A stretch of DNA of 64,000 bases from Pseudorhodobacter antarcticus (lineage in GTDB: Bacteria; Pseudomonadota; Alphaproteobacteria; Rhodobacterales; Rhodobacteraceae). Under the pieces are notes generated by a model. The model searched no databases and was not told the origin of the DNA. It was given only the letters and a program-made list of their open reading frames with translations. Shown piece after piece: positions 1 to 64,000 of this stretch. How positions within the stretch are numbered: the first letter of the stretch is position 1; each line of letters opens with the position of its first letter. Made by a program: the position numbers and the translations under genes. The stretch spans positions 92 to 64,091 of the forward strand of contig CAMAYO010000003.1 of assembly GCA_945862465.1 (NCBI GenBank), given 5' to 3'.

Positions 1-988
1 TCACCTCACGCGGAATAGTGGTGCCCATGGCCAGCTGCGACCCGCCTTCGTACAAAAACCCAAACAGGATCGAGGCGACCACGATGCCAAAGGGATGGTT
101 GCGCCCCATCAAGGCCACGGCGATGCCGATAAACCCCGCCCCCTCGACAGAGTTCAGCACCAAGCGGTGTGCTGCCCCCTGCACGGCGTTCACCGCCATC
201 AACCCCGAAATCCCGCCCGACAGCAGCAGGGCGTAGATCGTGATCTTGACCGGATCAATTCCGGCATAGAGGGCCGCCTTTTCCTGCTTGCCAAAAGCGC
301 GAAGGGCATAGCCGAGCCGCGTGTGCCAGAGCAGGGTCCAAACCCCGATCGCCAAGGCGATGGCGATCAGAAAGGTGATATTGGCCGGATTTTTGCTGGA
401 AAACGGGATCCCCACCAGCCCCAGAATATCGCCCAGTTTGGGCAGGTTGTAAGCTTTGTCGAAACGGGCTGAGGCTGGGTCCATGCTGCCCATGGGCCGC
501 AGCAGGTTGACGAGCACATAGTTCATCAAGGCATAGGCGATGAAGTTGAACATCATCGTGGTAATTACGATATGGCTGCCGCGCTTGGCTTGCAGCCAAG
601 CAGGCAAAAAGCCCCAAGCCGCGCCAAACGCCGCCCCTGCCGCCAGCGAGCCTATCAGTGCCAGCGACCAATGCGGCCAAGGGATCAGCAAGCACGACAG
701 CGCCACGCCCAAACCGCCCAAGGTCGCCTGCCCTTCGCCGCCGATGTTGAACAGGCTGGCCTGAAAAGCAATCGACACGGCAAGGCCCGTGAAGATGAAG
801 TTCGTCGCGTAATAAAGCGTATAGCCCAAGCCATTGGTTGACCCGAAGGCCCCGTCAATCATGATCCAAATCGCGTGCAGTGGGCTTTGGCCGATGGCCG
901 CAATCAAGATGCCGCAAAAGACAAAGGCGATGATCAGGCAGATCAGCGGCACCAAAACCACATCGGCCCAGCGGGGTAACTTGTCCAT
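1..988 (-). CDS. ABC transporter permease (nucleoside/sugar BMP-type system), runs off the left edge
   Basis: Hand translation from ATG at 988 gives MDKLPRWADVVLVPLICLII...FNIGGEGQA, a hydrophobic permease with the FNIGGEGQ motif. It starts 1 nt after the ATPase stop. Not in the ORF track because it is truncated. Confidence 0.9.
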   Translation of the reverse strand, partial: MDKLPRWADVVLVPLICLIIAFVFCGILIAAIGQSPLHAIWIMIDGAFGSTNGLGYTLYYATNFIFTGLAVSIAFQASLFNIGGEGQATLGGLGVALSCLLIPWPHWSLALIGSLAAGAAFGAAWGFLPAWLQAKRGSHIVITTMMFNFIAYALMNYVLVNLLRPMGSMDPASARFDKAYNLPKLGDILGLVGIPFSSKNPANITFLIAIALAIGVWTLLWHTRLGYALRAFGKQEKAALYAGIDPVKITIYALLLSGGISGLMAVNAVQGAAHRLVLNSVEGAGFIGIAVALMGRNHPFGIVVASILFGFLYEGGSQLAMGTTIPREV

Positions 989-989
989 C

Positions 990-2579
990 TTAGGTCTCTT
1001 TCCCCTGCGCTTCGCTGCCCGTCATCCCTGCCATCAACAAGCCAAGGTCGCGTTCGTTCGTGGTTTCAGGGTCACGCTCGCCCATGATCTTGCCGTCAAA
1101 CATCACCAAGATGCGGTCAGACAGGCTCATGATCTCATCCAGTTCCACCGACACCAGCAGCACGGCCTTGCCCGCATCGCGCAGGGCTACGATTTGTTTG
1201 TGGATAAACTCAATCGCGCCAATATCCACGCCGCGCGTGGGTTGGCCGACCAGCAGCAGGTCGGGGTTGCGTTCGATTTCACGCGCGACGACGATTTTTT
1301 GCTGGTTGCCGCCGGAAAAGGATTTGGCAGGCAAAGTTGGGATCGGCGGGCGTACATCAAAGGTGGCCATTTTGCGCGCCGTGTCGGCTTTCAGCGCGGC
1401 ATTGTCCATGAACAGGGCGTTCATCTGGTATTCGGGCGCGTTGTGATAGCCAAAGCCCACGTTTTCCCAAGCGGCAAAGTCCATAACCAGGCCAAGGTTC
1501 TGGCGATCTTCGGGCACATGGGCAATGCCAGCGGCGCGGCGGGTTTGGCCGTTGGCCTTGCGCCCCTTAAGCGGCAGATCAACGCCGTTCAGCGTGATGC
1601 GGCCTGTGGCTTGAGCAATTCCGCCCAAGGCTTGCAGCAGTTCAGATTGGCCGTTGCCCGCCACACCGGCGATGCCCAAAATCTCGCCCGCGCGGATGGT
1701 TAGGCTCACACCTTTCAAACGCGCAACGCCATCGGTCTGCACTATCAGGTTTTCCACCACCAGCACATCACGGCCGGGGTTGGCAGGGCGCTTTTCAACC
1801 TCTAGCAAGACCTTGCGGCCCACCATCAGTTCCGCCAAAGCATGGGGAGAGGTTTCCGCGGTTTTGACCGTGCCCACCATCGTACCGCGCCGCATGACGG
1901 AAACGTTGTCGGTCGCCTCCATAATCTCGCGCAGTTTATGGGTGATTAGAATGATCGTGCGGCCACGCGCTTTCAGACCCGCAAGGATGCGAAACAGATG
2001 GTCGGCCTCTTCGGGGGTTAGCACGCCCGTAGGTTCATCCAAAATCAAAATCTCGGCCTGACGATATAGGGCTTTCAGGATCTCGACCCGCTGTTGGTGG
2101 CCCACCGACAGGTCTTCGATCACGGCGTCGGGGTGGACATCCAGATCATATTCGCGGCTGAGCGCCTCTAGCTCGGCCCGCGCGCGGGTCAGCGAGGATT
2201 TGAGCAGCGGGCCATCTTCGGCCCCCAGAATGACGTTTTCCAGCACGGTGAAGTTCTGCACCAGTTTGAAATGCTGAAACACCATGCCGATGCCCGCGCG
2301 GATCGCGCTTTGGCTGTCGGGGATGGCGGTGGGTTGGCCGTTGATAAAGATCTCGCCCGCGTCGGCTTTGTAAAAGCCGTACAGGATCGACATCAGCGTC
2401 GACTTGCCCGCACCATTTTCGCCGATGATGCCGTGGATCGTGCCGCGCGGCACGGCGATGTTGATGTCGCGGTTGGCTTGCACCGGACCAAAGGCCTTTG
2501 AGATGCCTTTAAGTTCGATGGCATAAGACAGATCGGGGGCGGCAGTTGCCTGCCGCCCCCCTTGTTTGGCGTCAGCCAT
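990..2579 (-). CDS. ABC transporter ATP-binding protein (double-NBD, nucleoside/sugar type)
   Basis: Walker A GENGAGKST, LSVGHQQRVE, ILDEPT, second domain FSGGNQQK/QPTRGVD. Confidence 0.95.
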   Translation of the reverse strand: MADAKQGGRQATAAPDLSYAIELKGISKAFGPVQANRDINIAVPRGTIHGIIGENGAGKSTLMSILYGFYKADAGEIFINGQPTAIPDSQSAIRAGIGMVFQHFKLVQNFTVLENVILGAEDGPLLKSSLTRARAELEALSREYDLDVHPDAVIEDLSVGHQQRVEILKALYRQAEILILDEPTGVLTPEEADHLFRILAGLKARGRTIILITHKLREIMEATDNVSVMRRGTMVGTVKTAETSPHALAELMVGRKVLLEVEKRPANPGRDVLVVENLIVQTDGVARLKGVSLTIRAGEILGIAGVAGNGQSELLQALGGIAQATGRITLNGVDLPLKGRKANGQTRRAAGIAHVPEDRQNLGLVMDFAAWENVGFGYHNAPEYQMNALFMDNAALKADTARKMATFDVRPPIPTLPAKSFSGGNQQKIVVAREIERNPDLLLVGQPTRGVDIGAIEFIHKQIVALRDAGKAVLLVSVELDEIMSLSDRILVMFDGKIMGERDPETTNERDLGLLMAGMTGSEAQGKET

Positions 2580-3574
2580 TAGAACTGGCCAGCCGGGCAG
2601 GTGTTGTCGGACATATAGTCGTGCACCTTCAGCTCGCCCGATTTGATCTTGGCAGCGGCGTCTTCGACGGCGGCCTTCATCTCAGGGGTGACGAGGGCGG
2701 CGTTGTTGTCATCCATCGCCACGTCAACACCGCCTGCGGCGAGGTCCATCACGTTGATGCCGGGCTTCAGATCAGCACCTTCTTTGAAGGCGTCATAGAC
2801 GGCGTTATCCACACGCTTGACCATCGAGGTCAGAACTTGACCCGGGTGCATGTAGTTTTGGTTGCTGTCCACGCCGATCGACAAGATGTTGGCGTCAGCC
2901 GCAGCTTGCAGCACGCCCACACCCGTGCCGCCAGCAGCGGCATAGATTACGTCAGCTTGTTGCGACATTTGCGACTTGGCAATCTCAGCACCCTTCACAG
3001 GGTTGTTCCATGCCGAGCCGTCAGTGCCCGTCATGTTCAAGATCACGGTGGCATCGGCCTTCACAGCCTTGACACCCTGCGCATAGCCGCAGCCAAAGCG
3101 GCGGATCAGCGGAATGTCCATGCCGCCGATAAAGCCCACAACGCCCGACTTCGACGCCATGCCAGCCATCACGCCAGCGAGGTAAGAGCCTTGGTCTTCG
3201 GTGAAGACCACCGATTTGACGTTGGGCTGATCAACGACCATGTCGATGATGGCGAACTTGGTGTCGGGATAATCCGCCGCCACGGTGTTCAGGGCATCGC
3301 CAAAGGCAAAGCCCGTCATGACGATCGGGTTGGCCCCACCCTCAGCCAGTTGACGCAAAGCCTGCTCGCGCTGGGCTTCGTTTTGCATTTCCAACTCTTT
3401 GAAAGTGCCACCGGTTTCGGTGGCCCAGCGTTGCGCGCCTTGGAAGGCGGCTTCGTTGAAGGATTTGTCGTTTTTGCCGCCAACGTCATAGATGATGGCA
3501 GGGTCGGCCAAAGCGGCCACGGCGCTCAGCGCCAGAACGGCCGAAGCCCCCAGCAGGCGTTTCATCAGGGTCAT
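2579..3574 (-). CDS. BMP-family ABC substrate-binding protein
   Basis: Signal peptide, DKSFNEAAF, IGVDSNQ and SMVKRVD motifs. Start moved to ATG 3574, which has GGGAG upstream. Confidence 0.93.
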   Translation of the reverse strand: MTLMKRLLGASAVLALSAVAALADPAIIYDVGGKNDKSFNEAAFQGAQRWATETGGTFKELEMQNEAQREQALRQLAEGGANPIVMTGFAFGDALNTVAADYPDTKFAIIDMVVDQPNVKSVVFTEDQGSYLAGVMAGMASKSGVVGFIGGMDIPLIRRFGCGYAQGVKAVKADATVILNMTGTDGSAWNNPVKGAEIAKSQMSQQADVIYAAAGGTGVGVLQAAADANILSIGVDSNQNYMHPGQVLTSMVKRVDNAVYDAFKEGADLKPGINVMDLAAGGVDVAMDDNNAALVTPEMKAAVEDAAAKIKSGELKVHDYMSDNTCPAGQF

Positions 3575-3658
3575 GTCTGTCTCCCGGTTGTAAAATATTG
3601 CGCCTTTGGAACTGGCAGACTCAATAAGGCCAGACCACGGCAGTCGTGGGTGATTTAG

Positions 3659-3683
3659 GGCTGATGCGGCGGGGGCGGTCAAC
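3659..3683 (-). promoter_or_regulatory. Putative sigma70 promoter of the BMP operon (TTGACC ... CCTAAAT)
   Basis: Minus strand reads TTGACC-N17-CCTAAAT about 80 nt upstream of the BMP start. Visual match only. Confidence 0.35.
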
Positions 3684-3792
3684 AGGAATCTGACAGGGCT
3701 GCGTCAGGTATTTGATCGGATGATCAAGAGATGCGCGCGCGGCGGTGCTGGTAGGGGGCACCCGCCCTATCTGAGCCTCGGTGCAGGGGGGC

Positions 3793-4200
3793 TTAAATTG
3801 GTCGGCTCATCAAGATGGCATCGACGCTTTGGCCTGCACTGCGGTAGTAGCCTTTGCGCCGGCCGGTGGGGGCAAAACCTGCACTGGTGTAAAGCGCGCG
3901 GGCGGCGAGGTTGGTTTCTGCGACCTCCAGAAAGGCGCTGGTGGCTTGGCGGTCGTGGGATTGGCGCAAGAACTCTGCCACAAGGGCGCGGCCCACCCCG
4001 GTGCGGCGGGCGGTGGGGGAAACGGCGATGGTCAGCAGGGTCGCTTCGCCCGCCACGACTTGGCCCAAAAGAAAGGCCTGCGGTCTTGTCAGGGCAAAGG
4101 TAAAGGGGCTGGCAAGTGTCGCTTCGAGTTCGGCCTGCGACCATGGTGGGGGCAGGGTGAAGCTTTCGGCGTGCAAAAGGGCCATCTGCGCGGGCGTCAC
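3793..4200 (-). CDS. rimI: Ribosomal-protein alanine N-acetyltransferase (GNAT)
   Basis: LLTIAV..ARRTGVG, FLEVAETN..ARALY...GF...GRRKGYY. GTG start overlaps the tsaB stop (GTGA). Confidence 0.88.
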   Translation of the reverse strand: MTPAQMALLHAESFTLPPPWSQAELEATLASPFTFALTRPQAFLLGQVVAGEATLLTIAVSPTARRTGVGRALVAEFLRQSHDRQATSAFLEVAETNLAARALYTSAGFAPTGRRKGYYRSAGQSVDAILMSRPI

Positions 4201-4841
4201 GGCAAGATCACCGGCGGCGGGTCTGATGGCGGGGCGGCATCGGCGCTGCGTAAGTAGAAGGGCGCGGGGCGGGGGGCATCTGCGGGGTTTTGAACTTGGG
4301 CAAGGCGGGCGATGGCTTCCCATAAGGGATAGCGCGGCGCGGCGGCTTGGCCCGCGCAATGGGCGGCGACGGCTTCGGCGGCAAAGCCTACGCAGGTGGC
4401 GGGTGGCAGGGGGGGCAACGTGGAAAGGTTCAGGATTTGCGCCACAACCCCCTTCAGGCCAAAGCCTTGCAGGTAAAGCGCGCCTTTGCGGGCGTCGAGG
4501 GTGGAGAGGACTGCGCCATCCATGCCAAGCGCTTGGGCGTGCAGCGCCGAAACCCCCACGGCTGGAATGCCCAAGCCCAAGGCCAGCCCGCGCGCTGCCG
4601 CCACAGAAATGCGCACACCCGTGAAATTGCCCGGCCCCGTGCCCACGCCGATGCGCGCCAAATCACCAAAGCCTATGCCTGCCTCGGCCAGCATTTCTTC
4701 CAGCATGGGCATCAGGCGTTCGGCTTGGCCTTTTTCCATCGGCTCGTGCCGCTGTGCCACCAACCGGTCGCCCGATAACAAAGCGGCGGCGCAATGCGCC
4801 GCCGATGTGTCAAAGGCCAGAACCAAGCCCTTAGGCGGCAA
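4197..4841 (-). CDS. tsaB: tRNA t6A biosynthesis protein TsaB
   Basis: LAFDTS, HAE-like QAERLMPM, GVGTGPGNFTGVRI motif. Confidence 0.93.
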   Translation of the reverse strand: MPPKGLVLAFDTSAAHCAAALLSGDRLVAQRHEPMEKGQAERLMPMLEEMLAEAGIGFGDLARIGVGTGPGNFTGVRISVAAARGLALGLGIPAVGVSALHAQALGMDGAVLSTLDARKGALYLQGFGLKGVVAQILNLSTLPPLPPATCVGFAAEAVAAHCAGQAAAPRYPLWEAIARLAQVQNPADAPRPAPFYLRSADAAPPSDPPPVILP

Positions 4842-5388
4842 CAGGGCGCACCTCGGTCACTTCGGGGATATAGTGGCGCAGCAAGTTTTCGATGCCCATC
4901 TTCAGCGTCAGCGTGGATGAAGGGCAACCAGCGCAAGCGCCCTTCATATGCAGATAAACCACCCCACGGTCAAAGCCGTGGAAGGTGATGTCGCCACCAT
5001 CTTGCGCCACGGCAGGACGGATGCGTGTATCTAGCAGTTCTTTGATCTGGGTGATGATAGCCCCATCGGGGCCGTCATGCGACGCATGGGCTGCCGCCTG
5101 TTCACCTTCCAGCACGGGTTGGCCCGACTGGTAATGCTCCATCACAGCGCCCAAAATTGCGGGCTTGATGTGCTGCCAATCCACGCCTTCGGCCTTGGTC
5201 ACAGTGACAAAGTCCATCCCAAAGAACACGCCCGTCACACCTTCCACCGCAAAGATGCGCTTGGCGAGGGGGGATTTGGTGGCCGCTTCGGCATTGGGGA
5301 AATCGGCTGTGCCCATATCCAGCACGGCGAGGCCGGGCAGAAATTTCAGCGTCGCGGGATTGGGCGTGGATTCGGTCTGGATGAACAT
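4831..5388 (-). CDS. NifU/NfuA-family Fe-S scaffold protein
   Basis: MFIQTESTPNPATLKF N-terminus, RPAVAQDGGDI, GACAGCPSS CxxC. Confidence 0.95.
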   Translation of the reverse strand: MFIQTESTPNPATLKFLPGLAVLDMGTADFPNAEAATKSPLAKRIFAVEGVTGVFFGMDFVTVTKAEGVDWQHIKPAILGAVMEHYQSGQPVLEGEQAAAHASHDGPDGAIITQIKELLDTRIRPAVAQDGGDITFHGFDRGVVYLHMKGACAGCPSSTLTLKMGIENLLRHYIPEVTEVRPVAA

Positions 5389-5415
5389 GGGGCAACTCCT
5401 GACTATTCCTGTCGG

Positions 5416-5444
5416 ATATGCGCTTTGGGCGGCGCGAAGTCAAG
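5416..5444 (-). promoter_or_regulatory. Candidate RpoH (sigma32)-type promoter of nifU
   Basis: CTTGAC-N16-CGCATAT on the minus strand resembles the alphaproteobacterial RpoH consensus (CTTGAA-N15/16-CCTATAT, recalled). Confidence 0.45.
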
Positions 5445-5464
5445 GTTAGCCGCAGGAGGTTGGG

Positions 5465-5920
5465 CTAGGTGATGCTTTCCAACCGCTCTTTGCTCATAGC
5501 GCCGGGCACGATGGTGATGGGCACGGGTAAGGTGCCAGCAGAACGGGTCAGAGCGGTCACCAAGGGGCCGGGGCCGGATTTTTCATGGTTGGCGCCCAGA
5601 ACCAGCACGCCCACTTGCGGGTCTTCGCGCACTTGGGCCAAGATTTCCACCTCGGGGTCGCCTTCGCGGATTACGAGTTCGGGGTTTACCCCGTGGCGGT
5701 CGCGCATCCATTTGGCAAACACTTCAAAATGTGCCTCGATCCGCTCGCGGGCTTCGGCGCGCATCAGATCAGCCACGCCCATCCAATGCTGGTATTCTTC
5801 CGGCGGGATGATCGACAGAATCTGCACCCCGCCTTGGGTCTTGGCGGCCCGCAAGGCGGCAAAGCGCATGGCGTTCAGGCATTCGCGGGTATCATCCAGC
5901 ACGACGAGAAACTTGCGCAT
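5465..5920 (-). CDS. Universal stress protein
   Basis: MRKFLVVLDD, VLVLGA..GPGPLV, PVPITIVP; USP pattern and size. Confidence 0.9.
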   Translation of the reverse strand: MRKFLVVLDDTRECLNAMRFAALRAAKTQGGVQILSIIPPEEYQHWMGVADLMRAEARERIEAHFEVFAKWMRDRHGVNPELVIREGDPEVEILAQVREDPQVGVLVLGANHEKSGPGPLVTALTRSAGTLPVPITIVPGAMSKERLESIT

Positions 5921-6104
5921 GGGGATCTCCTTCGCGGCCCTTATCGCCCATGGCGGGGGCGGATGACAAGCCTTTGTGGTAGGCTAGGCCCCATCGCTTG
6001 CGGCCTTATCTCAATGGGCCCTGCCTTTGGTCACGGACTTTAGGGCCGGGTCGGACACGGCAACGCTCGCAGAGATTTTGGCAGCCGGAAGCCAGTTTGC
6101 GGAC

Positions 6105-6139
6105 AAAAAAACGCCCCTGGCCTGAACAGGTCCAGGGGC
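6105..6139 (-). terminator. Rho-independent terminator
   Basis: GCCCCTGG-CCTG/AA/CAGG-T-CCAGGGGC stem (12 bp, one bulge) followed by T7 on the minus strand. Confidence 0.8.
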
Positions 6140-6232
6140 TTTAGCCCGGTCAGTCATGGGCCCAGCTGCGGGGACAGGCGCGGGCATCCGGGAAAGAGGC
6201 AGGTGACTTCCCCTGTAGCATCAGGGGAATAT
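6105..6232 (-). ncRNA. Candidate small RNA (unassigned family)
   Basis: 5' hairpin TTCCCCTG/CAGGGGAA (6208-6229), C/U-rich CCTCTTTCCC stretch, terminator at the 3' end, TAGAAT just upstream. No credible ORF. Confidence 0.35.
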
Positions 6233-6415
6233 GAATCGATTCTATGACAGGGCGTCGGGGCGGGCCTCTTGAGCGTAACAGGCTGAAAAAGCGTGATCTT
6301 TATGAAAATGAAAAACGTGCTTTGGGTCTGGCCCAAGGCGCGTTTGATAAAACTGGGTGTTTGGCAGCCCCAAGCCCCCAAAGCGATTCTGTGCCTTGGG
6401 GTTTCGTAAGGCTGA

Positions 6416-7471
6416 TTACACTGGACGCGAGCGGATCATACCGATGATGTCATAAACCTGTTCCAGCACCGGCCGCGCCAAGGCATCGGCGCGCACGGCA
6501 CCTGCGCCCAAGATGCGGTCGATCTCGGCGGGGTCTTTCATCAGGCGGTTCATCTCGGTGGTGATGGGTTCCAGCTTGGCAACGGCCAGATCGGCCAAAG
6601 CTGGCTTGAACGTGCCAAACTGTGCGCCGGCATAGTCTGCGATCACTTGGGCGGGGGTATGGCCTGCCAAAGCGGCATAGATGTTGACAAGGTTTTTGGC
6701 TTCGGGTCGGTCTTTCAACCCATCGATATGGTCGGGCAGCGGGTCCATATCTGTTTTGGCCTTGCGGATCTTTTTAGAGATCGTGTCGGCGTCATCCGTC
6801 AGGTTGATCCGGCTTTGATCGGATGGATCAGACTTTGACATCTTTGCGGTGCCATCGCGCAGCGACATCACACGGGTCGCAGCCCCTTCAATCACGGGTT
6901 CGACCACGGGGAAGAAATCAACCTTGTAGTCGTTGTTGAACTTGATCGCGATATCGCGGCACAGTTCCAGATGCTGCTTTTGATCCTCCCCCACCGGAAC
7001 ATGGGTGGCCTTATAGGCCAAGATGTCTGCGGCCATCAGCGAGGGATAAGCAAACAGCCCCAACGATACGTTTTCGGAATTCTTGCCCGCCTTGTCCTTG
7101 AACTGCGTCATCCGGCTCATCCAACCCATCCGCGCGATGCAGTTGAAGATCCAGCCCAGTTCGGCATGGGCGGTGACTTGGGACTGGTTGAACAAGATCG
7201 AGCGTGTCGGATCAATTCCCGCCGCGATAAAGCCCGCTGCCGCCTCGCGCGTTTGGTGACGCAGTTTGACGGGGTCTTGGAACACGGTGATGGCGTGCAT
7301 ATCGACCAAGCAATAGACCGTCTCGATCCCCTCATCCTGCTTTTCCACAAAGCGCTTCAGCGCCCCAAGGTAGTTGCCCAAGGTCAACCCGCCCGAAGGC
7401 TGGATGCCCGAGAAAATGCGGGTCGCGAATGCGGCGGTTTTGGTCAGAGGCGTTTGGACCGGCTCGGACAT
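6416..7471 (-). CDS. trpS: Tryptophan--tRNA ligase
   Basis: [14 protein letters not shown] (HIGH-like), [15 protein letters not shown]. Start at ATG 7471 with GGAG SD. Confidence 0.97.
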
Positions 7472-7553
7472 GATAGCTCCATCTGGCGAAAGGTGACGAC
7501 TGCCCTTATCTGTCCCCACAGCGGGCGTCAATTGCGGCCCGAAAAGAGGCACC

Positions 7554-8261
7554 ATGTCTGACCAAACCGAAGCCCCGATCAACCGCCTGCCCACCATCAC
7601 TTGGGCGCTTGCCCTGCCCATGATCGCGATGGAGGTCGTGGTGAATGCCGCCGCCAACGGATTGATTGGCGGGCCTGCGGGCATTGGTTGGCGCGCGCAG
7701 GCGATACAAGAGTTCGCCTTTTCGCCCGATTACCTGCGCCAAATGCTGATCTTGTGGCAGTTTCCGCTGGATGGGCTGTATCGGCCCTTCACCTATGCCA
7801 TCGTGCATACCGATGTGACGCAGGCGATCTTTGTGATCGTGATCTTGCTGGCCTTGGGCAAGTTTGTGGGCGAGGTGTTTCATTGGTGGGCCGTTTTGGC
7901 GGTGTTTTTGGCCGCATCCTTGGTGGGGGCTATGGCCTATACGGCTGTGCCTTATACCCACGGCGGGCTGATCGGGGGCTATCCGCCCGTTTACGGGCTG
8001 ATCGGGGCCTTTACCTATGTCAACTGGATGCAGGCGGCGGGTGCAGGGGCGGCACGGTTTCGGGCCTTCAAGTTGATCGGTTTTCTGATGGGCTTTCGCA
8101 TCCTTTTTGGCATGTTTTCGCTGGTCGCTTACGGCTATGACCAAAGTGTCGGCTGGGATTGGACGGCAGAATTGGCGGGCTTTGCCGCAGGTTTTTTGCT
8201 GTCTTTCGCCGTCAGCCCCGGTGGATGGAGCAGGGTTTTGGCCGCCATCCGCAGCCGTTAA
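7554..8261 (+). CDS. Rhomboid-family intramembrane protease-like protein
   Basis: Multi-TM with [22 protein letters not shown] and terminal GFAAG. The usual catalytic GxSG and His are not evident, so it may be inactive. Confidence 0.75.
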
Positions 8262-9796
8262 GCCCGTCTGCGCAGGGCGGCGAAGTCTTTCAGCTTAAAC
8301 GCCCCCAGCGCTGTCCCCGCGCCAAAATAGGCCACGATGCCCAAAGCGCAAAGCGCCGTCAGCGCCAGATAGCGCCATAGGGGCAGGTGCAGCGCGGGTG
8401 TAAGCGCCCAAGCTGCCGCCCAAAGAACCCCGCCCATTATAACGCAAGCCGCCACGATGCGCGGCAGGCGCTGCATGAAACGCGCGTCAAACCGCGCCTC
8501 TGGCCCCATGCGGCGCGATCCACGCCACAATTGTGCCACCATCACCCAGCCCGACAGGGTCGTGGCCCAAGCGGCGGCGGAAAAGCCCAGATAGGGCAGC
8601 AGCCCCACCGCCATGACGGCGTTGATGATCATCGACACAATTGCAAAGCGAAACGGGCTTCGGCTGTCTTCGCGCGCATAAAACAAGGGTTGCAAGACCT
8701 TGTGCAGCACAAAGGCGGGCAGGCCCACGCCGTAAATCGCGAGCACAAGCGCCGTGGCTTGGGTGTCTTGGTCGGTGAACGCGCCGCGCTGATACAGAAC
8801 CGAACACAAAGGCTCTGCCAAAACCGCCAGCGCCACAGCGGCGGGCAGCGTCATCGCCAGAGCGAATTCGGCCCCCCGATTGAACGAGGCGCGCCCGCCT
8901 TCGGCATCGCCCGCCCGCAAGCGGCGCGATAGGTCGGGCAAAAGCACCGTGCCAATGGCAATGCCCACCACGCCCAAGGGCAATTGATAAAGCCTGTCCG
9001 CATAAGACAGCCAAGCCACAGCCCCTTCGGTAAAGCTGGCGACTTGCCGCCCCACCAGCAGGTTGATCTGCACCACCCCGCCCGCCAAAACTGCAGGCCC
9101 CGCAATCAGCGCCAACCGCGCCAAATCCGCCGTCCAGCGCGGAAGGCCAAAGGTGAAAGCATACCCAATTTTGCGCGCCGCGACCCAAGTAAAAGCCAGT
9201 TGCGCCACGCCTGTGATCGGCACAGTCCAAGACAGGGTCAGGCCCATATCCCACCCCGCCCAAACCGCCAACCACATCGCAGCGATAAAGACCAAGTTCA
9301 TCAAGACGGGCACAAAGGAGGCTTCGGAAAAACGACCATGTGTGGTCAAAATGCCCGACAGCAATGCGACCAGCGAGATGAAGAGGATGTAGGAAAACGC
9401 GATTTGCCCAAAGGTCACGGCCAGATCAAACCGCTCGCCGCTGAAGCCAGACGCCATGGCCCAAACCAGCCACGGCATGGCCAAAGTGCCAATGACGGTA
9501 AAGGCCAAGAGCAGCGTCACCATCCCGTTCCACGCATCGCGGGCAAAGCCTGCAGCATCCTCGCCACCTTCTAGCTTTTTGGCGAACATGGGCACAAAGG
9601 CCATGTTAAAGGCGCCTTCGGCAAAGAAGCGGCGAAACATGTTGGGCAGGGAAAAGGCGATCAAGAATGCTTCGGCCACGGGGCCGGTGCCAAGATAGGC
9701 CGCCATCATCACATCGCGGGCAAAGCCCGTGCTGCGTGATATCAGCGTCCACCCCCCGACGGTCAAAATGTTGCGGACAAGCGAGTGCGGTTTCAT
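8258..9796 (-). CDS. murJ: Lipid II flippase MurJ (MviN)
   Basis: SRSTGFARD, PNMFRRFFAEGAF, YADRLYQLPLGVVG. Confidence 0.96.
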   Translation of the reverse strand: MKPHSLVRNILTVGGWTLISRSTGFARDVMMAAYLGTGPVAEAFLIAFSLPNMFRRFFAEGAFNMAFVPMFAKKLEGGEDAAGFARDAWNGMVTLLLAFTVIGTLAMPWLVWAMASGFSGERFDLAVTFGQIAFSYILFISLVALLSGILTTHGRFSEASFVPVLMNLVFIAAMWLAVWAGWDMGLTLSWTVPITGVAQLAFTWVAARKIGYAFTFGLPRWTADLARLALIAGPAVLAGGVVQINLLVGRQVASFTEGAVAWLSYADRLYQLPLGVVGIAIGTVLLPDLSRRLRAGDAEGGRASFNRGAEFALAMTLPAAVALAVLAEPLCSVLYQRGAFTDQDTQATALVLAIYGVGLPAFVLHKVLQPLFYAREDSRSPFRFAIVSMIINAVMAVGLLPYLGFSAAAWATTLSGWVMVAQLWRGSRRMGPEARFDARFMQRLPRIVAACVIMGGVLWAAAWALTPALHLPLWRYLALTALCALGIVAYFGAGTALGAFKLKDFAALRRRA

Positions 9797-9797
9797 A

Positions 9798-12581
9798 CTA
9801 TCCTTGCGCCCGTTCGGCCCCTTCGGCGATGGCCTGCCGCAGCTTACGGTCAAGGTTTTCTTGCCGGTTTTTGGCGTGCAGTTTCAGGCCGAACATGTCT
9901 TTGACATAAAAGGCATCGACCACCTGCGCCCCATAAGTCGCAATCACGGCCGAGGCAATGTAGATGTGATTGGCGGCCAAAGTGCGCGTCAGGTCATACA
10001 GCAGGCCGGGGCGGTCGCGGGTATCCACCTCGATGATCGTGTAGATTTCCGATCCTTCGTTGTCGAAGGTGATATGGGTTGGAAAGCGAAACTCGCGGTC
10101 TCGTTTCTTGACCTTGTCACGATCGGCCAAAGCGGTGCGCGGGCGCACCTCGCCTTTCAGGGTCTTGTCGATCATCGCCTGCAAGCGTTGCAGCTTTGAC
10201 GCTTCGTAGGGATGCCCTTCGATATCCTGCACCCAGAACACCGCCGTGGCATAGCCGTCTTTTGACGTATAGGTCCGCGCATCCACCACATTCGCCCCCA
10301 CCAAGGCCAAGGCCCCCGCAAGGCGCGAGAATATGCCCGGATGATCCACCAGCGCAAAGCAAGCGCGCGTGGCATCGCGGGTGGGTTCGGGATGCAGATC
10401 GATGCGGATTTCGTCGTTGGGCAGGTCTAGCAGCAAACGTGCAAAGGCTTCTTGCGTGTCCGTGCTAAGGCCGTGCCAATAGGGGTCGTAATGGCGGGCC
10501 GTTTCACGGGCAACCTGTGCTTCGGTCCAGTCGGCCAAGCGGGCGCGCAGGGCGGCACGGCTGTCTTCTACCGCCCGCTCGCGGCTGATGGTTTCAAGGC
10601 CACCTTCCAAGGCTTCAGCGGTCACATTGTAAAGCTGGCGCAGCAACATCGCTTTCCAGTTGTTCCACGTGCCCGGCCCTACGCCGCGAATGTCGCAAAC
10701 AGTCAGCACCGTCAGCAAATCCAGCCGCTTGCGGGTTTCCACGGCCTTGGCAAAGTCGCGCACCGTGCGCGGGTCGCCCACGTCGCGCTTTTGCGCCATG
10801 TCAGACATCAAAAGATGATAGCGCACCAGCCATTCGACTGTTTCAGTCTCTTCTGCCGACAGCCCCAGTCGCGGACATATCCGCCGCGCCAGTTGCGCGC
10901 CGATGATAGAATGATCTTCGGGCCGGCCCTTACCAATGTCATGCAGCAGCAGGGCCACATAGATGATCCGACGATTGACCCCGTCTTTCAGAATGCCGCT
11001 GACCACGGGCAATTCTTCCACCAACTCGCCCCGTTCGATCTGCGCAAGGCACGAGACGCATTGGATGATATGCTCGTCCACCGTGTAGTGGTGGTAGACG
11101 TTGAACTGCATCATGGCGACGATGTTTTCAAACTCAGGGATAAAGGCCGAAAGCACCCCCAGTTCGTTCATCCGCCGCAGGGGGCGTTCGGGGTTGCCAT
11201 GATCCAGCAGAAGGCTAAGGAAAATCTTCGCCGCTGCCGGATCGTCACGCATATGATCGTCGATTAAATGCAGGTTTGACGCCAAAAGCCGCATCATGTT
11301 GGGGTGCAGCAAATAGCCGGTGCGCAGCGCCTCTTCAAAGACGCGCAGGATATTCAGCGGGTCTGACAGGAACTTTTTCGGGTCCGCCGCATCCAAACGG
11401 CCTTGCAGCACTTTGAAGCCAGCGGCCACTTTACGGCTTTTCAAAAAGCCGATGATGCGGGCTTCGGGCTTGGCGTGGCGGGCTTCTAGCTCGGTCAAAA
11501 AGATGCGGGTCAACTCGCCAACACGGGTGGCGTGTCGGAAATAATCCTGCATGAAATGTTCCACTGCGCGTCTGCCGCCAACGTCGCGGTAGTTCATCCG
11601 CGCTGCCACCTCGACCTGTAGGTCAAAGGTCAACTGGTCGGTGGTGCGCTTTGTGATGTAGTGCATATGGCTGCGCGCGGCCCAAAGAAAGTTTTCGGCG
11701 CGCTGGAAGATGGCGAATTCTTCGCCCGTCAAAAGCCCCGCCCCCACCAAGCCCTCGGCCGAGGGCACGCGGTGCAGGTATTTGCCGATCCAATACAGCG
11801 TTTGCAAATCGCGCAACCCGCCCTTGGCCTCTTTCACATTGGGTTCCAGCACATAGCGCTGCCCGCCTTGGCGCTTGTGGCGTTCGGCGCGTTCGGCCAG
11901 TTTGGCGTCAATAAACTCGCGCCCTGTGGTGCGAAACAGGTCAGACCAAAGCTTGTCGTCCAACTCTGCTGCAAGGGCTGCATCGCCCGTGACATAGCGG
12001 TGTTCCAAAAGGGCGGTGCGGATGGTGATATCCTCGCGCCCAAGACGCAGGCAGTCTTTGATGGTGCGGCTTGAATGGCCGACTTTAAGCTTCAGGTCCC
12101 AAAGGATATAAAGCAAAGTTTCAATCACGCTTTCGGCCCGTGGAGTGATTTTCCACGGGTAAAGAAACAGCAGGTCTACATCCGATTGCGGCGCCATTTC
12201 TGACCTACCAAAGCCGCCTACCGCCAAAACGCACAGACGTTCGGAGTCGGTTCTGACTTGCAAAGGATGCAGCGCCTCTGCCGCCTCATAGGCCAGCAGC
12301 AGCACGCCATCGGTCAGGCGCGCTTGGGAATGGATCAGCGGCAAGGCGTTGCGCGGGTCAAGGGCAAAGGCACGCTCTAGGGTGGCGTTGGCTGCCCCCT
12401 TCGCCTCGGCCAAGATGCGGGCCACTTGGGTGCGGGCTGTGCGCGTGTCGGGCTTGTCCGCACAGGCTGCAGCGATCATTGGGCGCAGGGCGGCCACATT
12501 GAGAACGGCGTCTTGGGGCAGCAACAAGGGCGCATCCCGCAGCGGCTGTTTGACAGATGCGCCTGTGTCTTCGGCCCCCAC
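9798..12581 (-). CDS. glnD: [Protein-PII] uridylyltransferase
   Basis: AVGGFGRSEMAPQSDVDLL, EPNVKEAKGGLRD, HHYTVDEH, LLHDIGKG HD domain, two ACT domains. Start approximate (GTG 12581). Confidence 0.96.
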   Translation of the reverse strand: MGAEDTGASVKQPLRDAPLLLPQDAVLNVAALRPMIAAACADKPDTRTARTQVARILAEAKGAANATLERAFALDPRNALPLIHSQARLTDGVLLLAYEAAEALHPLQVRTDSERLCVLAVGGFGRSEMAPQSDVDLLFLYPWKITPRAESVIETLLYILWDLKLKVGHSSRTIKDCLRLGREDITIRTALLEHRYVTGDAALAAELDDKLWSDLFRTTGREFIDAKLAERAERHKRQGGQRYVLEPNVKEAKGGLRDLQTLYWIGKYLHRVPSAEGLVGAGLLTGEEFAIFQRAENFLWAARSHMHYITKRTTDQLTFDLQVEVAARMNYRDVGGRRAVEHFMQDYFRHATRVGELTRIFLTELEARHAKPEARIIGFLKSRKVAAGFKVLQGRLDAADPKKFLSDPLNILRVFEEALRTGYLLHPNMMRLLASNLHLIDDHMRDDPAAAKIFLSLLLDHGNPERPLRRMNELGVLSAFIPEFENIVAMMQFNVYHHYTVDEHIIQCVSCLAQIERGELVEELPVVSGILKDGVNRRIIYVALLLHDIGKGRPEDHSIIGAQLARRICPRLGLSAEETETVEWLVRYHLLMSDMAQKRDVGDPRTVRDFAKAVETRKRLDLLTVLTVCDIRGVGPGTWNNWKAMLLRQLYNVTAEALEGGLETISRERAVEDSRAALRARLADWTEAQVARETARHYDPYWHGLSTDTQEAFARLLLDLPNDEIRIDLHPEPTRDATRACFALVDHPGIFSRLAGALALVGANVVDARTYTSKDGYATAVFWVQDIEGHPYEASKLQRLQAMIDKTLKGEVRPRTALADRDKVKKRDREFRFPTHITFDNEGSEIYTIIEVDTRDRPGLLYDLTRTLAANHIYIASAVIATYGAQVVDAFYVKDMFGLKLHAKNRQENLDRKLRQAIAEGAERAQG

Positions 12582-12583
12582 CG

Positions 12584-13780
12584 TTAGAATCCAGCCCGAC
12601 CCGAGGCAGGCCCGCCGCCAAAGCTGCGCGGGGCGGGGTCGATGACGGTGACCTGTTGGTTGACAATTTGCGCCACGGCCAAGCCGCGCTCGTTCGTGCC
12701 GTTGGGCAGGAATCGGAAGATGCCGTTCACGCCCACAAAGCCTGCGCCCTGCGTCAGGCCACTGGGGCCCAGCGCGCCGAGCCCACTTTGGTTGACCAAG
12801 GCCCCGATGGCGGCCATGCCGTCGTAGGCAAGGCCCGCCGTGGCATGGGGTGCGGCCCCATAGGCCGTTTGATAACGGCCCAGAAACTGCTGCGCCAAGC
12901 CGGGGTCTGGCAGGGCAAACCAACCGCCCTGCACGCCGGGTTGGGTCAAGTTGGCCAAGGGAATATCCCAGCGCGTCAGGCCAATATACTGCGTGGTCAG
13001 GGGATCAACCCCGTTTTCCATCAGCAACTGGGTAAGCAGGGGCAAAGCGCCGCCCGTATCAGCTGTCAGGAAAACCGCCTGCGCGGTGGAGGATTTGGCC
13101 GAAGTGGCGATATCGCTCACCGCTTGAACAATGCCGTTCTGGCTGAATTGATAGCTGCCCATCGCCGCCACCGACCCGCCGGTGGAGACGACGGCCGATT
13201 GGATGGCCGCTTTGCCCACCTCTCCCGCGGCGGTCTGGTCAGACACAACCATGATCCGCGTCAGCCCCTTGGTCACAGCGTAAGAGGCCAAGCGATTGGC
13301 CGTGCTGTCAAAGGTTTGGCCCAGAATAAAGACATTGCCCCCCGCGATGGCGGGATTGTTGGAAAAGCTCATCACAGCCACGCCGCGCCCTGCGACGGCA
13401 GCGCCAGCCTTGTTCGCCTCAGCCCCGTAGAAGGGGCCAAGGATGATCGTTGCCCCGTCATCCACGGCCTTACTGGCCATGGCGGCAGCAATATCGGGGT
13501 TGGCTGCGGTGGCATAGACGCGCAGGTCAATATGCACCGCGCCCAGATCAGCCATGGCCATCCGTGCGGCATTTTCCAAGCCGGTTGCGATCAGATCATC
13601 GCTGGCCTCGCCCGAACCTGACGGGACCAGCAGCGCCACAGCGACCGGCGTGCCGTTGTAAGCGCCCGTGGCCTGCCCCGAGGGCGCGCCGCTTTCGCAG
13701 GCACTCAGCAAGACCAAACTGGCCAGACCTGCGGCCAAAGCGCCAAGGCGCAGGGCAAAACGGGCAAAAAAGGCTGGCAT
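12584..13780 (-). CDS. Penicillin-binding protein activator (LpoA/LppC-like lipoprotein)
   Basis: Lipobox LLSAC, VALLVPSG, ILGPF, GVNGIFRF..GTNERGLAV. Divergent from rsmI as in the conserved yraLMN arrangement. Confidence 0.85.
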   Translation of the reverse strand: MPAFFARFALRLGALAAGLASLVLLSACESGAPSGQATGAYNGTPVAVALLVPSGSGEASDDLIATGLENAARMAMADLGAVHIDLRVYATAANPDIAAAMASKAVDDGATIILGPFYGAEANKAGAAVAGRGVAVMSFSNNPAIAGGNVFILGQTFDSTANRLASYAVTKGLTRIMVVSDQTAAGEVGKAAIQSAVVSTGGSVAAMGSYQFSQNGIVQAVSDIATSAKSSTAQAVFLTADTGGALPLLTQLLMENGVDPLTTQYIGLTRWDIPLANLTQPGVQGGWFALPDPGLAQQFLGRYQTAYGAAPHATAGLAYDGMAAIGALVNQSGLGALGPSGLTQGAGFVGVNGIFRFLPNGTNERGLAVAQIVNQQVTVIDPAPRSFGGGPASGRAGF

Positions 13781-13914
13781 CGAACACTCCTGACCTGCGG
13801 CGGGCGTGGGATATGGCGGCTAATGCCACCCAAATCCCCTCGCCCCTTGACGCAGGGCAGAGTAAGCGGAACCACAGATGATGTAAACTTGGGCGAAGGC
13901 GAAGGACGCAGATC

Positions 13915-14784
13915 ATGAGCAGTTGGACGCAAGGCCTCAATGCCATTCAACCGGGCCTGCACTTTGTGGCAACGCCCATCGGCGCTGCCCGCGATATCAC
14001 GCTGCGCGCGCTGGATATTCTGGCGGGCGCAGATGTTCTGGCCGCAGAAGACACCCGCACCTTGCGCCACCTGATGGAGATGCACGGCGTGGCGCTGAAC
14101 GGGCGGATGGTGCTGGCCTATCACGACCACAACGGCGACCAAATGCGTCCCCGCCTGATCGAGGCGCTAAAAGCCGGAAAATCAGTGGCCTACGCGTCAG
14201 AAGCGGGCACGCCGCTGGTGGCAGACCCAGGGTTTCAATTGGCGCGGGCGGCGATAGATGAAGGGCTGACCGTGCTGGCCGCCCCTGGCCCCTCGGCGCT
14301 GTTATGCGCGCTGAGTGTCTCAGGATTGCCCACCGACCGCTTCTTTTTCGCAGGCTTTCTGCCACCCAAATCTGCCGCCCGAAAGACTTCGCTGCGCGAT
14401 TTGGCGCAAGTGCCCGGATCGATCATATTTTATGAATCTCCTAGAAGAATTGATGCCTGCCTTCGTGATATGATTGAGACACTTGGGCCAAATCGGCAGG
14501 CTGCTATCTGCCGTGAACTGACCAAGCGATTCGAAGAAATCCTGCGCGGCACTTTGGCCGACCTGTCCGAAAGTTTGGCTGGGCGGGATTTAAAAGGGGA
14601 AATCGTGGTGGTGGTGGATCGGGCAGACCCCGTTCCAGCCTCTGCCCAAACTGTGGAAGATGCCTTGCGCGAAGCTTTGAAAACCCTGTCGAGCAAAGAT
14701 GCCGCAGCCCAAGTGGCGCAAGCCTTTGGCCTCACGCGCCGCGATCTTTATCAACTGGCCCTGAGCTTGGGGCAGCGGCCATGA
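13915..14784 (+). CDS. rsmI: 16S rRNA (C1402) 2'-O-methyltransferase
   Basis: VATPIG...DITLRAL, AEDTR, SEAGTPLVADPG, CRELTKRFEE. Confidence 0.96.
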   Translation: MSSWTQGLNAIQPGLHFVATPIGAARDITLRALDILAGADVLAAEDTRTLRHLMEMHGVALNGRMVLAYHDHNGDQMRPRLIEALKAGKSVAYASEAGTPLVADPGFQLARAAIDEGLTVLAAPGPSALLCALSVSGLPTDRFFFAGFLPPKSAARKTSLRDLAQVPGSIIFYESPRRIDACLRDMIETLGPNRQAAICRELTKRFEEILRGTLADLSESLAGRDLKGEIVVVVDRADPVPASAQTVEDALREALKTLSSKDAAAQVAQAFGLTRRDLYQLALSLGQRP

Positions 14785-15146
14785 CCCGCGCTGAACGCGG
14801 CAAAACCGCTTATAACGCTGGCCTTGCTGCTGAAGACCAAGTGTCGCGGTTGTACGATCGGACAGGCAGACCCGTCATCGCGCGGCGTTGGCGCGGCAGC
14901 ATCGGCGAAATCGACTTGATTGCCCGCGAAGGGGCCACGGTTGTTTTCATCGAGGTCAAGAAAAGCACCACCCATGCCTTGGCCGCTGAACACCTGACAT
15001 GGGCGCAGGCGCAGCGCATCATGGCGACTGCCACCGAATTTGTCGGTGGTGAACCTGCGGGCCAGTTGACTGACATGCGCTTTGATGTGGCCTTGGTCGA
15101 CGGGCAGGGCCGGATCGAGATTATTGAAAACGCACTGGCTGCGTGA
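14781..15146 (+). CDS. yraN: YraN-family (UPF0102) endonuclease-like protein
   Basis: G..AE, GEIDLIA, VFIEVK PD-(D/E)xK pattern, MRFDVA. Confidence 0.9.
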   Translation: MTRAERGKTAYNAGLAAEDQVSRLYDRTGRPVIARRWRGSIGEIDLIAREGATVVFIEVKKSTTHALAAEHLTWAQAQRIMATATEFVGGEPAGQLTDMRFDVALVDGQGRIEIIENALAA

Positions 15147-15150
15147 TCAA

Positions 15151-15178
15151 TTGCATCTGGCCGCGGGCTGGGTCATTT
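15151..15178 (+). promoter_or_regulatory. Candidate RpoH-type promoter of gshB
   Basis: TTG-N18-GTCATTT; same spacing as the motifs upstream of nifU and the dioxygenase. Confidence 0.3.
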
Positions 15179-15203
15179 AGGGGGCCAGATCAAGGAGACG
15201 ATT

Positions 15204-16154
15204 ATGGCCCTGAAAGTTGCTTTGCAGATGGATCCTATCGGGTCTGTGAACATCAATGGTGACAGCACGTACCGCATCGGCCTTGAAGCCCAAGCGCGCG
15301 GGCACAGCCTGTTTTACTACGCCCCCGACCGTCTGGCCTTTGTCGAAGGGCGCGTGATTGCGCGGGGTTTCCCTATCGAGCTGCGCCGCGAGCAAGGCAA
15401 CCATGTCACCTTCGGCCCCGAGACAGAAGTGGATCTGGCCGATATGGACGTGGTTTGGCTGCGCCAAGACCCGCCCTTTGACATGGGCTATATCACCACC
15501 ACGCATTTGCTGGATATGATCCACCCCAAGACCTTGGTCGTCAACGACCCCTTCTGGGTGCGCAACTGCCCTGAAAAGCTGTTGGTGCTGCAATTCCCCG
15601 ATCTCACCCCGCCCACCGCCGTCTCGCGCGATTTGGCCACGATCCGCGCCTTTAAGGCCAAGCACGGAGACATTATCCTCAAGCCTCTGTACGGAAACGG
15701 CGGGGCGGGCGTGTTTCGGCTGGATCCGAACGATCGCAACCTGTCTAGCCTGTTCGAGCTTTTCACATCGATGAGCCGCGAGCCTTTGATTGTGCAGAAA
15801 TTCCTGCCCGATGTCGCCAAGGGCGACAAGCGGATCATCTTGGTGGACGGTGAGCCCGTGGGCGCGATCAACCGCGTGCCCCAACCCGGCGAGACGCGGT
15901 CTAACATGCACGTCGGCGGGCGGCCGGAAAAGATCGGCCTCACCCCCCGCGATCTGGAAATCTGCGCCGCCATTGGGCCTACCTTGCGCGAAAAGGGTCA
16001 GGTTTTTGTCGGCATCGATGTGATCGGCGATTGGCTGACCGAGATCAACGTGACCTCTCCTACAGGCATCCAAGAGCTTGAGCGGTTTGACGGCACCAAC
16101 ACCGCCGCCCGCATCTGGGAAGTGATCGAGGCCAAAATCGCCGCCCGCCGCTAA
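15204..16154 (+). CDS. gshB: Glutathione synthetase
   Basis: [43 protein letters not shown]. Confidence 0.97.
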
Positions 16155-17665
16155 CCCTTGGCCGCACTGCCCAGCCTGTAGCTGACCGCTTCGGCCACAT
16201 GCGGGCGCTTCACCTCCCCATCACCGCCCAGATCGGCGATGGTGCGCGCCACGCGCAAAATCCGGTGATAGCCCCGTGCCGTCAGGCCAAAGCGTTCCGC
16301 CACCCGCGCCAGCAACTCGCGGCTTTCGGCATCGGGGCTGGCGATCTCCTCCAAAAGCGCGCCTTCGCTGTCGGCGTTCACCCGCACCTTTGGATGGTTC
16401 TTGAACCGCACCGCCTGCACCGCCCGCGCCCGCTCTACCCGCGCCGCGACGATGGAGGAGGCCTCGCCCGTGGCAGGCAGGTCAAGGTCGGTATAGGCTA
16501 CGGGTGGCACATCGACGCGCAGATCGAAGCGGTCCATAAGGGGGCCTGAAATCCGCCCCAAATACTCTTCACCACACAGCGGCACCCGTGCGCAGGCCCG
16601 TGCAGGGTCGGTCATATAGCCACATTTGCACGGGTTCGCGGCGGCGATCAGCAAAAAGCGGCAGGGATAGCGCACATGGGCATTGGCCCGCGCCACCACG
16701 ATATCGCCCGTTTCAATCGGCTGGCGCAGGGTTTCCAACACGGGTCTTGGGAACTCGGGGAACTCGTCTAAGAACAGCACCCCGTTATGGGCCAAGCTTA
16801 CCTCCCCCGGCTTGGCCCCCTTCCCCCCGCCCACAATCGCCGCCATCGAGGCTGTGTGATGCGGCTCGCGAAACGGCCGAGCGCGGTTGATCCCGCCCTC
16901 GCTGAGCAACCCCGCCAGCGAGTGGATCATCGAGGTTTCCAACGCTTCCCCCGCCGAAAGCTGCGGCAAGATCCCCGCCATCCGCGCCGCCAGCATCGAC
17001 TTGCCCGATCCCGGAGAGCCGATCATCAGCAGATGGTGCCGCCCTGCTGCGGCAATTTCCAAGGCCCGCTTGGCGCGTTCCTGCCCCTTTACATCGCGCA
17101 AATCACGCCCCGCAGGTTCAGCCAGCACTTCGCCCGCTTGTGCAGCGGGCAAGGGCTGCCGCCCTGTGAAATGCGCCACCACCTCGCCCAATGATCCTGC
17201 AGCCCAAACGGTGGTGGCCCCAACCCAAGCGGCCTCTGCCCCGCACGCCTTGGGGCAGAGCAGCGCCTTGCCTTCCGCCGCTGCCGCGACTGCCGCTGGC
17301 AAAGCGCCCAAGACGGGCATCAACCGCCCGTCCAATGACAATTCGCCAAGGCTCACCACCCCTTCGACCGCGTCCTTGGGCAATATCTCAATCGCGGCCA
17401 GAACCGCCAAGGCGATGGGCAGATCGAAATGCGATCCCTCTTTGGGCAGGTCGGCGGGTGAAAGGTTCACCATGATCCGCTTAGAGGGTAAGGCGATGGC
17501 CATCGCATTCAGTGCCGCCTTTACCCGCTCGCGCGCTTCGGACACGGCCTTGTCGGGCAATCCCACCACGCCGAAATAGGGCATTCCGGGCGCTACGGCA
17601 CACTGCACCTCGACCAAGCGGGCATCAACCCCTTCAAAGGCCACCGTATAGGCAAGTGCCACCAT
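16151..17665 (-). CDS. comM: YifB/ComM Mg-chelatase-like AAA+ ATPase
   Basis: [68 protein letters not shown]. Confidence 0.92.
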
Positions 17666-17708
17666 TCCCCATCCCCGCTTCCCCAGACCCTGTGGTAGCG
17701 CCAGATTG

Positions 17709-17724
17709 GTTAACGAAGGGTAAA
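17709..17724 (-). promoter_or_regulatory. CtrA-like box upstream of comM
   Basis: TTTA-N7-TTAAC on the minus strand (one mismatch to TTAA-N7-TTAAC), followed by GCTACCAC 10 nt after the second TTAA. Confidence 0.5.
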
Positions 17725-17810
17725 CTGCGCCTTCATCGAGGTGCAAATACTTCAAGGACGTGCGGGTGTGTGAAACCCTCGCGGCTTCGGTGGGGCTGTA
17801 GAACGCAGCC

Positions 17811-18677
17811 TTAGACCCGCGTCAGCGCCATAAATTCAGGCCAAGCCTCGGGGTCGGCTGCGGTTTTGTCGCGGCAAAAGGCGTTGCAAAAGCCAAAGCG
17901 GTGGCCCTTCAGGTCTAGCACATGGGTCACGGGGCGGCCCGAATAGGGACAAGCGGCGTTTTCGGCCTGAGTGCCAGACACGGCATAAGCCGCCAAAGGC
18001 GTCGGTCCCGGCCAAGGGCGTTGAGGCCAAGGGCGGCGGTAATAGTCTTGATCCGCCCCGTCCACCTGCGCCATCGCCCGCCAGCGGCGGAACGAAGGGT
18101 GGCCCAGATGGGCTTGCACATAGGCCATCGCTTGAGGCGAAACGGGCAGATTATAGCCCGCAATCCGCGCAGCCACGGGCGCATAAAAGGCATCTGCTGC
18201 GGAATAGTCCCCTGCCAGCCAAACCCCGCCCGTCTGCGCTTTGGCCCAAGCCCAAACGGTTTCCAGCCGCGCCAAATCGGCCAGAACCTCGGCAGGCGGC
18301 GCGCAATCGCTATAGCTGACCCGCAGGTTCATCGGGCAATGGCTGCGCAGCGCGCCAAAGCCTGCGTGCATCTCGGCCGCGACCACCCGCGCCGCCGCGC
18401 GCGCCTTGGGGTCTTGCGGCCATATCCCCGCTTCTGGGTGGCGCGAGGCCAGTTCTTCCGCAATCGCGATGGTTTCAGGCACCACAACCCCATCGGGCGT
18501 ACGCATCGTGGGGGCGGTTTTGGCGGGGGCATAATCGCGCAGCATATTGGGCAGCTCGTCGCTATAAAGCCGCGCCAGATGGGTTTTTACGGGAATGCCA
18601 AAGGCATCAAACAACAGCCAGCCGCGCAGCGACCAACTGGAATAGGCGCGATCCCCAATCACCAGATCATAGGTCAT
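17811..18677 (-). CDS. Glutathione S-transferase with C-terminal YHS/TRASH-like extension
   Basis: YSSWSLRGWL, ETIAIAEEL, AEMHAGF.ALR..CPMN, ADAFYAPV; tail CPYSG...GFCNAFCRDK. Confidence 0.88.
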   Translation of the reverse strand: MTYDLVIGDRAYSSWSLRGWLLFDAFGIPVKTHLARLYSDELPNMLRDYAPAKTAPTMRTPDGVVVPETIAIAEELASRHPEAGIWPQDPKARAAARVVAAEMHAGFGALRSHCPMNLRVSYSDCAPPAEVLADLARLETVWAWAKAQTGGVWLAGDYSAADAFYAPVAARIAGYNLPVSPQAMAYVQAHLGHPSFRRWRAMAQVDGADQDYYRRPWPQRPWPGPTPLAAYAVSGTQAENAACPYSGRPVTHVLDLKGHRFGFCNAFCRDKTAADPEAWPEFMALTRV

Positions 18678-18719
18678 TTTGATGTCTCCAATCTCTTCCA
18701 CCCGACGGGGGGTTTGCCG

Positions 18720-19286
18720 CTAAAAGGTCGCTTCAAATCCATCGGGAAGGTGCCCCTTCAAAACCATAGGCAACCCCGCCATCACGCCCATCACCAAGCC
18801 CGCTGCCCCCGCAATCTGCTGGTTTAACCGCCCCTGATGATCGCGAAAGGCCCGCGCCAGCGCATTGTCCGGCACGATCCCCCAGCCCACTTCGTTCGAC
18901 ACCACCACAACGGGGGCTTTGCACGCCGCCAGCGCCGCCAAAAGCCCTGCGCATTCTTGCGCGACATCCGCTTCGGCCAGCATCACATTCGTCAGCCACA
19001 GGGTCGCACAATCGAGCAAGACCACATGGTCCGCAGGCAGGTTTGCCAGCACTGCCGCCACATCGCGGGGCGCTTCGTGGGTGATCCAGTCACCGCCGCG
19101 ATCCTGCTGATGCGCTGTAATCCGCGCCCGCATTTCATCATCCCAAGCCTGCGCCGTGGCGATGTAATGGCGTGTCCGTCCGCTCGACGTGAGCAAACGC
19201 TCGGCCAACCGCGATTTGCCTGATCGCGCTCCGCCCAGAACGAGGCTGAGGCTTGGTAATTTTTGTGCGCTTTGTGATCCAATCAT
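18720..19286 (-). CDS. cobU: Adenosylcobinamide kinase / phosphate guanylyltransferase
   Basis: VLGGARSGKSRLAE, EM..RI..HQ..R, LLDCATLW, VVSNEVGWGIVP. Confidence 0.94.
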   Translation of the reverse strand: MIGSQSAQKLPSLSLVLGGARSGKSRLAERLLTSSGRTRHYIATAQAWDDEMRARITAHQQDRGGDWITHEAPRDVAAVLANLPADHVVLLDCATLWLTNVMLAEADVAQECAGLLAALAACKAPVVVVSNEVGWGIVPDNALARAFRDHQGRLNQQIAGAAGLVMGVMAGLPMVLKGHLPDGFEATF

Positions 19287-19300
19287 AAAGCGGCCTCGTA
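19275..19300 (+). promoter_or_regulatory. RpoE (sigmaE/ChrR)-type promoter of rpoH2
   Basis: TGATCC-N15-TCGTA matches the recalled Rhodobacter sphaeroides sigmaE motif and lies about 70 nt upstream of an RpoHII-like gene. Confidence 0.6.
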
Positions 19301-19367
19301 ACATGATTAAAGGTTTCCGGCAAATGCGAAGCCGCCTGTGACGGCGGATCAATTTGGGACAGATGAT

Positions 19368-20246
19368 ATGGCGCAAGAACAGTTTGCTGACTTTCGGCTG
19401 ACCTCCAAAGCCCGCGCTGCTGCCCTTTTGGGGGCGGAGCAAGAGGCCAACTTGGCCCGTGCTTGGCGCGACAATCGCGATAAGGCGGCTTTGGATACCC
19501 TGATCACGGCCTATATGCGATTGGCCCTGTCGATGGCTGCTAAGTTTCGCCGCTACGGTGCTGCCATGCCTGACCTTACGCAAGAAGCCGCCATGGGCCT
19601 GATGAAAGCTGCTGAAAAGTTTGATCCAGATCGCGGGGTGCGCTTTTCGACCTATGCGATGTTCTGGATCAAGGCGCAGTTACAAGACTATGTGATGCGC
19701 AACTGGTCGATGGTGCGGACTGGTTCCACAACTTCGCAAAAGTCGCTGTTCTTCAATATGCGCCGTGTAGAAGCCCGTTTGATGCGCGAAGCCGCCGCCG
19801 AAGGCCGTGTGCTGGAAGGCCAAGATCTGCGTCAGGCTGTGGCGGTTGAATTGGGCGTGCCACTGGGCGATGTGGCGATGATGGACGGCAGGCTTTCAGG
19901 CTCTGACGCCTCGCTGAATGCCACGCAAGCGTCTGATGAGGACGGGCGTGAGTGGATTGACGTGCTAGAGGATGACAGCACCCAAGCCGCCGACCGCTTT
20001 GCCACCACCCATGACCGCGCCGTGCTGCGGGATCATTTGACCTTTGCGCTGAAATCCCTGTCACCACGCGAACGGATGATTGTGCGCGAACGCCAGTTGG
20101 TCGAAGCGCCGCGCACGCTGGAATCCTTGGGGCAAGAGCTGAAATTGTCCAAAGAGCGGATCCGTCAGCTAGAGGCCGCAGCTTTTGCCAAACTGCGCCG
20201 CGCTTTGGAAGCGCAGGGTGCCTCGCCGCGCGAGTTTTTGCGCTAA
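19368..20246 (+). CDS. rpoH: RNA polymerase sigma-32 factor (RpoHII-like)
   Basis: KFDPDRGVRFSTYA.FWIKA, RpoH box MRNWSMVRTGSTTSQKSLFF, TLE.LG.EL.LSKERIRQLE. The RpoH2 paralog call rests on the box variant. Confidence 0.9.
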   Translation: MAQEQFADFRLTSKARAAALLGAEQEANLARAWRDNRDKAALDTLITAYMRLALSMAAKFRRYGAAMPDLTQEAAMGLMKAAEKFDPDRGVRFSTYAMFWIKAQLQDYVMRNWSMVRTGSTTSQKSLFFNMRRVEARLMREAAAEGRVLEGQDLRQAVAVELGVPLGDVAMMDGRLSGSDASLNATQASDEDGREWIDVLEDDSTQAADRFATTHDRAVLRDHLTFALKSLSPRERMIVRERQLVEAPRTLESLGQELKLSKERIRQLEAAAFAKLRRALEAQGASPREFLR

Positions 20247-20319
20247 GCCGTGGCCCTGCGCGCCAAGGGTTGAGTTCGCCCTGCGCCGCCCGTAACCTTG
20301 CGCTATCCAAGGGGGCCTC

Positions 20320-21516
20320 ATGCTATCTGGCAAACGCGTTCTTCTGATCATCGGCGGCGGAATTGCGGCCTATAAATCCCTATCCCTGATCCGCCTTCTG
20401 CGCGGGCAGGGCTGCGCCGTCACACCCGTCTTGACCCAAGCCGGCGCGCAGTTTGTCACCCCTCTGTCAGTTTCCGCTCTCGCTGGTCAAAAGGTGCATT
20501 CTGCCCTGTTTGATCTGACCGACGAATCCGAGATGGGCCATATCGAACTGTCGCGCAGCGCCGATCTGATTGTGGTGGCCCCTGCGACCGCCGATCTGAT
20601 GGCCAAGATGGCCACCGGACGGGCCGAAGACTTGGCATCGACCCTGCTTTTGGCGACCGACACCCCCGTTCTTTTGGCCCCCGCCATGAACGTGCGGATG
20701 TGGGAGCACCCCGCCACCCAACGTAATCTGGCAGTGCTGCGCGGCGATGGCATCCGCTTTGTTGGGCCGGACGAGGGCGAAATGGCTTGCGGCGAATACG
20801 GCGCCGGCCGCATGGCCGAGCCAGAGGCGATCTTGGCCGCCATTCGTGCGATGCTGGTTCAAGGCCCGCTGGCAGGGCAGCATATCATCGTCACCTCTGG
20901 CCCCACGCAGGAGCCGATTGACCCCGTGCGTTATATCTCTAACCGCTCCTCTGGCGCGCAGGGGGCGGCGATTGCGGCGGCGCTGCGCGATTTGGGCGCT
21001 TCGGTGACGTTTGTCACAGGGCCTGCCGCCGTGCCCGCGCCAGACGGCGTGCGCGTGGTGGCGGTGGAAACCGCGCAAGAAATGCTTGCAGCGGTTGAAG
21101 CCGCTTTGCCCGCAAGTGCCGCTGTTTTTGCGGCGGCTGTGGCGGATTGGCGGGTGCTGAATGCCGCGTCCTCTAAGGTCAAGAAAGACGGCACGGGCCA
21201 AGCGCCTGCGCTGCAGTTCGTTGAAAACCCCGACATTCTGGCCACGATCTGTCGTGGCGACGCGCGACCAAAATTGGTCGTGGGCTTTGCCGCTGAAACC
21301 GATGATGTGTTGGGCCATGCCCGCGCCAAGCGGCTGCGCAAGGGCTGCGACTGGATTGTGGCCAACGATGTCTCTCCCCATACCGGCATCATGGGCGGGG
21401 TGGAAAACAGTGTCACGGTGATCAGTGCTGAGGGTGAGGAAACTTGGCCCCGCATGGCCAAAGACGCCGTTGCCGCCAAACTTGCGGCCCGTATTGCGCA
21501 GGCTTTGCATGACTGA
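20320..21516 (+). CDS. coaBC: Phosphopantothenoylcysteine decarboxylase/synthetase
   Basis: [48 protein letters not shown]. Confidence 0.97.
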
Positions 21517-21982
21517 AGCGCCGCTGATCCAGATCGTTTGGGAGGATTGGGCCGACCAATCCCTACCCCTTCCCGCCTATGAAACGGCGGGTGCTGCGGG
21601 GGCTGACCTGCGCGTCAACTTGCGGCCAGAAGACCGCGCCGATGGCCTTGTGTTGGCCCCCATGGCGCGGGCGATTTTGCCCACTGGCCTGCGCATCGAA
21701 ATTCCTGCGGGCTACGAGGTGCAAATCCGCCCCCGCTCTGGCCTTGCTGCCAAGTTTGGCCTGACCATCCCGAATGCCCCCGGCACGATCGACAGCGATT
21801 ATCGCGGGCCTTTGGGGGTGATTATGGCCAACCTTGGCGCAGACCCCTACACCATCCGGCACGGCGACCGGATCGCACAAATGGTGGTGGCCCCCGTGGT
21901 GCAAGCCCGCTTTGCCTTGGTGAATGCGCTGGGCGAGACGGCGCGCGGCACGGGTGGCTTTGGCTCGACAGGGCGCGGATGA
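21509..21982 (+). CDS. dut: dUTP diphosphatase
   Basis: [34 protein letters not shown]. Confidence 0.97.
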
Positions 21983-23013
21983 TCGGGGTTTTACTCTTGC
22001 TGGCGGGGCTATGGGCCTTGGGGGCTGCCTTTGGCACACCGCGCCCGTCGCGCCTGATTGCTATGGCGGCAGTTTGGGCTTTGGCGGGCGTGGGTTTGGC
22101 CGCACTGCCTGCAGGCCAAACTCTGCGACGCATTCTGGGCGATGATTTGCGGGTTTGGGCGGCAGTGACGATTCTAGCCGTTTTGGGCCTTGGCTATGCT
22201 TGGCTGCTGACCCGTCTAAAGGCGCGGGCTATGACCGATCAGCCCAAGACAGCCCCCAGCGCCTTTACGCCTGCCGAACTTGACCGCTACGCCCGCCACA
22301 TCCTGCTGCGCGAAATCGGCGGGCCGGGGCAAAAGGCGCTGAAGAACGCGCGGGTTTTGGTGATTGGGGCGGGGGGGCTTGGCTCTCCGGCTCTGTTGTA
22401 TCTGGCGGCGGCGGGGGTGGGGTGCATCGGGATTATGGACGCCGATGTGGTCGATGCCAGCAATTTGCAGCGCCAGATTATTCATAAAGACAAGGGCATT
22501 GGCCTTGCCAAAGTGCAATCGGCGCGCGAGGCGATTTTGGCGCTGAACCCCTATGTCACCGTGCGCCCCTATCAGCGCCGGTTTGATGCCGACACGGCTT
22601 CCGTTCTGCAAGACTATGATCTGGTGCTGGATGGGTCGGATAACTTTGACACGCGCTATCTGGTCAACAAGATGGCCGCACAGGCGGGCATTCCCGTGAT
22701 TTCCGCTGCGATCACCCAGTGGGAGGGGCAGATTTCGCTGTATGACCCCGCCCACGGAACGCCCTGCTACGAATGCATCTTCCCCGACCGCCCTGCGCCC
22801 GGCCTAGTGCCCACCTGTGCCGAAGCGGGGGTGGCCGCCCCCTTGCCCGGCGTGATCGGCGCAATGATGGCGATGGAGGCCGTGAAGCACATCACCCAAG
22901 CGGGCCTAACCCTGCGCGGGCGCTTGTTGATCCATGATGCGCTTTATGCCGAAACGCGGGTGATCGAGATCACCCGACGTTCAGATTGCCCTGTGTGCGG
23001 CATGGCGCATTAA
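21979..23013 (+). CDS. HesA/MoeB/ThiF adenylyltransferase with N-terminal membrane segments
   Basis: [33 protein letters not shown] and CPVC Zn motifs; about three hydrophobic helices at the N-terminus. Confidence 0.9.
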
Positions 23014-23017
23014 GCCC

Positions 23018-23812
23018 TTAGCCGAACTTGTAACTGGACGCCGTCACCCCGCCAAAGACATTGGCGTCGTGATAAACCAACTTGGCCGTGTCATCCTCTG
23101 CCGCGCCCAAGGCGGCAAACAGGGGCACAAGGTGGTCTTCTTGCGCGTGGCAGGTGCGGGCATAGGGCGCGCTTTCCCAATCAAGCAGCGCTTGGGTGCG
23201 CGCCTTGCCTGTTTTGGCCATCGTATCGGCCAACCAAGCGTCAAACGCGGCAGAGGGCGCCTTGGCCCCCGGCCCGAACAGGCGCAGGTTGTGATAGCTT
23301 AGGCCCGACCCCACGATCAACACGCCCTCATCGCGCAAGGGTGCCAAGGCACGGCCTAGCGCGAAATGGGCGGCGGGGTTGTAGCCGTGCTGCAGCGAGA
23401 CTTGGTAAATTGGCACCTCGGCCTTGGGATACATGACATAGGCGGGGGCAAAGGTGCCGTGGTCAAAGCCGCGTTTGGCATCCAAAGCGACCGGCAGGCC
23501 CGCCGCTTTGATAAGCTCCGCCGTGCGCTGGGCAATCTGCGGCGCGCCGGGGGCGGGGTAGATTATCTTATAGGTTTCAGGCGGAAAGCCACCGTAATCA
23601 TAGACCATGCCGGGGGTGGGGGCGGTCATCACGGTGAAACTGTCCTCCTCCCAATGGCCAGACACCATGCAGATGGCCTTGGGCACTTCGCCAATCTCAG
23701 CGGGCATCCGTGCGAGCGAAACTTCAAGGCTGGCCAGCATCTGGCGCATATTGGGCAGCCAAGGCCAAGGCCCGCCGCCGTGCGAGATAAAATAGGTGGG
23801 AAGTCGGGCCAT
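23018..23812 (-). CDS. DODA/YgiD-type extradiol ring-cleavage dioxygenase
   Basis: FISHGGGP, SGHWE, YDYGGFP, RGFDHG, GSGLSYHNL, EDHLVPL. Confidence 0.9.
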   Translation of the reverse strand: MARLPTYFISHGGGPWPWLPNMRQMLASLEVSLARMPAEIGEVPKAICMVSGHWEEDSFTVMTAPTPGMVYDYGGFPPETYKIIYPAPGAPQIAQRTAELIKAAGLPVALDAKRGFDHGTFAPAYVMYPKAEVPIYQVSLQHGYNPAAHFALGRALAPLRDEGVLIVGSGLSYHNLRLFGPGAKAPSAAFDAWLADTMAKTGKARTQALLDWESAPYARTCHAQEDHLVPLFAALGAAEDDTAKLVYHDANVFGGVTASSYKFG

Positions 23813-23837
23813 GGGGCCTCCTTTCAAACTGTTCAAT

Positions 23838-23866
23838 AAATGGCCCTGCGCATGGGCGCGCGCAAG
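23838..23866 (-). promoter_or_regulatory. Candidate RpoH-type promoter of the dioxygenase
   Basis: CTTG-N18-GCCATTT about 25 nt upstream of the start. Confidence 0.3.
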
Positions 23867-23928
23867 GTGCTGGGGCGCAACCTATCTGTGCAATGATGGA
23901 GGGTATCGTGGTTCGAAAGGCGGTCATC

Positions 23929-23957
23929 TTGACATCTTCTGCCCTTGCGCTTACTAA
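23929..23957 (+). promoter_or_regulatory. Putative sigma70 promoter of the small ORF
   Basis: TTGACA-N17-TACTAA with a perfect -35. Confidence 0.5.
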
Positions 23958-23992
23958 AGTGTACACTTTGGGGTAGCACGAAAGGGCAATCG

Positions 23993-24169
23993 ATGATGAT
24001 TCAAGTAGCAATTGTTGGGCCGGATAGTCAGCTTGTGGAGATGGTCGCAGAACTCCATGGTGAAGGAGACCTTGCTTTATTGGTGAAAAATGCGACTTTG
24101 GAGTATCGCAAAATGTACCCAGATGCGGTACCATTTGATTACACAATCAAAGTGTCTCGTGCCAGCTAG
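23993..24169 (+). CDS. Small hypothetical protein (58 aa) in a low-GC patch
   Basis: MMIQVAIVGPDSQ...YTIKVSRAS, GAAAGGG SD, upstream promoter, not overlapped by another gene. Confidence 0.6.
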   Translation: MMIQVAIVGPDSQLVEMVAELHGEGDLALLVKNATLEYRKMYPDAVPFDYTIKVSRAS

Positions 24170-24293
24170 GACTAGCAGATGCAGGCGTTCATCTGGCTTG
24201 TTGGATCGTGACGTCCTGCATCGACGAATGTTCTTAGGCTGAATAGTCAGCCATACGCTCCATTAAGGAGCGGTTGCTATGTGCTATTACATT

Positions 24294-24332
24294 CAACTGG
24301 CATGCCTTTGATCGCATGCCAGTTGTTTTTTT
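24294..24332 (+). terminator. Strong Rho-independent terminator
   Basis: Perfect 12-bp stem CAACTGGCATGC/GCATGCCAGTTG, 8-nt loop, then T7. Confidence 0.88.
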
Positions 24333-24464
24333 GATTGACCGACCTGCATCCCCTTGCGCCAGACTTTGCGGTGCAACCTGTCTGTGCAGCAGCGCTCAGG
24401 GGTTGCCCCCGCCCCTGCGATGCGGCCATAGTCGGCCATCGCTTCGTGACAGGGAGATCACAGA

Positions 24465-25250
24465 ATGAAATTAGCACCCCTTTTGGCTGGCCTTGCGCTT
24501 GCCTCTTTCGCCACCGTGGCTTTGGCTGACGGCTTGCCCGATATGGCGGGTAAGGAAATTACCATCGTCACCGAAAACGCCTATCCGCCGCTGCAGTTCT
24601 TGGACAAAGACGGCGCTGCCATCGGCTGGGAATATGACGCCATCGCTGAAATTGCCAAGCGTTTGAACATGACCGTGAAATACGAGACCATTTCATGGGA
24701 TGCGATGATCCCTGCCGTGTCGGAAGGCCAGTTTGACATGGGCATGACAGGCATCACGATGACAGATGAACGCAAAGCCATGGTCGACTTTTCGGATGCC
24801 TATATGCGCTCGCAAAGCGTGATGATGGCGCGTTCGGATGACAGCCGCTTTACCGATGCCAAATCCTTTGGCGCTGACGAGGCGCTGCGGATCGGCGCGC
24901 AGGCGGGCACCACGCCGTTCTATACAGCGGTGTATGAGGTGCTAGACGGCAACGAATCCAACCCGCGCATCAAGCTGTTTGAAACCTTTGGCACCAGTGT
25001 TGAAGCGCTGAAGGCGGGCGATGTCGACACGGTTTTGACCGATATGACGGCAGGGCAGGGCTATGTCGCTGCATCCGAAGGCAAGCTGAAGCTGGTGGGA
25101 GAGCCTTTGGGCACCGAAGATTTCGGCTTTATCTTCCCCAAAGGGTCGGAATTGGCAGCCCCCATGAATGCCGCGATTGCGGCGCTTAAGGCGGACGGCA
25201 CTTTGGACGCCCTGAACAAGAAGTGGTTTCTTGACTACAAGATGAACTGA
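24465..25250 (+). CDS. Polar amino-acid ABC transporter substrate-binding protein
   Basis: Signal peptide, [40 protein letters not shown]. Confidence 0.92.
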
Positions 25251-25251
25251 T

Positions 25252-26040
25252 TTGCGCGAGACGAAAGACGCAGACTTTCCTTGGTGGCTGGTGATCCTTG
25301 GGGTCACCGGCCTGTGGTTGGGATATGAGGTTTGGGCCTCGTCCATCTACAGCCAAGTGATGGGAACTTTGGTCAAAGGCATTCAGGTGACGGTGGCGGT
25401 CACGCTGGTGGCCTATGTATCGGCCTGCGCCTTGGGCTTGGGTTTGGCGGTGGCGGGGCTGTCGCGCTATGTGCTGCTGCGGCAAGCGGCGCGGGTTTGG
25501 ATCGAGGTGATCCGTGGCGTGCCGATTATGGTGCTGCTGCTTTATGTGGCCTTTGTGATTTCTCCCGCCCTGGTCTTTGCATGGAATTGGGTCGCAAGCT
25601 GGCTGGGTGCCAGCCCCATCACATCGCGCGATTTCCCCTTGATCGCCCGCGCTGTGCTGGCACTGACCTTGGCCTATTCGGCCTTTCTGGCCGAGATTTT
25701 TCGCGCAGGTCTTCAAGCGGTCGACAAGGGCCAGATCGAAGCTGCCATGTCGCTGGGACTGACGGGTTGGCAAAGATTTCGCCACATCGTCTTTCCCCAA
25801 GCGTTTCGCACGATCTTGCCGCCCTTGGGCAATGATTTTGTGGCGATGGTGAAAGATTCCTCTCTGGTGTCGATCTTGGGGGTCGCGGACATCACCCAAC
25901 TGGGCAAGGTGCAGGCGGCGGGGAACTTTCGCTATTTTGAAACCTATAACATGGTGGCGCTGCTTTACCTTGTCATGACGATCGGCCTAAGCCTTGGCTT
26001 GCGCCGGATCGAGGCGCGGTTGAAGATGCACACCAAATAG
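25252..26040 (+). CDS. Polar amino-acid ABC transporter permease
   Basis: IRGVP, AEIFRAGLQAVDKGQ.EAA.SLG (EAA loop), VKDSSL. TTG start. Confidence 0.92.
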   Translation: MRETKDADFPWWLVILGVTGLWLGYEVWASSIYSQVMGTLVKGIQVTVAVTLVAYVSACALGLGLAVAGLSRYVLLRQAARVWIEVIRGVPIMVLLLYVAFVISPALVFAWNWVASWLGASPITSRDFPLIARAVLALTLAYSAFLAEIFRAGLQAVDKGQIEAAMSLGLTGWQRFRHIVFPQAFRTILPPLGNDFVAMVKDSSLVSILGVADITQLGKVQAAGNFRYFETYNMVALLYLVMTIGLSLGLRRIEARLKMHTK

Positions 26041-26085
26041 GGGGCCAGCCCCCTAACCCCCGGGATATTTGAACACGAATGAAAG
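26040..26085. repeat. Short interspersed repeat, family B copy 1
   Basis: GGGGGC-CA-GCCCCC hairpin followed by GGGATATTT...ATGAAAG. The core is shared with the reverse complement of 42350-42386. Confidence 0.55.
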
Positions 26086-26093
26086 ATAAGCAG

Positions 26094-28112
26094 ATGGGCA
26101 ATCCGTTGTTGGGCGTTTGGAACACCGCATTTGGTTTGCCGCCCTTTGGGCAGATCAAAGACAGCGATTTCGCGCCAGCCTTCGAGGTGGCCTTGACCCA
26201 AGCGCGGGCACGGGTGGCCGAAATTGCAAGCGATCCGGCAACACCCACCTTCGCCAATGTGATCGAGGCGCTGGAGTTGAGCGAGGAGGCGTTGAGCCAA
26301 GTCAGTGGGGTGTTTTACAACCTGACTGGTGCCGATAGCACGCCCGCGCGCGAAGCGTTGCAAAGCGAGATGGCGCCGAAACTCTCGGCCTATGCCTCGG
26401 AGATCACCAACAACCGCGCTTTGTTTGGTCGGATTGAGGCGCTGTGGCAAGCGCGCGATACCTTGGGCCTTACGCCAGAGCAGGCGCGGGTGTTGGAGTT
26501 GTATCGGCGGATGTTCGTGCGCTCGGGCGCTTTGCTGAAAGGTGCGGGGGCTGCGCGGCTTACGGATGTGAAATCACGCCTTGCTGTCTTGGGCACGCAG
26601 TTCAGCCAGAACCTGCTGGCGGATGAGCGGTCATGGGTCATGCCTTTGGCCGAAGGCGATGTGGCGGGATTGCCCGATTTTGTGCTGGCGGCGGCGCGGG
26701 CGGCGGGTGAAGAAAAGGGCGCGGGCGGGCCGGTGGTGACGCTGTCACGGTCCATCATCGTGCCCTTCTTGCAATTCTCGCCCCGCCGCGATCTGCGGCA
26801 AAAGGCTTACGAGGCTTGGGTGCAGCGCGGAGCAAACGGCGGCGACACTGACAACCGCGCCATCGTGGCTGAAACCCTGCGCTTGCGGGAAGAGCGCGCC
26901 AAGCTTTTGGGCTATGCCAGTTTTGCCGATTACAAGCTGGAGCCTGAAATGGCCAAAACTCCCGCCCGAGTGCGCGACCTTTTGCTGCGCGTGTGGGAGC
27001 CTGCCAAGCGCAAAGCCTTGGGCGATAGTGCTGTGCTGGAAGCCATGCTGCACGTAGACGGCATCGCAGGCCCGCTGGAACCGTGGGATTGGCGCTATTA
27101 TTCCGAAAAACGCCGCTTGGCCGAGCATGACTTGGACGAGGCGGTGCTGAAGCCATACCTTGGGCTAGAGGCGATGTTGGGCGCGATGTTTGATTGCGCC
27201 ACGCGCCTGTTCGGGCTGGAATTCGCGCCCTTGGATGTGCCGCTTTACCACCCCGACTGCCGGGCTTGGGAAGTGCGGCGGGGCGGCCAGCATATCGCGG
27301 TTTTCATCGGCGACTACTACGCGCGGGGATCGAAACGCTCGGGCGCTTGGTGTTCCGACATCCGCCCGCAGCGCCGTTTGGGCGGCGATCAGCGGCCTGT
27401 CGTGGTGAATGTGTGCAACTTTGCCAAGGGTGATCCGTGCCTGCTGTCGTATGACGATGCGCGCACGCTCTTTCACGAATTCGGCCATGCTTTGCATCAG
27501 ATGCTGTCGAATGTGACTTACGGCTTTATCTCTGGCACCAGCGTGGCGCGTGATTTTGTCGAACTGCCCAGTCAGTTGTACGAACACTGGCTTGAAGTGC
27601 CCGAGGTGCTGGAAAAGCACGCGCGACATTACCAAACCGGCGAAGCGATGCCCGCCGATATGCTGCACCGCCTGCTTGCGGCTGGAACCTATGATCAGGG
27701 CTTTGCCACGGTGGAGTTTGTGTCTTCGGCCATGGTTGACCTTGCCTTCCACGAAGGCACCGCCCCCGCCGACCCGATGCAAAAACAGGCCGAGGTTTTG
27801 GAAGGCCTTGGCATGCCCCGCGCCATTCGGATGCGCCATGCCACGCCCCATTTTGCCCATGCAATGTCGGGCGACGGCTACAGCTCGGGCTATTATAGCT
27901 ATATGTGGTCGGAAGTGATGGATGCCGACGCCTTTGCCGCTTTTGAAGAAACCGGCGATCCATTTGACCCTGCAACCGCCGCGCGGCTTGAAAAGTTCAT
28001 CCTTTCGGCAGGCGGGTCGGAAGAGGCCGAGGTGCTATACACACGTTTTCGCGGCAAGATGCCGGGGGTCGAGCCGCTGCTGAAGGGTCGTGGTTTGCTG
28101 GAAGTGGTTTAA
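26094..28112 (+). CDS. dcp: M3-family metallopeptidase (peptidyl-dipeptidase Dcp-like)
   Basis: FHEFGHALH zinc motif, DFVELPSQLYEHW, GYYSYMWSEV. ATG 26094 is preferred because ATG 26079 lies inside the repeat. Confidence 0.92.
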   Translation: MGNPLLGVWNTAFGLPPFGQIKDSDFAPAFEVALTQARARVAEIASDPATPTFANVIEALELSEEALSQVSGVFYNLTGADSTPAREALQSEMAPKLSAYASEITNNRALFGRIEALWQARDTLGLTPEQARVLELYRRMFVRSGALLKGAGAARLTDVKSRLAVLGTQFSQNLLADERSWVMPLAEGDVAGLPDFVLAAARAAGEEKGAGGPVVTLSRSIIVPFLQFSPRRDLRQKAYEAWVQRGANGGDTDNRAIVAETLRLREERAKLLGYASFADYKLEPEMAKTPARVRDLLLRVWEPAKRKALGDSAVLEAMLHVDGIAGPLEPWDWRYYSEKRRLAEHDLDEAVLKPYLGLEAMLGAMFDCATRLFGLEFAPLDVPLYHPDCRAWEVRRGGQHIAVFIGDYYARGSKRSGAWCSDIRPQRRLGGDQRPVVVNVCNFAKGDPCLLSYDDARTLFHEFGHALHQMLSNVTYGFISGTSVARDFVELPSQLYEHWLEVPEVLEKHARHYQTGEAMPADMLHRLLAAGTYDQGFATVEFVSSAMVDLAFHEGTAPADPMQKQAEVLEGLGMPRAIRMRHATPHFAHAMSGDGYSSGYYSYMWSEVMDADAFAAFEETGDPFDPATAARLEKFILSAGGSEEAEVLYTRFRGKMPGVEPLLKGRGLLEVV

Positions 28113-28126
28113 GGCTGGTCATAAGC

Positions 28127-28147
28127 ACGGGCTGAGCCTGTCTTTTT
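28127..28147 (+). terminator. Possible weak terminator after dcp
   Basis: ACGGGC-TGA-GCCTGT followed by CTTTTT. Confidence 0.3.
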
Positions 28148-28205
28148 GTCGTTTGCGCAAAAGACCGCTGTAGCGCAAGTTCGCACGGGGCTTTGGGGGG
28201 CTGGC

Positions 28206-28949
28206 ATGAATATTAAAGGTTTGGCCGCTTTAGTCACGGGCGGCGGGTCGGGGTTGGGGCTGGCTACGGCGCAAGCCTTGGTGCGGGCGGGGGCCAAGGT
28301 GGCGGTGCTTGACCGCGATGTCGGCGGCTTTGACGGCTTGGGGTTTGTTTGCGATGTGACGAGCGAGGCTTCGGTTTCAGCGGCGATTGCGGGGGCAGAG
28401 GCCGCGCATGGGGTGGCGCGGATTGTCGTGAACTGCGCAGGCGTGCCCGGTGGGATGCGCCTTGTGGGGCGCGACGGGCCGGTGGACATGGCCCGCTTTG
28501 CCCAAGTGATCAATGTGAACCTTTTGGGCACGGTGTCGGTGATGACCAAGGCCGCAGCCCGCATGATGGCGGCGGATGTTTTGGGCGCGGATGGGGCGCG
28601 GGGGATTGTGATCAACACGGCGTCCATCACGGCCTATGAGGGGCAAGTGGGGCAGGGGGCCTATGTCGCATCTAAAGGCGCGATTGTGGCGCTGACGTTG
28701 CAAGCCGCACGCGAATTCGCCGCCAAAGGCGTGCGCGTTATGGCCATAGCCCCTGGCCTGTTTGCGACCCCCATGGCAAGCGAGGTTCCCCCCGAAGTGG
28801 TCGAGGCGATTACCAGCGACGCCATCTTTCCGCGCCGCTTTGGCCAGCCCGACGATTTCGCAAATATGGTCCTGGCGATCATTGCCAACCCGATGCTGAA
28901 CGGCGAAGTGATCCGCCTGGATGCGGGCGTGCGGTTGCGGGCACGCTAA
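28206..28949 (+). CDS. SDR, 3-hydroxyacyl-CoA dehydrogenase type II (HSD17B10-like)
   Basis: VTGGGSGLG, VNCAG, YVASKG, LNGEVIRLD. Confidence 0.85.
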   Translation: MNIKGLAALVTGGGSGLGLATAQALVRAGAKVAVLDRDVGGFDGLGFVCDVTSEASVSAAIAGAEAAHGVARIVVNCAGVPGGMRLVGRDGPVDMARFAQVINVNLLGTVSVMTKAAARMMAADVLGADGARGIVINTASITAYEGQVGQGAYVASKGAIVALTLQAAREFAAKGVRVMAIAPGLFATPMASEVPPEVVEAITSDAIFPRRFGQPDDFANMVLAIIANPMLNGEVIRLDAGVRLRAR

Positions 28950-29818
28950 GGGGCGATGGCCTGTTCCAAAAGCCAAGCGCGCAGAATGGCGGCATCGGGG
29001 TGGATGGGGCCTGTGTCGGGGGTGAGCAGGTGGAACGCCTCGGTCACGGGCACGGCCAAGCCAAAGGGGCGCACCAAACGGCCAGAGGCCAGTTCGTGCG
29101 CCGACATTGACGACCGCCCAAGAGCCACGCCGCCGCCATTGGCTGCCACTTCGAATGCCATCAAAGATGTGTCAAAATGCGCGCCTGATCCCGCATTCAC
29201 CTTGCTGGCCCCAGCCGCCGCAAGCCACGTGCCCCAGCCTTCTTTATAGCCCAAGACGTGCAACAGGCGTACTGAAGCCAAATCGTCGGGCGTCTTCAGT
29301 CGGGCGGCGATGGCGGGCAGGCACAAAGGCTCCATCACCTCCCAACTCAATTGGTCGGTGCGAAAGCCTGTCCAGCGGCCTGTGCCGTAGCGGATATCTA
29401 GGTCGTATTGGGTATCCTCCTCGCTCCAGACGGACGAGACGATGCGCAGGGGCACTTTGGGGTGGGCATCCAAAAAGCGTGGCAGGCGCGATGCAATCCA
29501 GTTCACCGCAAAGCCTATGGGCGCGCGCAGGGTCAGCACTTGGGTGCGGCGGTTGCCGAATACCTCTTGGGTGCCCGCCGTCAGCCGATCAAAGGCGTCT
29601 TGCACCTTGGGCAGATAGGCCGCGCCCACCTTGGTCAGCACAAGGCTGCGCGGGCGGCGTTCGAACAGGGGTTCGTGCAGGTGGTGTTCCAAGAGCTTGA
29701 CCTGCTTGGAAATCGCCGCCTGTGTCAGAAGCAATTCCTCTGCCGCTTGGGTGAACGACAGATGACGCGCGGCGGCTTCAAAGGCGCGCAGCCATGACAG
29801 GGGGGGCAGGTGTTGCAT
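28946..29818 (-). CDS. LysR-family regulator (GcvA-like)
   Basis: LPPLSWLRAFEAAARHLSFTQAAEEL..TQAAISKQVKLLE. Confidence 0.95.
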   Translation of the reverse strand: MQHLPPLSWLRAFEAAARHLSFTQAAEELLLTQAAISKQVKLLEHHLHEPLFERRPRSLVLTKVGAAYLPKVQDAFDRLTAGTQEVFGNRRTQVLTLRAPIGFAVNWIASRLPRFLDAHPKVPLRIVSSVWSEEDTQYDLDIRYGTGRWTGFRTDQLSWEVMEPLCLPAIAARLKTPDDLASVRLLHVLGYKEGWGTWLAAAGASKVNAGSGAHFDTSLMAFEVAANGGGVALGRSSMSAHELASGRLVRPFGLAVPVTEAFHLLTPDTGPIHPDAAILRAWLLEQAIAP

Positions 29819-29906
29819 AGCGGGCCTTGCGGTTGTTTGGGCGATGCTACCATGCGGGCAAGCCGAAGCCCGCCTGAAATCGTCCCCATGGGTCTGTTTT
29901 CGTCAT

Positions 29907-29921
29907 ATGGACGTTGGGCAT
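29907..29921. promoter_or_regulatory. Possible LysR box (ATG-N9-CAT, T-N11-A)
   Basis: ATGGACGTTGGGCAT in the divergent intergenic region. Short and could be chance. Confidence 0.25.
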
Positions 29922-29958
29922 GGCCCTGCTAAGGTGGGCGAAAATACGGGGGGACGCG

Positions 29959-31545
29959 ATGGATTATCCGCTGGTGATTGGCGAATTGTTGAAAACCGGT
30001 CTGCGGGCCAATCCGGCGCAGCGGATCACCTATGCGGGCGGGGTTGATCTGACCTATGCCCAATTCGGCGCGCGGGTGCATCGGTTGGGGTCCGCACTGG
30101 CGGGACTGGGGCTGGGCGAAGGTGCGGTTGTGGCCGTGATGGATTACGACAGCCACCGCTATCTGGAATGCTTCTTTGCCATCCCCATGTTGGGGGCCAC
30201 GTTGCACACGGTCAACGTGCGCCTGTCGCCAGAGCAGGTGCTTTACACCATCACCCACGCCCAAGATGACGCGATCTTGGTGCATGAAGATTTTCTGCCC
30301 CTGCTGCTGCCCTTGCTGCCGCGCATCACACGGCCCCTGCGTCTGATCTTGCTATCCGACAAGCCCGCCGCCCTGCCAGAAGGCTTTGCTGGCACCTATG
30401 AGGCGTTGTTGTCCGCTGGCGATGCCAGCTTTGCCTTTCCCACCTTCTCAGAATCCACCCGTGCGACGCTGTTTTACACCACAGGCACCACGGGCGACCC
30501 AAAGGGGGTGACCTATTCCCACCGCCAATTGGTGCTGCACAGCCTTGGCGTCATCGCTTGCTTTGCGCCCATTCCGGGCAAGGGCGGGATCAAGGCCGAT
30601 GATGTCTATATGCCGCTGACGCCCTTGTTTCATGTGCATGGCTGGGGTTTTCCGCTGATCGCCACTATGCTGGGGATGCGCCAAGTCTATCCCGGCCGTT
30701 ATGAACCGCAAAAACTGCTGCACCTGATTGCCGAACATGGCGTGACCTTTTCGCATTGTGTGCCAGCGGTGTTGGGCATGGTGCTGGGGGCCACAGGGGC
30801 AGAGACTGTCAACTTGGCAGGGTGGAAGGTGATCATCGGCGGATCAGCCTTGCCCGAAGGGTTGGCCCGCGCCGCGATGGCGCGCGGCATTGATATTCAC
30901 GCAGGTTACGGCATGTCAGAAACCTGCCCCGTTCTGACCATCGCCGATATGGCTGCGACCCAAGGCCGCGAAGACACCACCGCCATCCGCATTGCCACGG
31001 GCAAGCCCATCCCCTTGGTCGAGGTGCGCGTGGTGGACGGTGACATGACCGATGTGGCCCATGACGGGGTCGCGACGGGAGAGGTCGTCACCCGCGCCCC
31101 GTGGCTGACCGAAGGCTATCTTCACAACCCTGCGGGCACGGCTGATCTGTGGCGCGGCGGTTGGCTGCATACGGGCGATGTGGGCAATATGACGCCCGAC
31201 GGCACCTTGCGCATCACCGACAGGCTGAAAGATGTGATCAAGTCGGGTGGGGAGTGGATCTCCTCGCTTGAGTTGGAAAGCCTGATCTCGGCGGTTGCGG
31301 GTGTGAGTGAGGTGGCCGTGGTGGGTGTGCCCGATGACCGCTGGGGCGAACGGCCTGTGGTGGTGGTGGTGGCGCAGCAGGATGTGACCGAAGGTGTCAA
31401 GGCGGCGGTGCAAGCGGCCATTGCGGCAGGCCGCCTTTCGAAATGGGCAGCGCCGGAACGGGTGCTGCGGGTTGAGGCGATTCCCAAAACCTCGGTCGGA
31501 AAAATCGACAAGAAAGCCATCCGCGCCGGCCTGATGCATTCCTAA
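29959..31545 (+). CDS. Acyl-CoA ligase, DmdB-like (3-methylmercaptopropionate-CoA ligase clade)
   Basis: YTTGTTGDPKG, GYGMSET, GDVG, DRLKDVIKSGGEWISS. AVMDYDSHRYLECFFAIPM..NVRLSPEQ closely resembles Pseudomonas PA4198-type DmdB as recalled. Confidence 0.8.
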   Translation: MDYPLVIGELLKTGLRANPAQRITYAGGVDLTYAQFGARVHRLGSALAGLGLGEGAVVAVMDYDSHRYLECFFAIPMLGATLHTVNVRLSPEQVLYTITHAQDDAILVHEDFLPLLLPLLPRITRPLRLILLSDKPAALPEGFAGTYEALLSAGDASFAFPTFSESTRATLFYTTGTTGDPKGVTYSHRQLVLHSLGVIACFAPIPGKGGIKADDVYMPLTPLFHVHGWGFPLIATMLGMRQVYPGRYEPQKLLHLIAEHGVTFSHCVPAVLGMVLGATGAETVNLAGWKVIIGGSALPEGLARAAMARGIDIHAGYGMSETCPVLTIADMAATQGREDTTAIRIATGKPIPLVEVRVVDGDMTDVAHDGVATGEVVTRAPWLTEGYLHNPAGTADLWRGGWLHTGDVGNMTPDGTLRITDRLKDVIKSGGEWISSLELESLISAVAGVSEVAVVGVPDDRWGERPVVVVVAQQDVTEGVKAAVQAAIAAGRLSKWAAPERVLRVEAIPKTSVGKIDKKAIRAGLMHS

Positions 31546-31599
31546 GGGCGGGGCTTAGGCTGGCAATTGGTTGTTTGCCTTCAGACGGTGGCGCGCCGT

Positions 31600-31616
31600 T
31601 TAGTCGTGGCGACTAA
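31600..31616. promoter_or_regulatory. Perfect 7-3-7 dyad (putative operator) upstream of the demethylase gene
   Basis: TTAGTCG-TGG-CGACTAA, 24 nt before the ATG, overlapping a possible -10 downstream of TTGCCT. Confidence 0.55.
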
Positions 31617-31640
31617 CGCCCCTTTGCGAAAGACATACTC

Positions 31641-32744
31641 ATGTTCGGCATAACCCCCTCGGCCCGCCTGCGCCCCTCGCCCTATTACGAGGCGACCTTG
31701 GCGGAGGGAGTTTGCGCCTTTACCACCTATAACCACATGCTGATGCCCACATCTTACGGCAAACCGCTGGAGGAATACTGGCGCCTGATCAACGGTGTCA
31801 GCCAGTGGGATGTGGCGGTCGAGCGGCAGGTGCAGTTGCGCGGGCCGGATGCGGGGCGCTTGGCGCAGATTTTAGCGCCGCGCGATCTGTCGAAATGTAA
31901 GGTGGGACAGGGCAAATATGTGCCCTTGGTCAACCACCAAGGCGTACTGATCAACGATCCGATTTGTTTGAAATTGGCGGATGATCTGTATTGGCTTTCC
32001 ATCGCCGACAGCAACATCTGGTTCTGGGCCAGCGCCATCGCCGCTGAACGTGGCCTGCGGGTCGAGGTTTCGGAACCCGATGTTTCGCCCATGGCCATTC
32101 AGGGCCCCAAGGCCGAGGATGTCGTGGCGCATTTGTGCGGCGATTGGGTGCGGGGGCTGAAATACTTCTGGTTCCGCGAGTTTGATTTGGGCGGCATCCC
32201 CTTGGTTGTGGCGCGGTCGGGCTGGTCCAAACAGGGCGGGTTCGAACTGTATCTGCGCGATGGGTCGCAAGGCACCAAGCTTTGGAACCTTGTGAAAGAG
32301 GCAGGCCAGCCTTGGGGCATCGGCCCCGGCAACCCGAACTGGAGCGAGCGTGTCGAAAGTGGGCTGATCTCATTCGGCGGCGATACCGATGGGCAGACCA
32401 ACCCCTATGAAGTGCGGATGGGCAAATATGTTGACCTGCACGTGCCCGATGACACTGTGGGCATCCAAGCCCTGCGCCGGATTTCGGCTGAGGGGCCAAA
32501 GCGCCATTCCTTGGGCATCATTCTGGATGCGGGCGATCCGGTATCGCCGGGGTTTTCGTGGAACCCGATCTACAAAGACGGGGTCAAAGTGGGCGATCTG
32601 ACCAACTGCATCTTTTCCATTCGGGTGCAAAAGAACCTAGGCTTTGCCCTGATTTCGCGCGAATGTGTGGTCGGCGACAGGGTTCAGGCTTTGGTCGGCG
32701 GCGTGATGCAATCGGGCGTTCTGACGGAATTGCCGTTTGTGTAA
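31641..32744 (+). CDS. GcvT-family aminomethyltransferase, DmdA-like (DMSP demethylase-related paralog)
   Basis: YNHMLMP, WDVAVERQV, NDP..LKL..D.YWLSIAD, EPDVSP.A.QGP, ARSGWSKQGGFE, ERVESGL all parallel recalled DmdA. Several segments diverge (LSKCKVGQGKY, YFWFR, SFGGDTD). Confidence 0.8.
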   Translation: MFGITPSARLRPSPYYEATLAEGVCAFTTYNHMLMPTSYGKPLEEYWRLINGVSQWDVAVERQVQLRGPDAGRLAQILAPRDLSKCKVGQGKYVPLVNHQGVLINDPICLKLADDLYWLSIADSNIWFWASAIAAERGLRVEVSEPDVSPMAIQGPKAEDVVAHLCGDWVRGLKYFWFREFDLGGIPLVVARSGWSKQGGFELYLRDGSQGTKLWNLVKEAGQPWGIGPGNPNWSERVESGLISFGGDTDGQTNPYEVRMGKYVDLHVPDDTVGIQALRRISAEGPKRHSLGIILDAGDPVSPGFSWNPIYKDGVKVGDLTNCIFSIRVQKNLGFALISRECVVGDRVQALVGGVMQSGVLTELPFV

Positions 32745-32776
32745 GGGAAGGCGGAAGATGACTTTGGCGCATCGCC

Positions 32777-33265
32777 ATGATTGAGGCCAAGGTCTTCGCC
32801 AGCTTCAACGAAGGATTTCGCGCATCTTACGAAGATGAACTGCGTGGCGAGGGCTTTTTTGCTGCGCTGGCCGCCTTGGACCCAATCCCTCGCCGTGCAG
32901 AAGCCTGGCGCACGATGCTGGCGATTGAGCAAGTCACAACCCAAGCCTTGCTGTCTGCGGCCCAAGCGTTGGGCGTTGCAAACCGCGATCCGCAAGCCCT
33001 GCGCGCCGAGGGTGCGGCAGAGGCGGACGACTGGCGCGTTTTGGGCTGGTACGGCGCGTTGCTGGTGATGCGTGACGAGTTTCCTGTTTACTTGACCGAA
33101 TTTGGTGGCCTTTTGGCCCAATCTCCGCCCGCCTATGCGCCGTTGGTCGACCTTTTGATCCGCCACGAGGTTGCCTTTATCGATTTTGCCGCCGCCGAAC
33201 TGGCTGGGCAGGCTGACAGCATGGCCGTGCTGGACACCTACCTTTCCCAAGCGCGTGCCGCATGA
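32777..33265 (+). CDS. Hypothetical protein, ferritin-like four-helix pattern
   Basis: All-helical 162 aa with YEDELRGE, IEQVT, DEFPVY and RHE motifs. Stop overlaps the next start (ATGA). Confidence 0.7.
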   Translation: MIEAKVFASFNEGFRASYEDELRGEGFFAALAALDPIPRRAEAWRTMLAIEQVTTQALLSAAQALGVANRDPQALRAEGAAEADDWRVLGWYGALLVMRDEFPVYLTEFGGLLAQSPPAYAPLVDLLIRHEVAFIDFAAAELAGQADSMAVLDTYLSQARAA

Positions 33266-34014
33266 TGCGCTTGGGGTTCCTGAACCGACAAGGCGTGCTA
33301 TGGCTGGGCTTTTTCGCGCTAATCCTGCTTGCATGGGGAGGCATCTTTGCCCAAGTGGCGCAGGCCCCGATAGGGCTGTGGGGCGTGCTTTGCACCACGG
33401 CGGCTGCGGCTGGGTTCTTTGACCTTTGGGCCATGTGGGCGCTGATGGCGGCGGCGATGATGCTGCCCACCTTTGTGCCCGCCTTGCGCACCTTTGTGAA
33501 CATGGGTGCTGCGGGGGCAACGCGCCCGATCGATGCTGTGGCCTTGGTGGTAGGCTATGCTTTGGTCTGGGTTCTGGGTGCTGCTTTGGGCGCTGCGGCG
33601 CAAATGGCGCTGTCGCGGGTGGGGATGCTTGCGCAAGATGGCTCTAGCCTGTCAGTTTGGCTAACCACGGCGCTGCTTGTAGCGGCGGGGCTTTATCAAC
33701 TGTCGATCCTCAAAGCCGCTTGTCTGGCCAAATGCCGCATGCCGCTGACCTACTTTATGGGGCGCTGGGCCCCCGGCTTACCGCGCGCCCTTAACATGGG
33801 CGCAGAACTGGGGCTGATCTGCTTTGGCTGCTGCTGGGCGCTGATGGCCTTGGCCTTTGTGGGTGGGACGATGAGTTTGGTGTGGATGGGCCTTGCAACC
33901 CTGTTCATGGTGCTGGAAAAACTGCCCGAGATTGGCCGCCCCCTGACGCGGCCTGCGGGATTTGCCTTGATCGGGGCGGGGGCAGTTTTGGCCCTCCGCA
34001 CCTTTTTGACTTGA
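33262..34014 (+). CDS. DUF2182-like predicted metal-binding integral membrane protein
   Basis: MWALMAAAMMLP, GLYQLS.LKAACLAKCRMP, CFGCCWALM..AFVGG.M, EKLP. Confidence 0.85.
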   Translation: MMRLGFLNRQGVLWLGFFALILLAWGGIFAQVAQAPIGLWGVLCTTAAAAGFFDLWAMWALMAAAMMLPTFVPALRTFVNMGAAGATRPIDAVALVVGYALVWVLGAALGAAAQMALSRVGMLAQDGSSLSVWLTTALLVAAGLYQLSILKAACLAKCRMPLTYFMGRWAPGLPRALNMGAELGLICFGCCWALMALAFVGGTMSLVWMGLATLFMVLEKLPEIGRPLTRPAGFALIGAGAVLALRTFLT

Positions 34015-34025
34015 AAGGACAAAAG

Positions 34026-34649
34026 ATGTCGACCACTTTCCCAAGCTGGGTCATCAAAGGAGAGTTGATCCTAAACTGCAACTGCACCGTCTTTTGCCCC
34101 TGTGTGATCAGTCTGGGCAAACACCCGCCGACCGAAGGCTATTGTCAGGCATGGGTCGGCATTCGCATCGATTCTGGCCATTACGACGGACACAACTTGG
34201 GCGGGCTGAACGTGGGCCTGCTGATGGACATTCCGGGCAACATGGGCCGTGGGAACTGGAAAGCGGCGGCCTATATTGACGAGCGGGCTTCCGAAGCGGC
34301 CTATGACGGCTTGATCAAAATCTTTTCAGGCAAAGCGCGCGGATCGACGGGGTTGTTCGCGGTGATGGTGTCGGAGTTTTTGGGGGCAGAACGCTCTCCG
34401 GTCGATTACGTGACCGAAGGCAAAACCCGCCGCTTGTCAGTGGGCAAAAAGATACAGGGCGAGGTGACGCCGATCACTGGGGCGGATTCGGACCGCGAGG
34501 TTGTGGTTTCTAACACAGGCTACTGGATGGGCCCCGACATCACGATTGCGCAAGCGGGTAAAGGACGGGTGCGCGCCTATGGGCGGGTGTGGGATTTTGA
34601 CGGCCGCAGTGCCGAGATTTGCCAGATTGATTGGCACGGCCCGAACTGA
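34026..34649 (+). CDS. DUF1326-like Cys-rich protein
   Basis: LNCNCTVFCPC, PPTEGYCQ, YIDERAS. AAAGGA SD before ATG 34026. Confidence 0.85.
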   Translation: MSTTFPSWVIKGELILNCNCTVFCPCVISLGKHPPTEGYCQAWVGIRIDSGHYDGHNLGGLNVGLLMDIPGNMGRGNWKAAAYIDERASEAAYDGLIKIFSGKARGSTGLFAVMVSEFLGAERSPVDYVTEGKTRRLSVGKKIQGEVTPITGADSDREVVVSNTGYWMGPDITIAQAGKGRVRAYGRVWDFDGRSAEICQIDWHGPN

Positions 34650-34678
34650 TCGAGCCGATTACAGGAAAAGGAAAGACG

Positions 34679-35671
34679 ATGTTTCAAGCGCTCGTGCTAG
34701 AGAAGAACGCCGAAGGTCAGGCTGTCGCTGCGATCCGTGAACTGGACGACAGCGCCCTGCCTGCAGGGGATGTCACGGTGGCGGTGGACTATTCGACCGT
34801 GAACTACAAAGACGGTCTATGCCTGTCGCCGACCGGCAGCGGGCTGGTGCGGGCCTATCCGCACGTGGCGGGGATCGACTTTGCAGGTACCGTCGAAACT
34901 TCGGACGATGCGCGCTACAAAGCGGGCGATAAGGTGGTTCTGACCGGCTGGCGCGTGGGCGAGGTGCATTGGGGCGGTTATGCCACCAAGGCGCGGGTCA
35001 AGGCCGATTGGCTGGTGCCTTTGCCCAAGGGGCTGACCACTCGCCAAGCGATGGCGGTGGGAACGGCGGGCTTAACCTCGATGCTGGCGGTGCTGGCGCT
35101 GGAAGATCACGGGTTGACCCCTGCGGGGGGTGAGGTGCTTGTGACGGGCGCTGCGGGGGGCGTTGGGTCGGTTGCTGTCGCCCTGTTGGCCAAACTGAGC
35201 TATCAGGTGGCGGCAGTGACAGGGCGGCCTGAAACTGAAGCCTACCTGCGCGATTTGGGGGCTTCCCGCATTATCTCCCGCGCCGATCTGGCTGAAACCG
35301 TCAAACGCCCGCTAGAGGCCGAACTTTGGGCGGGGTGCATTGATGCCGTGGGGGGGCCGATGCTGGCCCGTGTGTTGGGGCAGATGAAATATGGCGCTTC
35401 GGTCGCGGCAGTGGGGCTTGCGGGCGGTTCAGGGTTGCCGGCGTCGGTCATTCCGTTCTTGCTGCGTGGTGTCAACCTTTTGGGCATCGATTCCGTGATG
35501 CGGCCCTTCGCTGATCGTCAAAGGGCTTGGGCGCGGATTGCGGCTGACCTGCCGCTGAACAAGCTGGAGGCGATGATCTTGCCTGCCACGCTTGCTGATC
35601 TGCCCGCGCTGGGCGAAGCTATTTTGAAAGGTGACGTGAAGGGTCGCGTGGTGGTTGACCTGCGGGCCTGA
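34679..35671 (+). CDS. acuI: Acryloyl-CoA reductase (YhdH/AcuI, MDR family)
   Basis: STVNYKDGL, PHVAGIDFAG, TGWRVGE.HWGGY, GTAG, VTGAAGGVGS, PFLLRGVNLLGIDSV; very close to recalled Roseobacter AcuI. Confidence 0.93.
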   Translation: MFQALVLEKNAEGQAVAAIRELDDSALPAGDVTVAVDYSTVNYKDGLCLSPTGSGLVRAYPHVAGIDFAGTVETSDDARYKAGDKVVLTGWRVGEVHWGGYATKARVKADWLVPLPKGLTTRQAMAVGTAGLTSMLAVLALEDHGLTPAGGEVLVTGAAGGVGSVAVALLAKLSYQVAAVTGRPETEAYLRDLGASRIISRADLAETVKRPLEAELWAGCIDAVGGPMLARVLGQMKYGASVAAVGLAGGSGLPASVIPFLLRGVNLLGIDSVMRPFADRQRAWARIAADLPLNKLEAMILPATLADLPALGEAILKGDVKGRVVVDLRA

Positions 35672-35680
35672 TCGCCGTGC

Positions 35681-35764
35681 CCCACGATTTTTCTGCGAAA
35701 AATCTTGCGGCCTCGATTTTTCGGCGAAAAATCGGTGCCAAATTCTTCGCAGAAGAATTGTGGG
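35681..35764. repeat. REP/BIME-like palindrome cluster, family A (three units)
   Basis: GATTTTTCTGCGAAAAATC (35686-35704), CGATTTTTCGGCGAAAAATCG (35714-35734) and AATTCTTCGCAGAAGAATT (35741-35759), enclosed by CCCAC/GTGGG. Confidence 0.85.
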
Positions 35765-35765
35765 C

Positions 35766-36932
35766 TCAATCCTTCCAGTCGCCTTCGAAGTCTTTCGGGA
35801 TCATCAGGTTATGCGCGCCAAACTTGGTAATGTCGCGCTCTCCACACAGGGCCATCGTGGTGTCGATTTCCTTGCGGATCACCTCTAGCGCGGCACTGAC
35901 GCCCGCTTGCCCCATAGCACCAAGCCCATAGATATAGCTGCGCCCGATCATGGTGGCCTTGGCCCCCATGGCCAGCGCCTTCAGCACATCTTGGCCAGAC
36001 CGGATGCCACCATCCATCCAAACCTCGACCTGATCGCCCACGGCGCGGGCGATGCTGGGCAAGCGGCGAATCGACGACAGCGCCCCGTCCAACTGCCGCC
36101 CGCCATGGTTTGATACAATCATCGCATCGGCGCCAAAATCGGCGGCGCGGCGGGCATCTTCTTCATCTAACACGCCCTTTAAGATCAACTTGCCGCCCCA
36201 CATATCGCGGATGCGGGCGATCTTGCCCCAGTCAAGTTGCGGATCAAACTGCTCTGCCGTCCACGACCCTAACGAGGACAAATCTTTGACACCCTTGGCA
36301 TGGCCCACAATATTGCCAAAACTATGCCGCTTGGTGCGCGCCATGCCCGCTGCCCAGCGCCACTTGGTGGCGATGTCGATGATATTGGCAATCGTGGGCT
36401 TGGGCGGGGCGGAGAGGCCGTTTTTCAAATCTTTGTGCCTTTGGCCCATGATCTGCAAATCCAAGGTCAGGACCAAGGCCGAACAGTTCGCCTTGCGCGC
36501 GCGGTCAAGGGCGCTCGCGACAAAATCCCAATCCTTCATCACATAAAGCTGAAACCAAAAGGGCGCTGTGGTGTGAGCTGCGACATCTTCGATGGAACAG
36601 ATCGACATGGTTGACAGCGTAAAGGGCACACCAAAGGCTTGGGCCGCGCGGGCCGCCTTTATCTCGCCATCCGCCGATTGCATTCCGGTAAACCCAACGG
36701 GTGCCAAGGCCACGGGCATGGTCACGGGTTGGCCCAGCATGGTGCCCGCAATCGTGCGGTTTGACATATCGACTGCCACCTTTTGCCGTAGGCGCAGTTT
36801 GCCAAAGTCGCTGACATTGTCGCGGAAGGTTTGTTCGGTGTACGATCCGCTTTCGCAATAATCAAAGAACATTCGTGGCACGCGGCGCTTGTGCAGGCGG
36901 CGCAGGTCTTCGATGGATGTGATCACGGGCAT
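35766..36932 (-). CDS. lldD: FMN-dependent alpha-hydroxy acid dehydrogenase (L-lactate dehydrogenase-like)
   Basis: MPVITSIEDL, FWFQLY, LKG, SNHGGRQLD, DGGIRSGQD, GRSY. Exact substrate uncertain. Confidence 0.85.
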   Translation of the reverse strand: MPVITSIEDLRRLHKRRVPRMFFDYCESGSYTEQTFRDNVSDFGKLRLRQKVAVDMSNRTIAGTMLGQPVTMPVALAPVGFTGMQSADGEIKAARAAQAFGVPFTLSTMSICSIEDVAAHTTAPFWFQLYVMKDWDFVASALDRARKANCSALVLTLDLQIMGQRHKDLKNGLSAPPKPTIANIIDIATKWRWAAGMARTKRHSFGNIVGHAKGVKDLSSLGSWTAEQFDPQLDWGKIARIRDMWGGKLILKGVLDEEDARRAADFGADAMIVSNHGGRQLDGALSSIRRLPSIARAVGDQVEVWMDGGIRSGQDVLKALAMGAKATMIGRSYIYGLGAMGQAGVSAALEVIRKEIDTTMALCGERDITKFGAHNLMIPKDFEGDWKD

Positions 36933-37155
36933 TTTGGCCTCTGAACTCGATGCAATGGGGCAGACTAGCGCGGACGGGGGTGTTCTGCTAGGGCGCGTGG
37001 TTTCGCAATTTGCCTGTTTCTTGGGCGATTTGATTATTCCCATGGCATTCTTGCCAAGCCCCACTTGCTAGAACACCGCCGCTGTGGCCTAGGGCTGGCA
37101 GGGCTGACCGCCTGGGCCCCAAAAAGGAAAGTACCTTTTCGGCGGACCGCCCCTG

Positions 37156-37992
37156 ATGTTTGACCAACCGCAATCGCACCCGATCCAGCGCAGCAAAGGC
37201 CATGCCTTTGCGGCTTTTGGGATGTGCCAAGGGCGGGTGTGGTTGGCCGATCTGGCGCAGGCGGGGTCCGCCAAGCTGATGCTGCCGCGTGTGGATGGCG
37301 ATGTGCCCGAGGCGGTGTTCTTGAACACCTCGGGCGGCTTGACGGGCGGTGACGCGATCAGTTTTGCGCTGCAGGTCGGTGATGGCGTGCGGCTGACCGC
37401 CTCGACCCAAACGGCGGAACGGGCTTATGCCAGCAACCAAGGTGCTGCCCAGATGCAGGTCCGGGCCATAGTGGGCGTGGGCGCGCGTTTGGATTGGTTG
37501 CCGCAGGAAACCATCCTGTACCAAGCCTCTAACCTGCACCGCCGCACCGAAATTGATCTGGCAGAAACCGCAACGTGCCTGACTTGCGAAAGCCTTGTGC
37601 TGGGTCGTGCCGCTATGGGTGAAACCCTGACCTCGGCCCGTTTGTCCGACCACCGCATGATCCGCCGCGCGGGCCGCCCTGTGTGGGCCGAGACCTTTCT
37701 GCTCGACGATGCCGTCCTAGCCCGCCGCGACAGCGCAGCCTTGCTGGCAGGCGCGCAGGCTTTGGGCCTTGTGGCGCTGGTGGCCCAAGGGGCGGAAGAC
37801 GCCACAGCGCCGCTTTTGGCGCTCCCCTCTGTCGCGGGCGCAAGGCTCTCGGCCTCGGGTTGGGACGGCCGCTGTCTGGTCCGCGTGCTGGCCCCCGATG
37901 GCCTGACGCTGCGCAAGCAAATGGCCCAAATCATCAAGACCCTGTCCGCGCGGCCCCTGCCCCGCGTTTGGCTAAGTGGAGGAACCTTATGA
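37156..37992 (+). CDS. ureD: Urease accessory protein UreD
   Basis: [25 protein letters not shown]; first gene of the ure cluster. Confidence 0.92.
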
Positions 37993-38291
37993 ACCTGACC
38001 CCGCGCGAACGCGAAAAACTCCTGATCTCGCTCGCCGCCATGGTGGCGCGTGGCCGCTTGGCCCGAGGTGTGAAGCTAAACCACCCCGAAGCGATTGCCC
38101 TTATCACCGACTTTGTGGTGGAAGGCGCGCGCGATGGGCGCATGGTGGCCGATCTGATGCAGGCGGGCGCCCATGTGATCACGGCTGACCAATGCATGGC
38201 AGGCGTGCCAGAGATGATCCATTCCGTCCAAGTCGAAGCCACCTTTCCCGATGGCACCAAGCTTGTCACCGTCCACCACCCCATCCGCTAA
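37989..38291 (+). CDS. ureA: Urease gamma subunit
   Basis: [11 protein letters not shown]...[17 protein letters not shown]. Confidence 0.98.
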
Positions 38292-38301
38292 GAGGCCCAA
38301 G

Positions 38302-38493
38302 ATGAAACGCCTAACCGCCCTTCTGCTCGCCCTGCCCACCGTCGTCCTGCCTAGCCTCGCCTATGCCCATGCGGGCGATCATTCCGGCCTTGGACTGATG
38401 CATCTTATCCGCGAGCCCGACCATCTGGTGCTGATTGCGGCCTGTGTGGCTGTGGTGGCGCTGGTGGTTTATAAACTGCGGTCGCGCCCATGA
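38302..38493 (+). CDS. Small membrane protein resembling the N-terminus of HupE/UreJ (63 aa)
   Basis: Signal-like N-terminus, [14 protein letters not shown], one TM helix. GAGG SD; stop overlaps the ureB start. Confidence 0.7.
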
Positions 38494-38795
38494 TCCCTGG
38501 TGAGGTTTTCCCCGCCCAAGGCGACATCATCCTGAACGCCGACCGCCAAGCCATCACCCTGCTGGTCGCCAATACCGGCGACCGTCCTGTGCAAGTGGGC
38601 AGTCATTACCACTTTGCCGAAACCAACCCAGGCCTGTCGTTTGATCGCGCCGCAGCCCATGGCACGCGGCTGGATATTCCCGCCGGAACCGCCGTGCGCT
38701 TTGAACCTGGCCAGACCCGTGAGGTCAACTTGGTGCCCTACGGTGGCTTGCGCAAAGTTTATGGCTTTAACGCCAAAGTGATGGGAGATCTGTAA
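38490..38795 (+). CDS. ureB: Urease beta subunit
   Basis: [35 protein letters not shown]. Confidence 0.98.
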
Positions 38796-40504
38796 TGGCC
38801 ACCCGTATTTCCCGCCCCGATTACGCCGCCATGTATGGCCCCACCACCGGCGACCGCGTGCGCCTTGGCGATACCGACATCATCATTGAAGTCGAACACG
38901 ACCTGACCACCTACGGCGAAGAGGTGAAGTTTGGCGGCGGTAAAGTCATCCGCGACGGCATGGGGCAAAGCCAGATCCCACGCTCTGGCGGGGCGGTGGA
39001 TACTGTTATCACCAACGCGCTGATCTTGGACCATTCGGGCATCTACAAGGCCGATGTTGGCCTGCGCGATGGGCTGATCTATGCCATCGGCAAGGCGGGC
39101 AACCCCGACACGCAATCGGGTGTGACGATCATCATCGGCCCCTCGACCGAGGTGATCGCGGGTGAGGGTAAGATCCTGACGGCAGGCGGCTTTGACTGCC
39201 ATATCCACTTCATCGCACCGGGCCAGATCGAAGATGCGCTGCATTCGGGCATCACCACGATGCTGGGCGGCGGCACGGGGCCTGCGCATGGCACTTTGGC
39301 CACCACCTGCACGCCGGGGCCTTGGCACATGGGGCGAATGTTGCAAGCACTTGACGCGTTTCCCATCAACTTCGGCCTGTCGGGCAAGGGCAACGCCTCG
39401 CGCCCCGAAGGGCTGGTTGAGATGGTCAAGGGCGGGGCCTGCGCACTGAAACTGCACGAAGACTGGGGCACAACCCCTGCGGCCATCGACTGCTGCCTGA
39501 CGGTGGCGGATGAGATGGATGTGCAGGTGATGATCCACTCCGACACGCTCAACGAATCCGGTTTTGTCGAAAACACCATGGCGGCCATCAAGGGCCGCAC
39601 CATCCACGCCTTTCACACCGAAGGGGCAGGGGGCGGCCATGCGCCTGACATCATCAAGGTGGTGACCTCGCAAAACGTCATCCCGTCGTCGACCAACCCG
39701 ACCATGCCCTACACCGTCAACACGCTGGAAGAGCATCTGGATATGCTGATGGTCTGCCACCATCTGGACCAGTCCATCGTCGAAGACGTGGCCTTTGCCG
39801 AAAGCCGCATCCGCCGCGAAACCATCGCGGCCGAGGATATTTTGCACGATATGGGGGCTTTCTCGATCCTGTCGTCAGACAGCCAAGCGATGGGGCGGGT
39901 GGGTGAGGTGATCACCCGCACATGGCAAACCGCTCATAAGATGAAGCAACAACGCGGGCGTCTTCCGGAAGAGACTGGACAGAACGACAATGTCCGCGCC
40001 AAGCGCTATGTCGCCAAATACACCATCAACCCCGCCACCGCCCAAGGGATGAGCCGACATATCGGATCGATCGCCGTGGGTAAAAGGGCCGATCTGGTGC
40101 TGTGGGTTCCAGCCTTTTTTGGGGCCAAGCCCGAAATGGTGCTGGTGGGGGGCATGATCGCCTGTGCGCAGATGGGCGACACCAATGCCTCGATCCCCAC
40201 GCCACAGCCTACCTACACCCGCCCGATGTTCGGGGCCTATGGTGGCGCACTTACTCGCAACGCGGTGCTGTTTGTCAGCCAAGCCGCCCAAGCGGATGGG
40301 TTGCGCGGCCAATTGGGCTTGGGCAAGCAAACCCTCGCGGTGGAAAACACCCGCACCATCGCCAAGCGCGACATGATCCACAACCACGCCACGCCGTTGA
40401 TTGAGGTGAACGCCGAAACCTACGAAGTCCGTGCGGATGGCGAGCTTTTAACGTGTGAACCAGCTGCAGAATTGCCCTTGGCGCAGCGCTACTTCCTGTA
40501 CTAA
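38795..40504 (+). CDS. ureC: Urease alpha subunit
   Basis: [52 protein letters not shown]. Confidence 0.99.
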
Positions 40505-40549
40505 GCGCCAGTCCGTCGCCCTCAAGACCCCGCCGAAAGACAAAGCCCG

Positions 40550-41092
40550 ATGCCCGACTTGCCGCCTGCCAATGCTGTTCTCTCCAAGGCCCCCGCATCC
40601 GCCTATGGCGCGGTGGTGCTTGGCTACGATGAACGCCTCTTGCGGCGCAAACGCTTGGTGACGGCAGAAGGCGAAGGCTTCCTCGTCGACCTGCCCGCCG
40701 TCACCAACCTTGATGACCACTGGGGCTTTGTGCTGCAAGACGGCCGCGCCATAGAAGTTGTGGCGGCACAGGAAGCATTGGTGCAGATCACCGGCCAAGA
40801 CCTGCCCCGTCTGGCTTGGCACATCGGCAACCGCCACACGCCCTGCCAGATCGAACCCACCCGCCTGCTGATCCGGCGCGATCATGTGCTAGAGGCCATG
40901 CTGGCCCAGTTGGGGGCCAAGGTTGCCTATGTGACCGAAGCCTTCAAACCCGAAGGTGGTGCTTACGGCACGGGCCGCACCATGGGCCACAGCCACGGGC
41001 CGGAAACCCAGCCCCATGCCCATGCGGAAACCTTCGGTTGGCATGACCACGGCGATGGGCACATGCACTTTCACCCCGCCAAGCCCAAATGA
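40550..41092 (+). CDS. ureE: Urease accessory protein UreE
   Basis: LAWHIGNRH, F.PEGGAYG, His-rich tail. Confidence 0.95.
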   Translation: MPDLPPANAVLSKAPASAYGAVVLGYDERLLRRKRLVTAEGEGFLVDLPAVTNLDDHWGFVLQDGRAIEVVAAQEALVQITGQDLPRLAWHIGNRHTPCQIEPTRLLIRRDHVLEAMLAQLGAKVAYVTEAFKPEGGAYGTGRTMGHSHGPETQPHAHAETFGWHDHGDGHMHFHPAKPK

Positions 41093-41721
41093 CGGAACTT
41101 CTAAGCCTGATCCAGTGGCTCTCGCCCGCATTTCCGACCGGCGGCTATGCCTATTCACATGGGCTGGAACAGGCCGTGGTGGACGGCACCCTTACCGATG
41201 CGCCAAGCCTGCGCCATTGGCTCGAAGACATTCTCACCCACGGCTCTGGCCGCCAAGACGCTATCCTGCTCGCTTGCGCCCTGCGCCCCGATGCCGACCA
41301 CGACGCGCTCACCGATCTTGCCACAGCCCTCGCCGCCAGCGCCGAGCGTGCGCATGAAACCCTGGCCCAAGGGACAGCGCTGGCCCAAACTGTGGCTGCC
41401 CTGACAGGCCACACCCTAAACCCCCGCCCGCTTCCCGTGGCTTTGGGCCAAGCCGCAAGCCCCCTTAACCTGCCCGCAGCGCAGGTGATAGCCCTTTACC
41501 TGCACGCCTTCGCCTCGAACCTGATCCAATGCATGGTCCGCTTTGTCCCCCTAGGCCAGACCGAGGGGCAAGCGACGCTCACGGCCCTGCACCCGCTGAT
41601 CCAAAGCCTCGCCCAAACGCTGTCTACCGCCACCACCGACGACCTCGCCGCGTCCACCTTCGGGGCCGAGATGGCTGCGATGCGCCACGAAACCCTGCAA
41701 CCAAGGATCTTCAAAACATGA
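41089..41721 (+). CDS. ureF: Urease accessory protein UreF
   Basis: [39 protein letters not shown]. Confidence 0.96.
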
Positions 41722-42347
41722 GCGTCAATGGACCCTTGCGCGTTGGCATCGGCGGCCCAGTGGGCGCTGGCAAGACCACGCTGACCGAACAGCTGTGCCG
41801 CGCTTTGGCACAGCGCTGCTCGATGGCGGTGATCACGAACGACATCTACACCCGCGAAGACGCCGATTACCTGACCCGCGCGCAGGTGCTGCCCGCCGCG
41901 CGCATTCGCGGCGTGGAAACTGGCGGCTGCCCGCACACCGCGATCCGCGAGGATGCCAGTATCAACCTCGCCGCCGTGGCCGATCTGAACCGTAACTTCC
42001 CCGACCTTGACCTGATCCTGATCGAAAGTGGGGGTGATAACCTCGCCGCCACATTTTCGCCCGAACTGGCCGATATCAGCATCTATGTGATCGACACTGC
42101 CGCAGGCCAAGACATCCCGCGCAAAAAGGGCCCCGGCGTCACCCGTTCCGACCTGCTGGTCGTGAATAAAACTGACCTAGCGCCTTATGTCGGCGTCGAC
42201 CTAACCCTGCTGGAAGAAGATACCAAACGCGCCCGCGGCCCGCGCCCCTATGTTCTGGCCCGCCTGCGCCAAGGCCAAGGTGTTGCAGCGATTGTGGCCT
42301 TTATAGAAAAAGAAGGCGGCCTAGCCCTTATAGACCAAACCGCCTAA
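41718..42347 (+). CDS. ureG: Urease accessory GTPase UreG
   Basis: [36 protein letters not shown]. Confidence 0.98.
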
Positions 42348-42349
42348 CC

Positions 42350-42386
42350 CTTTCATACGCGCCCAAATATCCCCGCCGGAGGCATC
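42350..42386. repeat. Short interspersed repeat, family B copy 2
   Basis: CTTTCAT..CCCAAATATCCCCGCCGGAGGCATC; the reverse complement shares GGGATATTT...ATGAAAG with 26062-26085. Confidence 0.55.
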
Positions 42387-42434
42387 ACCCCCGCCACCTG
42401 TCCCGTTCAGGGCCAACTGGCGCGGTGCAGCGTG

Positions 42435-44276
42435 TTAGGCTTCGTCAGGCAAAACCCGCACCGCGCCCTTGTCGGCCGAGGAGGCAAACAGCGCATAGGC
42501 TTTGAGCGCGGTTGACACTTTGCGTGAGCGTGGCTTGGCGGGCTTCCACCCTGCCGCATCCTGTGCGGCACGGCGGGTCGCCAGCACGGCATCGCTGACG
42601 CGCAGGCTGATCGACCGCTTTGGAATGTCGATATCAACCATGTCGCCTTCGTGCACCAACCCGATCACGCCGCCGCCCGCCGCTTCGGGGCTGACATGGC
42701 CGATCGACAGGCCCGACGTGCCGCCCGAAAAGCGCCCATCAGTCACAAGCGCGCAGGCTTTGCCCAGCCCCATGCTTTTTAGATAGCTCGTCGGATACAG
42801 CATCTCTTGCATCCCCGGTCCGCCCTTGGGCCCTTCATAGCGGATCACCAGCACGTCACCGGGTTTGATTTCTTTGGCCAAAATCGCATTCACCGCCGCG
42901 TTTTGGCTTTCAAACACCCGTGCTGGGCCGGAAAAGACCAGAATGCTGTCATCGACACCGGCGGTTTTTACAATACAGCCATCGATGGCCAGATTGCCTG
43001 TCAGCACGGCCAAGCCGCCATCCTTGGAAAACGGCGTGGTGGCCGACCGGATCACACCCTCGGCACGGTCAAGGTCTAGCGAGGGGTAGCGGCCTGTGGC
43101 CAAGAAGGCCTCGGTCGTGCGCACACCGCCGGGGGCGGCGCGGAAGAACTCGCGCACCGATTCCTGATTGGTTCGGCTGATGTCCCATTGATCAATAGCA
43201 GCCCCGATAGAGCGGGAATGGATCGTGGGCACTTCGCGGTTCAGCAAGCCTGCCGAATCCAACTGGCCCAAGATCGCCATAATGCCGCCTGCGCGGTGGA
43301 CATCTTCCATATGCACATCTTGCTTGGCGGGGGCCACTTTGCACAGCACGGGCACTTTGCGCGACAGATCGTCGATATCTTTGAGGGTGAAATCCACCTC
43401 GCCCTCATGCGCTATGGCCAGAATGTGCAGCACGGTGTTGGTCGACCCACCCATCGCCACATCCAGCGCCATGGCGTTTTCGAACGCCTGTTTGGTCGCA
43501 ATATTGCGCGGCAAGACGTTCATGTCGTCTTGTTCGTAATGGCGCTTGGTGATGTCGACAATCAGATGCCCCGCCTCGACAAACAGGCGTTTGCGGTCGG
43601 CGTGGGTGGCAAGGGTTGATCCGTTGCCGGGCAGCGAGAGGCCCAAAGCCTCGGTCAAACAGTTCATCGAATTGGCTGTGAACATGCCAGAGCAGGATCC
43701 GCAGGTGGGGCAAGATGCCTTCTCAATCGCCTCAACCTCTTCATCGGTGTAAGACCCATCAGCAGCCGAGACCATGGCATCCACCAGATCAAGCGCCACT
43801 TCTTTGCCCTTGATCACTACCTTGCCCGCTTCCATCGGCCCGCCCGACACAAAGACGCACGGAATGTTCAACCGCATCGCCGCCATCAACATGCCGGGGG
43901 TGATTTTGTCGCAGTTCGAAATGCACACCATCGCATCGGCGCAGTGCGCGTTGACCATGTATTCCACGCTGTCGGCGATCAACTCGCGCGAGGGCAGCGA
44001 ATACAGCATCCCGTCATGGCCCATTGCAATGCCGTCATCTACGGCGATCGTGTTGAACTCTTTGGCCACACCGCCTGCCGCCTCAACCTCGCGTGCGACC
44101 AACTGGCCAAGGTCTTTCAAATGCACATGGCCGGGCACAAACTGGGTAAAGCTGTTGACGATGGCGATGATCGGCTTGCCGAAGTCGCCGTCTTTCATGC
44201 CCGTTGCGCGCCACAATCCACGGGCACCGGCCATATTGCGGCCATGGGTCGTTGTGCGAGAGCGGTACACGGGCAT
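42435..44276 (-). CDS. ilvD: Dihydroxy-acid dehydratase
   Basis: [50 protein letters not shown]. Confidence 0.97.
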
Positions 44277-44425
44277 TTCATTCTCCTGTCATAAGGTCGC
44301 CCGTTTCGGGCGCGCGCGCGGTCCTGACATGGCGCTTGGGGCGCAATCAATCAAGAGTGGTTTTTTATGACAGGCTTTTGGCCGCGATAAAACCGCTGTT
44401 TGACCTATCGAGGAAACGCGGTAAC

Positions 44426-45409
44426 GTGGCCGAAATGCCCTTTAGCACGGTGCAAGGCCCAGTGACGACCCAACCCAAACGCGATCACGAGGCGACTGTG
44501 GCCGCGGCCTTGTCACGCGGCGCGGCGGCAAAGTCGTTGGTTGCCGCCTCGTGGAGCAGGTCTGCCGTGGTGCATGGTTTGGAACCCTCGCGCCGCGTTA
44601 ATCCCGTGCGCATGACGCAGGCAGAGTTTAACCTGCTGCTTGAACGCTTAGGGCCCTTAGTTGTCACCGCCGCCCCCACGTTGGATCGCCTTTTCCAATC
44701 CATCGGCGCTTTGGGCGGCTGTGTCATCTTGGCCAGCAACGAAGGCATAGCCGTCGACCGGCGGGGCAGGCCCGCCCATGACCGCGAATTTCAGGAAAAC
44801 GGGCTTTGGACCGGCACGAACTGGTCTGAATCAGCGGCGGGCACAAATGGCATTGGCACGGCGCTGGCCTTGGGCCATGCCGTCACCATCCATCGCGACC
44901 AACATTTCTTGTCGGCCAATATCGGGCTCTCCTGCTCCTCCGCCCCCGTGTTTGACGCCGAGGGCCAGTTGGCTGCTGTGCTGGATGTGTCGACCGCTGG
45001 CGGCGAGACGGGAGAGGCGATGGCCGGCCTGATCGCCCACGCCGTGGGAGAGGCGGCGCGGCGGATTGAAAGCGATCTGTTCCATGCAGCCTTTCCCAAG
45101 GCGCGGCTGATGATGCCGCCGGGGGTAGACCGCGTTCAGGGTGCTATTCTGGCGGTGGACAAAGATGAATTGGTGATCGGGGCCACCCGTGCGGCACGGC
45201 TGCACTTTGGGCTCAAAGGTGATTTGGGGCGCAAACCGGTGCCCGCCGCCGACTTGTTGGGCTTGGAGTCTCCCGCCACGCTAGAGGCGGGCGAGCGTGC
45301 GGTGATGGCGCGGGCCTTGGCGCGGGCGGGGGGCAATGCTTCGGCTGCGGCGCGGGCTTTGGGGATTTCGCGCGCCACGTTTCACCGCAAGTTGGGCCGT
45401 CAAGACTAA
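44426..45409 (+). CDS. GAF-domain plus Fis-HTH regulator (AcoR-like N-terminus, no AAA+ domain)
   Basis: SWSRS, WSE..AGTNGIGT, CSSAPVFD, terminal GNASAAARALGISRATFHRKL. Confidence 0.85.
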   Translation: MAEMPFSTVQGPVTTQPKRDHEATVAAALSRGAAAKSLVAASWSRSAVVHGLEPSRRVNPVRMTQAEFNLLLERLGPLVVTAAPTLDRLFQSIGALGGCVILASNEGIAVDRRGRPAHDREFQENGLWTGTNWSESAAGTNGIGTALALGHAVTIHRDQHFLSANIGLSCSSAPVFDAEGQLAAVLDVSTAGGETGEAMAGLIAHAVGEAARRIESDLFHAAFPKARLMMPPGVDRVQGAILAVDKDELVIGATRAARLHFGLKGDLGRKPVPAADLLGLESPATLEAGERAVMARALARAGGNASAAARALGISRATFHRKLGRQD

Positions 45410-45525
45410 GGCGGGCAGAAAAGCTCTTGCAAAGCTTCGCCTTTGGCGAAACCCTTGGTGGGTGGGGCAAGGTGCGGTTGGGAACATCTGAACTGCCCCT
45501 GCCTTTCCATGTTACAGGATCCTTG

Positions 45526-46293
45526 ATGACCCGCCGTTCCACCCTTACCGCCCTGATCCTATCCGCAGCCCTGGCCATGCCTGTCGCCAGCCATGCTGTC
45601 GATATCACCGTCTTTGCCGCATCTAGCTTGAAAACCGCGCTGGATGTGATTGCGGCGGATTGGGAAAACCAGACGGGGAACCATGTGGTGATTTCTTATG
45701 ATTCCTCGGCCAAGCTGGCCAAGCAGATCGAACAGGGCGCGCCTGCGGATGTGTTCATCTCAGCCTCAAAACAATGGATGGATGCGCTGGCGGATGCCAA
45801 CTTGATCAAGCCTGAGAGCCGCAAGACCATTTTGGGCAACACGCTGATCTTAGTTGCCGCTGACCCCGCCGCCGCGCCCGTGACCATCGCGCAGGGCTTT
45901 GATCTGGCGGGGCTTTTGGGCGATAGAAAGCTGGCGATGGGCTTGGTGGAGTCTGTTCCTGCTGGGCAATATGGGAAAGAGGCTTTGACGAACTTTGGCA
46001 TCTGGGATGCGGTTGCGCCCAAGGTGGTTCAAACCGAAAACGTGCGCGCAGCCCTGAAACTGGTCGACAACGCAGAGGCGGCTTACGGGATCGTCTATGC
46101 CTCTGATGCGGTGGGCGATACGCAAGTCGCTGTGGTGGGAAGTTTCCCCGCAGACAGCCACAAGCCGATCGTTTACCCTGCCGCCATAACGGCCAGCAGC
46201 ACCCAGCCCGAGGCGCAGGTGTTTCTGGATGCCTTGTCCTTAGATGCGGCTTCGGCCATCTTTGCAGCTCAGGGCTTTATCGTCCTGAAATAG
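45526..46293 (+). CDS. modA: Molybdate ABC substrate-binding protein
   Basis: VFAASSL, SSAKLAKQI.QGAPADVFISA, VPAGQYG, GIVYASDA. Confidence 0.96.
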   Translation: MTRRSTLTALILSAALAMPVASHAVDITVFAASSLKTALDVIAADWENQTGNHVVISYDSSAKLAKQIEQGAPADVFISASKQWMDALADANLIKPESRKTILGNTLILVAADPAAAPVTIAQGFDLAGLLGDRKLAMGLVESVPAGQYGKEALTNFGIWDAVAPKVVQTENVRAALKLVDNAEAAYGIVYASDAVGDTQVAVVGSFPADSHKPIVYPAAITASSTQPEAQVFLDALSLDAASAIFAAQGFIVLK

Positions 46294-46300
46294 GAATGTG

Positions 46301-46996
46301 ATGCCCGACTGGTTATCCCCTGACGAGTGGCGCGCCGTGGCCTTATCGCTGCGCGTATCGCTTTGGGCCACGTTCCTCAGCCTGCCGTTGGGCATTCTGG
46401 TGGCCTTTGCGCTGGCGCGGCGGCAGTTTTGGGGCAAGCAAGTGTTGAACGGGCTGGTGCATTTGCCCCTGATCTTGCCGCCAGTGGTGACGGGCTATCT
46501 GCTTTTGCTGACCTTTGGGCGAAAGGGTTTCGTTGGGCAATATCTGGACATGATGGGCGTGGTCTTGGCCTTTCAATGGACAGGCGCTGTGCTGGCCGCC
46601 GCTGTCATGGCGTTCCCGCTGATGGTGCGCGCCATTCGCCTGTCGGTCGAGGCGGTGGATGCCAAGGTGGAACAGGCGGCGAGCACCTTGGGGGCATCGC
46701 CGATGTGGGTCTTTGCCACCATCACCCTGCCGCTGATCTTGCCCGGTATCATCGTGGGCGCCGTTTTGGCCTTTGCCAAAGCGATGGGAGAGTTTGGTGC
46801 CACCATCACCTTTGTGGCCAATATTCCGGGCCAAACCCAAACCCTGCCTTCGGCCATCTATGCCTTTTTGCAGGTGCCCGGTGGCGACCCACAGGCGTTT
46901 CGGCTGGTGCTGGTGTCGATCTTTGTCGCCATGGCGGCACTTGTTCTGTCGGAATGGGCCAGCAAAGCCGTGGCGCGCAGGATTTCGGGCGCATGA
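46301..46996 (+). CDS. modB: Molybdate ABC permease
   Basis: HLPLILPPVVTGY, MAFPLMVR, KAMGEFGATI, TQTLPSAIY. Confidence 0.96.
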   Translation: MPDWLSPDEWRAVALSLRVSLWATFLSLPLGILVAFALARRQFWGKQVLNGLVHLPLILPPVVTGYLLLLTFGRKGFVGQYLDMMGVVLAFQWTGAVLAAAVMAFPLMVRAIRLSVEAVDAKVEQAASTLGASPMWVFATITLPLILPGIIVGAVLAFAKAMGEFGATITFVANIPGQTQTLPSAIYAFLQVPGGDPQAFRLVLVSIFVAMAALVLSEWASKAVARRISGA

Positions 46997-48093
46997 CGGT
47001 GCAAGTTTCCTTGCAGCACGCCTTTGACGCCTTTGCGCTGGATGTGGCGTTTGAGCTGCCTGCGGGCGTGACGGCGCTGTTTGGCCCGTCAGGGGCGGGC
47101 AAATCAAGCGTGATCAAGGCAGTGGCAGGGCTGATGCGGCCCGATCAGGGGCTTATTCGTGCGGGCGATCAGGTTTTGCTCGACACCGACAAGGGCATCA
47201 ACTTGCCCCCGCACCGCCGCCGGATTGGCTGCGTGTTTCAAGACGACCGCCTGTTTCCCCATCTGACTGTGCGACAGAACCTGTCCTATGGGCGCTGGTT
47301 CTCGCCCGGCAAGGGCGGCGTCTCGTTCGATCAGGTCGTCGCCATGCTGGGCATCGCCCCACTTCTGGCGCGCCGTCCGCAAACCTTGTCGGGGGGCGAA
47401 CGACAGCGCGTTGCCATTGGGCGGGCGTTGCTATCGAACCCGCAGATTTTGGCGATGGATGAACCTTTGGCGGCACTGGATGAAGCCCGAAAGGCTGAAA
47501 TCCTGCCCTATCTGGAACATCTGCGCGACCAAACGCAGATCCCCATCCTTTACGTTAGTCATTCCGTGTCAGAGATCACCCGCCTTGCCGGCAAGGTCGT
47601 GGTGCTGGGCAAGGGGCGTGTGTTGAAGGCGGGGCCGGTGGCCGAAGTGTTTTCAGACCCCAACCTGTCGCCATGGCTGGGCGGTGTGCGTGAAGCGGGC
47701 TCGGTGATTACCGCCACTGTGGCCGCCCAAGAGCATGACGGACTGACCCGCCTGCACACCTCCGCCGGTCCGCTGTGGTTACCACGGGTTGATGCCGCGA
47801 TAGGTGCGGCCCTGCGGGTGCGGATTGCGGCGCAAGATGTGATGTTGGCGGTGCAGCGGCCCGAAGGGATCTCGGCCCTTAACATCCTGCCCGCCACGGT
47901 GGTGTCCTTGCGGATGGGCGATGGGCCGGGGGCTATGGTGCAACTTCGCTTAGGGGAAGATTTGCTGCTGGCGCGCATCACGCGGCGGTCAGCGATGCAT
48001 CTGGGGCTGACCGTGGGTTCGCCTGTGTTTGCGGTGCTGAAAACGGTTGCCGTGGCCCCCGGTGACATCGGCGCGCCGCCGATCACGCCTTGA
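46993..48093 (+). CDS. modC: Molybdate ABC ATPase with TOBE domain
   Basis: GPSGAGKS, LSGGERQRVAIGRALL, MDEP, C-terminal ISALN..TOBE. Confidence 0.96.
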   Translation: MTVQVSLQHAFDAFALDVAFELPAGVTALFGPSGAGKSSVIKAVAGLMRPDQGLIRAGDQVLLDTDKGINLPPHRRRIGCVFQDDRLFPHLTVRQNLSYGRWFSPGKGGVSFDQVVAMLGIAPLLARRPQTLSGGERQRVAIGRALLSNPQILAMDEPLAALDEARKAEILPYLEHLRDQTQIPILYVSHSVSEITRLAGKVVVLGKGRVLKAGPVAEVFSDPNLSPWLGGVREAGSVITATVAAQEHDGLTRLHTSAGPLWLPRVDAAIGAALRVRIAAQDVMLAVQRPEGISALNILPATVVSLRMGDGPGAMVQLRLGEDLLLARITRRSAMHLGLTVGSPVFAVLKTVAVAPGDIGAPPITP

Positions 48094-48144
48094 CGCCAAA
48101 GCACTTGGCAGACTATCCCCGCGCTCGTTCTTAAAGGGGCGCCT

Positions 48145-48870
48145 ATGTCAGACGAAACCGGCTCAGACGAAACCGAAGGCTTGGGCGATGCCCCCCCTGC
48201 GCGGCGCAACTTTTACGGGCGCATTCGCGGCAAAACCCTGCGCGCCAGCCAAAAAGACTATCTGGCCGAGGATTTGGGGCCTGTCACGCTGAACGGTGTG
48301 ACCCCTGTAGAAAACCCTGCGCGGGGTTTGGTGGAACTGGAACCGTGGCGACAAGCGCGCCCTTTGTGGCTGGAAATCGGCTTTGGCGGCGGTGAGCATC
48401 TGGTGCATATGGCTGCGCGCAACCCTGATGTGGCGCTGATCGGGGCAGAGCCGTTTGTGAACGGAATCGCCATGCTGTTGGGCAAGATCCGCACCGCCGG
48501 TGTGAATAACCTGCGCATCCACCCCGGCGATGTGCGCGACTTGTTTGAGGTGTTGGGGCCTGCCGCCGTCTCGAAGGTGTTTCTGAACTACCCCGATCCT
48601 TGGCCCAAAGCCCGCCATCACCGCCGCAGGGTGGTGACGCAGGAATACCTGCTGCCCCTTGCAAGGATCACGGCTTCGGGGTCGGAATTTCGTGTGGCGA
48701 CCGATATTCCCGATTACGTGCGCCAAACGCTGGAAGAGGTGCCGCAGGCGGGGTTCGACCTGATCCACCAAGGCAGCACGCCTTGGGAGGATTGGCTGTC
48801 CACCCGTTATGAACAAAAGGCGCTGCGCGAAGGCCGCCCGCCGCATTATATGACCTTTCGTCGCCTTTAA
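48145..48870 (+). CDS. trmB: tRNA (guanine-N7)-methyltransferase
   Basis: LEIGFGGGEH, NYPDPWPKARHHRRR, ATD, TRYEQKA. Confidence 0.96.
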   Translation: MSDETGSDETEGLGDAPPARRNFYGRIRGKTLRASQKDYLAEDLGPVTLNGVTPVENPARGLVELEPWRQARPLWLEIGFGGGEHLVHMAARNPDVALIGAEPFVNGIAMLLGKIRTAGVNNLRIHPGDVRDLFEVLGPAAVSKVFLNYPDPWPKARHHRRRVVTQEYLLPLARITASGSEFRVATDIPDYVRQTLEEVPQAGFDLIHQGSTPWEDWLSTRYEQKALREGRPPHYMTFRRL

Positions 48871-48955
48871 CGGGGCAGGGGTCGCGGCCCTTGTCCTGTA
48901 GACCCCGCTCACCAACTGGGCTATCACCCGCCTATTCAACGCGCAGGAGCTTTCC

Positions 48956-50308
48956 ATGTCTGCCCACGGCACCGCCCAACCGATGACCGCCCATAAGTCC
49001 GGCCCGCTCAAAGGCACCGCTGCTGTGCCGGGCGACAAGTCGATCAGCCACCGCGCTTTGATCTTTGGGGCGATGGCGATTGGCGAAACCACCATCACCG
49101 GCCTGCTGGAAGGCCAAGATGTGCTGGATACCGCCAAGGCGATGCAGGCCTTTGGGGCCACCATTACGCATCACGGCCCCGGCGCGTGGAGCGTGCAGGG
49201 CGTGGGCGTGGGTGGCTTTGCCGAACCCGCCGATGTGATTGACTGCGGCAATTCTGGCACGGGCGTGCGGTTGATCATGGGCACCATGGCGACCACGCCG
49301 ATCACTGCCACCTTCACGGGCGACCCCAGCTTGCGCAAGCGGCCCATGGGGCGCGTGACCGACCCGCTGTCGTTGTTTGGCACGCAGGCCTATGGGCGCA
49401 AAGGTGGGCGTTTGCCCATGACTGTGGTGGGTGCTGCCAACCCCATCCCCGTGCGTTATGCCCTGCCCGTGGCCAGCGCGCAGGTGAAATCCGCCATCCT
49501 TCTGGCGGGGCTGAATGCCCCCGGCCAGACGGTTGTGATCGAAAAAGAACCGACCCGTGACCATTCCGAGCGGATGCTTTTGGGCTTCGGCGCGGCCCTA
49601 ACGGTCGAGAAAACATCCGAAGGCAATGTCATCACCCTGACCGGCCAGCCCGAATTGCGCCCGCAATCGGTGGCCGTGCCGCGCGACCCGTCCTCGGCCG
49701 CCTTTCCCGTTTGTGCGGCGCTGATCGTCGAAGGCTCTGACATCTTTGTGCCCGGCGTCAGCCAGAACCTGACGCGCAACGGGCTGTATCTGACCTTGGT
49801 TGAAATGGGCGCGGATATTGAGTTTCAAAACCCCCGCACCGAAGGCGGCGAACCTGTGGCCGACCTGCGCGTGCGCTTTTCGGGTGATATGAAGGGCATC
49901 GAAGTGCCCGCCGAACGCGCGCCGTCGATGATCGACGAATACCCGATCTTGTCAGTGGTCGCGTCATTTGCCACGGGCACAACGGTGATGCGCGGGGTCA
50001 AGGAATTGCGCGTCAAAGAATCTGACCGGATCGACGCGATGGCGCGCGGTTTGGAGGCTTGCGGCGTGAAGGTGGAAGAAGATCAAGACACGCTGATCGT
50101 GCATGGCTTGGGCGCGGGTGGCATGCCCGGCGGGGCCACGGCCAAGACCCACATCGACCACCGCATTGCCATGAGCTTCCTGATTGCGGGCATGGCCGCG
50201 AAAAAGCCGGTGTCGATTGATGACGCCTCGCCTATTGTGACCTCTTTTCCAATCTTTGAAGGCTTGATGACCGGTCTTGGCGCTGTTTTATCCCACGATG
50301 CCGATTGA
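48956..50308 (+). CDS. aroA: EPSP synthase
   Basis: [46 protein letters not shown]. Confidence 0.98.
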
Positions 50309-50358
50309 CGGCCAAGGCAAGGCATGATGCCTTGCACCGCAATCGGGTGGAGGGTGCA

Positions 50359-50835
50359 ATGAAGGTTGTTTACTGGGCACTTCCTTTGGCAACGCTGGCT
50401 GTGGCGGGTGTGCTGACCTATCTTTTGCCGCACCTTGTGGCCGAGGCGGGCGGGGCGCAGCCCTTTGACCTGCGCCCCTTGGGCTATAGCGCGATGGAGG
50501 CGCGGATCTATCTGCAAAGCCTGTCGCCAGCGGGGACGGCGCTTTATCAGGGCGCGTTTCGTTTGACCGATACGATCTTTCCGATCTTGTTCACGCTGAC
50601 CCTGTGCTTGCCGCTTGGCGGACGAGGCCAGATTTGGTTCCTGCCGGCCTTGGCCTATGGCCTATGTGACTTGGCTGAAAATGTGGCCGTGGCGCGACTG
50701 TTGCAGACCGGCCCCGAGGTTGCGGCACAAGCGGTTTCGCTGGCTTCGGGTTTTAGTCAGGGTAAGACGGCGGCGTCACTTGTGGCGATTGTTTTGGCCC
50801 TGTTTGGTGCGCTGCAAGCTTGGCGCAGGCGCTGA
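50359..50835 (+). CDS. Hypothetical membrane protein
   Basis: About four hydrophobic helices; PFDLRPLGY, TDTIFP and DLAEN segments. AGGG SD before ATG 50359. Confidence 0.65.
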   Translation: MKVVYWALPLATLAVAGVLTYLLPHLVAEAGGAQPFDLRPLGYSAMEARIYLQSLSPAGTALYQGAFRLTDTIFPILFTLTLCLPLGGRGQIWFLPALAYGLCDLAENVAVARLLQTGPEVAAQAVSLASGFSQGKTAASLVAIVLALFGALQAWRRR

Positions 50836-50880
50836 CGGTTTTTAGGCGTGACATTGGGAATGCAGGGGCTGACAGGGCAG

Positions 50881-51480
50881 ATGGAATTCACAGTCGCCAT
50901 TGACGGGCCCGCCGCTTCAGGCAAGGGCACCATCGCCCGCGCTTTGGCGGATAGGTTCGGCTTTGCCTATCTGGACACGGGGTTGCTCTACCGCGCCGTA
51001 GCCGCCAAGGGGGGTGATCCGGTGCAAGCGGCCCTTGGGCTGACGGCGGACGATCTGGCACGAGACGACCTGCGGTCCTTGGCGGCAGGACAATCCGCCA
51101 GTCGTGTGGCAGCGATCCCGCAGGTGCGTGCGGCCCTTACCGCATTTCAACGCCACTTCGCGCGCTCCGCCGGCGGTGCTGTGCTGGATGGCCGCGATAT
51201 AGGCACGGTAATTTGCCCCATGGCCGAGGTGAAGCTCTATGTCACCTCCTCGGCCGAAGTGCGGGCCGAGCGGCGCTGGCGCGAACTGGGCGGTGATTTG
51301 GGGCAAGTGCTGGCCGAAGTGCGCGAACGCGATGCCCGCGATATGGGACGGGCCGATGCGCCCTTGCGCCCTGCCGACGATGCCATTGTCATCGACACAA
51401 CCGATTTAACCATTGAGCAGGCGGTGGCTATGGCTGCAGCCGCGGTCACCGCCCGATTTCCTGAAAGGACCATTCCATGA
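50881..51480 (+). CDS. cmk: Cytidylate kinase
   Basis: [40 protein letters not shown]. Confidence 0.96.
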
Positions 51481-52265
51481 CACCACAGTTGACCATTCCT
51501 GATCTGGCCGGCAAAGCCGTTTTGATCACCGGCGCTTCCACCGGCATCGGGGCCGAACTTGCCCGCGCCTTTGCCGCCCAAGGTGCGCTGGTGGGGCTGC
51601 ATTACAACGCAAGCCAAGACGCCGCCAAGGCGCTGGCCGAGGAGATCACCGCAGCGAAGGGCCGTGTGCATCTGATCCACGCCGATATGTCGACGGGGGC
51701 AGGGTCGCGCAGCGCAGTGGATCAAGCCGTGGCAGCTTTTGGGAAGCTGGACGGGTTGATCAACAACGCGGGCGGCATGGTACGGCGGGTGACCTATGAG
51801 AATGCCACCGAAAAAGACTATGACGAGATTATGGATTTGAATGGCCGTTCTGTTGTGGTGGCGACAGCGGCAGCCATTCCGCATCTAAAGGCTGCGGCGA
51901 AAGATGACAGCGGGTTCATCATCAACACCACCTCGATTGCGGCGCGCAACGGGGCTTCGGGCGGGGCGGGGCTTTATGGGTCGTCCAAGGCCTTTGTCCA
52001 TGACATGACGCGGGGCTTGGCCAAAGAACTGATCCCCTTTGGCATCAGAGTGAACGCCGTGGCGCCGGGGGTGATCACCACGCCGTTCCACGAACGCTAT
52101 TCGACTCAATCGCAACTGACCGCCGCCTTGGCCACCGTGCCGCAAGGCCGCTTGGGCGTGGCGCAAGATTGTGCGGGCGCTTACCTGTTCTTGGCGAGCC
52201 GCGCGCTGTCGGCCTATATCATCGGCCAAGTGATCGAAGTGAATGGTGGGCAGTTGATGCCTTAA
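51477..52265 (+). CDS. SDR oxidoreductase, DEH-reductase (A1-R)-like
   Basis: [37 protein letters not shown]. Recalled resemblance to Sphingomonas A1-R. Confidence 0.8.
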
Positions 52266-52272
52266 GGCCAAG

Positions 52273-52295
52273 GGGACCAAGCGTTGCTTGGTCCC
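52273..52295. terminator. Hairpin between the convergent SDR and phoH genes
   Basis: Perfect 10-bp stem GGGACCAAGC-GTT-GCTTGGTCCC. Confidence 0.65.
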
Positions 52296-52300
52296 ACCGT

Positions 52301-53320
52301 TTATCCGCTGGTGGCCTCGTCAGCCTCATAGGCTTCGATGATGCGGCCGACCAAGGGGTGGCGGACCACGTCTTTCGAGGTGAAGTAGTTAAAGCTGACA
52401 CCTTTGACATTCTTCAAAATCCGTTCCGCCTCGGCCAAGCCCGAGGATGTGCCGCGCGGCAAGTCAACTTGGGTGCGGTCGCCCGTGATCACCATGCGGC
52501 TGCCTTCGCCCAAACGTGTCAGGAACATCTTCATCTGCATCGATGTGGCGTTTTGTGCCTCGTCCAGCACGACAAAGGCATTCGACAGGGTGCGCCCGCG
52601 CATGAATGCCAAGGGGGCGATTTCGATGCGCTTTTCCAAAAGCATCTTTTCCACCTGTTTGGCAGGTAGAAAATCGTTCAGCGCGTCATAAAGCGGCTGC
52701 ATATAGGGGTCGATCTTTTCCTTCATGTCGCCGGGCAAAAAGCCCAAACGCTCGCCCGCTTCGACCGCAGGGCGTGACAGGATGATCTTTTCAACTGCGC
52801 CGGACAGAAACATGGTCACGCCCACGGCCACGGCCAGATAGGTCTTGCCCGTGCCAGCGGGCCCAATGCCAAAGCCCATCTCATGGCTGAACAGGTTCGC
52901 GACATAGGCCTTTTGCGCCTCGGTCCGCGCCTCGACACCCTTTTTGCGGGTGCGCAGTTCCATCGCCCCACCTTGGAACATTTCGATCTGCTCGCCTTCG
53001 GCGCGGATCATCTCGCCTGAAGGGCGGCCCATGCGGATTGACCCGTCAACATCGCCCGAGGAAATATGCTTGCCCGCTTCCAGCCGCGCATAAAGCCCGC
53101 GCAAGACGGCAGCTGCTTGTTCGCGTGCGATCTTATCGCCCAAGACGGCCAGCTTGTTGCCCCGCCGCAGCACGTGCACCCCCATCTGCTGCTCAACCTG
53201 GGCGAGGTTGCGGTCAAACTGGCCGCATAACTCGATCAACAGGCGATTGTCGGGGAATTCCAGATGCGTTTCAGCAAGGTCTTCCGGACGGGTCGGGGGG
53301 GTCAGCGCGCTGATGCCCAA
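52301..53320 (-). CDS. phoH: PhoH-family ATPase (YbeZ-like)
   Basis: GPAGTGKTYLA, RPAVEAGERLGFLPGD, APLAFMRGRTL, DEAQN, DVVRHPLV. Confidence 0.96.
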   Translation of the reverse strand: MGISALTPPTRPEDLAETHLEFPDNRLLIELCGQFDRNLAQVEQQMGVHVLRRGNKLAVLGDKIAREQAAAVLRGLYARLEAGKHISSGDVDGSIRMGRPSGEMIRAEGEQIEMFQGGAMELRTRKKGVEARTEAQKAYVANLFSHEMGFGIGPAGTGKTYLAVAVGVTMFLSGAVEKIILSRPAVEAGERLGFLPGDMKEKIDPYMQPLYDALNDFLPAKQVEKMLLEKRIEIAPLAFMRGRTLSNAFVVLDEAQNATSMQMKMFLTRLGEGSRMVITGDRTQVDLPRGTSSGLAEAERILKNVKGVSFNYFTSKDVVRHPLVGRIIEAYEADEATSG

Positions 53321-53441
53321 TGGGCTCTCCTTCTGGTGCTAGATTCAGCCGAAGTGGTCACGTCTTACGCAAACTCTGGGGCCAGCGACGGCATCTGTCC
53401 ATAGGGAATGTGGCCCCGTTACATCACACTTATCGGTGGCT

Positions 53442-53459
53442 GTGACAGGGCGATGACAA
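53442..53459 (-). promoter_or_regulatory. Pho-box-like direct repeat upstream of phoH
   Basis: TTGTCAT-CGCC-CTGTCAC matches the CTGTCAT-N4-CTGTCA(C/T) consensus with one mismatch in the half-sites. Confidence 0.55.
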
Positions 53460-53480
53460 TTTAGGCAGTTTGAGAGGCTG

Positions 53481-54269
53481 TCAGAGGTTTTCTTGCTGCG
53501 GCATGCCCAGCACGTGGTATCCCGCATCGACGTGGATCACCTCGCCACTGGTGCAATTGCCGTAATCCGAGCAAAGCCAGACCGCCGTGCCGCCAATAGC
53601 TTCCAGTGTCGCGTTCTGGCGCATCGGGGCATTGGCTTCAGTGTGGCGAAAAGTGGCACGGGCCCCACCGATGGCGGCCCCAGCCAAAGTTTTCATCGGG
53701 CCAGGAGAGATGGCGTTAACGCGAATCTTTTGCGGGCCAAGGTCGTTGGCCAGATAGCGGGTTGCCGATTCGAGGGCGGCTTTTGCCACGCCCATCACGT
53801 TGTAATTGGGGGTGACGCGGTTTGACCCGCCATAGGTCAGGGTAATCAGGCTGCCACCATCGGGCATCAACTCGGCCGCACGGCGGCTAACATCGATAAA
53901 GGAGAAGCACGAGATCGTCAGCGAGTTTTGAAAGTTGCCGCGTGAGGTGTTGATGAACCGACCCGTCAGTTCGTTCTTGTCCGAAAAGGCCACAGCATGG
54001 ACCAGAAAATCAATCGTGCCCCAGCGGGTTTTTAGCGCGTCAAAGCAGGTGTCTAGGCTTTCATCGTCAATCACATTGACGTCGACCAGAAAGTCAGAGC
54101 CGAGCGATGCCGCCAGTGGTTCGACCCGTTTGCCAAAGGCCTCTCCTTGATAGGAAAAGGCCAGTTCCGCCCCCTCGGCCGCCAAAGCCTTTGCGATGCC
54201 CCAAGCGATAGACCGTTCATTGGCCACGCCCATAATCAGGCCGCGTTTGCCGCGCATGAGGTCTGCCAT
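53481..54269 (-). CDS. fabI: Enoyl-ACP reductase
   Basis: GVANERSIAWGIA, YNVMGVAKAALE, ISPGPMKTLA. Confidence 0.96.
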   Translation of the reverse strand: MADLMRGKRGLIMGVANERSIAWGIAKALAAEGAELAFSYQGEAFGKRVEPLAASLGSDFLVDVNVIDDESLDTCFDALKTRWGTIDFLVHAVAFSDKNELTGRFINTSRGNFQNSLTISCFSFIDVSRRAAELMPDGGSLITLTYGGSNRVTPNYNVMGVAKAALESATRYLANDLGPQKIRVNAISPGPMKTLAGAAIGGARATFRHTEANAPMRQNATLEAIGGTAVWLCSDYGNCTSGEVIHVDAGYHVLGMPQQENL

Positions 54270-54293
54270 ATCGAAGTCTCCTTGAGTGGCGCG

Positions 54294-54352
54294 CGATTTT
54301 TCTGCGAAAAATCGGAGGCAGGGTTTAAGGGTGATTTTTCGCAGAAAAATCG
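54294..54352. repeat. REP/BIME-like palindrome doublet, family A
   Basis: GATTTTTCTGCGAAAAATC (54295-54313, identical to 35686-35704) and its exact reverse complement (54333-54351). Confidence 0.85.
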
Positions 54353-54359
54353 GGGCGGG

Positions 54360-55589
54360 TCAGTCGAGATATTTGCTCATCACAAGGGTGGCGTTGGTGC
54401 CGCCGAAGCCGAAACTGTTCGACAACACGCTGTCCAAAGACACGTTGCCGCGCAGTTTCGTGACGATTTCAGACGGGTCAAGGGCCGGGTCCAAAGTCTC
54501 GATATTGGCCGAGGCCGCGATGAAAGACTTGTTCATCATGATCAGCGAATAAATCGCCTCATGCACGCCCGTGGCCCCCAAGGAATGGCCCGTCAGCGAT
54601 TTGGTCGAGGCAACGGGCGGCGTTTGGCCGCGGCCAAAGACCCGGCGGATGGCTTCCATCTCGGTCACATCGCCCACCACGGTGGAGGTGCCATGGCTAT
54701 TGATGTAATCAATCTTGCGGCCCTTGGGCAGGGTGGACAGGGCCAGCTTCATCGACCGCTCACCACCTTCGCCCGAGGGGGCCACCATGTCGTGGCCGTC
54801 AGACGTGGCGCCGTAGCCCGTGACTTCACCGTAAATCTTGGCCCCACGCGCCAAGGCGTGCGACAGTTCTTCCAGCACCACAACGCCCCCGCCGCCAGCA
54901 ATCACAAAGCCGTCTCGCTTGGCGTCATAGGTGCGCGAGGCGGTGGTGGGCGCGTCGTTATACTTTGACGACATGGCCCCCATCGCATCAAACAGGCAAG
55001 ACAGGGTCCAGTCCAGCTCTTCGCCGCCGCCAGCAAAGACGATGTCTTGCTTGCCCATCTGGATCAGTTCGGTGCCATTGCCGATGCAATGGGCCGAGGT
55101 GGAGCAGGCCGACGTGATCGAATAGTTCACGCCCTTGATTTTGAACGGTGTGGCCAGACAGGCCGAGTTGGTCGAGGACATGCAGCGCGTGACCATAAAC
55201 GGCCCCATCTTCTTGGGCGCGCCTTTGTTGATCACGGCGTCGAAGGCCTGAAAGAAGTTCGAGGTCGACGGCCCGCCAGACCCCATGATCAGGCCAGTGC
55301 GCTCGTTTGACACATCTTCAGGCGCAAGGCCGCTGTCGGCGATGGCCTGCTGCATCGCCAGAAAGTTATAAGCCGCTCCGGGCCCCATAAAGCGAAGATC
55401 GCGCTTGTCGATATGATCTTCCAGCACAATCTGCGGCTGGCCTTTGACTTGGCTGCGAAAGCCGTGCTCGGCATAGTCGGGGGCAAAGATGATGCCCGAC
55501 TTGCCCGCGCGCAGCGAGGCTTCCACCTCGTCCGCCGAATTGCCGATGGCAGAGATGATGCCGATGCCGGTGATAACGACGCGACGCAT
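54360..55589 (-). CDS. fabB: Beta-ketoacyl-ACP synthase I
   Basis: [32 protein letters not shown]. Confidence 0.96.
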
Positions 55590-55623
55590 GGGATATCCTT
55601 TCCGGGATCAATGACGGCCAAGG

Positions 55624-56133
55624 TCAGTTGGTCGACAGGGCAACTTTCATATCGGTGACCTGATAGATCAGCTCGCCGTCCGCCTCAACCCGGCCATTGG
55701 CGACACCCATGGTCAGGCGGCGGGTGGTCAAGGCCTTGGTGAAGTCGACATGATAGCGCAGCAGTTTGCGGTCAGGGCGCACCATGCCGGTCAGCTTCAC
55801 TTCGCCCACGCCAAGCGCATACCCACGCCCCAGCCAGCCGCGCCAGCCAAGGTTAAACCCGGTCAGCTGCCAAAGCCCGTCAAGGCCCAGACAGCCGGGC
55901 ATGATCGGGTTGCCGGGAAAGTGGCAGGCGAAAAACCAAAGGTCGGGCGTTATATCAAATTCGGCCACGACATGACCTTTGCCGAATGCACCGCCATCTT
56001 CAGAAATCTCGGTGATCCGGTCCATCATCAACATCGGCGGGGCGGGCAGTTGGGCGTTGCCGGGGCCAAACAGTTCCCCCCGCGCGCAAGCCAAAAGCGC
56101 GTCCTTGTCGAATGTCGTCAGATAAGCGCCCAT
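55624..56133 (-). CDS. fabA: 3-hydroxydecanoyl-ACP dehydratase/isomerase
   Basis: [35 protein letters not shown]. Confidence 0.97.
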
Positions 56134-56247
56134 GTGGCCGTGCCCCCTTGCCTTTTGCATTGCGTGTAACATCCCGTGATGGAATGACGCAAGGGCACTA
56201 GGCTTGCGTCTGCCAAGGCGCGACAAAAGTACTCAGCAGGAGACAAC

Positions 56248-57420
56248 ATGAGCAGCGCACATGAACAGGGGTATCTGTCGGCCGAGGCCAAAGGCGGTCT
56301 TGTTCTGATCGCCGCCACGATCCTTGCACTTGTGGCGGCAAATTCGCCTTGGGCAAGCGCCTATCAGGCCGCACTCGATTTGCCGATGGCTATATCGGCG
56401 GGCACTTTGTCTTTGGACAAACCTTTGATTTTGTGGGTTAACGATGGGCTTATGGCGCTGTTCTTCCTTCTGGTTGGGTTAGAGTTGAAAGCCGAGATGT
56501 TGGAGGGCCGACTGCGCGATCCGCATGCGGTGCTTATGCCGGGGCTGGCCGCCTTGGGAGGCATGGTTGTGCCCGCGCTGATTTATCTGACCGTGACGCA
56601 AGGCACGGGTGCTACTGCGGGGTGGGCCATTCCTGCGGCCACTGACATTGCCTTTGCCCTAGGGGTGCTTGCGCTGGCGGGGCCCGGTTTGCCGGTTGGT
56701 TTGCGCAGCTTTCTGCTGACTATGGCCATTCTGGATGATCTGGGCGCCATTTTGATCATAGCGTTGTTTTACGGGCATGATCTGCATATGGGGTATCTGG
56801 TCGCGGCCTTGGCTCCTGTGGGCGCGCTGTTGGTATTGGCGCGGATGAAAGCCTTCAGTCTGGGCTTAGCAATGGTGCTTGGCGTGATCCTTTGGCTGCT
56901 GGTGCTGAAATCGGGCATCCATGCCACGGTTGCGGGTGTGGTGATGGCGTTTTGCATTCCGTTGAAGGACAAGGCCGGTGGATCGGTGCTGCACCGGTTG
57001 ACCGATGCGCTGCAGCCATGGGTGGCCTATTTTATCGTGCCGCTGTTTGCCTTGGTGAACGCAGGGCTGCCTTTGGGCAATCTGGGTTTGGCGGGCAACG
57101 GCGGTCAGATCGCCCTTGGTGTGGGGCTGGGGCTGGTCTTTGGCAAGTTTGTGGGCATCATGGGGGCCAGTGGGGCGTTGGTGCTGTTGGGACTTGGCCG
57201 CTTGCCCGAAGGGATGCGCTGGCCGCATATGGCAGCCGCTAGCTTGCTTGCGGGGATCGGTTTTACGATGTCGCTGTTCATCGGTGGGCTGGCCTTTGCC
57301 GAGGGTGACGCCATGAATGCCGTGCGGTTTGGCGTTCTTGTCGCCTCGGTTGTGGCGGCGACGGCGGGGCTTTTGGTGCTGCGCAACCTCTCTGGCAAAG
57401 CGCATCGCGGGGCGTTATAG
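56248..57420 (+). CDS. nhaA: Na+/H+ antiporter NhaA
   Basis: WVNDGLMALFF, GWAIPAATDIAF, LDDLGAI (DD intact), SGIHATVAG, GIGFTMSLFI. Confidence 0.93.
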   Translation: MSSAHEQGYLSAEAKGGLVLIAATILALVAANSPWASAYQAALDLPMAISAGTLSLDKPLILWVNDGLMALFFLLVGLELKAEMLEGRLRDPHAVLMPGLAALGGMVVPALIYLTVTQGTGATAGWAIPAATDIAFALGVLALAGPGLPVGLRSFLLTMAILDDLGAILIIALFYGHDLHMGYLVAALAPVGALLVLARMKAFSLGLAMVLGVILWLLVLKSGIHATVAGVVMAFCIPLKDKAGGSVLHRLTDALQPWVAYFIVPLFALVNAGLPLGNLGLAGNGGQIALGVGLGLVFGKFVGIMGASGALVLLGLGRLPEGMRWPHMAAASLLAGIGFTMSLFIGGLAFAEGDAMNAVRFGVLVASVVAATAGLLVLRNLSGKAHRGAL

Positions 57421-57474
57421 TTCGCCCACTTCAGGCAACAGGTGCGCTTTATGCAACGCCAAGACCACGCGATC

Positions 57475-57888
57475 ATGACGACCGAGGCTGCCCGTGCCAC
57501 CGATTGGCTGGCGCGCGGTGGTTTGCGCCCGACGCGGCAGCGCTTGGCATTGGCGCGGTTGCTGGTGGGTGATGGTCAAGATCGCCATGTTACCGCCGAA
57601 AGCCTGTTTGCCTTGACGGGTGGCGCGGGCGAAAAGGTCAGCTTGGCTACGGTCTACAACACCCTGCGCGCCTTTTGCGAAGCAGGTTTGGTCAACGAAG
57701 TCGTCGTTGACGGTGCGCGCAGCTATTTTGACACGCGCATCGAAAACCATCCCCATTTCTATTGGGAAGACACCCACGCTTTAACGGATGCGCCGGCAGA
57801 GGAAGTCACAATTGCGGCCCTGCCCGCAGCGCCCGCTGGCACCGAAATTGCCCGTGTCGATGTGGTGATCCGCCTGCGCCGCGCTTAA
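57475..57888 (+). CDS. irr: Iron response regulator (Fur family)
   Basis: GLRPTRQR, SLATVYNTL, YFDT...HPHFY. Alternative starts at 57442 and 57451. Confidence 0.9.
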   Translation: MTTEAARATDWLARGGLRPTRQRLALARLLVGDGQDRHVTAESLFALTGGAGEKVSLATVYNTLRAFCEAGLVNEVVVDGARSYFDTRIENHPHFYWEDTHALTDAPAEEVTIAALPAAPAGTEIARVDVVIRLRRA

Positions 57889-58634
57889 TAGGTCGCCCGT
57901 CCACCGGACAGATCGAAGGTTGATCCCGTGGTAAAGGAATTCTCGGCCGAGGCCATCCACAGGATCATGCTGGCGATTTCCTCGACCGTGACAAATCGGC
58001 CGCGCGGGATTTTGGACAACATGTAGTCGATGAACTCTTGGCTCAGTTGGTCCAAAATGCGGGTCTTGGCGGTGGCAGGGGTGACGCAGTTGACCGAGAT
58101 GTCATGGCCTGCCAGCTCTTTGCCCAGCGACTTGGTCATGGCAATCACCCCCGCCTTGGAGGCCGAGTAGGCCGAGGCGTTGGGATTGCCTTCTTTCCCT
58201 GCGATCGATGCGATGTTCACGATGCGCCCATAGTTGCGCGCCATCATGCCCGGAACCACGGCCTTGCAGCACAAAAAGCTGCCGTCAAGGTTGATGGCCA
58301 AGATGCGCTTCCAGATCTCGGGGTCGTAATTGGCCAAGGTGGCGTTCGGGCCAGCGATGCCCGCGCTGTTGACCAAGATATCCACCTTGCCAAAGGCCGC
58401 CTCGGTCGCGGCCATCGCTGCCGCAACGCTGGCTTGCGCGCTGACATCGACCTGCACAAAAAGCCGTGATGCTGCGGGCAGGTCGGCCACCTTGGCTTCG
58501 GGCGCTGTGATGTCCATATCCCAGATCGCAACCTTTGCCCCCGACGCAGCCATCCGCTGGGCCACGGCCGCGCCAATCCCATTCGCGCCGCCGGTGATCA
58601 CGGCAACTTTGCCGGAATAGTCATAGGTGTTCAT
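57885..58634 (-). CDS. SDR oxidoreductase (LRA5/2-keto-3-deoxy sugar-acid dehydrogenase-like)
   Basis: TGGANGIG, GKEGNPNASAYSASKAGV, C-terminal FDLSGGRATY. Confidence 0.8.
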   Translation of the reverse strand: MNTYDYSGKVAVITGGANGIGAAVAQRMAASGAKVAIWDMDITAPEAKVADLPAASRLFVQVDVSAQASVAAAMAATEAAFGKVDILVNSAGIAGPNATLANYDPEIWKRILAINLDGSFLCCKAVVPGMMARNYGRIVNIASIAGKEGNPNASAYSASKAGVIAMTKSLGKELAGHDISVNCVTPATAKTRILDQLSQEFIDYMLSKIPRGRFVTVEEIASMILWMASAENSFTTGSTFDLSGGRATY

Positions 58635-58773
58635 CGGCTGATCTTTCCTGCTGGTCCAAACGCTTTGGTCGCAGTCTTATGCAACGCCTGTTCCAACACA
58701 AGGGCCCAAGCGCGAAGTTGCCAAGCAGGGCTGGTTGGCGTAAGGGCTGTGCCTGTTCCAACGGTGCGCGCGA

Positions 58774-60084
58774 ATGTCTGACCCAAAGAAGCTTTTCATC
58801 AAGACCTATGGCTGTCAGATGAACGTCTATGACAGCGAGCGGATGGCCGAAGCGATGGCCCCCGAAGGCTATATTGCAACCGAAGACGCCAGCGAGGCGG
58901 ATTTGGTGCTGCTCAACACCTGCCATATCCGCGAAAAGGCGGGGGATAAGCTTTACTCCGACCTTGGCCGCCTGCGCCCGCTCAAAGACGCAAAGCCCGA
59001 TATGAAGATCGGCGTGGCGGGCTGCATAGCCCAAGCCGAAGGGGCCGAGATCATGCGCCGTGTGCCGATGGTTGATCTGGTCGTGGGGCCACAAGCCTAT
59101 CACCGTTTGCCCGCCCTTGTGCGCGGTGCGGATAGCCCTGTGGACACCGACTTTCCCGTGGAATCAAAGTTTGACCTGCTGCCTGCCCGCAAAGGCAAGC
59201 GCGGCCCAACCGCTTTTTTGACCGTGCAAGAAGGCTGCGACAAGTTTTGCGCCTTTTGCGTGGTGCCCTATACCCGTGGGGCCGAGGTGAGCCGCCCCGT
59301 GGACCGCGTGTTGGCCGAAGCAAAAGGCTTGGTGGAGCGTGGGGTCAAAGACCTGACGCTGCTGGGCCAGAACGTCAACGCCTACCACGGCCAAAGGGAT
59401 GGCGCGGATGTGGGTTTGGCGCAGTTGCTGGCCGCTTTGGCCAAGATCGACGGGTTGGAACGCTTGCGCTACACCACCAGCCATCCCAACGACATGGCCG
59501 ACGACCTTATTGAAGCGCATGGAACTCTGCCCAAACTGATGCCCTATCTGCACCTGCCCGTGCAATCAGGCTCTGACCGCATTCTAAAGGCTATGAACCG
59601 CAAGCACAGTGCGGAAAGCTACCTGCGCCTGATCGAGCGCTTCCGCGCCGCGCGGCCCGATATTTTGCTGACCTCTGACTTTATTGTGGGCTTCCCCGGC
59701 GAAACCGATGCGGATTTTGAGGCGACCTTGGCGCTGATCCGGCAGGTCGGGTTTGGCATGGCCTATTCGTTCAAATACTCGGCCCGTCCCGGCACACCTG
59801 CCGCCGAAAAGCCCGAACTGCCCGCCGAAGTGGCCGATGCGCGCCTGCAAATCTTGCAGGCTCTGATCACAAAGCAACAACGCGCCGCGCAAGATGCGAT
59901 GGTGGGGCGCGAGTGCCATGTGCTCTATGAAAAAGCTGGGCGGATGCCGGGGCAGATGGTGGGCAAGTCTGACCATCTGATGGCTGTGCATGTCACTGAT
60001 GCCACAGGCCAAGTGGGCGATTTGGTGCGGGTCAAGGTCACGGGGGCCTCGACCAATTCACTGGCGGCCGTGCCTATTGCTTAA
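58774..60084 (+). CDS. miaB: tRNA-i6A37 methylthiotransferase
   Basis: [36 protein letters not shown] radical SAM motif, TRAM domain. Confidence 0.97.
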
Positions 60085-60126
60085 TGCCTTGCGCCAAGAG
60101 CGTGATACTGGATTGGACCTTTGCAA

Positions 60127-61056
60127 ATGACCATTGAACACCTTGTCACCCATTCCGGCGGCTTTCACGCGGATGAGGTGTTTTCATCCGTCATCCTCAC
60201 ACGCCTTTATCCTTCAGCCAAACTTGTCCGCAGCCGTTTACCGCAGTGGATCACGGCGGGGCCGGACCGCGTGATCTATGATGTGGGTGGGGCCTATGAT
60301 GCGGCGGCGGGGATATTTGACCACCACCAACGCGGCGCGCCCCTGCGCCCTGATGGCCAGCCATACAGCTCTTTCGGTTTGATTTGGCATCACTTTGGCC
60401 GAGCTTATCTGGAAGCCAGCAGTGTTCCGGCAGAGGATGTCGAGACGCTGCACGCTGCGTTTGATACCAGTTTTGTCTTGCCCATCGATCAGGTCGATAA
60501 CGGGGCCGTCAGCCTGTCAGAGGCGGGGCCTTTGGCCTCGATGACCTTGCCTGGCCTGATTGAAACGCTCAAACCCGTGTTCGACAGCACCGATCCTGCG
60601 GCGGAAGAGGCGGGATTTCATCTGGCCTTGTCCATCGCCCGCAGCTTTACCGAAGCGCGGGTGGCCAATTCCGCCGCCAAGCGCCGTGCCGAGGCCGTGG
60701 TGCATCAGGCCATTTTGGCCGCCGGTTCGGATCGCATACTAGAGCTGCCCATGGGAATGCCCTTTCGCCCTGCCATCGTGAAAGCAGGGGCGGATCATCT
60801 GCTGTTTGTGGTGCATCCGCGCCAGCAAGATTGGTGCGTGACGGGTATTCGCCAAACCGAAGACGGTTATGCCCAACGCGCCGATCTGCCCGCCGCTTGG
60901 GCTGGGTTGACGGGCGTGGCGCTAGAGCAGGCCTGTGGCGTGCGAGGCGCCAGCTTTTGCCACAATGCCCGCTTCATCGCTGCCGCAGCGACGCGCGAGG
61001 CAGCCCTTGCCATGGCACGGCTTGCTGTGGGCGAGGCGCTGGCCTTGCAGGCCTAA
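60127..61056 (+). CDS. MYG1-family (UPF0160) protein
   Basis: THSGGFHADE, YDVG, FDHHQ, YSSFGLIW, IDQVDNG, FCHNARFI. Confidence 0.92.
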   Translation: MTIEHLVTHSGGFHADEVFSSVILTRLYPSAKLVRSRLPQWITAGPDRVIYDVGGAYDAAAGIFDHHQRGAPLRPDGQPYSSFGLIWHHFGRAYLEASSVPAEDVETLHAAFDTSFVLPIDQVDNGAVSLSEAGPLASMTLPGLIETLKPVFDSTDPAAEEAGFHLALSIARSFTEARVANSAAKRRAEAVVHQAILAAGSDRILELPMGMPFRPAIVKAGADHLLFVVHPRQQDWCVTGIRQTEDGYAQRADLPAAWAGLTGVALEQACGVRGASFCHNARFIAAAATREAALAMARLAVGEALALQA

Positions 61057-61058
61057 AC

Positions 61059-62174
61059 TCACGCCGCCAAACAGGTCGCCAGCCGTGCCAAACCTTCGGC
61101 CAAGCGCACCTCTTCTCCGCCGCCCACGCCCAAGCGGATGTGGTGGGGTTCGTCATAAGCCGTGCCGGGCAAGAGGAAGGTGCGGTAGGGCGCGGCCAGC
61201 AAACGCCGAGCGAAGGGTTCGGCCAAGTCGCCCTGCAACCGCGCCAGCCCGATCAATCCCGCTTGCGGTTTGACCCATGACAGGCGGGGCTGGCTGGCGA
61301 TAAACGCATCAAGCGCGGCCAGATTGGCGCTGCCTTCGGCGCGTGCTTGGGCAAGGGCTGGGCCTAGGCGGTCGGGGCGCAGGGCAATCTCGGCGATATG
61401 CTCGCCCATGATATTCATGATCTCTGACGAATTTTCGCGCAGAATAACACCATCACGGATCATCCCTTTGTCGCGGCAAATCATCCACCCCGTCCGCAGC
61501 CCTTGCAGCCCCAAGGCTTTGGAGACTGAACCCGTGGTGATCCCCCGCGGATAGATCCCCGCGATTGATGGCGCGCGGGGGCCTTGCCATTCAAGGCCTG
61601 CATAAACCTCGTCTACGATCAACCATGCCCCCACACGCGCAGCTATGGTGGCGATCTGGCGCAACTCGGCTTCCGACAAAAGCTGGCCTGTCGGGTTGTT
61701 GGGGTTGGACAGGAAGATGACTTTGGTGCGATCTGTCACGGCCTTCGAAAGCGCGTCCATATCCAGTCGCCACCCGTCCGTCTCATGCCGCTTGACCGTG
61801 GTCAGCTTCACCCCGATGGCCTTGGCCAGCACCGCCGCTTGGGGCCAGCCGGGGGTTTCGGTGACCATCTCGTCGCCAGCATCCAAGAGCTGGCGTAGGC
61901 ACAGGTAATTCGCCTCTGCTGCGCCTGCGGTGATCAGCACATCGTCGGGCGTGCAGGTGCCTGACAGCCCCGCTTGGGCAATCACATGCGCGCGCAAGGC
62001 GGGCAGGCCTTGAAAGCTGAGCCCGTTCCAATCCAGCGACAGGTTCGGGTCCAGATCGGCCATGAAGTCGCGCAGGCGTGGGGATTTGGACAGCGAAAAG
62101 CCCAAGACACATTCAGGCACCTCTGCCGTGGTGCTGAGAAGATAGTCGAACAGCTTGTGGATCTGCACCTTCAC
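61059..62174 (-). CDS. PLP-dependent class I/II aminotransferase-like protein
   Basis: ITAGAAEAN, LSNPNNPTG, VDEVY, GSVSKALGLQGLRTGW, IRLG. GTG start overlaps the SDR stop. Confidence 0.88.
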   Translation of the reverse strand: MKVQIHKLFDYLLSTTAEVPECVLGFSLSKSPRLRDFMADLDPNLSLDWNGLSFQGLPALRAHVIAQAGLSGTCTPDDVLITAGAAEANYLCLRQLLDAGDEMVTETPGWPQAAVLAKAIGVKLTTVKRHETDGWRLDMDALSKAVTDRTKVIFLSNPNNPTGQLLSEAELRQIATIAARVGAWLIVDEVYAGLEWQGPRAPSIAGIYPRGITTGSVSKALGLQGLRTGWMICRDKGMIRDGVILRENSSEIMNIMGEHIAEIALRPDRLGPALAQARAEGSANLAALDAFIASQPRLSWVKPQAGLIGLARLQGDLAEPFARRLLAAPYRTFLLPGTAYDEPHHIRLGVGGGEEVRLAEGLARLATCLAA

Positions 62175-62899
62175 CTGACATCACGCCCTTGGTTCAGGAT
62201 GATCACATTGCCCGATGACACATCGCCCGCGGCCGAAATCAAGAACCCCACCCAAGCCGCAATCTGTTCAGGTTGCATCGCGTGGCCATGCGGCATGGCT
62301 GATATGGCGCGGGCGAGCACGTCTTCCGTTAGAACATTGAACAGAGGTGTTTCTGTCATGGCAGGCGCGATTGAGTTGCACGCGATCTTGTCGCGCGCGT
62401 AGCGGCGGGCCAGATCCTTCGTCAGCGTATCCATCGCAGCCTTAGACGCGCGGTAGTGCGGCGGGTCAAAGACGTCGAAGTTATAAGCCCCGTTGGACGA
62501 GATGTTGACGATCTTGCGCACACCTTCCCGCCCCGCCATCGCCTTGACCGCCTGTTGGCAGCAATGAAAGGCGGAAGAAAAGTTCACCGCCATCTGCCTG
62601 TCCAGCTCATCCGCAGAAATGTCGGGGAAGTCTGACATAAAACAGGTGCCAGCATTGTTGATCAAGGCATCCACCCCGCCAAACTTGCGTGTGATGCGCT
62701 CAAACAGGTCAAAGATCGCCTCGGCATCGGTCAAATCGCAAGCTTCGGGGGTGAAATCGGGCAGGTCGGCGGACATGCCCAGCAAGGCGGTGGTGTTGAT
62801 GTCAACGCCCACGACGTGCAAGCCATCGTCCAGCAATCGGTCGACAATGGCGCGTCCCATGCCCCCTGCGGCCCCTGTCACGACGGCAATGCGTTTCAT
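62171..62899 (-). CDS. SDR oxidoreductase
   Basis: TGAAGGMG, NNAG, HYRASK catalytic motif; GGAG SD. Confidence 0.88.
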   Translation of the reverse strand: MKRIAVVTGAAGGMGRAIVDRLLDDGLHVVGVDINTTALLGMSADLPDFTPEACDLTDAEAIFDLFERITRKFGGVDALINNAGTCFMSDFPDISADELDRQMAVNFSSAFHCCQQAVKAMAGREGVRKIVNISSNGAYNFDVFDPPHYRASKAAMDTLTKDLARRYARDKIACNSIAPAMTETPLFNVLTEDVLARAISAMPHGHAMQPEQIAAWVGFLISAAGDVSSGNVIILNQGRDVR

Positions 62900-62952
62900 C
62901 TGCGTCTCCTATCTTTGGGCCAAGTTCCGGCGGGCCAAGTTACGGGTAGATG

Positions 62953-62980
62953 GGGCAAATGGGAACGGGTCCATTTGCCC
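62953..62980. terminator. Intercistronic hairpin
   Basis: Perfect 10-bp stem GGGCAAATGG/CCATTTGCCC directly after the kinase stop. No U-tract on the coding strand. Confidence 0.45.
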
Positions 62981-62981
62981 T

Positions 62982-64000
62982 TTAACCCGCCAGCGCTGCG
63001 TTGATGCTGCGGGTTTGGGTGATCAGGTCGCACCAGAGGGCGAAACGGTCGTGGGCCAGTTGGGCCTTGGCGGGGTCGGGGGTGAAGATGCGCTCAACGC
63101 GCACCAAGCGTTCTGCCGCCGTGGCAAGATCGGGTAAGGCCCCGCTGCCCACGCCTGCCATCACCGCAGCGCCCATTGCACCGGGGTCTTTGCCTGCCAC
63201 CCGTTCAAGGGGCACATTCAGCGCATCGGCCCTGATCTGGCACCAGCGGTCAGACGCTGCGCCCCCGCCGCCAAGGCGCACTGTGTCAGGCTGCAAAGCG
63301 CCCGAGCGTTGCAGTGCCTCTAGTGCCAAGCGGGCCGAAAAGGCGACACCTTCCAGCACAGCGGCGGTAAGTTCTGCTGGCCCCGTGGCCCCCGATAAGC
63401 CCGCAAAAGTGCCGCGCAGCGCGGCGTCCCAAAACGGCGCGCGCTCTCCTTGTAAATGTGGCAGGAACAGGGGGGTGGTGGCGGTGATCTCTGCCGCCCC
63501 CTGCGCAAGATCCGCCGCCTTTTGGCCCAAAAGCCGCGCCAGCCAATCGAGGGACGCGCCCCCCGCCTGCATTGGGGCCGCGTGCAGCGTAATTCCCGCC
63601 CAAGGCGGAAAGGTCACAACGCCCGCTTCCGCTGTGACAGTGGCCGAGATCAACCCCGTCACCTCGGACGTTCCTGACAGCAGCATGGCCTGCCCTTTGC
63701 GCACCACGCCCAAGCCCAACAGGCTGGCCCAAGCGTCCATCATGCCCAGCACAACGGGCGTGCCGGCAAAGGGCATTCCCGCTTGCACCACACCTGCCAC
63801 CGACAAAGGGTCCGCCAAGGGGGGCAAGCGCGATGAAGCGCCCTTCATCAGGCTGGTCAGCGCGGTGGCATAGGTTAGGTCTGTTCCCACCAAGCCCACA
63901 GATGACATCGGGTCTGTCAGAACCTTCCCAGTTAGCCGCGCCAAAAGGTAGTCGCGCGGCAACAGCACATGCGCAGTTTGCGCCCAAATTGCCGAATGGG
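62982..64000 (-). CDS. FGGY carbohydrate kinase (xylulokinase-like), 5' part beyond the window
   Basis: AHVLLPRDY, DAWAS, LSGTS, FLPHLQGERAPFWD, VLEGVAF, GGGAAS..WCQI.AD. The frame is open to the window edge. Confidence 0.9.
   Translation of the reverse strand, partial: HSAIWAQTAHVLLPRDYLLARLTGKVLTDPMSSVGLVGTDLTYATALTSLMKGASSRLPPLADPLSVAGVVQAGMPFAGTPVVLGMMDAWASLLGLGVVRKGQAMLLSGTSEVTGLISATVTAEAGVVTFPPWAGITLHAAPMQAGGASLDWLARLLGQKAADLAQGAAEITATTPLFLPHLQGERAPFWDAALRGTFAGLSGATGPAELTAAVLEGVAFSARLALEALQRSGALQPDTVRLGGGGAASDRWCQIRADALNVPLERVAGKDPGAMGAAVMAGVGSGALPDLATAAERLVRVERIFTPDPAKAQLAHDRFALWCDLITQTRSINAALAG

Follow-up and report, generated by a model that had tools for sequence, protein, structure and literature searches.

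A structured RNA stretch upstream of an amino-acid ABC operon in Pseudorhodobacter antarcticus lies on a 496-bp inserted cassette and probably forms the 3' end of a small acquired gene unit

What does the tightly folded stretch at positions 24170-24332, a short distance upstream of an amino-acid ABC transporter operon of Pseudorhodobacter antarcticus, do for its host? We addressed this within a window of 64,000 nucleotides, the whole stretch of DNA that was analysed. The initial annotation saw here competing hairpins, a ten-codon open reading frame (mini-ORF) with a masked Shine-Dalgarno (SD) sequence and a strong terminator, and it proposed a translation-coupled attenuator or riboswitch-like leader of the ABC genes, a 3'-derived small RNA (sRNA) or a type I toxin-antitoxin (TA)-like locus. 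When read directly from the window sequence, every element that it listed is present at the position given (Table 1), and the binding-protein gene starts 133 nt past the T-run. The interpretation placed on these elements is partly supported.

Table 1. Coordinates of the insertion, its contents and its neighbours. Positions are those of the window except in the rows for homologue loci, where the locus is named.
Feature	Position	Strand	Basis or remark
LigB-family dioxygenase gene, left neighbour	23018..23812	-	divergent; annotation
Left 16-bp direct repeat copy (GCAACCTATCTGTGCA)	23877..23892		insertion junction
Insertion body, low GC	23893..24372	+	496 bp with one repeat copy; single-copy in genome
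Promoter-like site TTGACA-N17-TACTAA	23929..23957	+	read from sequence; below consensus-scan threshold; inferred
26-nt box with perfect palindrome AAAGTGTACACTTT (23956-69)	23951..23976	+	overlaps -10 hexamer and likely transcription start
58-aa gene (P0003)	23993..24169	+	member of unannotated 57-aa protein family
Long branched hairpin	24177..24223	+	-20.1 kcal/mol; pair probabilities 0.98-1.0; includes pairing of GATGCAGG (24178-85) with CCTGCATC (24215-22)
Alternative small hairpin CAGATG/CATCTG	24176..24195		arms 24176-81 and 24190-95
Hairpin GGCUGA-AUAG-UCAGCC	24237..24252	+	-8.0 kcal/mol; arms 24237-42 and 24247-52
Hairpin CGCUCC-AUUAA-GGAGCG	24256..24272	+	-9.4 kcal/mol; arms 24256-61 and 24267-72; covers SD TAAGGAG (24264-70), whose GGAG is in the 3' arm
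Mini-ORF MCYYIQLACL*	24279..24311	+	ten codons from ATG 24279
Intrinsic terminator	24294..24332	+	-20.4 kcal/mol; 12-bp perfect stem (24294-24305 with 24314-24325), 8-nt loop, T7 run (24326-32)
Right 16-bp direct repeat copy (GCAACCTGTCTGTGCA)	24373..24388		insertion junction
Native ABC promoter TTGCCC (24403-08), N18, CATAGT (24427-32)	24403..24464	+	conservation
ABC leader CATCGCTTCGTGAC-AGGGAG	within 24403..24464	+	downstream of insertion; conservation
SBP_bac_3 solute-binding protein (SBP) gene	24465..25250	+	first gene of ABC operon
Partner gene at distant homologue loci	L037:2076-2258, L038:980-1243, L062:241-339; L059:993-1040		L059 a stub
Upstream motif at distant homologue loci	L037:1828-1855, L059:733-760, L039:3914-3940, L038 about 740-770		

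The stretch lies near the 3' end of an insertion. By blastn, window positions 22900-23892 and 24367-24700 align to one continuous stretch of the corresponding locus of the closest relative, G009, whose SBP is 97% identical, and two further relatives, G007 and G005, also align continuously over the insertion site. Junction alignment placed a single GCAACCTGTCTGTGCA copy at the empty site of all three genomes. Because these relatives carry one 16-bp copy where the window has two copies flanking extra DNA, the insertion measures 496 bp (23893-24388, one repeat included); the two copies differ at one A/G position, in the left copy. GC content dips to 0.47 between about 23900 and 24300 (0.47-0.51 over the body) against approximately 0.61-0.66 in the flanks. 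Blastn of the insert gave no match among 60 relatives, 32 of them same-genus genomes, and none in a plasmid collection; its sole match in a phage collection was 42 nt long with E = 0.1, and a search for related loci in genome, viral and metagenome collections ended with no confirmed relative. The proposal of a leader belonging to the ABC genes is not supported by this position: the whole stretch sits on DNA that was not found in the 32 same-genus genomes, and the three closest relatives examined keep the site uninterrupted.

The insertion resembles a small integrative element or att island of the kind moved by tyrosine recombinases in that an att-like core repeat stands in direct orientation at both junctions, a clean empty site with an intact single core is found in relatives, and the same site is occupied in two diverged lineages (see below). 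Within the 16-bp repeat, imperfect 7-bp inverted arms surround a 7-bp spacer, an arrangement that in our reading resembles a tyrosine-recombinase core. It differs from such elements in its size of only 480 bp, in having no recombinase of its own, the 58-aa ORF being all that the insert holds, and in that neither an excised form nor a second target was seen. No tyrosine recombinase gene is present in the cassette or on the contig, and eight are found elsewhere in the genome. The contigs of four runs, which are a weak test, contained no excised-circle junction. The repeat core has no further occurrence in the genome, and only one insertion site was found in the genome, relatives and contigs examined. 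A MITE or other non-autonomous transposon was considered and rejected, as the insert ends carry no terminal inverted repeats and the insert is single-copy in the genome. The surrounding genes are of housekeeping type (ThiF, LigB, ABC transporter, peptidase M3), with no prophage around.

The ABC operon has regulatory DNA of its own. When the 170 nt preceding the binding-protein gene were aligned for approximately 17 genomes of the genus, three blocks stood out as conserved: cTTGCCCcc and CATAGT separated by about 18 nt, the leader CATCGCTTCGTGAC, and AGGGAG just 5' of the ATG. All three lie downstream of the insertion and of the cassette terminator, and from this we infer that the operon is served by the native promoter; the strong conservation of the leader CATCGCTTCGTGAC suggests that it is a regulatory site in its own right. 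The TTGACC at 24335-40, which the initial annotation had offered as a candidate promoter of the ABC genes, is not the conserved one: no acceptable -10 hexamer follows it at 16-18 nt, and its place is in the non-conserved right end of the insert. That annotation had also said what would undo its leader reading, and on conservation evidence two such findings are now in hand, a promoter belonging to the ABC genes themselves and a structure that is not conserved.

The gene that the stretch follows is real. An exhaustive HMMER search of 1.84 billion representatives recovered approximately 10 full-length, 57-aa homologues of the 58-aa protein, aligning without gaps at 35-51% identity, while a word-based protein search found only the protein itself and a search of 400 genomes of the class for the family gave no matches. 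An AF2 model built with the homologue alignment has a pLDDT of 96.7 and a beta-beta-alpha-beta fold, and the protein is predicted to be acidic, soluble and globular. Searches of the family against Pfam, PHROG, PADLOC and PDB sequences were empty or insignificant, and fold searches of PDB and BFVD, together with the ESM Atlas, returned no significant match; likenesses to the Y-family polymerase little finger and to T4 Dmd had E > 0.7 and were set aside. The neighbourhoods of the homologues are varied and mostly of mobile or prophage type, with MazE/PemK, Imm8, P63C with SocA_Panacea, Sf6 terminase and DUF5131. The stretch is thus the 3' UTR of a genuine 58-aa gene, and to that extent, in its anatomy, the earlier notion of a 3'-derived RNA holds.

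In three of the distant homologue loci a partner gene overlaps the stop of the 57-aa gene. Its product starts M[PL]KG..GEKRPA.VIG and has no Pfam match; the unannotated consensus runs on as M[PL]KG..GEKRPA.VIG.A..V.RIATGE... In one of the three loci the partner is only 32 aa long, and a fourth locus (L059) seems to us to hold a short, decayed stub. These loci suggest that the 57-aa gene and its partner form a two-gene module whose second member is frequently lost. In the window, tblastn found no partner-gene remnant above chance, and the idea that the structured stretch is itself a decayed copy of the partner gene (MPKGPxGEKRPADVIG...) was rejected because its matches were at chance level, the best in-frame one having E = 4.2. 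Four distant-homologue loci also share a motif, (G/A)TAGTGTCTCA-N3-TG(A/C)AA-T(T/C)T, approximately 75-90 nt before the ATG. It is better conserved than the proteins themselves, does not occur in that form in the window, and probably serves this family as a promoter or operator of its own. The 58-aa gene itself contains, on the minus strand, a terminator-like hairpin (24110-24091) with a 6-bp stem followed by TTTTTCACC.

At the other end of the cassette, the promoter-like site is overlapped by a 26-nt palindromic box that is identical at 24 of 26 positions to C20:14646-14671 of the same genome, upstream of a Y-family polymerase (dinB-like) gene. Across 33 genomes of the genus the box occurs only in the cassette, in this dinB-like upstream region and in G025. 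The palindrome common to the cassette promoter and the dinB-like upstream region can be written AAAGTGTA[C/A]ACTTT, and a repressor shared by the cassette and the dinB-like gene is possible. The first bases of the cassette (ATGATGG-AGGGTA) resemble the dinB-like start region, and the left 84 nt of the cassette may be a mosaic copied from a locus of the dinB-like type.

The dinB-like upstream region is an insertion hotspot. In the present genome (G000) it holds a low-GC island of about 2 kb (C20:12687-14645; L002/L044) with a C5 cytosine DNA methylase (PF00145), other cargo is found in G009 (L045) and G025 (L046), and G007 (L047) has only about 50-107 nt; the islands sit between TTGGGGTAGG and its inverted copy. 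We considered whether the box might be a mobile-element end common to the cassette and the DNA-methylase island, and rejected this because comparison of G007, G009 and G025 places the box as native to the dinB-like upstream region, beside the hotspot.

The RNA of the stretch is strongly structured. Its 171-nt fold has an energy of -71.4 kcal/mol, compared with -48.3 +/- 3.9 for shuffled sequences (z = -5.98), and none of 200 shuffles was as good; the excess persists without the terminator (z = -3.94 for the 129 nt upstream of it). Pair probabilities are close to 1 for the long hairpin, both short hairpins and the terminator, whose stem has 7 GC pairs of 12 and which has the GC-rich stem, short loop and U-run of a Rho-independent terminator. 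The alternative pairings in which the initial annotation saw a possible switch both exist in the sequence but are unbalanced: forcing the small alternative hairpin leaves the fold 11.6 kcal/mol worse than the best one, with an equilibrium probability of about 0, so there is no balanced switch.

In the fold of the stretch by itself, a multiloop is closed by an outer helix that vanishes once the whole predicted transcript is folded. In the predicted cassette mRNA (folded over 23964-24290), this helix is replaced by pairing of 24273-24286, the start region of the mini-ORF, with the 5' UTR, including the SD region of the 58-aa gene; a 5'-3' interaction in the predicted mRNA is therefore possible.

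This RNA belongs to no described family. The Rfam search that the initial annotation had called for, run over 23500-25000 with E up to 10, returned noise only: the best scores were 15.5 bits for rmf (gathering score 45) and 11.1 bits for isrG (gathering score 100), with E values of 2.9-8. ARAGORN found nothing. The exact pattern of the two short hairpins had no matches in the genome and metagenome contig collections, and no RNA homologue was found anywhere searched (the 60 relatives, plasmids, phages, and genome and metagenome contigs), which left no homologues in which to count compensatory changes. A structure kept with covariation before orthologous operons was likewise not found, the stretch having no counterpart in the 32 same-genus genomes.

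The mini-ORF starts from a sequence of good quality, TAAGGAG-N8-ATG (equivalently AGGAG-N9-ATG). Dinucleotide shuffling of the stretch produces the pattern AGGAG-N5-10-ATG in only 1.4% of cases, and the 2.9-Mb genome has just 341 such sites, both strands counted. As in an attenuator, a short ORF with an SD overlaps the regulatory helices. The other marks of an attenuator are missing from the locus: in place of a terminator and an antiterminator of similar stability, the only alternative noted is a 6-bp pairing, and the element does not lie between the operon promoter and the first gene, the conserved promoter being placed by conservation downstream of the terminator. The two Cys codons of the mini-ORF are not adjacent. 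The SD-ATG may be a vestige of the start of a lost downstream partner gene, or incidental; neither is comfortable, because an AGGAG-N9-ATG found in so few shuffles is of true-gene quality.

Population data, in the form of assembled contigs that carry no information on transcript ends, add variants of the locus. DNA contigs of two lake or freshwater runs (X1 and X3) contain joints skipping exactly 496 bases (23884 to 24381), which we read as empty sites in close relatives. Contigs with the insert were also found: one from X1 covers 24129-24347 without a difference, and one from X4 covers 23860-24010 with four. A further contig, of 221 nt at depth 3.6 from metatranscriptome library X24, matches 24223-24281 and then 24317-24477. 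This variant is without the 35 nt 24282-24316, that is, without the body of the mini-ORF and the 5' arm, the loop and the first 3 bases of the 3' arm of the terminator, and by our translation its mini-ORF would read MCQLFF*. Over the cassette it differs from the window at 1 of 122 positions (about 99% identical). The right piece has ten mismatches and one indel, all at or after 24380, within the right repeat and the native flank, and the native flank is approximately 90% identical to the window. With the cassette at about 99% and its flank at about 90%, a second lineage, separated from the first at roughly the species level, has the same cassette in the same position. Although this is a single low-depth contig, in which DNA carry-over or a reverse-transcription artefact at the hairpin is possible, the variant argues against a conserved, selected mini-ORF-and-terminator device, both parts being dispensable in that lineage. 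Its pattern points tentatively to a recent, site-specific transfer, though a recombination tract may by coincidence have ended within the repeat. With no conservation found, a place on DNA that arrived recently and a partial deletion in the other lineage carrying the cassette, this RNA does not amount to a new regulatory class.

We conclude that 24170-24332 is probably a structured 3' UTR ending in the Rho-independent terminator of a small, acquired, self-contained, moron-like unit. The 496-bp cassette, presumably acquired horizontally, has inserted between the LigB-type dioxygenase gene and the amino-acid ABC operon, in their divergent promoter region, with duplication of a 16-bp target. It consists, in order, of a promoter-like site with a palindromic operator-like box, the 58-aa gene, three hairpins and the 12-bp/U7 terminator. 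Transcription from the cassette promoter would pass through the 58-aa gene and end at the terminator to give an mRNA of about 370 nt; both the use of this promoter and the stop at 24326-32 are predicted. The terminator would insulate the ABC operon, whose native promoter and leader follow 70-130 nt further downstream, and the hairpins would most likely stabilise the 3' side of the short mRNA against 3' exonucleases. The SD-ATG of the mini-ORF may be left over from the start of a lost partner gene, or incidental. Counting against this explanation, the 129 nt that precede the terminator fold more strongly than an ordinary 3' UTR would need, and the cassette, placed in a chromosome with no prophage nearby, brings no recombinase that could account for its insertion.

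The 3' UTR might be processed into, or separately transcribed as, a stable trans-acting sRNA of approximately 24170-24332. In favour are the three stable hairpins, the U7 terminator and the excess of structure even without the terminator (z = -3.94). Hairpins leading up to a U-tailed terminator are a layout typical of sRNAs, and 3' UTR-derived sRNAs are a known class, for example in enterobacteria; the cassette shares with them a structured 3' UTR that ends in the mRNA's own U-tailed terminator. The metatranscriptome contig starts at 24223, just past the long hairpin, which is a weak point in favour since contigs carry no information on transcript ends. The cassette differs from this class in showing no sign of processing, no predicted internal promoter, no seed or target, no Rfam match and no conservation anywhere searched, and we consider such an sRNA unlikely. 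To the reading of the terminator as gated by translation we give a slightly smaller chance. In E. coli pyrBI attenuation the leader ORF runs through the terminator hairpin; here, too, codons 6-9 of the mini-ORF form the 5' arm of the terminator and its stop codon falls in the loop, so that a ribosome following closely would block the hairpin and cassette transcription would read into the ABC operon. How frequently it did so would depend on the hairpin that masks the SD and perhaps also on whether the 58-aa gene is being translated. An SD-ATG of a quality rare by chance, the placing of its GGAG in a stable hairpin, and the RNA-library contig of the terminator-less variant all speak for such gating; that contig continues from the cassette into the SBP gene, which makes transcripts that read through physically plausible. 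Unlike pyrBI, however, the element is not in the operon's native leader, because the conserved promoter of the operon comes after the terminator. It has no pause sites or regulatory codon runs, its separated Cys codons have no link to the transporter substrate, and folding revealed no rival antiterminator helix of similar strength. The cassette is moreover recent and not found in the closest relatives, it offers no homologues for covariation, and the sister lineage has lost most of the mini-ORF.

The hairpins might instead act as DNA, as arm-type or structured sites of an att-like region whose recombinase is supplied in trans; eight tyrosine recombinase genes are present elsewhere in the genome. 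The flanking repeat is laid out like a tyrosine-recombinase core, and in the second lineage divergence begins inside this repeat, beyond a cassette that is nearly identical. We regard this as improbable, however, in view of the single insertion site ever seen, the lack of a recombinase in the cassette or on the contig, the lack of terminal inverted repeats, and the distance of the hairpins from the repeat (100-200 bp), the strongest of them having a U-tail that fits an RNA terminator. Just as improbable in our judgement is a bolder combination, in which a recombinase-less, site-specific 496-bp mobile cassette spreading among freshwater alphaproteobacterial lineages carries both the small protein gene and a terminator gated by translation. 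Whether the ABC operon is insulated or taken over by the cassette's strong promoter would then depend on translation of the SD-masked mini-ORF, perhaps coupled to that of the 58-aa gene, and the terminator-less variant of the RNA library would be a "locked-on" form. Hardly credible is the type I TA-like locus, in which a small toxic peptide would be controlled by an antisense or structured RNA. The hallmark of such systems is a membrane-spanning toxin of approximately 20-60 aa with an antisense RNA that has its own promoter. The mini-ORF is small and hydrophobic with a sequestered SD, and the minus-strand hairpin within the 58-aa gene would suit an antisense RNA, but ten residues are too short to span a membrane, the 58-aa product is an acidic, soluble protein confidently modelled as globular, a promoter scan predicted no antisense promoter, and the mini-ORF is lost in the variant lineage.

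The structured 3' UTR and terminator of a moron-like unit, our preferred reading, has a counterpart among known genetic objects. Morons are autonomous promoter-gene-terminator units of deviant GC content that have been added to prophage genomes (PMC3594210). Like them, the cassette has a promoter-like site of its own (predicted from the sequence), its own strong terminator and a deviant composition, is present or absent between close relatives, and carries one small accessory gene whose homologues have neighbourhoods of prophage or mobile type. It differs from them in lying at a chromosomal intergenic site with no prophage around and no integrase on the contig, and also in its 16-bp direct repeat flanks and its unusually long, structured 3' UTR. 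Acquired mini-genes that are autonomous and bring their own terminator are an established kind of object. What is new here is in the details, namely the location in a chromosome, an att-like 16-bp repeat that comes with no recombinase, and a protein family that had not been annotated.

These results remove a false lead: what seemed a candidate for a new riboregulator of amino-acid transport turns out to be the end of a mini-cassette acquired not long ago. The interest of the locus lies elsewhere. It brings to light an unannotated family of 57-58-aa proteins with a very confidently predicted fold that occurs sporadically in mobile and prophage-type neighbourhoods, and a tiny cassette with att-like 16-bp repeats that is near-identical in two lineages whose flanks are approximately 10% apart, which hints at site-specific transfer without a recombinase on board. 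The two natural variants, one of which has the terminator while the other lacks it, offer a handle on how inserted promoters are insulated from, or captured by, the operons of their hosts.

Follow-up and report, generated by a model that had tools for sequence, protein, structure and literature searches.

A methylated-sulfur gene cluster of the DMSP type with a sister-clade DmdA homolog, dmdE, dmdF and acuI in a lake Rhodobacteraceae

The window analysed here, a stretch of 64,000 nucleotides from Pseudorhodobacter antarcticus, carries a block of seven genes whose interpretation as a coherent DMSP-type cluster for methylated sulfur is supported. Within the cluster, the uncharacterised protein most closely related to DmdA is linked with the recently described partners DmdE, DmdF and AcuI, and we lean somewhat towards regarding it as a freshwater variant of the roseobacter operon, performing a working demethylation of DMSP (or of a close sulfonium) together with the detoxification of acryloyl-CoA. 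The demethylation of DMSP, an algal sulfur compound, is regarded as a marine process, carried out by bona fide DmdA under DmdR, and the cluster suggests that sulfur chemistry of the DMSP type also takes place in fresh water.

The inspection of the open reading frames placed a LysR gene divergent from six co-directional genes (Table 1), as the earlier note had described, and its family assignments were borne out by Pfam and NCBIfam profiles, the term 'DmdB-like' alone being loose. The ligase and demethylase genes are 95 nt apart, with a palindrome inside this spacing, and the following genes are separated by 32 nt (demethylase/162-aa ORF), a 4-nt overlap (162-aa ORF/dmdE), 12 nt (dmdE/dmdF) and 29 nt (dmdF/acuI). 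The ATGA overlap claimed at 33262-33265 is present and couples the 162-aa ORF to dmdE, while the last two gaps, previously given as about 11 and 29 nt, were exact for the second and one of 12 nt for the first. A promoter and terminator scan inside the block revealed no signal above chance and no terminator-like site between the demethylase gene and acuI. The dmdC, dmdD and ddd genes, already said to be missing from the block, were not found within it, and its flanks consist of M3 peptidase and SDR genes upstream and of LldD and urease genes downstream.

Table 1. Features of the methylated-sulfur block, in positions of the window
Feature	Position	Strand	Remarks
LysR gene	28946-29818	-	Divergent from operon; Pfam HTH_1 and LysR_substrate
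AMP-binding acyl-CoA ligase gene	29914-31545	+	PRK06187 type
Perfect palindrome TTAGTCG-tgg-CGACTAA	31600-31616		7-3-7
GcvT/DmdA-like demethylase gene	31641-32744	+	GCV_T and GCV_T_C domains
162-aa ORF	32777-33265	+	Ferritin-like four-helix bundle; no Pfam family
dmdE (DUF2182)	33262-34014	+	Pfam PF09948, PpoB2; integral membrane protein
dmdF (DUF1326)	34027-34649	+	PF07040; true start ATG 34027; Cys-rich, soluble
acuI/yhdH	34679-35671	+	True start ATG 34679; Shine-Dalgarno AAAGGAAAG before it

The arrangement is not a product of chance, and other genomes have the module as well. The core of sister demethylase, dmdE, dmdF and acuI was also found in at least four of them (G106, G006, G138 and Alitabrizicola), with partial versions in three further loci (L037, L044, L051), and the order demethylase-dmdE-dmdF-acuI recurs in several genomes with differing flanks. 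Co-occurrence across genomes, which had been proposed as a check on the cluster, was thus observed.

The window demethylase presents the GcvT folate-binding fold (PF01571 and PF08669), the conserved folate residues and the DMSP-associated Trp, and it aligned over its full length with the P. ubique DmdA (3TFH, SAR11_0246; 274 bits), its identity to DmdA being 36-46% (41-46% to roseobacter DmdA). However, it scored 368.5 bits on the DmdA equivalog NF009133, below the curated cut-off of 410 bits, whereas SAR11-type and roseobacter DmdA reach 457-698 bits. The tree placed it in a clade, here named clade W (support 100/98), that has as its sister the verified-type clade of SAR11-type and roseobacter DmdA (100/100), with a support of 100/99 for their join. 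Score and placement outside the characterised clade rule out a canonical DmdA ortholog and agree with the divergent DmdA paralog proposed earlier. Clade W members are 65-86% identical across phyla, with branches much shorter than those of the DmdA clade, and their carriers, Proteobacteria and Actinobacteria, come mostly from fresh water and soil; bacteria of lakes, wastewater and soil carry the clade very widely and with strong conservation. When compared with DmdA (SPO1913 of R. pomeroyi; SAR11_0246), the window protein shares the GcvT fold, a length of about 367 aa, the SGWSKQGG(F/Y)E-Y block and 78 identical conserved columns, which are common to DmdA and clade W, but differs from it by 16 fixed residues, the charged-residue swaps H48R, G136E, G259R and R291L among them. 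Seventeen of the 78 columns are specific to DmdA and clade W and missing from other paralogs, and they include the SGWSKQGGFE-Y block. A 'non-DmdA' clade with DmdA-like structure was reportedly described by Gonzalez et al. in 2019. Hernandez et al. (2020, PMC7487153) placed in it the DmdA homologs lying outside the ortholog clade that retain a DmdA-type structure together with the Trp of this block, cited there as DMSP-specific, and the window demethylase matches this description. Such studies came without function or gene context, whereas clade W is found here in the company of dmdE/F and acuI, of genes for a ligase and for DmdC-like and DmdD-like proteins, and of a conserved LysR. Several carriers, Alitabrizicola rongguiensis J26 and Mesorhizobium sp. 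WSM4976 among them, are in culture, so that the function of the 'non-DmdA' clade is directly testable.

Fu et al. (EMBO J, February 2026; PMC12992908) gave the names DmdE and DmdF to DUF2182 and DUF1326, reported that DmdF is a peroxidase, and demonstrated that in the roseobacter operon dmdR<>dmdE-dmdF-dinB-dmdA-acuI the dmdEF genes share a transcript with dmdA-acuI and that DMSP demethylation cannot proceed without them. The window DmdE (PF09948, 184 bits) and DmdF (PF07040, 183 bits) were 54% and 69% identical to their counterparts in a bona fide dmdR<>dmdEF-dinB-dmdA-acuI operon (L140), with the NCNCTVFCPC motif common to both DmdF proteins, and dmdF is single-copy in the host genome. Of 30 bona fide dmdA loci, 24 showed that layout, with dmdE-dmdF-(dinB) and acuI adjoining dmdA. 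The cluster is therefore not wholly undescribed, as the earlier note had it, and the role in oxidative stress suggested there for the small proteins is plausible. The window AcuI scored 429.5 bits on TIGR02823 (above its cut-off of 297) and 417.5 bits on the AcuI equivalog NF051456 (below 440), and was 71-79% identical to the products of acuI genes adjoining bona fide dmdA.

The likeness to the roseobacter dmdEF operon (PMC12992908) comprises the adjacent DUF2182 and DUF1326 genes, a DmdA-family gene, the co-directional run, acuI in last place and a small helical metalloprotein-like gene adjoining the demethylase gene. In contrast, the window demethylase comes from the sister clade and precedes dmdEF, which in the roseobacter operon stands before a bona fide dmdA; the divergent regulator is a LysR and not the GntR-type DmdR; a ferritin-like protein replaces the unrelated DinB, itself frequent but not universal there; an acyl-CoA ligase gene lies inside the unit; and the host is a lake Rhodobacteraceae. 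It had been stated that dmdEF is always near dmdR in Rhodobacterales (PMC12992908), but the window dmdEF is not near any dmdR, which shows that its occurrence outside DmdR control is possible.

The DmdB/DmdC/DmdD pathway for 3-methylthiopropionate (MMPA) is reportedly due to Reisch et al. (2011), and counterparts of its enzymes (6IHK, 6IJC and 4IZB) flank demethylase orthologs in Mesorhizobium, Ahrensia, Tabrizicola and others as ligase, DmdC-like and DmdD-like genes. In other lineages, the ortholog is followed in 17 loci by an enoyl-CoA hydratase, for which DmdD is the best match of solved structure (4IZB, 260 bits); a DmdC-like dehydrogenase (6IJC, 401 bits) is near it in 11 loci, non-orthologous CoA ligases in 11, and the O-acetylhomoserine sulfhydrylase MetY in eight. 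The window, on the other hand, holds the ligase only, the DmdC-like gene being on another contig (C30) of the genome. This ligase is indeed an AMP-binding acyl-CoA ligase but not a DmdB ortholog; it scored 377 bits on the DmdB equivalog NF005426 (MMPA-CoA ligase), below the cut-off of 822. Its best family was PRK06187 (585 bits, above 476), and among solved structures 8HSY (551 bits) came before DmdB 6IHK (324 bits). Seven loci (L010-L012, L020, L022, L129, L132) have an ortholog with 59-67% identity inside the same cluster, and the host genome has only about three AMP-ligases; judged by sequence, the enzyme is a candidate MMPA-CoA or short-acid ligase.

The 162-aa ORF had no match in Pfam or NCBIfam. 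A word-based search recovered only close copies of it, and its dismissal as a spurious lineage-specific ORF was rejected because 780 representative clusters at 50% identity emerged from an exhaustive profile search. In this family E21, E51 and H130 are invariant and E131 nearly so, and the two E...ExxH di-iron motifs are not present, nor is any ExxH pair. The AlphaFold2 model (pLDDT 97.8) is a four-helix bundle with nearest folds in COQ7 (TM by query 0.61-0.72) and in Dps-like proteins and nigerythrin (0.55-0.64), at Foldseek E-values of only 0.02-0.2, so that the designation as ferritin-like is supported at the level of the predicted fold. An identification as DinB was discarded given the lack of a DinB match, motifs unlike those of DinB in true operons and the ferritin-like predicted fold; the host genome has no DinB-like match either. 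Some family members are fused to TMADH/OYE-type flavoenzymes, and neighbours elsewhere include GcvT genes with amine oxidases and SHMT. The protein belongs to a ferritin-like family that carries no annotation and is associated with enzymes of demethylation and one-carbon metabolism.

The regulator carries LysR Pfam domains and is GcvA-like, with 271 bits on the GcvA model NF008352, short of the cut-off of 288 bits. In 22 of 80 loci an ortholog of it (55-72% identity) stands upstream of that of the demethylase in divergent orientation, and in most loci this pair comes without dmdEF. The host genome has no DmdR ortholog, its best GntR match to DmdR being only 28-29% identical, and none of the genes flanking the block is a hidden DmdR; the earlier view that the linked regulator is of the LysR rather than the GntR/DmdR type was thereby upheld. 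The palindrome lies 24 nt upstream of the demethylase start and is present a single time in the window, where 0.02 occurrences would be expected by chance; none of the other loci retrieved has it, which gives no ground for calling it a conserved operator.

In the DMSP-type reading, the sister-clade demethylase would transfer one methyl group of DMSP, or of a very close sulfonium carboxylate, to tetrahydrofolate, yielding 5-methyl-THF and MMPA, and the ligase would convert the acid product, possibly acrylate too, into its CoA thioester, after which the DmdC-like dehydrogenase encoded elsewhere in the genome may continue the pathway. By analogy with the homologous system (PMC12992908), DmdE and DmdF would protect the cell during demethylation, DmdF removing peroxide, and the ferritin-like protein in DinB's place might be a further metal/redox helper. 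AcuI is the predicted reductase clearing toxic acryloyl-CoA, whose source would be DMSP cleavage by the host's cupins of the Pfam DMSP_lyase family, and the GcvA-like LysR, rather than DmdR, presumably turns the operon on. This reading is favoured by the position of clade W as immediate sister of DmdA with the SGWSKQGGFE-Y block kept, by the partners shared with true DmdA (dmdE, dmdF and acuI), by the MMPA-pathway neighbours of the orthologs (DmdD-like, DmdC-like, ligases and MetY), and by a host genome with no second DmdA-type gene and with the DmdC-like gene, MetY and three DMSP_lyase-family cupins outside the block. Transcript coverage in lakes also favours it, while the absence of a DmdD-like hydratase and of the SBP56 methanethiol oxidase from the same genome, which is 92% complete, speaks against it. 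Should the enzyme act on DMSP, turnover of DMSP to methanethiol would extend well beyond the sea and surveys using the DmdA cut-off would undercount it; should it not, clade W would mark a sulfonium or methyl donor pathway not yet known.

The main rival, tentative as it is, keeps the same layout for another methyl donor of fresh water and soil, such as S-methylmethionine, dimethylsulfonioacetate, trimethylsulfonium, another sulfonium or an N-methyl compound, with the ligase, DmdEF and AcuI processing its products. Some DmdA-like proteins are published as devoid of DMSP activity: SPO1648 (PMC12992908) and that of SAR92 strain H455 (PMC10746254) did not demethylate DMSP when tested, although the clade of either was not established here, and SPO1648 was absent from the best 80 matches in both lists. 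The sub-threshold score, the sister-clade position outside verified DmdA and the 16 fixed differences also argue for another donor and against DMSP, as do the coexistence of bona fide DmdA and a clade W member in at least two Rhodobacteraceae genomes (G030 and G063), the mainly freshwater and soil distribution of the clade, where DMSP is scarce, and the fusions and neighbours of the 162-aa family, which involve TMADH-type amine-demethylating flavoenzymes, amine oxidases and SHMT. Similarly, an FAD oxidoreductase beside the ortholog in six loci (L010-L012, L019, L034, L135), accompanied in L012 by a class-III aminotransferase, a thiolase and an esterase, hints at other chemistry. Nevertheless, the DmdD-like and DmdC-like genes recurring directly downstream of the ortholog point to MMPA-CoA and methylthioacryloyl-CoA, for which DMSP demethylation is, to our knowledge, the sole known source. 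The DmdA-specific active-site block is also kept, and DmdEF is needed specifically while DmdA is active (PMC12992908).

It is also conceivable, but unlikely, that clade W is not a DMSP demethylase and supplies the so far missing enzyme by which a different sulfur methyl donor, present in fresh water and soil, is demethylated with THF, DmdE, DmdF and the ferritin-like protein then being a general metal/redox protection set for sulfonium and thiol chemistry and not DMSP-specific. Candidates would be the orphan trimethylsulfonium-THF methyltransferase activity, S-methylmethionine or another sulfonium, and a never-identified second MMPA demethylation. It is quite improbable that two unrelated units were joined, dmdE-dmdF-acuI for acrylate/acryloyl-CoA detoxification and LysR/ligase/demethylase, their adjacency saying little of the demethylase: dmdEF does occur with acuI alone, without dmdA, in some Rhodobacterales (Fu et al., PMC12992908), the LysR-demethylase pair mostly lacks dmdEF and the 95-nt gap holds the palindrome, but the tight packing from demethylase to acuI, the lack of any terminator-like site beyond chance between them and the recurrence of their order amid differing flanks argue against it.

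The transcript coverage that favours the DMSP-type reading comes from lake metatranscriptome contigs, with 95-97% identity, which span the demethylase gene and the dmdE/dmdF/acuI junctions and indicate transcript presence, not proof of one transcript, DNA carry-over being possible. A joint from 30316 to 33348 in an RNA contig was disregarded, as one of its sides measured only 21 nt.

Operons that join a DmdA-family demethylase to DmdE, DmdF and AcuI are of an already known kind. Fu et al. named DUF2182 DmdE and DUF1326 DmdF, and described the operon dmdR<>dmdE-dmdF-dinB-dmdA-acuI in Ruegeria lacuscaerulensis and other roseobacters (PMC12992908). Both DmdE and DmdF were required for growth on DMSP, the dmdE defect was partly suppressed by dmdA loss, and purified DmdF consumed H2O2 (PMC12992908). 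This 2026 report was the only mention of DUF1326 and DUF2182 found in the literature searched. The earlier note had counted both, with the neighbouring 162-aa ORF, as an uncharacterised trio; the ORF gave zero matches in Pfam or NCBIfam. The block in the window presents five new items: a demethylase from the sister clade of DmdA, a conserved LysR partner where the roseobacter operon has DmdR, a ferritin-like gene where it has dinB, an acyl-CoA ligase within the operon, and a freshwater host.

All seven genes claimed for the block were found at the positions first proposed, and their family assignments were upheld by Pfam and NCBIfam (table). The 162-aa ORF and dmdE overlap in an ATGA, 12 nt separate dmdE from dmdF and 29 nt separate dmdF from acuI, and a scan of the block revealed no terminator-like site above chance level inside the six-gene run. 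A perfect palindrome precedes the demethylase start by 24 nt; it is a single copy in the window, was not found in any other fetched locus, and may be the operator of a second regulator. The intergenic stretch where acuI and lldD converge contains REP-like palindromic units and a terminator-like hairpin.

Features of the sulfur block and its downstream flank (positions in the window)
Feature	Position	Strand	Remark
LysR regulator	28946-29818	minus	
AMP-binding acyl-CoA ligase	29914-31545	plus	
Palindrome TTAGTCG-tgg-CGACTAA	31600-31616		7-3-7
GcvT-fold demethylase	31641-32744	plus	
162-aa ORF	32777-33265	plus	ferritin-like
DUF2182	33262-34014	plus	DmdE
DUF1326	34027-34649	plus	DmdF
AcuI/YhdH reductase	34679-35671	plus	
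REP-like palindromic units	35681-35764		
Terminator-like hairpin	35693-35710		
FMN-dependent L-lactate dehydrogenase-like gene (lldD)	35766-37064	minus	outside sulfur block
Urease gene cluster	37156-40504		ureD, beta and alpha subunits; outside sulfur block

The demethylase is the best and sole DmdA-type gene of its genome (2.9 Mb, 155 contigs, 92% complete). Against NF009133, the equivalog model for DmdA, it reached 368 bits, short of the 410-bit cut-off. Scores of Rhodobacteraceae genomes on this model are bimodal, with bona fide DmdA at 460-700 bits and paralogs at 355-392 bits; SAR11-type DmdA, one member of which was compared with the Pelagibacter DmdA structure 3TFH, also exceed the cut-off. 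The window demethylase aligned with 3TFH over its full length (274 bits) and is 41-46% identical to roseobacter DmdA. Phylogenetic analysis placed every over-cut-off DmdA in a single clade (support 100/100) and the window demethylase in its immediate sister (100/98; join 100/99), with other DmdA-like paralogs branching further out, among them the second paralog clade described below. Between the two sister clades, 78 columns conserved at 90% or more are identical, 17 of which are not shared with other paralogs and include the S-G-W-S-K-Q-G-G-F-E-x-Y block, whose Trp has been termed DMSP-specific (PMC7487153), and they differ at 16 fixed columns, several of them charged. By tree placement and these columns, the window demethylase is, at the sequence level, the nearest relative of DmdA, yet outside the verified clade. 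The members of this second DmdA-like paralog clade (L120-L124, L163, L168-L247), 41-46% identical to the window demethylase, come mostly from marine hosts (Roseovarius, Ruegeria, Nioella, Yoonia and others); the clade often occurs alongside true DmdA and has its own adjacent acyl-CoA ligase.

Of 30 Rhodobacteraceae loci with bona fide dmdA, 24 showed the published dmdEF-dinB-dmdA-acuI layout. The window DmdF and DmdE share 69% and 54% identity, respectively, with the proteins of one such operon, and the window AcuI shares 71-79% with operon-linked AcuI. Fu et al. stated that dmdEF of Rhodobacterales is always near dmdR and that, outside this class, dmdEF-like genes are found away from DMSP genes (PMC12992908). 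The first statement does not fit here, since neither a DmdR ortholog nor a DinB-like gene was found in the 92%-complete genome; nor does the second, because dmdE and/or dmdF directly follow a sister-clade demethylase in a Rhizobiaceae locus (L051) and in L037, from an otherwise unclassified proteobacterial MAG. In the tree, the L037 demethylase clusters with orthologs from Beta- and Gammaproteobacteria. Among the 80 ortholog loci examined, the demethylase was accompanied by a divergent GcvA-like LysR (22 loci), an enoyl-CoA hydratase whose best solved relative is DmdD (17; 4IZB, 260 bits), an SDR (14), acyl-CoA ligases of two unrelated types (11), a DmdC-like dehydrogenase (11; 6IJC, 401 bits), the O-acetylhomoserine sulfhydrylase MetY (8), AcuI (6), an FAD oxidoreductase (5), and dmdE and/or dmdF (6, the window included). 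For example, Mesorhizobium carries LysR<>demethylase-ligase-DmdD-like-DmdC-like. Alitabrizicola rongguiensis J26 presents an expanded cluster (L012, 1930-13100) of ligase, thiolase, esterase-like, demethylase, FAD oxidoreductase (PF12831), ferritin-like, class-III aminotransferase, dmdE, dmdF, acuI and enoyl-CoA hydratase genes, whose additional genes may indicate a substrate that is longer or carries an amino substituent.

The block is predicted, with odds slightly in its favour, to be a working operon for DMSP-type demethylation and acryloyl-CoA detoxification under LysR control. That the substrate is DMSP, or a sulfonium carboxylate very similar to it, is suggested by the repeated association of the demethylase with the partners of bona fide DmdA, both DmdE/F and AcuI and the set of ligase, DmdC-like and DmdD-like genes, and by the retained DmdA-specific active-site block. 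Against a DMSP-type substrate count the sister-clade position with its fixed differences, the coexistence of true DmdA with a sister-clade member in at least two genomes (G030, G063), the mainly non-marine range of the clade, and the occurrence of some orthologs, and of ferritin-like family members, in FAD-oxidoreductase or amine-type settings. DmdA-like proteins reported to be inactive on DMSP (PMC10746254, PMC12992908), for which no placement in the present tree was obtained, weigh in the same direction. That the same architecture serves another methyl donor is a possible, though rather doubtful, alternative to the DMSP-type reading. A fortuitous join of two modules is improbable; the window's gene set is repeated in the further Rhodobacteraceae genomes G106 (SDR-LysR<>ligase-demethylase-dmdE-dmdF-acuI), G006 (LysR<>demethylase-dmdE-dmdF-acuI) and G138 (demethylase-dmdE-dmdF-acuI).

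The 162-aa ORF is, judging from conservation, a member of a real protein family, with 780 representative clusters at 50% identity, invariant E21, E51 and H130, and nearly invariant W91 and E131; canonical ExxH pairs are missing from the family. Its predicted model (pLDDT 97.8) is nearest to ferritin-like di-iron proteins (COQ7, TM about 0.7; Dps-like/nigerythrin, TM 0.55-0.64), with weak Foldseek E-values, and a language-model search agreed weakly. Comparison with the DinB genes of true dmdA operons ruled out its being a DinB. In other settings (P0194, P0218, P0225, P0240; L146-L149), family members are sometimes fused at the C-terminus of OYE/TMADH-type flavoenzymes, or are encoded in the vicinity of GcvT genes accompanied by amine oxidases or of SHMT together with a B12-binding protein. 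This pattern would fit a broadly used helper of demethylation or one-carbon enzymes. In Alitabrizicola and Pseudogemmobacter, the homolog follows an FAD oxidoreductase just 3′ of the demethylase ortholog. The absence of the 162-aa gene from the otherwise identical operon of G106, the closest complete relative, marks it as accessory.

Elsewhere in the genome, a DmdC-like dehydrogenase (48% identity) and MetY were found; a DmdD-like hydratase, an L012-type FAD oxidoreductase and an SBP56 methanethiol oxidase were not, at 92% completeness. Three cupins exceeding the Pfam DMSP_lyase (PF16867) threshold (C64:5926-6405, C1:21478-21891, C27:13611-14045; L141-L143), one of them DddQ-like (77 bits to 4LA2/5JSO), are candidate DMSP lyases of this freshwater genome.

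Among the matches listed, orthologs from the sister clade, at 65-86% identity, are found in bacteria of lakes, wastewater and soil, including Alphaproteobacteria (Alitabrizicola, Pseudogemmobacter, Tabrizicola, Mesorhizobium), Betaproteobacteria (Rhodoferax, Hydrogenophaga, Limnohabitans-type Comamonadaceae), Gammaproteobacteria (Steroidobacteraceae, Thiothrix) and Acidimicrobiia, and in some marine hosts (Ruegeria faecimaris, R. alba, Ahrensia). With orthologs in cultured strains such as Alitabrizicola rongguiensis J26, Mesorhizobium sp. WSM4976 and Ruegeria faecimaris DSM 28009, what this widespread 'non-DmdA' clade does becomes amenable to testing. Many lake, freshwater and drinking-water metagenomes contain the window's own sequence. 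In freshwater metatranscriptomes, contigs with 95-97% identity extend across the demethylase gene and the junctions 162-aa ORF/dmdE, dmdE/dmdF and dmdF/acuI, which demonstrates that transcripts are present and is not proof of a single transcript. One metatranscriptome contig (run X18) joins window positions 30316 and 33348, skipping 3031 nt with a shorter side of 21 nt, and is probably an assembly chimera or derived from another organism.
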